A DNA stretch of 63,179 nt, counting the filler, from Bigelowiella natans CCMP2755 (lineage: Eukaryota > Protista > Cercozoa): assembly GCA_000320545.1 (NCBI GenBank). It is 7 parts of 7 records of this genome, joined end to end, with 100 filler letters (N's around TTAATTAATTAA, not from the genome) between each part and the next. Parts side by side here need not be neighbours in the genome. Positions count along the whole stretch, not along the records: positions 44,166 to 51,020 come from ADNK01003224.1; 6 more parts are not named here. One strand, 5' to 3'. The notes under the pieces are model-generated. The model was not told the DNA's origin. It made no database searches and saw only the letters and a program-made list of their open reading frames with translations. Position numbers and translations under genes: made by a program. How positions within the stretch are numbered: position 1 is the first letter of the stretch; every line of letters begins with the position of its first letter. Below, in pieces: positions 1 to 63,179 of this stretch.

Positions 1-11629: not shown

Positions 11630-12627
11630 TATTCATGAATGAGGATGAAGATGATTGACGCGTCGACGACAGCAAAGTAAGCAGGATAAAATCTACAGGG
11701 TAGCGATGGTTCCAAAAAATTCAAATTGCCGATGTCTCTACCCGAAAGAAACGCTTCCGAAATCGCCCGAACTTCTTGTAGCCCCTAAAATAAAGAAAGA
11801 AGAACAAAAGCGTCAATCAAAAATGATTGGGGAGGAGGGATGAGGATGGAATGGAGAACTATTTGGAGAGAATGCAGGTTCAGAGAACATGCCTTGGCTT
11901 TTTCTCCATGTAGCCAGTCTTCACAGGCTTTGGGTTATTCATTTCCACAGCTATTCGCTTCTTCTCTGCGTGTCGTAGGTGGGAATTATTCGATCTTCAC
12001 TTTAAAATCTTTCAAGAGCGCCCAAGTAGGGTCTTGAGATTTATATCCTTCTTAGATTTCCCCTCCGCCTGGGGGGTTCCCACTATCAGCGAAAAAAAGG
12101 GTTTCGGAAACGTGGACTTCGGTTTCTGTCACAACCGATTTATGTAGAAGAAACCGTGACGCAGGCTAAAAAACCCATGCGTTTCTTGAAGAATACAGTC
12201 TGGAATCCGTTGGGCATTTTTGACGTATTACCTGTAGGTATACGACCCGTCCGAAAGCTTTCCACAACACAACAACTTGCACAACAACAACAACAACAAA
12301 ACAGACTGCCCAGCGGCATACCTGCGACACGACTAGTTGCCCGTCGCAGAGAAAATATCTAAAGCGTTTGCGGCGCCGTCATGAACAGTTGCTTGGAAAT
12401 ACCAAGAAAGAGAGAAATGTAGGTGGTTTATTGCGACCAACGATCTCTCGATGATGTCGCAGAGTGAAATTTCTATCGTGTTTTCGAGTCTTCCTTCCCA
12501 GGCTCTGCACTCGGTGCTCTCTGTACTCGCCCCCCCGCACCATTTGTCCGAGCAACTAGAGGCAGCTCTTGACTGAAGCAGAAGAGGAGAGTAATCGTTC
12601 CCATTTGCTGCTTTGAACGGACTACCT

Positions 12628-13621
12628 ATGTCGGAAAAGGCAAAGCTCTCCCAGACGCCCTCTCTCAATTCCATGAAGAGGTTTGCACATGACTATCCCT
12701 TCCCCATCCCACTCTCCATCTCCGGCAATACTTTCTTTTGATGACGGTTGTGTAGTTGTTGTAAGTTCAGTTATTCGGGTGTCTCCACGCTGTTGGCATG
12801 CATTTTTTTGGTCCTGTCGCTTATGTTGGGGTGGAATGCTGCAAGATGGACGTCTCCATCCTCTAAGACGCCTCCATCATCGCTGACAACGCACAGGCAG
12901 TCTAATGAGCGACCTTGAAGAAGCGATTCAGGGATATGGAGGAATAGGGGAGAGCGAGATTGGATGATGACTTTCTCTTGAAAAACACATTAGTGAGAAC
13001 ATTGCATGTACGTACACGCAAACTCACACCTATATGAACGAATATGATGTTAAGTGCAAACCTATACATCGATGAAAATTAAATTTCGATTCCAACAGCG
13101 AAGAAAAGACCGGCAAAACGCTCAGGATAACACTGCGACAAAAGGAAGCAGGAGAAGAGAGCCTCCTTTTGCCCCAGGCAATCAGTGATAATCAGTACCT
13201 TTTGATATCTTTGTTTTCCCTCGATTATCCCCATCATTGCAAACTTTCTTTCTCCCCCCTCCCTCCCTCTCTCTCTAGGACGATGGCAGCGATTTGGTGG
13301 TAGATCGACTTCGCAGCGAGCTTCGGTCGTCAAGACAGATGATGGCCAAGCTGATTGATCAGCTCGATGAGGAGCGGGGCAAAAACATTGAACTGGAAAG
13401 CCTGCGAAATCAAAGACTACAGTTCTTCTCACGGTTTATTATGGATTTAAATCGTTCTTCCTTGTGTGCCTCTGCGTCTAAGAGATGACGTTTGAATCAT
13501 CATCATCATAATTATCATCGTTATCATCATTAACGCTGCTTTGATCATTACGATTCAGGACGTCGATTTGGCGTCGAGATATGCGATTAGCTTCGCAGGA
13601 ACCTACATCGCGTGTTCTGTC

Positions 13622-13667
<46 letters not shown>

Positions 13668-15242
13668 TGCTAAGAATCTATATATCACGGTCATCCGATT
13701 CACCCTGAGAGTCCCCCCCCCCCCCCTTTGCTTCAACAAAACTATTTGAGAAGGAGAAAAGTGTTTGTTGTTGTAATTGCAGTTATTGACATCTTTCTAA
13801 ATTTTATTTTCGTAGATCCCCCCTCGCGCGCGTTTTCATCATCCACCAAGAGCGTCCAGACGGCAAACTGCAGTACACGTACAGTCCTTTCATCAAGACT
13901 CTTCTTGCAGGTGATGAGCACTCCGTGGGGAGGGGATTAAGGGTTGGTTGTTCTAGAGTGAGTTTTTGACGAACGTAACGACGACAGCAGCAACATGTAA
14001 CGCCAAAAAAAATTGAGGAATCGGGGAATCGATTATACGATCTTTCAAAGCACCGAGATTTCTCTTCTCTCCTTCCACCCGCACGTAGTACCATAGTGTT
14101 GGTTAAAATAATGCAGCAGCAAGGCCAACTTTGTGGCGGTATTTTCGGGAGCGTGCAACGCCGATAATGATACACTTCCCCTTGGTAACCAAAGCATTTG
14201 CTGCTATATCTGTCCCAGCCGTATCCCTCCATGCCCCCCCCCCACCCCCCCCCCTCAACTCGTGCCCTTTTTCTTTTTTCCAGGGTTCAAGACTCTGGAT
14301 GTGGCCGTCAAGCTGGTGAAGGCGGATAGGAATTCAGCCGAGGGGAGGAAAGGCGGGCTCGAGAAGAAGCTGCTGCTCCAGAAACTAAGGAAGGATGACG
14401 TCCTTGTCCTGGTTGGGTCTCAGGGTAGTAGATATGTTAAGTGGTGAGTGTGTGGGTGGATGGTAGGTTCCTTCTCTCACCACTTCGACTCACGAATAGT
14501 GGTAGTAGTCGTAGTAGTCGTAGTAGTAGTAGTAGTAGTATTAGTGCGACGAGAACTCTTCATATCACGATGATCACGTAAACGGATGGCGTGTTATATC
14601 GGTGATGACGATGTTGGCGGTGGTGATGATGATGCTGTCCCTTGCTGCATTTAGAGCCGTCGTTCCAAGACGATTACGTGCAGATTGCCAACTCGGTTAA
14701 GGTGAAAAGGGGTCTCTTTACGGTTCTCTATCAAACGGAGACGTTGCTTCTTGGGAGGCCTGGTGCGTTTGTACTCACCGTTGGACGTCCCTATGTATAC
14801 TGTCTATTCATGTGTTGTGCGCGAGGGTTTGGTGGTGGCAGTGGTACACGAGGATGTCAATCATCAGGGATGATTGTGACTTCGGCATTGATGATATTCG
14901 CAATCGCTGCATGCAGCAAGAAACAACATTAGAAAATAACAATGACGAAATCATCATCAACAACAATAAGAAGAATCACTCAAAGCATCACTAAACAACA
15001 AAAATAACCTGTTACAAAACAGCAGCATATTTTTGAGTTCCAACGAGTTTTGGAATTAAACGAGATCTATTACATCATAATAAAGCAACAACAACAACAA
15101 CAACAACAATTATGATAACACCGACAACGAAGCACAGCAGCCCTATACTGCCAACGGACACGATGACAGGTGCGTGCTCGAGCCCGTTACGCAGGACCAC
15201 ATTTGATGAAGTTTGGGACTATTCAGCAGCAAACATCGACAT
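12628..15242 (+). CDS. Type II membrane glycosyltransferase-like protein, truncated by the contig end
   Basis: N-terminal TM (STLLACIFLVLSLMLGW), coiled-coil stem (13279-13432), then exons with VLYQTE and FDEVWDYSAANID motifs. Runs into the gap at 15532. Confidence 0.5.
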
Positions 15243-15499
15243 GTAAAAATGATGATGATTCGTGGATGATGATGAGGATGATGATGATGATGAGATATTG
15301 TTATTATTAATAATAATAATCATAAATAGTAGTACTAGAATGGCAGCAGCAGCAGCGGCAGCAGTAGTATTTGTAGTAGTAGTAGAAGTAGTAGTAGTAG
15401 TAATAGTAGAAGCGGAAACAAATAGTGCACGGATGTGAAATGGTTTGTATCCTTTGCTCTAATTATCATCGTTCTACTCTCTCTCTCTCTCTCTCTCTC

Positions 15500-15531
<32 letters not shown>

Positions 15532-15631
15532 NNNNNNNNNNNNNNNNNNNNNNNNNNNNNNNNNNNNNNNNNNNNTTAATTAATTAANNNNNNNNNNNNN
15601 NNNNNNNNNNNNNNNNNNNNNNNNNNNNNNN
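15532..15631. other. Artificial 100-bp linker (N44-TTAATTAATTAA-N44)
   Basis: Fixed length with a six-frame stop cassette; genes on both sides are truncated. Confidence 0.97.
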
Positions 15632-15669
15632 GTAGTAGTAGTCGTAGCAGTCAACTACAATATTTCTCG

Positions 15670-15765
15670 TCATACACGAATGCGAAAACTTGGCCCAACT
15701 TCGATCCGAGGTAGTTCCTATGGTGAGTGGGTCGTTTGTGTATTTGTCGTTGCTGCTGCTGCATC

Positions 15766-15796
<31 letters not shown>

Positions 15797-16474
15797 TCGT
15801 CATCATCATCGTCATCATCATCTCCAAAAAGAACCAACAGCAGCCCTCCACACGCATGTAAAGTAAGAAACAATCGTGTACCACGACTGCTACTGCTGCT
15901 ATCACTACTACTACTAGTAGTATTACTTGAGAATTTCCGGCGTCGTCTTAGCCATGGCAAGTGAGCTTTCCTTCTCTTCCACCTTGTGCGCCATTTCCCC
16001 TAGAACCTTGGCCTCGTAGGCCCCCCTACCGATGGTTTACGATGACGAACAAGACAACGAGGACGAGGAGGACGGGGATAGCATGCAGTTAGTATTTTCC
16101 CAGAAGGCAAGATTTCTCAGTACACTTCCTCAGTGAAATGTGTGCTAGTTGAAGACGGGAGTCGTAGTGACATATCACACAGGTGAGAGGCACGCCGTGG
16201 GTGAGAGAGGAAAACTGTCGGTGATATTTCCTGAAGTCTTTTGCAGTTGGTAACCTCGTGAAGACTTCTAGAAATCACACCATTGTGTCACTATGTGCTT
16301 TGTATTGTTTATTTACTTTCCTCCGAGGAATGCAATCTCGTCGGCTCGGCTCGATATGTATCCGATAGAATGCGTGTACTCGCTCTGATGATGCAAAATT
16401 ACACCAGATTAGATTAAGTATACATTAATATGTAAACTGCATACATATCATATTAATAAAGGATTTGTGTATAT

Positions 16475-16517
<43 letters not shown>

Positions 16518-16518
16518 G

Positions 16519-16573
<55 letters not shown>

Positions 16574-18902
16574 TGTCGCGCATTTTCCTTCTTAGGCATC
16601 CCTCCCTCCTACAAGAACAATAACTGGTGCTTCGCACACTGATGACTCCATTATTAGTCACATCACTGATGTCGCACTTCTACCGCTATCCCCACCACCT
16701 CTGCTTTGGCTTGCTCTTCCACCATCAAATCAAGTGAGGGGAGGAACCTGTGAGAGGTCATTGTGCGAGTGGTAGTAAGTGGCCTCAGCAGTTGTAGCAG
16801 CCGTTGGAGAAACGGCAAAGCACTTGCACTATGACAACGGTAGTCGTATTACTAGTCGTGGTGTCCATCTCATCATCACTCAAATCCAACTCATCACCCT
16901 CTCTCTCTTTCTCTCTCATCATCTCACTTCTACTATTATTATTATTACTATTATTATTATTATCTCTTCTACCTTCTGAGAACGAACCCACGCATGATGC
17001 TCTCGTAGAATATCAATACCGAGAATTCCGCCCTGAGAACCACATATGTAAATGCAAGAAAAGCAGTGTGTGTTGTTTCGAATTGACAAAAGCATAATCA
17101 TCAGCAGCCAGCAGCATAATATTGCACCTTCACTGACTAAACAAAGAGCTTACCATCCCATATGCATGCCGAGAAAAATCGGCCGCGCGCAGATCTGGCT
17201 CCCGGCGTTGATGAGATTCGCGTACAACTCTATTTTTTTGTAAAGATAGACCAGGAACAGGGGGAGGGGGGAAGGGGGGAGGACATGCAAGTTAGAAGCA
17301 AACAGGGGATGGAGTAGAGATGATATAATAAATAGCAGGTTTCAGGAATGAATGGTTGGGAGCTGCGATTTCTGGAGAGCGACTTGCGACAGCACCTGCA
17401 AGTTTTTGCCCCAATTCTTTTGTGTCTTGACCTAAAGCAACGAGTGCCTGTTGGACTCTCTGAATAACGCGGTAGTAGAGAAGAGGGGGAAGAAAGGACA
17501 GTAGTTACACTCATCATCATCATGGGAGCATGGAGGTTTCGTTTGCTGATCTGGCTATCCAGCCACCAATAATGATAAAGCCATAACAGAAGAGAAACAT
17601 GTGTTTCCTAGTAGTGGTTGTAGTAGTAGTAGTAGTAATAGTAGTGGTGGTAGTGGTGGTTGTGGTGGTGCTACATAGTTATGGTAGATCGCAAAGACTC
17701 ATATATCACTTTCGATACCAAATGAATTGCTGCACAGGGCACAGCCATAATTTCTTAAAATAACATTGTTTTATTTACGCAACCGGGTCTCTCTGCACTT
17801 GATAAGGAGAATTGATGTACGCCTGGAAAGATAGGTAAAGCCAATAACGATTAGAGATTTAACACATCGCACACACGAATGTTGGAATGTAATGTTAAAA
17901 CCGTTCTGATCGCTGCTTCAAGATTAGCCCTCAAGGCACCTCCCATGCATGTCTTCAGGTAGCTGTGAGGAGAAGGTAGTGTTGTGAAATTATTGGAGAA
18001 GAGATAGTAATAATAATGATAATACGACATCCTGCAAATAACACTGATAGCTCATTCTAGCCGAATCATAGAATGGACAATTTCATTGTCATTCTTTACT
18101 ATTGATCTCCCCAACAATAGTATAAGTCAGTAGATTTTCTCATCATCAATTCTGAATGCGGGAACCATACTTAATCGCAGCATCGGTTGCTACGAGGGGC
18201 AATGTCAGGAGGCCTGACGACGACGACGACGACGACGGCAAGAGGTAATCAATATTTGAGATCGCTACCTAACTTTCACGTCTACTGTATTTTTTGAATT
18301 GCCAACTCCACCTCACCTATCTCGTACAGGGTCTCGAATGTTCTTGTCCAATCCAGCTTCATAACGTGCTTCTGAAAAGGCAATGTCATCGCAGATTTGT
18401 GGTTGTTGCGCGTGTCGGGGGATGATGTTCGACGAAGTGGAAAGCTTGCTCTCTTTCTCTCTGAACTCGCCTATAATCAGTGGTGCAACGGGTTGTTACC
18501 GCTAAAGCCCCGAATCTGGTGTTGACAGCGCGAGACAAGAAAATAGTGACTCCAACCCCTGACAGGTAATATTAGTGTTTGATTCAGCATTTCACCTGAG
18601 TGTTCGAACTTAAATTAGATCCGAAATATAGCACCTATAGGGATTCCTACGGCCATGATTGTCACGCTCCTCCCACCCTTGCATGCGAGCTTAAGGGCCT
18701 TTCTGATTGGCTTGCGCGACTTCTTTTGCTTCTTCGCTCCTTTGAGGGCCTTCCCGCGCGCAGCATACCAAACCACAGATCCAGCCAGAGCACCAGAGGC
18801 AACTGCTATGAAAGCTTGGCCTTTGGGGTTGGAGAGGATATGACTGTATAGTCGACCGGAGAGCGGCTGCTGCGGTTGGGAGCCTGTTGCACTGGCAGCC
18901 AT
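15670..18902 (-). CDS. ABC transporter subfamily D (peroxisomal-type) transmembrane domain; NBD lost at the contig end
   Basis: Spliced exons give VGVTIFLSRAVNTRFGALA, NYLKTCMGGALRANL, QDTKELGQKLAELYANL, FLPSLDLMVEEQAKAE and SRADEIAFLGG (EAA motif, compare EEIAFYGG of ABCD proteins). Confidence 0.8.
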
Positions 18903-19211
18903 CGCCTCAATTCTTATTCTTGTTACGTTGTTAGAGTTGTTGCGATTTAGATTAATTATTTAAGATATATTATCGATTATTTCATGTATTTAATAAATTT
19001 TACCACGGAATACTCCAACATCAGCGACCTTAACCTCCAATTTGACACACATATGCAAAGGTAATATTATCAATTATTTTCTTTCGGAATAGATCGCATT
19101 CTGTATTCTAATTAATAGGTAGTCTCTCTGACTAATTTAGGCCGTCATTAAAAACAACTCGCGCAACAACTGCTGTCGACAGTCATGGCGCCAACCGCCC
19201 GATGAGCAACA

Positions 19212-20034
19212 ATGGCGGTAACCGTCAAAACCCTTCGCCTCTATGTGCGCAGCCTGCTTGTTGGGCTAGCACTCGCGACGATACTCATTGTAGATTCAAA
19301 GAGGAAAGAGAGATGGCAGCATCCGAGGGAGAAGAGGAGGCTCCTTGGTCTTCAGATAGGAGGGGGACGGGGGCTGGTGTCGGATACTACTTACTCTGTG
19401 GACCCCACCTTGGCGAGTGCTTCCTTCCACGATAACCTCCCTCAACCATCTAGCTACGCACGCACACCCGCTGGTAGTGAGTTTCAGCCTGTGCCCCTTT
19501 ATCTCGAGTCCTCCGCGATGATGCCTGCCCAGGTGGAGGACGAGGGCTCGAGCGCCGGTGGCGGCAGCAATAAGAGGGGTGGGGCAGCACTCAGAACTAC
19601 AGCGCCCTCAACTCAGGTACTGGACCAACTCGAAAGCAGGGTGAAGGAGGTAATAGCAGCTCTTCCGGTTGGAAAGACGCCATCGCAGACACGCCGGCGC
19701 CATGAGCTTTTTGCGCGGTTTGATGGTGCTGGTAGAGGGCTGCTTTCCCCTGAAGATGCGGCGGAAGGAGTCAGAGGCCTTATTGGAAATATCGGGGAGG
19801 GCTCATCATCATCGTCATCATCAGACTCTCTGTTAGACTGCAAACCTGTCATCACGCGAGTGTTTGAGGCAGCAAGGTCCCTCCGGGCGCAGAAGCGGCG
19901 TGCGAAAGGAATGAGGGCTGTGGACAAAAGTGATGAGTTGAACGGACTCTACCGCCAAGAATTTCGAATAATGCTACTCTACTTGAGGGAGTTTCTTCAG
20001 GTGATACTGTCATCCGCGACACGATGCGAATAAA

Positions 20035-20074
<40 letters not shown>

Positions 20075-20772
20075 GATGTGAGATAGGAGACAAAAAGGTT
20101 TCCCTTGGGTACTCTGCCGTAGCTCTTCCTCTCTCCCCATTCCCCTACTCTCTCTCTCTCTCTCTCTTTCGTGTAGAAGTGCATGCGTGCGTGCGTGGGG
20201 CATTGAGAACAATTTGTGCCCTCCTCGCCCAACCCTCCTTTTCACACGAATGAATGTTGTTTTTCTGTGCTGCTTACTGTTAGGTGTACTTGATTTTCAG
20301 TGAGGCCGATATCAATCGAAGCCAGGCTCTTGGTGTCCACGAATTCTCTGCCGCAGTAGCTGCAGGCCACCTACCCCTCCCCCCTGACGGAGATGCACGG
20401 AAGACCTTCCGGAAGATCTCGAGGGGTCGCAGCTCGATAAGCTGGCCTATCTTCTGCAACTGGGCATTGCAAGTACGTGCGAGACAGGCGGCAGCATCTG
20501 CACCTTCTCCTCTGCCTACGAGCAAACGCAGTGGTAGTAGGGATGGTGGTGGTACTGGCAGTGGTGGTAGCGGAGGACTCTTCCCGCCTCCAAATTACTT
20601 CGCGCAAGCTCCGATTTCTTCCAGTGCTGCAGCTTCATGGGTGGTTGATGATGATGATGATGGTGATGGTGATGGTGATGATGATGGTGATGCTGCATGT
20701 AGCTCACACCCCCACGCTAACACGTCACACCAAAAACAAAAACAAAAAGCAAGAAAAAAGGACATTTTATAG
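19212..20772 (+). CDS. Flagellar calcium-binding protein (calflagin/FCaBP)-like EF-hand protein with N-terminal hydrophobic leader
   Basis: RRRHELFARFDGAGRGLLS, KPVITRVFEAAR, EFRIMLLYLREFLQ|VYLIFSEADINRSQ and ISWPIFCNWAL follow the FCaBP motif order. Intron 20001-20283. May continue into the downstream coiled-coil exons. Confidence 0.7.
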
Positions 20773-20851
20773 TATTTAATGCATGTATGCATGCACGTGT
20801 GCTCTCCTTTCCGGTGTGGATGTGGATATTTAACGTTAAACATCATCATCG

Positions 20852-20882
<31 letters not shown>

Positions 20883-21679
20883 GTTATCAGCGATATGATA
20901 GAGACCAACGTGACGACTTTGCCGGCGCTGCGAGAGCGGCAATTGTGGAGGAGAGGGAGAGGGTTTGTGTCCTCCTTTTTAACAAAGAATCAACAATGAA
21001 CGATATAATACATTGCAATCTACTTGCTACTGCACTGCACTCCCACATTTTAATTCGATGTAGTAAAGTCTCCTAATAATCGTGAGTTGGCCTCATGCTG
21101 TGTGCTACAGATATAATGCCTTTTGCCTTGCGACACATTTCATCATCGTTATCATTATCATCATCATCATCATCATCTCCGACCTCTCTCATTAGGCAAT
21201 GGCAGCAGAGAAGAGGGCCAAGGACGAGTCTACCCGCGTGGAGGAGGTTCTTTGTTCTTTGTTTCGCCATGATTCTCCCCCCCCCTTGCTGTTGCAGGGG
21301 TAAACATACTTGTCATATATATATATATATATATATATATCTATATGTATAATTAGGTATCTGAGCGCTATTACGCGTTGGCATCCAAGGTAATATTAAC
21401 AACGGCATGCCATCCCATTTACGATGATGATGGTGATGATGATGGTGATGATGGTGATGATGATGACGAATCTCTTTTCAACAGCTCTATATGAAATAAT
21501 ATAATAGTGATATGACAATCCTCCTCTCTCTCTCTCTCTTTCTCTCTCTCTCTTTCTCTTTCTCTCTTCATTAGTATCTACATGTGTGCCTGGCATAGCA
21601 TGTACGTTGAATATGAAGTACATGGATATAAACATTTATACACACACACACACACACATAATAACTACATATTCTAGTT

Positions 21680-22225
21680 CAAGCGCCTTCGGTCTGCATT
21701 GGATGCATCGAAATCGGATCTGCGACGCATGCGACAGGCAGCTGATACTGCAGATCAGAAGTGCAACCATCTTGAGAAAGAGGTCAACAACACTCCCACA
21801 AAGAATAATTCAGCTAATATATAAATATAAAGTTAAGTATTTTTCCCGATATATTATGAATCTGCTGGTCCCTTTCACGATTCGTCCCACAGCTCAAAGA
21901 GAGCGAGGGCCGAGAGAATGAGTGTCAGAGGAGCAAGGAAATAGCTGAAACTGCATACAGGGACGCACAAACCAACATTAGGCAAATGCAGGTAGAGGTT
22001 GCAAGAAGAAGAAGAGATCATACAGCAGCAGCAGCAGCAGCTATCTGTTATTCACGTAACTAATCTCTTCCTTTTTCTTCTTCTTGTTCTTCTTCTTGCC
22101 AGGAGTACATTCAAAGGCTATCCATGGAGTTGCAGCGGCGTGGTGAGGAGGAAACACGCATCCAATCGAGCCTATCAGCTTACGTTAGAGACTATAGAAT
22201 GGCCGTTTCGAAGCTTGAGGAGATG

Positions 22226-22260
<35 letters not shown>

Positions 22261-22844
22261 CGCAGCAGCAGTATAAGACGATGATGGTGAGGTGGTGAGG
22301 TGGTGTACTTCTCAAGAAATTATTGCCTAGCAGAAGAGCTGAAAGTGATGATGATGATGATGATGATGATGTTTTGTGTGTCATCACCATCTCCCTGCTG
22401 CTACTACACGGTGATCAACACACAACCGTACTGTAATGGGACCTGCTTTATCTTGCTACACCTGTTACTCTTTCCTCATTCTACTACTACTACTCTTGCT
22501 GTTGGAAATCAAGTAGAAGAGTCATTAAAATGCACGTATTATTCACTATTTCTAACGATTCTCCTCACGGTGCTGTATATACATACAGTTGGGTTCCGCT
22601 GCAGATTGTTTCTCATTCCCTCCTTTCTTTCTCTCCCCCTCTTTCTCTCCCCAATCAACAAGACAAAGCAGTCAGAGTTGCAGCGCGAAACGGTGTCGCG
22701 ACAACAGGAGCTACTCCAGCTTGCCCATAGGTGATGATTGGTGGTGATACTAGCAGCTTTTATGGCTTTTTCGAGGCATAGGCCGGTGTGAATCTAGCGT
22801 GTGTTTGAGCAAGTGATTTGTATCGTTGTGGTGTGTTCTCATCT

Positions 22845-22881
<37 letters not shown>

Positions 22882-22914
22882 CATATATCTCTGATAAATG
22901 GTGGTCTACTACTG

Positions 22915-22947
<33 letters not shown>

Positions 22948-23824
22948 TTACCACTACTACTCCTACTACTGCTACCCCAGTCATCACTTAGTGTCCGTGC
23001 GTTGTGAGGAGTTGGAGAAAGCTCTTTCCGCCGCTCAGCTGGCGAAGAACCATGCAATGGCTGCCATGCAAGCAAAGGAGGTAGGAATCGGTTGTTGTCG
23101 TGGCCATTTATTTGTGCGAGTACGATATGTGTATTATACAACAAAGTAGCAGCGTTTAATCAAATCTAGATGCTTCTTCGCGCAAACACCTACGACATGT
23201 GGTTGATTGTAAAGGCAAATCTGGCTGGGGCCAACGAGCGGAGGAGTCGTTTGGAAGCGCAACTTGCCATCGCACAGGGCAGTCTGGCTTCAATCCAGAA
23301 GGTCAACGTCGAGCTGTCAGCAAGGACGGCTCAGGCAGAGGAGACCAAGAGGTGGGTTAGTAAATCAGTTAGTGTGTAGTTGGAGAGAGAACAACATAAA
23401 GATGGTTAGCAGTGATGACGACGACGACGATGATGGTAAAAATGATAATAGCGATAAAGAGAGCTAAAATTGCGATCCAATGATGATGATATAAAGATGT
23501 GATGATGATGGTGACGATGCATGATATTTCGTCATTATCATCAGTGAAAAGTCATCGTTTTCACACAAGTACCATGTTATTATATCCTATATTACAATGC
23601 CAAAGTACTACTACTACTACTACTAGTAGTAGTAGTACTAATGCTGCTGATACCTCCATGCTCGGTGATGATAAAAGGAAATGCGAGCTTCAACTCAACG
23701 AGACTTCCACGGAGGAGCAGAAGGCCCGGCAGCGCCTTGAGGTCGTGCATAAGAGGGATAAGGAGGAAGGGAGGGAGATCAGAGAGAAAAACAAGCAGCA
23801 ACACACACGCACCATACAAATCGA

Positions 23825-23862
<38 letters not shown>

Positions 23863-23876
23863 AGAGAGGCTGCAGT

Positions 23877-23944
<68 letters not shown>

Positions 23945-24100
23945 GTGTGTGTGTGTGTGTGTGTTTGTGTGTGTACAATTCCAGTCGCTCACAGTACGAC
24001 ATCGGAACCTTCTATCCACTGTTTCATCTCTGGAGAGCAATCTGCGGCAAGCAAAGGTTACGCAAGAGCGCGTTATTCCTCAACTTCGCCAGCAGGTATA

Positions 24101-24141
<41 letters not shown>

Positions 24142-24946
24142 AGAAGGTTGATCGTCGTCTACAACATCATCCATACACTTCAGTCGCCATCAGATTATCT
24201 GTCGCTTCGTTGTCCTATGAACACTCCCTAGTTTCTCTTTGTAATAGTCTGCTATGCCTCATTGATTGTGAAGCAGTAATGTCCACCCCCCCTTTCCTCT
24301 CTGTGCCGTGGATGAATATAGTAGTAGTAGTAGTAGTAGTTAGTAGTAGCCTGTTTATGTTCTTGCTTATGTGCTGGTGAAATGAGTGAGGGGGCTCGTG
24401 TGTGTGTGTGTGTGTGCGCAACAGCTGGTGCGTTTAAATGAGGATTTACAGCGCATGGAGGAGGAGAAATGCCGATTGGAAACAAAAGTTGTACAAGCAC
24501 AGCAAGCTTGTAATGAGGCCACTGATACGGCAGCCCGCGCTGAGGCCAAAGCTGCGGTAGTAATGGCTGTGCTTTTGCTTTGATGGGGGAAAAAAAAGAA
24601 AATCGATGCTTTTCTTACTAATACCTTCTTCGGGGGAATATGTTGGGTGAGGGTTTGGTTGTCTGGCAGCAGCAGGTTTTTAGTGATTTTATTGTTTATT
24701 GTGATTCCTACTGACTGAATGGGGTCGTCGATGAAGGAGAGTACCGTGGCAGCGGAGCGAAACATGGTGGCTCTTAAAGAGCGAGAAGCGCAGGTGCTTA
24801 TTAGAACTTGAAGGGGGGGGGGGGAAGGAGGGTGGCATCTAGTGGATGATTCCGTGTGCAGCTGTCGGTGTTGTTGATGATGACGACGATGAGGATATCA
24901 GTGATGGATGGAGAATATCGAGGCTTATTACTTTTCGAAGCATTAC

Positions 24947-24990
<44 letters not shown>

Positions 24991-25188
24991 GTGTTATTTA
25001 TTTATATGTTAAAAAGAATCTGACGTCATGAACTGTAACTGCAACCTATGCAGATGGAGGATGCACGATTGGAGGTAGTGAGGGCCCGAGAAAGTCTCCG
25101 AGAAATGCAGAATAGAATTAGGGTCATCGAAGCTCGGTACTACTACTCATGGAGCTATACAACAACGTGTAGCAGCATGTGTGTGTGT

Positions 25189-25228
<40 letters not shown>

Positions 25229-25507
25229 TGTGTGTGTAAAACATGCAAGCTCAGATAATCTGACTATGATGATGATGATGATGATGAGCTGTTTCTTAAA
25301 AGTCGCCGCCACATTCTCCCCTATTTTATTTTATTCTACTTCTACTGCTGCTGCTGCTGCTGCTGCTGTGTTTAAAACAAACAGGCATTTGCATACAGAG
25401 AGCGAGCTGATCCGAAAGCACCAAGAGGAGGTCGTTTTCTTTTTCGTCTTGTTTCTATGTAGCGTAACGTAAATCAAAGCTCTTATGCACAAACATAGCA
25501 CCTATAC

Positions 25508-25555
<48 letters not shown>

Positions 25556-26194
25556 AGTTACTGTACAACATGTACACAACTGAGAAAAGTGTTTATTCGC
25601 CATTTGCCACTACTGTGTCGAATAATGCTTCCACAACAGATCGATGCTATTTCCCAGAAACAGCGGAATAGATTGAGAGAAGGAGGAGGAAAAGATGACG
25701 AAGATCGAGGCCTCCTTCTACTTCCTTCTGGCGCTAGTAGCCCCTCTCGCTCTACCCCTGCCAATAGCTTTAGGCATTCACCAAAACCCCAGATTTCGGC
25801 GAGTACGATGTCATCGCCGCCACCTCCTCCTTTTTACCATAATGCTGCTACCCCTGCTCAAGCTGTTGATGAAGCCTCTCCTTCTCTGGTTGGCCCCCCT
25901 CTTCCGCCAGTCTCACGTTGCATAATCGGAGGGAAGGTTTGTCATCTCGATTATTGATGGCCTTCAAAGAAATACGATCTAGTTTATTTCCTTTTTTGCT
26001 TCTTCTCCTTCTCTGTGTGTCCCTTCATCCATTCTCTCAAAGTCGTCCTATTTCTTTTTCATCTCTCCCTCGTCTCCCTCCATCACAAAGGTGGTAGATC
26101 TGGAAGTGCGTGGGGGTCAACTGTACGTTAAGGGGAGAGGAGTAGCGCCGTCCATTCCTCTGAGGGATTACGCTAGAAGGCACATTCGATCATG
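21680..26194 (+). CDS. Multi-exon long coiled-coil protein (possibly the C-terminal part of the 19212 gene)
   Basis: Many short GT-AG exons encoding heptad-like segments (CEELEKALSAAQLAK, ANLAGANERRSRLEAQL, LVRLNEDLQRMEEEKCRLETKV, MEDARLEVVRARESLREMQNR). Confidence 0.5.
23828..23975. repeat. Representative compound microsatellite (GA)n-(CA)n-(TA)n-(TG)n; similar tracts fill most introns
   Basis: Directly visible; also (GAT)n, (TAG)n, (CTG)n and (CCT)n tracts throughout the window. Confidence 0.95.
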
Positions 26195-26329
26195 AAGTGG
26201 TGATATACAGATTGAACTGTCAAAACGCATCCGAAGATTTGGTACACCATCGATATCTGCAAATGAGACAGTTTCGAACAATTTCAGTCAAAGTATTGCA
26301 TTCTTGAGTGACATCATCGTTCACTCTCT

Positions 26330-26930
26330 AAGAGCATAATGAAATCGGCAGCGTACAGTGGAATGTGAACATTTTCATCCATCGGCTAGATTTCATGTCA
26401 TGTGAATGATTATATGATGGGGCGGCACTAGCGGCAATGAAGGCTATTTCTTGCAGTGTCATTTCAAAACATATAAAGACAAACAAAGACACATGCTGGC
26501 ATGTGTACCTGCTCACATGTGTGCAGCGTGACGACAATGGCCTCCATCATTTGGCTTGTCAATTTGAATCGAATGTTGTCATCAAGTGAAAACATGTCTA
26601 GATGTGCTGCTGTGACACAGATTTCTATTTTCGACGCGGTGTTGCGTTACGTTGCAGTCGTGATCGAAGCAGCGCATGGATCGCCATTGCAGACGATTGA
26701 ATTATGGTGCTTGCGCAGCTGTGCATGTGTGAATGATGTCACAGTGATGATGAGCATTGACATTGCCAACAGCGTTTCAGGCATGGACAGCGTGATAGCT
26801 AGCTAGCGTGTGCATCAATCATAGTATCTTTGTCATCGATGCAACAGTAAGACATTTGTTGCTGACCATGTGCAGTTTGTGTGCATGTGGACTACGCGCT
26901 AAAACAGATTTGCACCATGACTGCAAAAAC
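26330..26930. other. TpA-poor, CA/TG-rich intergenic island (probable hypermutated repeat remnant)
   Basis: Lies between convergent genes; rich in CATG/TGCA and GCTAGCTAGC; few TA relative to neighbouring introns. Confidence 0.5.
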
Positions 26931-27147
26931 TTACAATCAAACAATTGATTTCATTGATAAATTTTACAACTGATAATTCAATGCCAACATGAACATGGCA
27001 AAACATGCATGTAATTTGAAATTGAAGAAACCTGCAAAAACGATTACACATCCGAATTCACAGAAATACTCGTCTATGTTGCCTGTACAATGCATAGTTT
27101 TTCTTTGATTTTCCACAAAGATATTAAAATAAAGATGGAATTGCACA

Positions 27148-29031
27148 TCAAGCTGAAACTCCCATGCAAGCCCTAAAGAAAGGTGCAATGCCTGCTAAAC
27201 CCTCAAAGCGAGAGACAACCACGTTCACAAAGTGCAATAGTGGCTCGAAAATGAATCCTGTCGCAATTTGCCCGACGATAGCAGATTCAATCCATTCCAA
27301 TTCTCTATGATCATCAACTCCCAATCTAAGACCGCTTGTGATTGTTGAAAACGCCATTCCAATGATGCAAAGAACCAAGCATCCTAAAATCTGTGAAGAA
27401 ACGACAATATTAGAAACATTCGAAATAAAAATTGAAAATGTGTGATAACCAAAGTTCTCGCCCAGGAAGGAATTGGAACTACACTGTGCCGTGTGGGGTC
27501 ACGCAAACAAATCATTTGTTTCTTCCTTGAGTCCGAATACGAAAAGACGCAGCTGAGAACTCGTACAATCGGGAGGAAGACAATTGCGCATGCGATTCCA
27601 AGCTGATATGAAATACAATAGTACCAGTGCGTATCAGTGCGTTTTACATCCCGAACTTACAATCTGAAAGATGTTGGTTGCAATAACCTTGAAGGAGGGT
27701 GTAACAGAAGAGTACTCTGCAAGGTAAATGCCGGACAGGGCGATGGCCCCAGACCACTGGAAAGCAAACACGACCTAGACATTCATATTTCAATCACAAA
27801 AATTATAATTTCCTCACTGAAACATGGACTACAAACAATCCACACTATTAATGCAAGAGAGTTCGTACAGGCTATCTGCATATGTGCAACGACAACGAGA
27901 TGCGCTTTAGATACCAATCGCTCGAAAGCAGTATGCTTAGTGGATTCTGAGGTTGTGAGGGGAGAGAGCCACAGATGAAACCGCAACAGTTCGAGCCCAA
28001 AGGCCTTGAGGAAAAACATAGTTTTTTCAATTCGCGTTGCATGCAAGATTAATCGATGTACTACCACAAATAAATTATGCTCTTCTCCATCTTCTGTGTC
28101 AACCCTGTCCGTCTTTGAATCATCTAATTCCAAAGGTGGGATGCGAATAACTCAATTCCTTGGATCCAAACTCCTTTGATATTATTTTCTACATTAGTAA
28201 ATGTGCAACTCACCTTCATCCTCAGGTATCTGGAACATTGATTCTTTTCCCTCATCATCATCGAATTTTGGATCATAATGATGGTTTCGTGCCTTGACGT
28301 CCAAAGCATTAGCTCCTATTAAACAAATGTGGCCGTGATTGTCGCGGTAATACTTCACTTGGTTGGAATCGAAGTTTGCAACACCTTTAGATTGATCCAT
28401 TGGCACCCCTAGGCCTTGCATCGCGGAACGAGAAAAGAACTCGCCTATGTGATAAAATGGTCGACAAAACTTCAAAATTGATTCGGTCTTCAGTTATTCA
28501 TGCAATACTCACCTTTGACATCATTTCGATCTTTTGGTTTCCAGAGGGAAGCGCCCATCATGGCCTGCACAGCAATATACAATTCCATGCGCAAACCAGT
28601 TATGGATAAGCAGCATTAGAGCATGGACAAACAATCTGGTTGATACATGTACATGTAATGATAAACATGTCTTGTCTCGACAATCGATACCCAGCAACAA
28701 ATAGCAAGGTCCCATATAATACCTTAGGAGTGGCTAACGCTAAGTCTTCTTGAGATAATGTTGTGTTACGAGACTCCCCGCTTACTTCTCCTAAGTGCCG
28801 AAAGGTAATTTTACAGTGTCATCTCCTCCCATCCCCCGACTACTTCCATCCTCATTAAAATTCACGCCTGCGAAGAGATCAGCAGGTTTACCTGTGATCA
28901 ACGTCCTTACAGTTTTCTTCGCGTGTTCCACCTGCTCCTTTTTCAATGACTTTATCAGCTTTCCCTTGAGACTGAAATTTGAAGAGTATCAATACCTTAT
29001 GCACTCACAAGCATGTGTGTATGTGTGTATT

Positions 29032-29071
<40 letters not shown>

Positions 29072-29830
29072 AGTGTAGGAAGGACAAATTTAGAGATTGT
29101 CTTGATTACCTGTAAAATGCGACAGCATCTTTGACCAACACAATGGGAAGAAGCAGAAAGAAAAGGCCTGCAGTTACTCCTACCTGCATATGTAGCATTG
29201 AAGTTTCTGTGATTTGACTTACATGTGAGAGAAGAAACATTGTCTTGCATGGAGAGGACACAACGTTTTCATTTCAATGTTAAAAATCACCGCAGATAGA
29301 GGAAGAGGGGATCTTGTGAGATTTGCTAATGTCAATGCTGCCTTAGTTGGCGAATTGGTTGGGGCGTAAGTCGTTGGACTCTGAGATGAGAAATACTTAA
29401 TTAAACCTTTGAAATGTCAATTAATGTGAACTCTTAACACCTCTGTGGGCGCGGAAGATGTAGGCGACAGAGATGGACAAGCTGTCGAGGGACTTAGAGT
29501 AGTTGGTGTTTGCGTCGGCATTGCTGTGGTGGGACTGCAAGACGGTCCAGCTGTTTTTGGCGAACACGAAGAAGGAGAATGAGTGCTTGGAGACATGGAT
29601 GTTGGACCCAATGTCGTTGGAGAGCACGACGAAGGCGAATGGGTGCTAGGAGACATGGATGTTGGACTCAATGTCGTTGGAGAGCATGAAGGGGCAGCCG
29701 AGCTGGGGCTCAATGTGGATGGTGATTGGGACGGGCTGAACGAAGTGGGTGCGCAAGTCGTAGGCCCACACGTTGTCGGTCCTTGTGTTGTGGGACCTGA
29801 ACACAACGAGAATCCGATGAGAACAATCAT
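27148..29830 (-). CDS. Multi-pass membrane protein with Pro/Thr/Ser stalk and polycystin-1-like TM region
   Basis: Hydrophobic leader then PT repeats (29417-29800); TM VGVTAGLFFLLLPIVLVKD; RFHLWLSPLTTSESTKHTAFERL resembles the polycystin HxWLS...FTRxQR motif; further TM exons to the stop at 27148. Confidence 0.5.
29571..29690. repeat. Tandem 2 x 60-bp coding repeat (Ser/Pro/Thr-rich 20-aa unit)
   Basis: gaaggagaatgagtgcttggagacatggatgttggacccaatgtcgttggagagcacgac repeated with a few mismatches. Confidence 0.85.
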
Positions 29831-30217
29831 GACCATCACTGTGAGCAAACGTGTGTGGATGTGGAAAGTGAACTTGTCTATCGTGAACATCAACAAAGTT
29901 GTCAAATCAAGATTTTGCATCTTGAATTGAGTCTGTGGTGTCTGCAAATGCATCATTCATCTTCCTGTGAGCATCAAACATTGTGAATTCACGTTTTTCA
30001 TCACTTTTTCAATCATGTAGTTTGGTGTTTTTTCACAATCATTTCGATGCTACCCTCCGCGCGGAAAGATGACAGAGGAGGAGGAAGAAGGAGGAGGAAA
30101 AGACTACCTACTCTCCTACCTATCTACCTACCTACCGAGCTACTAGACTATCTCAGAACATAGTAGAATGTTACGACACTTCGACGACTAAAGACAAAAC
30201 TCTTACTTTTACTTTTC

Positions 30218-30317
30218 NNNNNNNNNNNNNNNNNNNNNNNNNNNNNNNNNNNNNNNNNNNNTTAATTAATTAANNNNNNNNNNNNNNNNNNNNNNNNNNN
30301 NNNNNNNNNNNNNNNNN
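30218..30317. other. Artificial 100-bp linker
   Basis: N44-TTAATTAATTAA-N44. Confidence 0.97.
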
Positions 30318-30432
30318 AGAGAGAGAGAGAGAGAGAAAGGCGACGAGAAACCCAAAATGTTAAGCGCTTTCTCCCTGTCGCCTCTTCCTCTAATTTATCA
30401 GAAGTCGTAGTTGTAGTAGTTGCATTTCACCG

Positions 30433-30808
30433 GATGAGCGTCCGTCCTGGAAGAAACATGAATACCCGACGACACACCTGCGCGGTGGTTGTGCTTTGTT
30501 TTAATTTGTTTTAATTTTCGAAAAGGGGGGGGAGGAGGGAGGAATGATAATAAAAGTCTGCGAAAGGTGTGTTGCAAAGCTTTCAATCGTGAACCCCACT
30601 CACATACATTGATATACATCACAGCACAAACCTCGATGGGAAGGGAGCAGAGGCGGTCAAGATCCTCCTGCCCCATCTCCATTTGCACCGCTTTACTAGC
30701 CGACATATCGCTTTCTTTGCCATCCCTGGACCGTCGGTCGCCGCATTCAACTGCCCTCGTCCGTCGGTTGGCCCCACAATCGTCGCCGCGGCGAAGACGC
30801 TTTCGCAT
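30433..30808 (-). CDS. F-box protein, 5' exons only (truncated by gap)
   Basis: Spliced LDRLCSLPIE|VCRRVFMFLPGRTLIR matches the F-box consensus LxxLPxEixxxIfxfL. Confidence 0.6.
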
Positions 30809-31178
30809 CGTTCCGAAGCGGGTGAGGGGAGAAGAAGAATAGGAAAGAATCCGTCCAATTTTGATCCTACGACATCAAAGTTTCCGTCGAAAATTCGAAA
30901 AACAGCACCGGCGACTCACGGCATCATCGTAAGGAAGATTCACGCTCAAATTTTGTTCTGAAATGAGTAGGACCAGCGAATAGCCAACCAGCACGTCGCC
31001 AACATCGCAAAGCTCCTACAACTTCAAAGTTAATTTTCGATATTTTTCCATGTTAATTACGTCGAACAACACGGATTTTACCAAGGATTTTTAGGCTTAT
31101 TTTGAAACCAGAAACATCTAAGAGGGAGGCTCTCTTTCTCTCTCCCTTGCTCGCATATTGAATAGAACATCGGGTCGC

Positions 31179-32263
31179 ATGAGGTGGGGCTGCATCCCAG
31201 CAGCATTAACCCTATGCGCCCTTCCCCTTCTTGTCCTCCTCCAGCTCTCTCATGACCGCCATAACGGTCGCGTAGGCAGCAGTTTTATAGCTCCTAAGCA
31301 ATTGGTCCAAAGTAGATATCGTGAGAGTGGCACCAGGCCATGCGTCACACGTCTTATCCAATTGGATGCAGAGCAGGAGGTAAATTATCTGCCCATCGTT
31401 TACTATCTAGTGAGCACGAACATGAGTTGATCATCAGAGAGGCAACCCTCCTTTCGGGTCGGCGCACTGGAGACTACTTCGGGGAGGAATGATGGACTGT
31501 GAGTAGAAGACATATCGATGATGATGATGGATTGTGAGAAGAAGACACCAAACCTGATGATGACTTTCGTGCAGTTGGCCTCTAATCGCAGGACATTTTT
31601 GCTCAACCCCCCCCCTTTCTCCTCGACACAGCGATCGGTGATATAGACGGGAAAAGCGGAGAAAGTGAGACAATAATGGGAGATAGCTTGGCCGATGAGG
31701 TGGTGTTTTAAAATCTCTATATTCTTTTCAGCCCTTCTGTCAACGAGGTGTTTCAAAATCTCTATATTCGTTCATCCCTTCTGTCATCAGCGACTGAGCA
31801 CAACAACTCCTGCTACCACCACCTTCCCTCTTCTCCACGATTTTTCTTTTCTCAGAATCCTAGCGAGGAGGCAGTCGGAGCAGACCCGGAAGACGACGAC
31901 TCCGATCCAAATCTTAAACTCCCTGAAGATGAAGAGGAGGGGGGAGAGGCAGAAGAGGCTGGCGCTTATCCAGACAAGTAAACAGCATTGAAACTAAGAG
32001 CGCTACATTCCCGGAGAGAGTGTATATTTCATTCGGTTCTGTTGAGAATAGATACTAGTCCATTGTAATTATTGATCAGCCTCATTTGTATGGCTTATAC
32101 TCTATCAGGAAGCGTGCGCGACGTGGGGAGGGTGAGGGTGAGGGGGAGGAAGGACAGGGAAATCTGGAAGAAATCTTGGACGACATTCCCGATTATGGTT
32201 TGCTACCATTTTTAAATTCAATTTAGCATTCATGAATTAGAGCTAACGTGATAGACGCAAACA

Positions 32264-32305
<42 letters not shown>

Positions 32306-32769
32306 GTGCGTGTGTGCAATTATGAGTTAACCTTACGCTGGTATTGTTATCAAACATGTAGACTTTGACTCGCCAGCTGTCAGGTTACCAACCCTACCAA
32401 ATAGCCGTTTACTCACATACTATCATCTCACTTATCCTACACAAAACATATCCTCCAGCATTGCTTTCCTCCCCGGATATGTTTCCCTCCGTTTTTATTT
32501 TTGTTGTCTTGCAATTCCACAGGTTAAAATCTATTCAAGTGCTGGAGAACCCATCACTGCTCCTAAAAGTGAGTTGTTACAGAGGAGCAGCAAAAATATC
32601 GACGCTTTAAGACGTCCGAATGTCTGAAATATGGCCAACTTGACAGCGTGTAGTGGCACTCATAATAGCCTCTTTTGTGTGTCGTATCACAGCCTCTTCG
32701 GTTTGAAATTACACTTGAAACACAAGAAAAAGGCCTCAAGGATGATCTAAGGTATAAGCACACACATAC

Positions 32770-32811
<42 letters not shown>

Positions 32812-34099
32812 TATATGAACATCCATTTTCAGCCCCTCTATTTTGCTTGAAAGGATAACATATTTTGTGTGTTTGTTAGATGGAATGTGGTGTGGGTTGG
32901 CTCCGCCTCTGATAAGAGCTTAGATCAAGTCATCATCGTCGTCATCGTCACCAACCTATTCAATTCTTTGTCGTGAAACATCATTCGCATGGGATATAAA
33001 ATATTAAAAAAATATGATTTCTGCTGTCGCAAGGCATCGTCGTCGGTATTCAGCAACCGTACTTGTATCAACCAAGATACTTCCCGCCTCCACTATCTCT
33101 GTGAACGTATTCTTGTGGTTGACCGAAATGCCGAACATCATCATTAGGAGCTAGAGGACGTTGATGTTGGCCCTATCAAAGGAGGCATTTCACGTTTCAT
33201 CCTGGAGACGCCTCCCCCAGACCCGAAACGGTGTTGCTACTAACACTCTTCTCAGCTTTCCCCCTCTTGGGGCTTGGGGAGGAGGGGGGGGGGGGGGGCT
33301 GGTTGCTAGCTCAAATTCATCCTCAACAACATCTTCAATACAGCACTCATCGGCGTGATGGTAATTCGTGTTACCATGTACATCGTTATAAACTCGGCCC
33401 GCCCTCCCCCCCCTCCCTATAAGGATCCCAGCGGAGGACCGATTGGGAGCCACTGTGCTACTCCTTACCTGCTCCTATCGAGGCAATAGATTTCTGAAGG
33501 TGCTATAGAGGGACGACGGGAGGGGGGAGGGAGGGGGGTAAGGAGGAGATAAGAGGATTTAGGAGGAGATGAACGTCCCCCTAATCAATCCGTCCCTTCA
33601 GGAATATGTTCTGACCATTGTTTCGTCCTCATCCTCTATCTTTGTCGCTCATTGCCATCGCCTTCACCGCATCGCTACCCCTGCATCAGATCGGCTACTA
33701 TGTGAACGTGTGTGAGACAAGGGAGGAGGCAATCGATGACGACGGCGACACCGGCAACAATCGCAGTATAAATATTTTTTTATATTTATATTATACTCGT
33801 TTATATGACGAATACGCACACACACGCGCACAAACACACACAAAGTTTGTTTCATGTACTCATTTATTAATATTTATTCTATAAATGTATTTTTCGTATC
33901 ATATTCTAGAAAAAACACACTCCTCAGAGCAGTACCACTAAGACACTGTTTTTTTGCAAATATGTGATATAAATCAGCAAATTTGGTCATACCGGACGGA
34001 GCTAGGGACGGCTTTACTAGCAGGCCTGAATCTACTGACCCTGCAACTTTTTGGAGAAGGTGCCTTTCCTTTCCCCCTTCTTTTCTTTCTTTTGGCTCG

Positions 34100-34176
<77 letters not shown>

Positions 34177-34209
34177 TGCGACCGGTTGATTAAAATACAA
34201 ATATAATAC

Positions 34210-34246
<37 letters not shown>

Positions 34247-34657
34247 TTAATCGATATTAATATTGAGAGAGAGCGAAATGCAGGGAGAGGAATATTTTTC
34301 CTTGTGTTGGAAGTGCAGCTCGGAAACAAGCACACTCTCGCCCATACAAAACTACGGGCACAAGATGTAACACTTGCCGTTTTGTTGCTACTGCTTATTT
34401 TCAACCATTTCTACAGCCTTCTTTCCGACGAGCCGCGCATCTACCAGTATCCAATAGTTTGGGATGATCCTGTGTCCCTGGAAGGATTGGGTTCACAGCT
34501 CCACAATAGCGACAACGTGCTCTATAGCACTCAAAACATCTCGTCTGCAGATACCCCTGCCGATAATCACACCAGTGATACCATCTCGAAGGATAACCAG
34601 AATGCTGTTGCTGCGGCCGCAAACCGCTTACTTAATGATACCATAGCAGGAGTGTAG
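31179..34657 (+). CDS. ASF1: ASF1 histone H3-H4 chaperone with N-terminal signal peptide and acidic extension
   Basis: Spliced exons: PLRFEITLETQEKGLKDDL|WNVVWVGSASDKSLDQ|ELEDVDVGPIKGGISRFILETPPPDPK|RIPAEDRLGATVLLLTCSYRGNRFLK|IGYYVN...LLSDEPRIYQYPIVWD, collinear with the ASF1 core. Confidence 0.9.
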
Positions 34658-34919
34658 ATTCGGAGCTAACAGCCGCGGAGATATTAATATCTGTGATGCT
34701 GGACGTGCCTATGCCATTCTCTGCGAGATATTAGTCAGGAATAGCACATCTGCAAGTAAAAGTGACGCTTCAGTTGCAGTTTAGACTTGAGGCGATAGTG
34801 AAAATGTCATGAGCGCCATAGCTAGATAGCCAGGCAAACGTTCGCTTTGTTTTCAAGAACAAGCATTGCATCTATCTACATATGACGTATAGCGATCCCT
34901 TAAGCTAGTAAGCTTCGTT

Positions 34920-35400
34920 GAACGCTCAAGAATGGTGCATTTCTGTGCGAGCACTGTGTGCACTGAGTAGACTGCATGAGCACATGCATTGCACACACAT
35001 ATCAGCACGTCTAGACGTGCCGTAGCTATGCTGCTGCGCTGGCATGTAGCGATGCAATGCGCATGTATCGCTCTATAGCACTAATAACGAGTACACTACC
35101 AAACAATCGACAGTGCAATAGAGGCATGAAGGCTTATGTTCGCTTGCGTGCGCGTATGAACATATGTAGTTACAGATGATGCACACATGCAATAATCATT
35201 GCTGCATGTGCTTTTACACACATGTTCTTGCCCACACAGCACGCATGCTAGCATGTACCAAATTAGTGCACATGTTGCATTATCTGAAGCACATATGATC
35301 CATTGTGCACATGTGTTCTGAAGCACACGTGAACTATTGTTATCCCACATGTTCTAAAGCACACACGTCCTAGATAGGGTACACGAATAGAGCCATAAAG
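34920..35400. other. CA/TG-enriched intergenic island between convergent ASF1 and HSP20
   Basis: Dense CATG/TGCA/CACA. atgtagcgatgcaatgc (~35044) resembles the LINE 3' end. Confidence 0.4.
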
Positions 35401-35827
35401 GCTATATTGTGCATCAGCTTACCTACATACTGCGTGCACACACACATAAAAATGTCCACTATAATGTGGCAATACCACAGCGAATGATGCCAAGATTATA
35501 CATACTATGGACAATATTGGAACTGCTGCCCACGTAGTAATTATATAGCAATACAATGTAGCCCTATAAGGCTATATTACGTTATGATACCACATAGCCA
35601 TGTTCATCAACAGGCGAACCTGTACACGTAACCACTTCTATGCTTTGTTTACACATAACATCTCTAGGCTACACACAAAGCATAGCACAACGATATTATA
35701 ACTGGATGAAGGATCAAACATAATATCTTATAGTTCAGTCAGGATATTTAGGCCCGTTCCATCAAAACTGGCATCCGAAGATGGGGAGGGAGAAAACCCC
35801 AAGATATTAAAATTAAAGGCCATCTTA

Positions 35828-36607
35828 TTACGAAATAGGGATCGATACAGGTTTTTTTTCTGGTTTCTTTCCCATTCGAATGGTCAATACACCGTCTACC
35901 TGGGTCGCGTTAATGGCGGCAGTATCGATCGTATCCGGAACTCGAAATGCGCGAGAAAAGTTTCCGAACCACCTCTCGTCCTTGATGGTCCAGTTATTAT
36001 CAGTAGCATTGCGTGCACGTTTTCCGGAAACCGTGAGAATGGAATCCTTAAGCGAAATCTTGATATCCTCCTTTTTGACCCCAGGAACGTCGCATGCAAT
36101 CACAATCGCTGAGCCAGCGTCGATTACGTCAGAGGCGCACCTCCCGCTCATCATCATTGCGGGTGGAGGACGAATTGCGGGTGGTGGTGGTGGCAAAACT
36201 AATCGTGGCGGGGTACACTTTCTCATACTACTGGTGGTTCGGCCTTTTGGTGTGTCACACTTGCTTGTATCGCATGGCTTCTTCTCCAGAGCCTGCTTCA
36301 GAGCTGCGGGATCAATGACGTTAAATACTTTATCAAACATCCTGGCGATCCCGTCCGGAGTGTCTATGAACCCGCCTCTAACTTTGGACCTAGGTGCGAA
36401 AAGCTCGGGGAAGAATTGGTTTTCAGAATTTGCAGGAGGTGCTATGCTTCCGAGCGGTATTTCGACTGCACTATACTGCTGAGAAATAAGAACACATGCT
36501 AGAATGGCGACTAGCGACAACGCAAATACAGCTGCTTGTAGAGAGGTCTTTGCGGGGTCCTGGCGGACTCGAGGCAGCAGGAAGCGAGAGGGGGGTGAAG
36601 AGGCCAT
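35828..36607 (-). CDS. Small heat shock protein (HSP20/alpha-crystallin) with N-terminal hydrophobic leader, intronless
   Basis: 259-aa ORF containing DVPGVKKEDIKISLKDSILTVSGKR...ERWFGNFSRAFRVPDTIDTAAINATQVDGVLTIRMGK. Confidence 0.93.
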   Translation of the reverse strand: MASSPPSRFLLPRVRQDPAKTSLQAAVFALSLVAILACVLISQQYSAVEIPLGSIAPPANSENQFFPELFAPRSKVRGGFIDTPDGIARMFDKVFNVIDPAALKQALEKKPCDTSKCDTPKGRTTSSMRKCTPPRLVLPPPPPAIRPPPAMMMSGRCASDVIDAGSAIVIACDVPGVKKEDIKISLKDSILTVSGKRARNATDNNWTIKDERWFGNFSRAFRVPDTIDTAAINATQVDGVLTIRMGKKPEKKPVSIPIS

Positions 36608-37080
36608 ACTTCTTTGTTCTGGAAGATTTCAGACTTAAAGCGTTGCTATTCTCTTGTATTCTGCTCATAGAACCTCAATCATCCTAACAGCGACAACAAA
36701 TTACCAATGACGCTATGCTACTATTCCCCATTCTTTAAACGAATCTTACTAAGCTTGGTCCCCGCAAAGATCCCACTCTCTTACGCAAAGGGTTCTTCCG
36801 ACATTTTGGAGAAGAAATTCGGCGCGAAGTCGAGGTTCAAACCCTCCAATTTGCCCTCTGCGACATCCTAGTTCATCCATGGAACCTAGGAACTAGCTCC
36901 AGTATTTGACGAGGGTGTGGGCATGCCCTGGATCTTTGCAGTGCGACGTGACATTTAGGCTAATTAAATGAACTCTGAAACGAGAACTGGATCATCCGAG
37001 ATCACGATGTGGCATCATCTAACCTTTGCGGGTAGGGCTAGAGGGGCCACGTTGGCGGTGAGGGGGGGGACGCACACATA

Positions 37081-37760
37081 CACCGTGTCAGATTCCGCAT
37101 CGCTGCACCATGTTCACGATTTTGGACCTCAATTCTCATGTTTGTCAGTCATTGAACATCAATTCATGTGCAAAAATTCGAAACACAACACCTGCACCAA
37201 TGAAAGTGATTTCACTTTTTTGCAGGATGCAGCATGTGTTTTTGAAATCCATCACAATTGAACGACAAACACAGTGTGACTGTGGAGTGCACGCGAGCTG
37301 CTGTCAGACCATCTAGCCATGTGCATGCTGCATGCTGGCATGCCGCATCGCTAGCTAGCTTGTGAACAAGCTAGAGATCGCCATGAAGAGCTGGAGAGAG
37401 CTAGAGGAGTTCGTTTTGCCACATTGCACGCATGGTTGTTGGCACTTCTTATCATTCTAGCGACTTGCGCAGATGCAGAGATCCACAAGCTTACACGAGC
37501 TCTGGACCTCGTCATCATCGAACATCTAGACACTCATCATTGCATTGTGAATGAACATGATCAATGTGAGCTTTGAACTTCAGTGTTGAAGTCGAGCTAG
37601 CAGATGTTCGTTCGTTGATGTAAGTAAGCAAACATGTAATGCCTTGTGACATTGCTCGACAGTCCCCGAACATGGGTGTTTCACATGCAGCAGTAGCTGT
37701 GGCTGCAAGCAACGCTCGCACTGCTAGTGCTGTGAAGCCATCGCATCGCAAATAAAAATT
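37081..37760. other. TpA-depleted island with CTAG survivors
   Basis: Manual count for 37081-37620: 10 TA, 8 of them in CTAG. Confidence 0.65.
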
Positions 37761-37830
37761 GAATCCATGACCTGTTAGGTTAGCATCAACTAGGTACAAA
37801 ATTTATCGATAACGTAGCCACCATCATTGT

Positions 37831-37898
37831 TCCTCATAAGTTCTCAGAGCGACATTCCCATTGCGGTTTTAGTTGCCAACTCGTCATTGCACAAAGGA
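37831..37898 (-). promoter_or_regulatory. SECIS element candidate (type II) in the 3' UTR of the deiodinase-like gene
   Basis: Minus strand: uccuuugu gca AUGAC GAGUUGGCA acu AAAA CCGcaaUGG gaa UGUCGCUC UGAG aac uuaugagga. Shows a GA/GA core, helix II, an unpaired AAAA, an apical mini-stem and helix I, ~100 nt after the stop. Confidence 0.7.
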
Positions 37899-37998
37899 GC
37901 TAATGATGATGATTGCACGGTGAGGCGTGGAATGGTGCAAAATGTTGTTAAGATTTTGCGACTAAGCGGCAAAAATCATCTATCTTCCACCTCTAGAC

Positions 37999-39403
37999 CT
38001 ACTCCACTGGCTTTGTCGTTGCCATCGTCCAATTGAGGGATCCCTTTCCCACATTGAGATACATGCACAAATCATCTAGATCATAGCCTCGATACTCCCC
38101 GCGATGCGAGGCCAGGCCTTCGCTACATATGGGCTTCGCAATATATTGCAATCTGGGGGGTGACGTTCTGCCATCCACCACGTAATACCTGAGCGGATGT
38201 GCGGCCAAAGCATTCGTGAAAGCATCTGACATACTGTCGACCTGAAGAAAGTAAGGGTCCAACCAAAGGTCGATAGGAATTAGTATGTTAGGGAGTATTT
38301 GCATTGCTTTTGTTCTATTTTTTTTGTTTTTTAATATTTTTTGTATAAGGCTGATTTCATGACCACCCCTTTGTTACTGGAAGGATAGGTTGAAATTAAT
38401 TTTTACGTACATCGTTATAGCCGTTGCAATTACTACTACTCCTGCTGCTATTGCTATCATTAGCACTACACGGTTCTGAACATGAATGACCAGGATATCG
38501 CAGTTCTCAAGCTTCATCGCCTTTGCAAAGGCTGTTGCGCATCTGACCCGCTCCTTTAGGTCCGCATGCTGCTTGATCCGTACCTTCGTGCTCACCGGCC
38601 ACTCGTCTGCTGCATGTGCCTCAGCAATATAAACCACCGCAATCCGAAACTTCCGCGACTTCGTGATTTTCAGGGCAAAACTAGAGAGGCGCGACGCTAG
38701 GTCTTGAAATGGTGGTCAACTCCAGGAACCTGCGAATAGCACACAGCCTTCCTCCCCCTGTTGTAATATATGCTACGTGTTAACATGGTGACGTAGAACA
38801 GCCTCATCGAGCACTAAAAAACATATCAGCCTTCAACTACATCTCCACTCGCACCTCAAGCACTCATGGTTGTGGGCACCAATCCACCCCCCCTTGCCTA
38901 CCATTCGTCGACATGGTATTATTGCATACCCAAAAAGTGTATTTCTGGACTAACCTCAACGTAAGCTTCTAAGCTTGTTTCTTTAAGCGATTCCTGCTTT
39001 TGAAACCCACCTTCATCCCTCCTCCGTAGCATGTACAGGGGGATCTTAGGGAGGGAAGAACCAACCTTCAGAGGGCAGGGTCTTGCCCTATCGTACTTAA
39101 CGTGAATTAGCTTCGCCAGAAACTCTTGCATTTCCTTGTCGTCATCACGAATGGCCCTCCCCCTCACGGTGAAGACCTGCTCCAGCGCGTCATAAAGGTC
39201 TATACCGTAAAGCCCCATCTCACCTCTTAGCACACGAACGTAGAGGTCGTGTGTGACTTTGATGATCCATGCTTGATCTGCTGCCCCTTTGAGCGAGTAG
39301 AGATTTAGATACTCCTCAGATGTGCGGAGTTCATTTGCTTTCCACAGCACGCGTTTCAGCTTGGCGCGTGTCAGGGGGAACGGACGACGTTGGGTGACAG
39401 AGG
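37999..39403 (-). CDS. Iodothyronine deiodinase-like selenoprotein (thioredoxin fold; Sec UGA at 38716-38718)
   Basis: Exons 39403-38955, 38757-38491 and 38241-37999 give ...HVKYDRARPCPLKVGSSLP...VLFAGSWS-U-PPFQ...VVYIAEAHAADEWPV...VDSMSDAFTNALAAHPLRYYVV..., matching deiodinase GSxxUPPF, YIxEAHxxDxW and VDxM motifs. Confidence 0.88.
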
Positions 39404-39468
39404 CTGGACAAAGATAGTGGGAAAAAACAGTCGATCAAACAGAAATTATATGTTTAAATCCGACTGAC

Positions 39469-39807
39469 ATCATTCTGAGATCTTCTCTTTCGACAGGAGG
39501 ACAGTTGTTTTAGCGTGTTTTGAAGATAGCCCTCCCTTCGAATAGGCAACTGCAGTAACGAGGATAACTCTTCCTTTTAACATTTCCGCTTTTATTGCCA
39601 TCGTAATACTTTGTGGGGTTCCATCTGTGGCGATCCCATCCTTAAAGTCCTCAAAAATAAGTGTCGTAGCACCAACTTCATACTCTGGACAAGCTGAAGC
39701 GAGAACCTTGTCCCTTGTCTGTCGGATAATAAATAGTACACGTATACACAATGACTTTCCAGATTTGACGATAAATTCAAAAAATCCTCTCATTCTCTCG
39801 ATCTCTC

Positions 39808-39878
<71 letters not shown>

Positions 39879-40206
39879 TGCAGTAGTTATCTTAGAAACT
39901 GTCTCTAGGTACTGCCATTACAACCTGCTCATCTTTGCACCCAATCACAGCAATTCGTATGAAATCAATTTTATCCAAGTCAATACTGCCTTCTTTCTGC
40001 TCCTTCGTGGGTTCCTTCAGCGTAACACAGAACTTTACTTCCAGTTTTCCAGCGTCGCTTTGCTTTTCATCATCCGTCGATGCGTATTGCAAGGTTGCAG
40101 ATATTTTAGTGGGAGTGTTCGGCGGTTGCAACACATGACCTCGGTTGCGGCCCCGTATGTACCTTCTGGTACCATCTTTCCCAGAGACAAAGGAGAGCAT
40201 CATCAT
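39469..40206 (-). CDS. Upstream exons (beta-sandwich/FN3-like) that appear to splice into the deiodinase-like gene
   Basis: Exons ~40206-39925 and 39718-39469 are in frame with each other (PPNTPTKISATL...VTAVAYSKGGLSS); fold call is inference. Confidence 0.45.
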
Positions 40207-40820
40207 CTGCAAAAACACAAGCTTAAAGCACAGGATACAAAGTAATTTGGGGGGAACCTACGTAAGCAACAGGGAGGCAACCAGACTCTTCTCGGAAGCT
40301 TCCGAGAAGAGTCGGAAAAACATCGGAAAACCGGCTGCATTCCCAACGCAAATGCCCACATTCGATTGTCGCAGTTCCATAACCACAAAAAGATATCTTT
40401 CTTCCGAGGCTCAACCTCACCAGCACAAGTCCGATGAAAGGCCCTGCAATTTCCATTAAGAATTATACGATTTTGTTGTCGCAACTTCGAAATTCTGTCT
40501 TCTATTGCTCGAGCACCCGTACCATTCTTAGGACGATGGCGGTGCAAGCATATCAACATAAACTTCGATGTTTCACTGCATATAATTATGATTTCTGCAC
40601 GAATCCTCTTAGATCTAAGCTCACATTTGTTTAATTTAGTGATATATTTTGTTTTTGCCAAACAGGCATGCCCAGCATGCACCTTTCTCAACGATATTGG
40701 TGGGTTCGAAACATATTCGTTCGAAGCTTGTTGAGTATCAAGATTTAGAAAGGATGAGGACTGAATGGTTGAACACAACTTCGATTCCAACGTTTATGCG
40801 TGTCTTTCTACGTCTTTCAG

Positions 40821-43342
40821 GGGCTACTCATTGTTCTGTGTGCGGTACTGCCTTACCTGCGCCCCAGCAAAATGAACGAGGTGGAGGAGGAGGAGGAGGG
40901 GATGGAAACGACGGTGGCGAGGGAGGAACTGTTCAATGTCCTGTGTGCGAGGGCTCCTTCCCAGCGAGGTAGAATCATGAGCGAAATTGAAGGGGAAAAT
41001 GGAGGATTATGTATCTTCTGAGAGATTTAATTACTACCTTTTCTCCCTACTCCGAAAAAATATCAGCGCAATCGAATTGCACGTAGCCATGTGCTTGGAC
41101 CAAGGTATTTTGAGCTCTTTCGATTAATCTTTTCAGTAACTCGTCCCTAATTGTTTCACCCTCCTTCTTCTTGTTCTCCGAAAAAATCTACAGGCCAGCC
41201 ACAGAGGCCTTCAGTACCTCAGGGGGTATCGTATCATCGTCACCATTCTCACCCAGCACTTTCTTTTCGTAAATGCTAATACAGAAAGCGTCTTCGTTGG
41301 TGCATCAGCACATACACTCAAGACTATCCTCGTTTCAGATACTCAATATTACGTGTTTGCTGCTGCTTTTTCAACAAGGTTCCCGACTTCCTGCGAAGAC
41401 CTTCCCTGAACCGCACGAGGAGCGACGAGGTTGGCATGCTTTCACACTGTTAGGAGGCGAAAACGAGATAGATTTGCGAGAGAGTAGCTTCCTCTTTACT
41501 TCGTTAGCATAAAATGCCCCAAAACGTGCCATGCGCTCTTCCAATCTTTCGTCCTATCGTTCACTGCTGTGGATGATAAAATGGCAACCTAACCAGGTGT
41601 ATGTGGATATGACGAACAAGGACTTTCTGACTCATATCAGGTTGTTTCCCGCCCATTTGACATTCAATTTTAGCTTTCCATGCAAGGCTTCCGATCGATT
41701 GATATCACACGAAGTAACCATGATCCCCTCGCCTTCCATATTTCTGCTTCTGAAATCAACTCTTAGAGACGGCGGCGATTTCGATAAGATAATGGGCGAT
41801 TCGAAGGAAGGCGCTTTGATCCGTGCATCTAGGTAGTAGAGTGTGAAGCTCGTTATACCATCCTGCAGCACTTACCTATACTTGTTGTTCTTCTAGATTC
41901 GGAAAGAAGGACATTGTGGAAGAGCTAGTTAAGCGGAATGCCGACGTCAACCAGATTAATGTTGCGGTACTATTGCTGCTGATCTGCTGCTGCTGCTACC
42001 ACCACCACCACCACTGCAAAATAGCTCTTTTATCGCACAATTCATACGCTCCATCTACTGCTAAATAGTAGCAGAAGTACCAAAGTCTCATTGAATTTAT
42101 GATCAAATGAAAGTGGCATGGATTTGAAGAAATATGCTTACTGATAGAACCGTTGTTGTCGGCGACTATCACGTTGTGATCCACATGACTGTTGTCGGCC
42201 ATCTCTCACAACCTTTCCCGCTGTTCCTGTCGTAGGGCTCCTCCCCTCTCATCGCAGCCTCGATGCGCGGGAACTTGGAAATCTGCAAATATCTCGTGGA
42301 GAAAAAAGGTATTTATTGATAATGGCAGTCGTAGACTCATTCGTTTTTGGCACATTATCCTGCATCATCAAGCAGTAAATCAACTTTACATGTATGCCTC
42401 TAATCCCTTCTCGCTATGTATTTGCTCGTCATTGTTGTTGTTGTCGTTGTGTGCTTGTGTGTTTTTGTTGCAATTATTTAGCAAATGTCTTGCAGAGAAC
42501 AAAGCAGGCAGATTCAGCGCTATCTCTTGCAGTAATTGATTCGATAGATTGATTAATTTTCATAATGACGGCTCCTCTCCCTCGTGAATACATAATAGAA
42601 GAGCGTTGCATAATAGACCCACCATTACACCTCTCCCCCTCCCCTAAGGTGTGGAAAAAACACGAGGAAGTAGCGATCCTGCTAATTGAAGCAAAGGTGA
42701 TATTTACTGCCCTGCTGGCTGATGTTTTTGCATTACGGCAGAGGTTTATGTGTAGGAGAGCGGCAATGACGCTCACATAGAATTGCGACAGCGGTGACGA
42801 CAGCAACGGCATGAACGATGGTGCCGCGATAATGCATATCACTGCAGTTGATCATTTGGTGTGGTAACAATGTAGGCTGACATTAAGAACGTGGATTCGT
42901 TTGGTGACACTGTACTTAACGACGCCGCTAAGAACGGGTTAATAGTAGTAGACAAAAACAATTCTTTTCTTTTTGGCGCAAATATGTTGCTCCATCTCTT
43001 GCTATTGGTTCTCCCTCTGGCGCTACAACAACAACAACAACAAGAATTACCACCACCACCACCACTACTACTACACTACGACTACTACTACTGCCGCTAC
43101 GACTACTTATTGCTGCATTAGCTACTGATACCCGCACAGTCTAAGGATTGTGACATTGAACGATAGACTGAATAATGCCCCCTCATAATGCTAGCATGAT
43201 TTTTGCTATGCTGGTTCTTCTTAATCCCACATATTCCCTCCTCCTCCTCAAGGATGCTGAATCTAGCTCGGAAACTCGTTGAGTTGAAGCTTAATGTCAA
43301 TCACCGGAACAATGAGGTAGGTCGTCGATAATCCAGTCAAGA

Positions 43343-43375
<33 letters not shown>

Positions 43376-43728
43376 GATGAGGATATAACACAAAGAAAGA
43401 GAAGAAGAGAAGAAGAAGAAGAAGAAGAAGAAGAAGAAGAAGAGAAGAAGAAGAAGAAGGGGGCAGTCTATCGAGAAATAAAGAAGGCGATAGAAAGGAG
43501 GAAACCTCGCTCATGATACTGCTTATGCTGCAGCGAAGGGTGTTCCTCGTGGGTGTTTCAGTCATAACCAACATCTCCATTTCAGTAGTCCTTCCTTCTA
43601 TATGAGACCATTCCATCATCTTTCTCTCTCTCTCCTGTTTATTCGTTCTGTAGGGTTTCACCCCCATCCACATGGCGGCTAGAGAGGGTGAAGCTTTGGT
43701 AATTCCGTTCTTGCAGAAGGTAGTAGCT

Positions 43729-43764
<36 letters not shown>

Positions 43765-43925
43765 TGCTGCTGCTGCTGATGATGATGATGATGGTGGTGA
43801 TGGTGATGGTGATGGTGACGATGGTGCCTTAAAGCTAGATGGAGATTTAATATTGGGACTTAACGGGAAGATGTATTTCTATTATAATAGTCCGGAGGGA
43901 AAGTAGATGCACGAGACAAAGGAGG
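40821..43925 (+). CDS. Zinc-finger (CxxC pairs, UBZ-like) plus ankyrin-repeat protein, truncated at gap
   Basis: HCSVCGT; VQCPVCEGSF...IELHVAMCL; ankyrin exons GSSPLIAASMRGNLEICKYLVEK, FGDTVLNDAAKNG and GFTPIHMAAREG. Confidence 0.8.
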
Positions 43926-44065
43926 TAGTACCTTCACATCAGAGGGAAGGAGTTGGCACACACACACACACACACACCACGATGATGACATCAGGATACT
44001 GTGTTGCATGAACTATACTCCTCACCCCCCCCCCACACCCCCTCTGCTGCATACAAAAAATGGCT

Positions 44066-44165
44066 NNNNNNNNNNNNNNNNNNNNNNNNNNNNNNNNNNN
44101 NNNNNNNNNTTAATTAATTAANNNNNNNNNNNNNNNNNNNNNNNNNNNNNNNNNNNNNNNNNNNN
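44066..44165. other. Artificial 100-bp linker
   Basis: N44-TTAATTAATTAA-N44. Confidence 0.97.
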
Positions 44166-44259
44166 CTCCTTTACCATCAATCTTACATGTCCACCCTCTG
44201 TCGTATCGTACTACTGCCACTATAACTACTATTTCACGTCAATCAACAAAAATGTACCC

Positions 44260-44296
<37 letters not shown>

Positions 44297-44944
44297 CATG
44301 CTGAAACGATAGTACGACATTTGTTCAGGTGCCGTAAATCCTCTTGATTGTGATTTTGGCTGGGGCAAGCTTGGAAATGAAACAAACAACTATAATGTAG
44401 GTGTTTCCTTCTTCCAACTCTCTTAGCCTGTTATGTTTCTTTGGGATTGAAGGGCCTATATAAACGCTCTCTCTCTCTCTCTCCCAGCATCTCCTTTCAA
44501 AATACATATCTGCCAGTGTGTTTTTATACAAGCAAATATTTGGACAAATGGAAATGTCGTTGGTCCTTCATTTATCTGTGCTCCTATTTTCTTCAATAAT
44601 ATGCATTTTAGCACTCACGCTACTCACATCCGCATGCAGCACGAAGACCCTTACGTTGTGTCTTGATAGTCTGATAGTGCGAATAAATTCTAAAGTATCA
44701 TATGCGAATAAATTTGAAAATTTAGTGTCGATATGAGGAAATAGCCTGCAGTTGTACATGGTCACCTACGGTATCTCCAAGTGTAACGTCGGTTCGATTG
44801 GTGAGGCAAACAACTAATTCTTTTCATCGTAAAACGATAGGCAGACTCATATGCATTAAAAATCAATATTGGTACTCCCACGAGCGTGCAAAGGGGGGGG
44901 AGGGGATGGGGTGGGGACATAATCCCTTCTTGGCATGAGTATAG

Positions 44945-45171
44945 ACACAAATAAGGTGGCTGGCGGGCCAGGAGATGGCATCAGCAGCGGCCGAGTAGAA
45001 GTCTTTTACGACGGACAGTGGGGCACTGTGTGTGATGACGGGTTGGTCGCCCCAAGAAATGACAATATAAACACATTACAACTGTAAAATTGTTCGATAT
45101 ATAATGATAAAGGGATGTGATTGAGAGTCAGCATGAACTTTTAAAAGATAGGTGTTATGTGGAAGAGAGAC

Positions 45172-45218
<47 letters not shown>

Positions 45219-46589
45219 GACAGAGAGGGAGGAAGAAAAGAAAACGGCAAAAATCAGCAGTACGTATGACTCAGAGTGAGAGATCGAATAGTGCTCTACT
45301 TTGTTTACTGTAATACTTCATCACCAATTTACAATTGTAAAAATCAAAACATCAGGTTTGAGTGGCGTGAGGCAACAATCATATGCGACACTCTCGGTGA
45401 CTACCTGCCCTGCCTGTATCCCCCCCCTCCCCCCCCGTCCGTCTCTCGCTTTCTTTCTCTGTTACGTACACACACGCGCGCGCGCGCGCACACACACACA
45501 TACACACAGCACTGACCTCTGCCTCCATCTATCACTCAGGCTACCCGAACTCTGGTGTGGCTCACGGCGGTGCCTACTATGGGCAAGGAGATGCTTCTCA
45601 GCCGATTCTGCTCGACGATGCAAACTGTAATGTTACGAGGGATACCCACCTACTGCTCTGCGATGGAAAATGGGGACAGTACTCAGGCAATTGCGGTCAT
45701 CACGAAGATGCAGGCGTTGATTGTCTCCGAACTCCAGCGCCGGTCACGATGGCACCGAATACGGATGCCCCAACTATCACGTGCACCCCTACACGTGTAC
45801 CAACGGAAACGAGAGCACCTTCCTCCTCTCCGACGATAACACCAACGAGCGCGTCACCGTCACGAGCGCCGAGCCTTCCAGGCGCCACGCTGAATCCCTC
45901 TGAGCAACCTTCATCTGGAGCACCTACGACGTCACCGTCCACCATGCCTACCACGCTCTCGCCGACAGATGCGCCCTCATCTCAAGCGCCATCAACGATG
46001 CAACCAACTTTCCAGCCTACCACGATCGTACCTACCACATCGCCTGCGACAAACGCTCCTACCACATCCCCTTCCACCGTCGGCCCATCTACGCATGCAC
46101 CTACCCGAAACCCTGTCTTCACTCATTTTCCAACCGAATCTCCTCAAACCATAGCGCCATTGACCGTGGGGCCGTCTGTGTCACCCGCTACGGCTGCCCC
46201 GACGACTTTGATCCCAACGGCATGCCCGTCTGTTTCACCAACATCAGACTCTCCAACGCACTCGCCGACTTCGAATGTTCCAACCACTTGCACACCGACT
46301 ACGTCGCCAGAAACAACTTTGCCCACAGCGTCACCGACGACGGTTGGACCGACAGCGTCACCAACGGAGACAGAATTGGTTGTTGCGGGAGGGGCGGGGC
46401 CAGCTCCTACGGTAGTTTGTATTATCTTCGGACATTTACAATACATCAATTATTTTCTCTCCATGATCGCATTTCCTTCTTGCTTTATCCATAAAACGCA
46501 ATCATTTATCAGCTGGTTGTAGAAGCGGCGCAGTATTGGAATGTGGAATGCATCGCTCTATCTTCTCTCTCACTATTAATATAAATAAA

Positions 46590-46663
<74 letters not shown>

Positions 46664-47123
46664 ATTTGAAGCTAAAGTGTTTTCATTCTATTCTGACTAC
46701 TTTCAGTTAATCATCGGTGCCATAGTTGGGGTCATAGTGCTGCTCTGCTGTTGCTGTGTAAGTGGCTTCCAATTTTTCACATCATCTTCAACATCTATCT
46801 GCTGCATCCACACATAATAAATAATAAACATACTGACACTTCAATGTACAGATTCATCAGAACTGACGATGTCACATCTATCCACGCCAATTAAGATATC
46901 ATTTGAATATTTTTGGTGCCAACGTTCCTCTAGGCGTTCTTCTTCTGTCGGCGTAGAAGATCAGCAAAGCAGGAGAAAGCAATCAACAAATTGAAGGGAA
47001 GTCAACTCCAAATTGCAGAGGGCATCATCATCGATGTGAGTCATATCATAAATAAACAAATAGATAGGAGAGAGGAAAAGAGAGGGGGGGGGTAGGGGGG
47101 GTAGAGAGAGAAGGGAGAGAGAT

Positions 47124-47191
<68 letters not shown>

Positions 47192-47213
47192 ATAGAAATA
47201 ATATACACAATAT

Positions 47214-47289
<76 letters not shown>

Positions 47290-47474
47290 TGTACTTGATG
47301 CAGACGTCCGACACGAAGATAGGAGGCATCATGAACATGGGGGGTAGTAGTTTGAACAACACTGGTACCTCGCAACAATACATGGGTGGTGCTTCCATAG
47401 AACAGCTGGAGTTGGCAGACGTGCGGATCGGCATGTCCACTGATGATACTGGCCAATCAGCGCAACGTATTTAG
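44945..47474 (+). CDS. SRCR (scavenger receptor cysteine-rich) domain + Pro/Thr mucin stalk + single TM receptor
   Basis: SGRVEVFYDGQWGTVCDDG|FEWREATIICDTLG|...YYGQGDASQPILLDDANC...NCGHHEDAGVDC; PT repeats 45730-46370; TM LIIGAIVGVIVLLCCC. Confidence 0.85.
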
Positions 47475-48687
47475 TTGGAAACATGCAAACATAATCAAGT
47501 CAACAACAAAAGGAATGGGCGTTGCGTTCTTCTTGCCCAGTGTGGTGATCACGATATTTATTTCAATGCTACTTTAAGGCGATTCTTGCTGAAAACACTC
47601 CTACTGGCCTGATTCTTTTACGGGAGCAAATAATGCACATTTGTCGTTACAAAGACGGTTTTTTTCACGACATGCATGGTGAATGACTTGTCATCTACGA
47701 ACGTCGGCGCAAACGTGCGTTTCGCGTTCTGTGGGCAGCAGCTGGAGAGCTCAAAACGCTTGGAGATGTTTGTGTTTCCCTTCTTCCTAGATTTATTCTG
47801 GCAGTTTGTCCTTGCTCTTTATCTTGCGAAAAATGTATACTATGTGACAGTTGTGAATTTCCCCAGTGAAATGAGGCATGCGTCATCCGACGATTTGCGG
47901 CGATGACAACTCTCCCTCCTAGCTAAACATGTCATTCATCTCATTGTAGCGTCGCCAGCGGTAATACTGAGAAAGCAACACGAAAATCATATCCCTGCTG
48001 CTAGCAGTAAGGCTGGCTAGCTGGGCAGAACACGTAGACACAATTCTTGCGCGCAATGACGGCGTATCATGGTCATCTTTTTCTCAGCGCCTTGCGTGTT
48101 GCTGATTTTCATACTAGATATTGTTGGAATGCGCTGCATGATATATACTGGAAGTCGAGAGGAGCTAGGTGCACGTGACGCCGATGCAAACAAGCTACTC
48201 GACGCCACGTACACAGAAGCGCCGCCTTGTTGCATGCTCAGCCACATACACATGTTACACATGCAATGCAATCTGTGAAGACAAATCGTAGCCTATAGCA
48301 GTCACATTATGCAAAGAAATGTGTGCTACCAAGGCAACACACACATTGCTCACAGCCACATCTCTTGCATAGTTGTAGCGCTACGCATGTAGCATCTACG
48401 TGTATGCGTATGTGTGTTGTGTGTGCATGGGACGGCTATGTATGGACGGTAGACGCAGCTAAACATTTGCTTTAATTTTTTTTCAATGTTGATCTCGCCT
48501 TGTGAATGCTAGCTTGCAAATGACACATTATGTTCATGTAGCCACGTATTTGAAATCGTACTGTTAGACTGGCCCGTTTTCCAGTATTCGTGCATGCTAG
48601 CATACTAGCATATTTATACATGTTTGATGCCACAATGGACACACGCATGCATGACACATCTAATGCACACAACATTTGTGAACATAT

Positions 48688-48775
48688 GCTGTGTCTATGG
48701 TTGCTCTGCATCCATAGCTACATTGGGATGATCATTGAAAAGATTTGATCATATCATCCCATCGATCCGTCTCAT
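48688..48775 (+). mobile_element. Degenerate LINE 3'-end copy
   Basis: catagctacattgggatgatcattgaaaagatttgatc...atccgtctcat is similar to the reverse complement of 2755-2830. Confidence 0.65.
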
Positions 48776-48851
48776 TTGTACGATGCGGTGGCGGCCATGT
48801 GCATGGCAACTTGGCAGTTGTGCATGCATGTGTGCGAGTCAGGTTCTGTTG

Positions 48852-48891
<40 letters not shown>

Positions 48892-48907
48892 TATACATAT
48901 ATACATC

Positions 48908-48984
48908 AGCGCTGTAGCCGCTGCATTGCACAGCTACATCAGGATGACCATTGAAAAAATTTAATTTGTTCATTACATCCGTCT

Positions 48985-48990
<6 letters not shown>
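48908..48990 (+). mobile_element. LINE 3'-end copy flanked by (CA)n/(TA)n microsatellites
   Basis: agcgctgtagccgctgcattgcacagctacatcaggatgaccattgaaaaaatttaa...cattacatccgtctcacat; encodes SAVAAALHSYIRMTIEKI*, like the ORF2 end. Confidence 0.9.
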
Positions 48991-49022
<32 letters not shown>

Positions 49023-49193
49023 CATTTGCATAGATAAATATGCGACCAAAATAGAAACGATTTGCAAATAAAACGATGAGTCTTTATTACTCGTTCAAAC
49101 TATAAAACACATGCATCAAAAGAACATCTCTGTTGCAGGTAAGTTCCCGCAGTAGCTGTGATGATGATGATGGCAAGGAGACGCTCAGGCAGC

Positions 49194-49228
<35 letters not shown>

Positions 49229-49239
49229 TGCAGCCAGCC

Positions 49240-49271
<32 letters not shown>

Positions 49272-49274
49272 GAT

Positions 49275-50085
49275 CTATCTTCTCTGTTTCTTTTTCTTCT
49301 TCTTTGGCCCCCCTCGATTCTTCTTCTTGGAGTGTCCAGAAGATGCAGTGGAACTACTGTTAGCAGTAGTTTGAGAAGAACCTGCTGCAAACTCATCCTC
49401 AAGCTTTCTTTTCCGACCTCCTCCTCCTCCCTCCCCTCCTCCCTTGCCCATAGCTTTCAACGCCTTTTCGCGGCGCAGAGCAGCTAGTTCCTCCCGCCCC
49501 TCGGCATCCTATCATAATGATGGGGAATGGATCAGACGGCGACGACGATGATGATGATGATGATGATGATAATGATGCTATCACCCATGGGAGGAGGAAG
49601 AGGAGAAGGAGATTAATTTCCATTGGATATTAGCTCCGTGCAGCATTGTAACATGCATTGGAAAAGTGATTTAAAGGCTCATACGGCTTTGATCTCTCCG
49701 AGAAGCACGCAAGTTATTATATGATTATATTGCATTGTGTGTTATACTCGTGGGTCGTCACCTCGCTCTTGCTTTCAGTTGCTGACTTCATTATATTAAC
49801 GAATTCGTCTAAGTCGGCGACATTATCAATGGCACTTCGTTCCTGCTCCTTCTTCTGTGTTACAAACAAATTATTGCTAAAATAAGACAAGTGCTGGTGA
49901 TACAATGATCATTGATAGTTTTCTCTCCTTCTCTTCCTCCTCGTCATCATCATCATAATCATCAACACTATCATCATACCTTTCGCGCAGCTTTTTCCTT
50001 CCTTTTCTCTTGCAAACGCACAAAGTTGTCCTCCTCAAATTTCTCCCTATACACACACAAACACACACACACACACACACATACA

Positions 50086-50121
<36 letters not shown>

Positions 50122-50238
50122 GGAACTTGAGGTGGTGTAATGTTTGCAGTATCTCCTTTAATAGTCCTCCTAACTCCTGCTGCTACTGCTACTGCTACTG
50201 CTGCTACCACCACACTGAGATGTAGTAGCAGCCAGTAA

Positions 50239-50275
<37 letters not shown>

Positions 50276-50431
50276 GCATATGTAACTACTACTACTACTA
50301 CTACCTCTGAACCAATTTAGCATCTATTTCGTCGTTGCCACCGCCACCGATATCAACCTCTTCGGGCGCAGTTGATAGCATTTCCTTCATCGTCTGTTTA
50401 TTTGTTATCATTTATTTGTAACAGTTGTCTA

Positions 50432-50472
<41 letters not shown>

Positions 50473-50790
50473 TGCTAGTATCGCTGAGTGTTGCTTGCTC
50501 GGCGTAATGATGATGATATTCCACCACTTCTCTTTCTTCTACTACTACTACTACTACAACTGTCTGTGTTAACTCCGCCTACTCACTATCAGCATTGTAT
50601 ATGATGATGCTGATGAGGGAAGCAAGTGGTGGTAGTGGTGGAAGTTAATGCTTGATGATGATGATGATGAAGATAATGATGATGATGATGGCACCTTGAT
50701 CACAGCATTTGAGGCTGCTTTCTCCCTCATCTTACGAGCACGCTTGGCCTTTTTCTTGTCTTTTTTGTCCTCTGTTGCCATTTCCATGGG
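49275..50790 (-). CDS. Neuroguidin/Lcp5-like (Sas10/Utp3/C1D family) C-terminal exons
   Basis: KAASNAVIK|TMKEMLSTAPEEVD...EKFEEDNFVRLQEKRKEK, plus a basic C-terminus. 5' part lost at the gap. Confidence 0.55.
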
Positions 50791-51020
50791 GTTGACCTTT
50801 GTAACAGCAACAATAATGTAAGCATTGAACGATAATAAAATAACAACAGGGAGTAGTACTGAGAGACTGATCGTCCGCTCTGTCTCCCCCCCCCCCCCCA
50901 ACCGACTAAAAGTGCTTCTGTTTCTGCTACAGCCATCTTTGCCGACTGCATGATCCAATCATGCACACACAAGTTGTATCACGGCTTTTAATCAATTTCT
51001 GATTTTTATCAAAAGGTCTA

Positions 51021-51120
51021 NNNNNNNNNNNNNNNNNNNNNNNNNNNNNNNNNNNNNNNNNNNNTTAATTAATTAANNNNNNNNNNNNNNNNNNNNNNNN
51101 NNNNNNNNNNNNNNNNNNNN
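51021..51120. other. Artificial 100-bp linker
   Basis: N44-TTAATTAATTAA-N44. Confidence 0.97.
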
Positions 51121-51224
51121 GGTCGCGCGCTCACAGATTCACTTTCAAATGCACTTATATAGAGGCATTATGATCTCCCCCCCCCGTCCCTCCAACTCGT
51201 CTCTCTTCTTCTCCTCCGCGACAG

Positions 51225-51329
51225 GTGCTGGTAGTCGCGCACAACGGAATCATCAGGATCTTGTGAGTAGCAGCTTCTTTGCGTTAATCTTGTTGCTGAA
51301 AATGAGAATGTTTTTTTAAGACGATATAA

Positions 51330-51376
<47 letters not shown>

Positions 51377-51787
51377 GCCCAGAGATCGATGCGGATTGAT
51401 ATTTTATGCTTCGTGACTATGGTGTGAGGAGCACCTGATTTAAATACATGCCGTTTTACAAATAGGTACGCTTACTTCAAGGGCCTCAGCCGGGAGGACG
51501 CGCCTTACGTTGAAATGTGCGTTTGTGCTGCTGTCTGTCAAATCGTACCGAGAAAGAAGTGTGATTTCACCGAACCTCATTCCCCCCCCCCCCCCCCCTT
51601 CAGCCCGTCGAATTGCGTCATCAAGCTAGTTCCCCGCTGCTACACCTGCGAAGAGGAGCACGAGTACCTTGTGAAGTCGAATGGAGGGGAGAAGGAGGGG
51701 GGGGAGGAGGGGGGAGAGAAGGATGGAGCAGAGGGGAGGGAAGCGAAGAGCCGTGTGCGTTCCAGCACGATGGAGACGCCAATATAG
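51225..51787 (+). CDS. 6-phosphofructo-2-kinase/fructose-2,6-bisphosphatase-like histidine phosphatase, last exons
   Basis: VLVVAHNGIIRIL|YAYFKGLSREDAPYVEI|PSNCVIKLVPRCYTCEEE matches the PFKFB C-terminus. Confidence 0.75.
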
Positions 51788-52384
51788 ATAGACAGCAGCG
51801 CTGGTGGTAGTGCCGCACATATGTGCTACTGTTTCAGGGCATCATCGGAAGAGATGCTTATTTGCGTATATCGCGAAGGCGAGAGTAGAAGTAGCAGGAA
51901 CGCCGCAGCATGCAGCAACGGCAGGCTATCAATATATAAATAAATAAATTAATATATTGGATATGTAAATAAGGGCATAAAATCTTTATATTTTTTTACA
52001 TTAATGTTTGAATGACGATTATATGAAAGGTCGATGATAAAAATACACCGCATATCGTGGTCACACGCTAGCACCTGCCACACCACATGCACAAACATGT
52101 CATACGATTGCCTTAGCATGTCAATACGCCTCGGCCGCCTTGTTTGCACATAGCGCTTGCACGTCTAGACGTGTATCGTACGTACGTACGTGCAAGTATG
52201 TTCGATGATGAGCACATTAAACGTACATCATTAGCTCATCAGTTTGTCACGTTGTGCCCAAAATTTGGCCCTATCTAGCTATGGTGATGCTCGCAAAAAG
52301 CGATCGACGACTAGGGCGCATCTTGAGGATATGTGTATGTCGTAGACATGCATATCGACATATTCAAGACCGCTAGCTAGCTAG

Positions 52385-52531
52385 ACCGAAACAACATGCA
52401 TTTGATTGCATGAAACACATTATAGCGGAGACCAACAGATTCAACATTAGCGCTGTAGCCGCTGCATTATTGCACAGCTACATGAGGATGACCATTGAAC
52501 AAATTTAATTTGATTGATTACATCCGTCATA
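52385..52531 (+). mobile_element. LINE 3'-end copy (related subfamily)
   Basis: Translates HAFDCMKHIIAETNRFNISAVAAALLHSYMRMTIEQI* versus RAFSCMHHVTKETNRYNLSAVAAALHSYIRITIEKI* in the full copy; ends attacatccgtcat. Confidence 0.85.
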
Positions 52532-52602
52532 CATGTTTTCATACATCGTACATAGTGGACCAGTGGATATCATGTCTATTGATCACTCTCTACGTCTAGA
52601 CG

Positions 52603-53249
52603 TCACCGTCGCTTCCTTCCACCACCAGGTTTCTTATGATCGACGCTTTCAGATTCGAAATCAGACTCCTTTCCTAAGCCATAGAACTCTGCGGCCCAGT
52701 GATACCCACCCCAATCTGGCCCAGACTGAGTCTGCTCGCCCGGAGGGGGTGGGGGCTCACGGACACCGTCCGCTCGTGCATCCCCGTCCCATCCCCGTTC
52801 TGGCGTCATCAAATAGTTGTAAGCTTTTGTCATTCGAGCGAACTTGACCGGGGCACTTTTATCCTTACTAACATCAGGGTGCCACCGTTTGGCAAGATCG
52901 AAGTAGGCCTGATTTGTATCGATGAAACACCGGACTATTAAAGCCATTCAACTCTTCTGGTCCTGTCCCTCTCTCATTCTCTGGGGAGACTTTTTCTGGA
53001 AACTCAAGTGGCGTATCATTGTGTGGATGTTTATACCTTTTTGATTTCCGCTTTGTCAGCATTGGGGCCGACACCAAGGATTTCGTGTGGCAACTGCAGC
53101 CGCGTGCTACTGCTGAACTCAGAAATCATAGAAATTGGCTTCGTGAATGCCCTCTTTTTCTCGATAGCCTGGCGGCTACTAGATGTAGCCGTGCAACAGT
53201 GGAATGCCCGCCGCCTTGCTAAGCAGGTGAGCCGAGTCATTGACTTCAT
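52603..53249 (-). CDS. DnaJ (J-domain) protein with possible mitochondrial presequence
   Basis: PHEILGVGPNADKAEIKK|AYFDLAKRWHPDVSKDKSAPVKFARMTKAYNYL (HPD motif); intron 53036-52909. Confidence 0.85.
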
Positions 53250-53793
53250 CTGAAAGCGCATGCATTGCAATTTTCTCAGAAGTGACAGAAAATTTTGGTA
53301 TCGTTCTCGACCCTGACACCCCTTCCATTCCTGCGATAGGAAAACCTGCAGTCTTACCTCCCCCCCGAGGATGATACGCGCTTCCGTCCGACGAATCCTG
53401 AGGCACGATCCAGTGGTGGGGTGGTCGAACGTGCCCAAAATGTAAACGAGTAGCATTCCAGGACATTTTCCCCTGACGTTTATGCAAAATCCCCTGTATT
53501 CGAAATAACTTACAGACGACGTCGCACATGCAAAATCAACTGCAAAACGGTGCGGTTTCCAGCAAAATTCACAAACCATTTCGGGCAACACGTCGGCAAC
53601 AAGCAGGAGGCCTCTAGTACATAGACAATTATAACAAACTAGAACATCGTAACGGCATTCATGAAATTAGAAGAAACCAAAGAAGACTCGGCGAGAACAA
53701 CGGAGATATGACAAAAAGTTTATATACCACATACTACCTAATAATTTTATCTAAAATATCTGATCTTCCCTAAAAGCTGCCGCCCCCCCCCTG

Positions 53794-54268
53794 ATGGGAA
53801 AGCGGCTACGGCGTAGCCGTTCCCCTGGAAGGACCAAAGAGGATTGTGAGGAAAATAAGGAACTTATTCCAAGAAGTAGTAATGATAGTAGAAGGACACG
53901 GCTGCGGCGGGGGGGTGGCGACAGCTGGGAAAACGGCGACCGGCCGAGGAGGAGGACCGAGGAGGAAAGCAGGACAGCGAATGGCAACAAACTGGTAGCA
54001 TACTTTTTCATGGGTTTGCCAGGCGCGGGTAAGAGCACCGTCAAGCGCCAGGTCTGCGAAATCGAAGATCCCACAACATCATATATGCGTGAGAATGACC
54101 GATCGCCCCGAATCTGTGCATTCTTCTTCCGCCGTCTCATCATCTGTTGCTCTGAATGAAATATTTCAAGAAAATTGACACGGCGAAGGTGGTGGATATC
54201 GATCCAGACCGCATTAAGAAAAGCCACAGAGAGTGGAGGATCGACAATGTGTGATACGATGAAAGATA

Positions 54269-54301
<33 letters not shown>

Positions 54302-54435
54302 GTACCGAGGACGAGAATTAATGATAATGATTAGATGTCGAATAGGTCATGACAGCGATAGTAACATTTTAGCTTTCTTCGCCTAATGACTTTGTGCGGA
54401 GATTGGAATTGGTTCCCATTTGTACGCGTGAGTTT

Positions 54436-54509
<74 letters not shown>

Positions 54510-55063
54510 ATATGTTTTAAAGTTAAATGTATATGTATGAACACATGCCGTTGTTGACGATTGTGTTGTATGGTCAGGGCCTAAGGGATAGGAAGAAAGA
54601 CAGAGAGATTCACAAGTGGAGTGTTCGCGAGGTAAAAATGACACATATGAGAGTCTGCACCGTTCTTATCGCCTCTACCCTCGCACCTCCTCACAGGCTG
54701 TTGCTGAGTTCCGTAGCCTGACGAGAAAGCGGGAAAGCTCCTTGGTCTTGGACTCTTCAGGTTCAGTATAGAAGATGAAATCTGCTGCTCTAATATGGCT
54801 TGCGCCAACATTGCATGCAGTATATAATGTCGCCATCGTCGACGTTTCCATGTTCATCATGTTATCTTCTTACTGCTCGTCAGGTTCGGACAGTGAATGG
54901 TTAATGACAAGGATGAGCCGAGCGTTGGCCAAAGGATACCAAGTGGAACTAATGTCAGTTGTTTGAGGCGCACGCGCTCCTCTATGGTTTACCACTTAGC
55001 AGTGGACCGCAGCATTCCATGCTGCATCAGAGAACAAATTGTATATATATATATATATATATA

Positions 55064-55112
<49 letters not shown>

Positions 55113-55354
55113 AGCAACTACGTCCAGATGCGGGTCTGGGATATGGATTCATGAGCATAATCTGAGTTTGTTCTCCTATTCCTCTCCCACCTAATCCCCC
55201 CCTCTCCACTAATGAGAAGATACGTCCGCATCCCTGTGGAGATTGCTGTGGTGCGGAATCGCCAGAGAATGGAGGCTGCTATGACGACGAAACCGATCCC
55301 TCCCAACTTACACTGGGTAGCCGATACGGACTTAACATGATAACGGCAATAATA

Positions 55355-55387
<33 letters not shown>

Positions 55388-55476
55388 TATGATTATGACA
55401 AGCATCATGACTACCACTTGTTGATTCATCGACAACAGTAGGTGCATGCACGCGCTTAGGCGCAACACAACACACG

Positions 55477-55527
<51 letters not shown>

Positions 55528-56486
55528 GCTTTCTTTCTAAATATCGTTCGGGTAATCCTGACAAAGCACCGTCCGTGTGAAACAACCAGGTCCCCGAGGA
55601 GATAATATGGAGGAAAGCTGCCTACCTGGATCCTTCATTTCACTTGGCGAAAAGGTGATGATCGCTGCCATCATATGTCTTGCGATGTGCTGAATTCTAT
55701 CTTATTCCCTCGCCCCCCCCCCCTTCGTCTCCTATGGATAGGTACGCAGATAGGTCCTCGGTGGTCAACAACTACACCGAACAGGAGCACAGAGAAGCGA
55801 TTCGCTTACTCAAGGAAGATGGAACTCTCGAGGCCATGTCACAGTACCTACCCCGTGATGATTACGAGTTCTTTACGCGGTACGGTAGGGGGGGGCAGCG
55901 AAGGCGGCAATACGACGCAGATAGTGGCGGGGAGAGGGCCCACCGCCGACGCGAAGACAGCTGCAGTAGTAGTAATAGAAAACGAGATAGTAGCGCACGC
56001 AATCGCCACAGAAATTTCCGTGAAGATGACGAACAGCGAATCATGCGGCAGCGGCGGCGCGGCAGCGGCGAAGACAGAAAAGGGAGTGGCAGGAGGCGGG
56101 TAACGAGGGGCAAGGGCAATAGGGAACATGATGACCAAGATTATGAGAGAAGGCGTCGTCGGGTTCATAACAGCAAAGTAAAGCTGAGGGGGAGGAGGAG
56201 CAGCCACCAGGAGATCGACGACAACGGTGATAGCGAAAGGGCCAGAAAGAGACAGAGATATAGCAACAACTATGGCGATCGCCAATGCAGCAGAGGGTAT
56301 GATGGTAGAGATGTATCAAGAGAGAGACGGAGGAACCTTCAGCATTCACCATTACAGCAACGACGACGAAGGTACGATTACGATAGCAGACGCAAGATTC
56401 AGCCTCGAATCCCACCCCGTCGTCGCCTCCCAAAGGACCGCGATTCTCATGATCGTCGTCGAAGCAACAGAGGGTACGGCCGATAG
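53794..56486 (+). CDS. Zeta-toxin-like P-loop kinase with Arg/Ser/Asp-rich N- and C-terminal tails
   Basis: FFMGLPGAGKST (Walker A), VDIDPDRIK, IHKWSVRE, LVLDSSG|S, KGYQVEL, YVRIPVEIAVVRNRQR and VPEEII in successive exons; R/D-rich ORF 55680..56486. Confidence 0.7.
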
Positions 56487-56689
56487 GCACCGAGCTCCGA
56501 CCTCGCGATCGTCGAAAGAATGATGGGAAGTGATGCCTTTTGGCGTCACTCGATTGGCCTTTATTCCCACTTGGCGGTGCCTTCGTGGATAAGAGGGCAG
56601 GGCTCGCCATCGTGGCTCTAAGCGGTTTGCGAGGGAAGCGCAGCTACAAATCAGCAATTTAACCCTAAAACATCTAAAACATCATATTG

Positions 56690-57120
56690 TCGAAACACAG
56701 TGTTTGTCAGCAGTAGCCTCCAGAAATTCCTGTGAGATCCTTCCTTCCTTTTGGGCTAGGAAATTTCTGCAGTGCGGCAATGTTTTTGTGGAAATCGAAT
56801 CATCATGCCGGATTTGCGCTGCTGTGTCAAATTTTGTCAAGGCCTGCTGGACGTGCCAGCGTGGAGCCGAACATGCCTTATTGAAATCCAGGTGCATGAT
56901 TGCAACGTGAAGTTTGGATTTTTTGTCACCTCTTCATCCATTGCATGGCCGTCACCATCATCGATCCAAGCGTTGGTGCGCAACCAGGCTTTTGTGCACT
57001 GCACTTGAGTTCGACAACGCGGTGGCAGTGCAGTGGCAAGAACATGAGGAACATCGTTAGGAAAGATCCAGGCAGTCCCAAAATCCTGTTCAGTATTTGT
57101 TTGCCAACCTGACAAAAAAG
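56690..57120 (-). mobile_element. Internal ORF2 fragment of the same LINE family
   Basis: NDVPHVLATALPPRCRTQVQCTKAWLRTNAW versus NDTPHALAATLPPRHRTQVQCTKTWLRTNAW in the full copy. Confidence 0.88.
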
Positions 57121-57199
57121 CTTGCATGCTGACAGCGCAATGATGGGACAGCGCACACGTGCACCAATCTAGCAATGTGCGTGTTGTTGGCATGCAAAA

Positions 57200-57378
57200 T
57201 TGACAGAGGCAAGAACTGCTGCGCGCATTGCACGAAATCGACGACCAGACATGGATGCTTTCAAATGCATGAAACACATACAGATGGATGCAATGCAAGC
57301 GCTGTAGCCGCTGCTTTGCTTGGCCACATTGGGATGACCATTGAAAAGATTTGATCACTTCATCACATCCGTCTCGTG
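57200..57378 (+). mobile_element. LINE 3'-terminal fragment, heavily TA-mutated
   Basis: ARTAARIARNRRPDMDAFKCMKH...aagcgctgtagccgctgc...ccacattgggatgaccattgaaaagatttgatcacttcatcacatccgtctc. Confidence 0.8.
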
Positions 57379-57384
57379 ATGCAG

Positions 57385-57510
57385 AGACAAATAGATGACA
57401 CACAAGCGCTGTAGCCCGCTTCTTTGCATGCATGTAGCTGTGCGATAGCTACATTGCAGTCACGACTATCGAAAAGATTTAATAGCTTCATGTATTACAT
57501 CCGTCTCATA
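57385..57510 (+). mobile_element. Second tandem LINE 3'-end copy
   Basis: aagcgctgtagcccgct...atagctacatt...gaaaagatttaat...attacatccgtctcata. Confidence 0.75.
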
Positions 57511-57570
57511 CATGTGTAACCAGGTTATTTGTTGCAATTTTTCTGGCATATTATTTTATTTGATTTATAG

Positions 57571-58900
57571 TTAAATGCGACTTGGTGATTCCAAACCTCC
57601 AGCAGCATGTGATGAGGCCCTACTGTGTCTGGCGGCTGCAAAACTCTGCCTTCTGTTACTTGGTCTGCGGTGATGGTGTACACCACTACCTACCATCTTT
57701 GTGTCCCCCGAGGCCTGCTGTACAACCCCAACGGGCGACATAGCGACAGCTTCAGGCTCCTTATTACTATCATTATTTGCTGCTTCCTCGTCTTCATCTT
57801 TGCAGCAAGATGGGAAAATATGCCAGAAGACTATGCAGACGCCAAGGAAGGCATAGTAGAAGAAGGTCAGACTCCCAAGCGCCAACGACAGAGAAGCAAA
57901 AACGGAATTTACACGGTTGGTCTCGCTTTTCGTGCATGTATACGGGGGGATATCAACCCAAGGCTCACAGAGATTAGACGATTTCTTTCCATCCCAAGCC
58001 ACTTGCAGGTTTGAATGGATGCTCTGCATAATCGCTGCTTTTGACTCCGGTCCAATTGGGAAACAGAAGCACTCGAAACTGCAATGGCTGGTACCATTTC
58101 CGCAGAGGCCCCAGATGGCATCAGAGACTTCGTAAGTGAGCACACTTGCACTGCTGTTAGCAACCTGGAGGCCATTAAGGTGCGTTGGTGGGCAGAATCT
58201 TCCGACGCGGGTAGTGACATTAGCATCCCATTGGCCTCTTGATGGTGCAGCAGTTGAAGGTGCACTTGTTGGTGTGGTCGTGGTAGGAGAGCTAGTGATT
58301 GGAGCATTTGTTGCGTACGGGAGCTTCTCAATCGTAATCGAAAGCAACTCGTCCCACCCAATTTTAATGTCTGCGTATAAGGCGGCTGTGTTCGAGTCCC
58401 ATGTGTATGCTAGACCAATCACTTTTCCATTTCCTCTTGCTTGATACCAAGCCCATGATGCTCCCAGTCCGTCGGTGTAAAGACTGTAGGTACCATGCCT
58501 TAAGCCTTGGCGTTTGATAGGTTTGATGTTCGGCAGATACCCGAGTGCGTCCTCAGACATGCTATAGACCGTTCCAGCTACCGTATCCTTTCTCGCAGAT
58601 ATTCCGCGTAGAGTCGTTTCGTGATTCTTGTTGAATATGTGGTTGATTGCCGCCACGGAGTGAGCAGATCCACACCCAAGGAATATCAACACCCCGCCAT
58701 TTTGAACAAAGTTTTGTAGTAACAATTTCTTAGAAGGTCCAATAGTTGTCGTCCAATTTGCTTGCAGCTCTGGTATTAACACGAAACTAGACGAGGTCAG
58801 GCGATTGTTGTCTAGAGTCGTCCAGAAGTCTGCGCTAGTGCTGGAAGAAGAGGCATTCGCGGTTGTGTTTCGGTTGATCACGGTCTGGACTTCCGTCTCC
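57571..58900 (-). CDS. Last exon of a membrane protein (class I glutamine-amidotransferase-like segment, PT stalk, Cys-rich region, TM)
   Basis: 436-aa ORF: LLQNFVQNGGVLIFLG...GNGKVIGLAYTW; TSSPTTTTPTSAPSTAAP; TM VFASLSLALGSLTFFYYAFLGVCIVFW. Confidence 0.7.
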
Positions 58901-58910
58901 TAAGATGATG

Positions 58911-58949
<39 letters not shown>

Positions 58950-59021
58950 GGGAGGGGGGGGGGGGGGGGGGTAGGGGGAGGTACGGTATAGGTTAAGGTA
59001 GGTAACCGTAACCGTAACGTC

Positions 59022-59121
59022 NNNNNNNNNNNNNNNNNNNNNNNNNNNNNNNNNNNNNNNNNNNNTTAATTAATTAANNNNNNNNNNNNNNNNNNNNNNN
59101 NNNNNNNNNNNNNNNNNNNNN
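59022..59121. other. Artificial 100-bp linker
   Basis: N44-TTAATTAATTAA-N44; low-quality-looking sequence on both flanks. Confidence 0.97.
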
Positions 59122-59639
59122 AAACGAGAGTTATATGGGGGAATTAGGATGAGTATGGTTTCTATGAAACCTTTAGGTCAAATACTACAGAGGGGAACCC
59201 TTTATATATAAAGGTGATTTTTATGAAACATCAGCAGCTTATTTAAAGAGGTCTCCTCCACCCCCCTCCATGCAATAACTAACCCTTCCGCTTCTCCCCC
59301 ACAAGGGGGCCACCCCCCCCGCCCCAACCTTCCCTCGGGAGATATTGATTTGCCCCCAGGCGGGGGGGGGGTGGGGGGGGGGAGGGATGACTAAAGAGGA
59401 AAGACAAGAGTTTCCCCCTAGCTTTTGGGACTCCCTCCAGGAGATGTACCAATGTTTTTTGAAGGACTTCACAATTTCTCTCGTTTGCTATCCCCCCCCC
59501 CCTCTTCCTCCCCCCTGCCTGGAAAAATCCCACCTCCCACTGATGTCAAATTGGGCCGGAGAGCATCGCCCTTTTGTGGAGTAGCAGCAGTAGAAATAGT
59601 AACAGCACAACGATGACAGCCCCATCAGAACTCAACAGC

Positions 59640-59670
<31 letters not shown>

Positions 59671-59706
59671 TGCATATGTGTGTGTGTGTGCGCGCGCGTG
59701 TTTTAC

Positions 59707-60800
59707 CTGCGATGACGTTTAAAAGTGATGTCTTCCCGCTGCCACTGGGGCCCAAGACGACCTGATTGTGCAATTTCTGTCAGTCAAAATGTCGGTGTAT
59801 TTTCGCCCTATTTGCGGCGGATGTACGGCGGAAGGCAGCAGTGACTGAGGGAGCTAATCTTGCAGCGCGATGATAGCTCCAAAACAAATCGTGATTGACA
59901 CTTTGGTGTATTCGTCCTTCACACTATCACGAACGGATAAACGAATAAAGTAAATAAGCAAGTATGCACGATCTGTCCTCCACACTATTACAGTGAGCTC
60001 TCCTCCAGGGAAATCAGCACTCACGCCGTCTAAAATTCGGATATAATACACAGTTTTCAGGTAATGCTGCTGAGACCACAGCGATGCCCTAGAGGAAGAT
60101 CGAACGCAACGCCAGCAAAACAAAGGGGGGGTGGGGGGGGCACACTGCCCCCAATGGCGATGATAGGCCGAAAAACACTACTACTTCAAGAGAGTCGTTG
60201 TTGCTGATGATGATACTAGCTAGCGAATGCGTCGGCTGTGCCTTCGCACTGTGGAGGCATGCACGCGCTGTTATTTTGCTGTTGTAGTCTTCTTACCCAG
60301 AATTCTGGTTGCATTTGGATGGAACAACGTGCCAGATGCGGCGTTGACGCTACTACTACTACTACTACTACTGTTTCCAATTGGCGCTGCTCTTGCCAGG
60401 ACCTGCCGCGCCTCTGCCCTCCTCCTCCTCCACCTCCTCCTCCTCCTATTCGTCTTCGCGTTCAAAGTCACGTTCTCCACCGTCACAGATACAGAGCGTG
60501 GGGATAAGGGGCTCCTGCCTCTTGCGCCTGTTGTTTTGGGGGAGATTATGCACTCATCGGAGAGATATACGTGTGTGTGTGTGTGTGTGTGTGTATCATA
60601 TTATAATTATCGGGTATGGGCGTGAAAAGAGGACATGGATTTGATTACAATCTCAAATATATATTATTAATGTCGTGTCCACCCACCACCTTATCACAGA
60701 ATTACCTTTGGAGTCCGGGGGAGGGAAAGCGAAGGAGCCGGAGGAGGAGGAAGAATAGGAGGAAGGGATTTTGACAGAGTGGGAGGCACCGCCGCCCTGT
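59707..60800 (-). CDS. ABC transporter subfamily G, N-terminal NBD exons (partial)
   Basis: SVTVENVTLNAK; ILDGVSADFPGGELTVI; VVLGPSGSGKTSLLNVIAG (Walker A). Confidence 0.7.
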
Positions 60801-60810
60801 ACGTAAAGCA

Positions 60811-60854
<44 letters not shown>

Positions 60855-60874
60855 TCTCATCTAAGATAATTATT

Positions 60875-60907
<33 letters not shown>

Positions 60908-61214
60908 GCTATCGCCATCCTCATCATCATCATATTTATCTTCGCAAGTAGAAGACTCGAAGAATTACCACCTTTTCTTCCTGCCCAGAAATCATCGGAT
61001 AACTGGGCCTTGGCCGACGTTGCATGGCCGCCTTCGCAGTAGGAACAGCAAGTGCTTCATTCTGAGGCTGGATGATGTGGCGTTTGCACACAATCAGCTC
61101 ACATTAATGAACATCGGCATGGACAATATCTTCCGAACAAAGCATACAATATACATGCCGTAGTAACACATAAACTAATAGTAATTAATGAATTTAATAT
61201 TATATATGTGTATC

Positions 61215-61314
61215 NNNNNNNNNNNNNNNNNNNNNNNNNNNNNNNNNNNNNNNNNNNNTTAATTAATTAANNNNNNNNNNNNNNNNNNNNNNNNNNNNNN
61301 NNNNNNNNNNNNNN
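61215..61314. other. Artificial 100-bp linker
   Basis: N44-TTAATTAATTAA-N44. Confidence 0.97.
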
Positions 61315-61531
61315 CCTTCAGCCCTTCCTGGAGCTGCAGGATCGTGTCATCACGCGCTTTTTAGATCAACGCCCAGCTTCCCAGCAGCCTCCCCCTCCTG
61401 AGAGGCCCGATGCTCAGCTGCAGAAGCAGCCTTTTCCGCAAGGTCCCTTTCTTCCTTGGCCTGCAAGAGCTGGGCTTGAAGCTCTTTCACCTTTTGGGGG
61501 GAGCAAGGGCGAAACAAGTGGTGAAGAAGAG

Positions 61532-61576
<45 letters not shown>

Positions 61577-62583
61577 CAACAGCAACACCAGCGTCACCGT
61601 GTGATTCTGTGCGCATCATCAAGCGGTTATAAGACTCAAACCTCCTCTTGCAGGGCCACAACTGCAGAGTTCGCCGCAGAATCGCGTTCTTTCCCTGCAG
61701 ATGCGACTTGTGCACGAAGTTTTTCTAGGCTGCTTTCGGCCTGGGCACAATAGGGGGAAGGGGGGGGAATGGGATGATATGAGCTAACGGATAACATGGC
61801 AATATTTCAGCAGCGTGAGGACACACAAGAGAAAAAGACGTCTCCATTATCGTGCCAAGACGCGACAAAATCGTCGTTTTCGGAGTCACATTCAAATCCA
61901 CATTCTCAAGCCCACTACTCGCAGTAGCAGCAGCAAGAGCAAGCAAAACGACACCTTCTTCCTCCCAGCAAGCTCGCGGTCGTAAAGCTTTTTGGCGCCC
62001 GTCAGCCGCCTCTTCAAATCCGCATCGACCTAGGAGCACAAAGCAGCAGCAGCAGCAACACGCGACACTGACTGACACAAGCGAATTGGAAGGATCGATA
62101 CGGATAATACTACTACTACTACTACTACGACGAGGACGACGATAACCATGACTATAAAAGAAGAATGCATCTTAGAAACAACAGAAGGCCAAAGAGAACA
62201 ATCCCTGCGTTAAACTCATCGAAAATCGGTTTTGGTATTCATTAGCCCCCCCCCCCCCCCCCCTCATCAGCTCTCCTTCCCTACAAAAAACTCCTCTCAA
62301 GTTCTGTCTACCTTTCTCTTGGCCTCAACTAGCTTTTTCTTGTCCGCATTTAGCAGGAGAATCTGCTTCTGTAACTTGTCGGATTTGTCCTTGTGCTCTT
62401 TCACCATTGCGTCACTCTTCTTCTTCTCGGCGTTGAATGCATCAAGACGACGCTTCAGACCCACGCGAACATCATCCTCCCTTTTTTTCCATTGCGGGCA
62501 TACACAATTACGCATTGGTATCGAAGCATTTACAATATGTACATGTACATACATAATATATATATATATATATATATATATTA

Positions 62584-62616
<33 letters not shown>

Positions 62617-62800
62617 TAGAGTAATCGTTTGTATTAGCACGTGAAATTTTGCGTCGTGAAGACCATTTTTGCCGGTCTAAAGCAGCAGCGGCCGATGCTG
62701 ATTGCGAAGCGGAGAGGGAGGCCTTGAGCGCCTCGATTTCACGCCGGGCGGCCTCGAGCTCTTCGCTCCGCGTGTCATCGGCCGGAAACTGGATTTTCTG
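61315..62800 (-). CDS. Multi-exon coiled-coil protein (partial)
   Basis: EELEAARREIEALKASL; LKRRLDAFNAEKKKSDAMVKEHKDKSDKLQKQILLL; KVKELQAQLLQAKEERDLAEK. Confidence 0.45.
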
Positions 62801-63148
62801 GAAAACAAACGATAGACAGGAGGTTTTGAGGGGAAGTGCCGGGGGAAAGGAGAGCATTGGCGCGGATTGTTGGGGCTATCAGTCGAGACAATGCTGCCAG
62901 GGGTCATATCCACACACGCATTCGGAGCACGGCGACGGAGCGAGTTTGCTTCAAATGTCGCAGGGAGGCGGGTTTCGTAATACAGCTTTCTCTTTTTATT
63001 GGGCGGATGTGTGTGTGTGTGTGTGTGTTTTCTTTGTTTGAAGCCCGACAGCACGGGGATTCTTGGTTCTCGCTTGCTTGCCTGTTCAGCACGCCGCATA
63101 ACAGCAGAGGCAGATTCTGCTATTACTACTTCTGCCACTACTACTACC

Positions 63149-63179
<31 letters not shown>

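Follow-up and report, generated by a model that had tools for sequence, protein, structure and literature searches.

The C letters at positions 48931 and 48940 of a short retrotransposon fragment in the genome of Bigelowiella natans CCMP2755 are inherited, linked and synonymous subfamily states. The account that we consider probable is that lineages of the non-LTR retrotransposon (LINE) family to which the fragment belongs were hypermutated at TpA dinucleotides, and that the fragment inherited its converted letters from its source element. The fragment, here termed copy B, lies in the part derived from ADNK01003224.1 (positions 44166–51020) of the window, which is the whole stretch of 63,179 nucleotides that was analyzed. 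An earlier note on this DNA, made from the sequence alone, compared copy B with a TA-retaining copy at 2755–2836 and proposed that TA had mutated to CA or TG independently in each copy, most simply after insertion. Pairwise copy comparison of this kind found the right process; telling inherited from post-insertion states requires site frequencies across the family. Both the process and its direction are already known in B. natans, and what is added here is this LINE family as a probable target, the gradient between its subfamilies, the filtering of the changes by selection and their symmetry between strands.

TpA-specific, GC-enriching hypermutation has so far been described in one species and in two viral insertions, with multicopy repeats left out. 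In a mutation-accumulation (MA) experiment on B. natans comprising 15 MA lines and T0, changes from TpA to TpG or CpA arose de novo (Mettrop et al., 2026; bioRxiv 10.64898/2026.01.13.699255). Two integrated viral regions contained 231 of the 302 nuclear mutations; with one exception, the mutations in these regions changed A to G or T to C, always at TpA. The mutated viral DNA is single-copy and transcriptionally silent. The standard mutation spectrum of B. natans is biased from GC to AT, and the mean TpA frequency of host coding sequences (CDS) is 0.041. Coding sequences depleted in TpA were enriched for endonuclease–reverse transcriptase as well as reverse transcriptase (RT) Pfam families; the callable genome excluded high-depth repeats (>2x depth), and an analysis of LINE copies was not reported (bioRxiv 10.64898/2026.01.13.699255). 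Adenine deamination was proposed as the underlying reaction, with an ADAT2-like deaminase as the proposed enzyme (bioRxiv 10.64898/2026.01.13.699255).

The region at 44166–51020 is eukaryotic DNA in which microsatellites are very abundant. It carries a gene on the + strand for a mucin-like, single-pass membrane protein with an SRCR domain and a gene on the - strand for a low-complexity acidic/basic product. The two genes are convergent, and the spacer between their 3' ends holds copy B together with a second copy of the same family, copy A (Table 1). Small ORFs around the two copies gave no meaningful match to Pfam, and a word search with the SRCR exon returned no B. natans gene model. The window is present, at 0.97–0.98 of its sampled words, in 20 sequencing runs of one organism; 16 samples of 2025, each from a study of its own, are among them, which agrees with the 15 MA lines and T0 of the B. 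natans experiment. Copy B, a dead insertion of ~80 nt with extreme 5' truncation, is embedded in a TA/CA microsatellite. It comprises the last 18 codons of ORF2 (SAVAAALHSYIRMTIEKI) with their stop codon, followed by a 22-nt untranslated region (UTR) ending in GTCTCA, and its homology to the family perhaps begins slightly upstream, at ~48897–48907. The second base of the stop codon (48963) is G in 8.6% of the family reads. The divergent patch that the earlier note described after the stop codon is present and is hypervariable throughout the family. Copies of one subfamily (S2, see below) show three variable columns in ~1,150 nt of element and differ completely right after ...GTCTCA; they are therefore separate recent insertions, and the conserved element ends at 48986. 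In one run (X1), 103 contigs read TATAT after 48986 and 45 match through 48988. A short target-site duplication at copy B (possibly CAT) would be indistinguishable from the TA/CA microsatellite.

Copy A lies on the same strand as copy B, 216 nt upstream, has its stop codon TGA at 48746–48 and is nearest to subfamily S1 (~82%). Together with two loci from public contigs (L001 and L003), copies A and B are fragments of ~75–90 nt that share the 3' end. Copy A is surrounded by a tract (48170–48850) with a rho CpA+TpG of 1.84 and a rho TpA of 0.80, which may have arisen from a (TA)n-type tract by editing or decay. The part of the tract upstream of copy A was also considered as a degraded element body and rejected, as neither DNA nor protein comparison linked it to the full element (L002) beyond the ~80-nt ends. 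An analysis of RNA structure in the 3' unit predicted two hairpins, with 0 covarying pairs and a z-score of -1.1.

Table 1. Coordinates of the features at the copy B locus (positions in the window) and members of the three subfamilies.
Feature	Positions	Strand	Description or evidence
Flanking tract	48170..48850	.	Purine/pyrimidine alternation 0.659 vs 0.50, z=8.1; CA/TG excess
Copy A	48703..48776	+	Fragment of a 3' end from the same family, older and more decayed than copy B; repeat search (family D13), alignment, degenerate pattern with 0 chance matches
Copy B	48908..48986	+	3' end of a non-LTR retrotransposon (APE+RT), truncated on its 5' side; blastn/tblastn to L002, alignment A3, read/contig pile-up
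Site 1	48931	+	C followed by A in copy B; third codon position of His (CAC/CAT)
Site 2	48940..48941	+	CA in copy B; 48940 is the third codon position of Ile (ATC/ATT)
Site 3	48946	+	G of the Met ATG codon (48944-46), preceded by T
ORF2 stop TAA of copy B	48962..48964	+	TGA in S2, S3 and copy A, i.e. a TA/TG column
Hypervariable patch	48965..48968	+	Directly after the stop; every alternative letter reaches 6-46% of the pile-up; indels in A3
Site 4	48987	+	C followed by A; first base beyond the conserved ...GTCTCA
Tail or target CA(TA)16	48987..49019	+	Flanks of near-identical S2 copies diverge from 48987 on
Subfamily S1			L004, L007-L010, L012, L014; 5' parts L011, L013
Subfamily S2			L005, L006, L015-L018
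Subfamily S3			L002

An exact-pattern scan of public metagenome contigs yielded three loci (L001, L002 and L003), of which L002 is a full element. Its ORF1 of 483 aa overlaps the start of an ORF2 of 1158 aa, the element ends in ...SAVAAALHSYIRMTIETI, and the elements L007 to L009 are laid out alike. ORF2 of L002 contains an endonuclease domain (PF14529, Exo_endo_phos_2; 1e-17) followed by a reverse transcriptase domain (PF00078, RVT_1; 2.4e-16). As the C-terminus of this protein runs into the unit represented by copy B, and given these two domains, the family is an APE-type non-LTR retrotransposon. The upstream ORF1, the 5'-truncated copies with a common 3' end and the occurrence of S2 copies at differing 3' flanks are all features of such elements, and an Atlas search confirmed the relatives only as APE+RT. 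A word search with the C-terminal third of ORF2 returned seven proteins, five of which are EukProt jgi/Bigna1 (Bigelowiella natans) models, and one protein cluster contained six further B. natans models as well as MMETSP transcripts. S2-like transcripts are present in MMETSP. The assemblies of the source organism contain ~1,100 contig pieces of the family (about 1,130–1,170). For the analysis of subfamilies, 15 further contigs (L004–L018) were retrieved; the contigs that represent the subfamilies are of marine metagenome origin and possibly stem from more than one Bigelowiella lineage. Besides short fragments, at least three deep subfamilies were distinguished (S1, S2 and S3). Their DNA identity is ~65–75% in the last 1.2 kb of the element, whereas the terminal unit of 79 nt hardly varies between any of the groups (alignment A3).

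The letters that the earlier note read in copy B are correct, with CA at 48931, CA at 48940, TG at 48946 and CA at 48987. Their frequencies in the family were determined from a pile-up on 48907–48989 that combined raw 38-nt reads from two ChIP runs of the source organism with two sets of its Logan contigs, using copy B itself as the reference, 80% likeness and a listing of variants at >=2%; the depth was ~1,130–1,170 contig pieces and 3,600–6,100 reads. At 48931, the family reads carry C in ~85% and T in 15%, and 48932 has no variant at >=2%, so that TG is below 2%. In A3, the C is shared by S2, S3 and L001, and S1, L003 and copy A have T instead. The letters at 48940 are more evenly divided (C ~40%, T 40%, G 13% and A 7.5%, with G at 48941 in 4.8%); here, C is found in S2 and L001, and T, as TA, in S1, S3 and L003. 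C at 48931 and C at 48940 co-occur in S2 and L001, and the high-frequency variants at 48925, 48931, 48940 and 48958 all fall on third codon positions in the ORF2 frame.

The other two sites named by the earlier note turned out to be of a different nature. At 48946, G is present in 15 of 15 aligned copies, no other letter reaches 2% in ~4,000 reads (>98% G), and Met is found at the codon 48944–46 in six related proteins that reach the C-terminus in addition to L002, copy B and copy A. The change at this site therefore runs from TG to TA in the 2755–2836 copy, where the A is derived and private. Position 48987 lies outside the conserved element and belongs to the tail or target; it is the first base past the conserved end and reads C, T, T, C and C in otherwise near-identical S2 copies.

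Several observations would be expected if each copy, copy B included, had gained its CA and TG letters independently after insertion from a TA-retaining ancestor. The older copy A has TG at 48724–25 opposite CA at 48940–41 in copy B, with TA at this place in S1, S3 and L003, and it has converted three of five TpA sites downstream of 48931 that are TpA in, for example, L003. Both CA and TG variants occur at low frequency (2–9%) in the pile-up at 48962/63 and 48974/75. Furthermore, there are four-gamete violations among 48923, 48931, 48940 and 48963; all four haplotypes are present at several pairs of these sites, which therefore reflects recurrent TpA hits or recombination. However, independent hits on two strands would not give a C in ~85% of the reads and a mirror-image TG in less than 2% at 48931, and the two C letters at 48931 and 48940 are linked with each other and diagnostic of S2 and L001. 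Both letters are also synonymous third positions, with conversions that were filtered by selection, whereas 48946 changed in the opposite direction and 48987 is outside the element. Independent post-insertion origin of the changes in copy B, as had been proposed, is thus improbable, and inheritance from a source element that was already converted is the reading followed below.

Within the 79-nt unit, copy B was compared with 13 other copies from public contigs (alignment A3). Outside the patch, nearly all of its differences from them are TA versus CA/TG, so that the kind of pattern described in the earlier note is real, although two of the four sites named there (48946 and 48987) are not confirmed. 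All four differences from L003 outside the patch (48923, 48931, 48940 and 48987) are TA in L003 versus CA or TG in copy B. All non-patch differences between copy B and S2 are also of the TA versus CA/TG kind, with copy B as the partner that retains TA (48963 and 48974). The corresponding counts are three of five for S1 (two of five for L007) and three of four for S3. The earlier note had suggested a test of whether TA/CA/TG columns dominate; among the 14 copies, six variable columns beyond the patch are of the transition type and five of these are TA/CA/TG columns, compared with ~34% of the stretch (22/65; binomial P ~0.02). In the pile-up, a test that covers eight TpA positions only and uses 38-nt reads mapped on copy B itself, transitions at >=2% were found at 6/8 TpA positions versus 6/30 A/T positions that lie neither in TpA nor in the patch (P=0.007), and at 0/8 G/C positions outside YpR steps. 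Decay of CpG was considered as a source of CA and TG and was rejected: CpG is not depleted (rho 0.8–1.0), one of the two testable CpG positions varies, at ~2%, and the third state of the columns is TA and not CG.

The same dinucleotide distinguishes the subfamilies along ORF2. From S1 (GC 36%, rho TpA 0.79, rho CpA+TpG 1.07) through S3 (GC 44%, 0.57 and 1.27–1.33) to S2 (GC 46%, 0.30 and 1.47), TpA becomes rarer and CpA+TpG more abundant; with respect to the 5% cut-offs of the preprint (rho TpA <=0.43; CpA+TpG >=1.52), the rho TpA of S2 is below the first and its CpA+TpG value is just short of the second. Among the 82 TpA dinucleotides of S1 in the last 1.2 kb, S2 has kept 19 and has CA at 27 and TG at 19, whereas only three TpA dinucleotides of S2 are CA or TG in S1. 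The comparison of S1 with S3 gave 47 changes from TpA to CA/TG versus three in reverse, and that of S2 with S3 was symmetric. Transitions from S1 to S2 affect 53/164 A/T positions within TpA versus 75/579 other A/T positions (OR 3.2, P=7e-8), and an excess at TpA is also present from S1 to S3 (OR 2.2, P=2e-4); the context test in the reverse direction over the last 1.2 kb of ORF2 gave no TpA excess. Majority states were used within the counting scripts only.

These conversions have passed through selection on the protein. Between subfamilies, synonymous positions were converted in 56% of cases at TpA versus 25% at non-TpA (P=1e-5) and nonsynonymous positions in 17% versus 5% (P=5e-4), and among TpA sites synonymous changes were strongly favoured (P=4e-7). 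The differences between S1 and S2 are distributed over the three codon positions as 71/47/179, and the variable columns within S1 as 55/42/160 (P=6e-22). Given this bias towards third positions and synonymous changes, fixation of the conversions took place in lineages whose ORF2 was subject to selection and not only in dead copies.

The subfamilies might also have come to differ through ordinary divergence, by transition bias, codon-usage drift or selection against TpA in coding RNA. This is unlikely, as the TpA excess persists within the synonymous and the nonsynonymous classes alike, the rho TpA of S2 falls below the 5% cut-off for genome windows, the signature extends to UTR and noncoding positions of the pile-up, and a mutator acting at TpA only has been observed experimentally in B. 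natans. In favour of ordinary divergence, the third-position excess shows selection at work, and many changes at non-TpA sites separate the subfamilies as well, including a general shift from A/T to G/C (GC 36% to 46%), so that compositional amelioration could contribute to the differences. The TpA frequency of S3 (0.041–0.043) matches the host CDS mean of 0.041. Inside S1, there is no TpA signal, be it in singleton transitions (6/3270 at TpA versus 19/10415 at other A/T positions), in an excess of polymorphic TA/CA/TG columns (50/1168 versus 113/2280) or in the direction of minor alleles (22 versus 20). TpA-specific hypermutation of the lineages remains the preferred reading of the differences between subfamilies.

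The polarity of the changes in this LINE family is probably from TA to CA or TG. The family comparison is unrooted, with three roughly equidistant subfamilies, and CpA/TpG→TpA changes in S1 would give identical tables; the argument for the polarity is built on discordant sites together with the published experiment. S2 and S3 are both converted at 31 TpA sites, with agreement in the outcome at 22; at the other nine, where S1 has TA, one of the two subfamilies shows CA and the other TG, and TA is taken as the starting state because these nine sites are hard to explain otherwise. If CA/TG were ancestral and the TA-rich copies had arisen by RIP-like C→T changes at CpA/TpG, the TG→TA change of the 2755–2836 copy at 48946, the majority of CA at 48931, the unrooted comparison and the GC→AT bias of the standard B. 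natans spectrum would all be accommodated. Nevertheless, this reverse polarity is very improbable. The nine discordant sites are joined by one more, at a Tyr/Cys/His/Phe codon that lies immediately upstream of the unit; the ORFs of S1 are intact without in-frame stops, which CpA→TpA changes would be expected to create; the sole documented context-specific mutator in B. natans runs from TpA to CpA/TpG; and RIP is known from fungi only (PMC2621366). The premise of the earlier note that TA was the starting state is therefore supported by the TpA excess, the discordant sites and the published MA data, but 48946 is reversed. The outcome that would have spoken against it, with CA/TG states shared by subfamilies and ancestral and TA derived, was encountered in part: CA/TG states are common to subfamilies, but TA is probably not derived, except at 48946.

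On the sense strand, the conversions comprise 27 T→C and 19 A→G changes in S2 and 25 T→C and 22 A→G changes in S3, which are interleaved at random; a runs test for clustered conversions on a single strand found none. This strand symmetry speaks for a process that targets DNA, or both strands, rather than for the editing of sense RNA. ADARs prefer UpA (bioRxiv 10.64898/2026.01.13.699255), and ADAR-like A-to-I editing of sense LINE RNA, fixed by reverse transcription, would fit with this preference, with conversions that were fixed in still-transposing lineages and with the S2-like transcripts in MMETSP. However, sense-only editing would produce A→G changes only, contrary to the counts above, and the published mutations occurred in DNA that is single-copy and transcriptionally silent, which makes RNA editing a most improbable source of the changes.

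On the preferred reading of hypermutated LINE lineages, a TpA-specific A:T→G:C hypermutation would have hit the elements again and again, on either DNA strand, and conversions tolerated by ORF2, mostly synonymous, would have been fixed in lineages that were still transposing. The outcome would be the observed gradient, in which S1 is rich in TA, S3 is intermediate and S2 is poor in TA. Copy B would have taken the C at 48931 and the C at 48940 from an already converted source element; G at 48946 is the original state and 48987 is part of the tail or target. The enzyme may be the deaminase proposed for the viral regions. By the genetic code, a change from TpA to CpA or TpG should not be able to create a stop codon. 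A wider and more speculative possibility, which we regard as rather doubtful, is an arms race in which the mutator acts on LINEs as well as integrated viruses but, for this reason, does not readily kill them, and in which lineages survive by purging synonymous TpA, with S2 still amplifying as near-identical copies; (TA)n arrays may likewise be edited to (TA)n(TG)n or (CA)n(TA)n and to tracts like that at 48170–48850. If LINEs are targets, TpA hypermutation would be a general genome defence or mutational force over a large part of the genome, its footprints would be datable on subfamily trees and escape by loss of TpA would become a question.

LINEs of the stringent type are characterized by a succession of subfamilies, diagnostic positions and a conserved 3' end that is recognized by the RT. 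The present family resembles them in its deep subfamilies with a near-invariant 3' unit, its severe 5'-truncation and its diagnostic sites inherited from source elements; in contrast to them, the tail is (TA)n or absent and not poly(A), and the unit overlaps the last 18 codons of ORF2. Footprints of APOBEC3 and ADAR are likewise context-specific transitions in copies of retroelements that are read as host defence. However, APOBEC edits C in the minus-strand cDNA and leaves a strand-asymmetric G→A pattern, and ADAR acts on RNA, whereas the LINE changes affect both strands about equally and are unclustered.

Fungal RIP also consists of dinucleotide-specific transitions in repeated or foreign DNA and yields columns of TA versus CA/TG (PMC2621366). 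It differs in that it runs from CpA to TpA, creates stops, enriches AT and belongs to the fungal sexual cycle, whereas the direction supported here, from TpA to CpA/TpG, is GC-enriching and is found in a rhizarian alga. In the LINE family, GC content is higher where TA is scarce, reading frames are open in the copies rich in TA and nine sites are discordant, none of which is a mark of RIP.

The closest parallel is the hypermutation of viral regions in B. natans itself. The two share the dinucleotide, the two strand outcomes and a foreign or selfish target (here a LINE with related ORF2 fragments among the B. natans gene models); of the long-term footprint, TpA depletion with CpA+TpG enrichment, S2 shows the depletion beyond the cut-off and an enrichment just short of it. 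The LINE changes at A/T likewise fall within TpA with both TG and CA as outcomes. The viral changes were observed de novo in two single-copy regions, whereas the evidence from the LINE family is a comparison between copies. Furthermore, the viral mutations are ~100% at TpA, whereas the LINE changes are not almost exclusively A→G or T→C, with transversions and G/C→A/T changes being common, and show a 2–4-fold excess at TpA that was filtered by ORF2 selection. Such non-exclusivity would be expected if editing overlies long ordinary divergence.

The short copies of the LINE family share a starting region: in four of four, the start falls within about 25 nt of a single position. Of an element 5 kb in length, they thus cover the terminal 75-90 nt at the 3' side. 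This near-common start implies either that truncation is extreme and non-random or that the 79-nt terminal unit is mobilised alone. Furthermore, the tail fragments occur in clusters. In the window, copies A and B form a tandem pair, head-to-tail joints (48986->48908) were found in four to five contigs in the pile-up on copy B, and the members of inverted pairs directly adjoin the 3' end of another copy. Such clustering points either to a favoured target, which may be (TA)n, or to one site having received several insertions.

Positions of the features discussed, in the window and in marine metagenome contigs carrying family copies (L numbers; L002 holds the full element)
Feature	Positions	Strand	Remark
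Starts of short copies	window 48903, 48706; L001 about 3480; L003 about 1532		L001 value in reverse-complemented coordinates (forward equivalent 366-448)
Clustered LINE tails	window 48703-48986; L001 57-142 and 366-448; L010 2618-2689; L014 1680-1712		
Variable ORF2 codon	about 27-29 nt upstream of the equivalent of window 48908		9th codon before it; L002, L007, L015
Alternating purine/pyrimidine tract	window 48170-48850		~680 nt
Compound microsatellites	window 46594-46665, 47127-47287, 48855-48906, 50049-50118		
Region beside LINE tail fragment	L003 1650-6162		putative integrase-like ORF, 599 aa
SRCR-domain gene	window about 44940-47474	+	Pfam PF00530
Multi-exon low-complexity gene	window about 49275-50800	-	predicted Lys/Glu/Asp-rich protein pieces

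Within ORF2, one codon reads TAT (Tyr) in the TA-rich subfamily S1, TGC (Cys) in the TA-poor S2 and CAC (His) in S3, and encodes Phe in the gene model P0005; from Tyr, His and Cys are each reached by one transition, on opposite strands. The case parallels in its logic the CAT/TGT codon cited in the earlier note.

The tract upstream of copy B alternates between purine and pyrimidine at a frequency of 0.659, against 0.50 expected (z=8.1), with rho values of 1.84 for CpA+TpG, 1.69 for GpC, 1.34 for ApT and 0.80 for TpA. No similarity to the LINE body was found, and the tract might be a (TA)n-type array, decayed or TpA-edited, or else an old foreign insert. Among the compound microsatellites, a (TA)n stretch passes into (TG)n in two cases, two others are of the form (CA)n(GA)n, and the remaining type is (CA)n with TA repeats after it; in a genome with a TpA->TpG/CpA mutator, (TA)n may be converted to (TG)n or (CA)n. 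The signature of the L003 region is extreme (rho TpA 0.26, rho CpA+TpG 1.62), and the integrase-like ORF there, judged from its sequence, is possibly of LTR-retroelement origin; this signature fits further retroelements being hit besides the LINE.

Two genes flank the fragments. In the predicted structure of the SRCR-domain gene, for which a word search returned no B. natans gene model, an intron interrupts the SRCR domain, a long mucin-like exon rich in Pro, Thr and Ser occupies 45540-46420, and a predicted transmembrane segment (about 46706-46760) precedes a short cytoplasmic tail. Microsatellites crowd the introns of this gene. For the low-complexity gene, which has CAT, CTA and GAT trinucleotide repeats inside and beside it, the sole match in the domain search was a weak, SR-25-like one below the cut-off (E 0.005).

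In the P0004 cluster of S2-like proteins, one member is labelled Prorocentrum lima in EukProt. Since its identity to B. natans models is at least 90%, it looks like transcriptome cross-contamination rather than an element common to both species.
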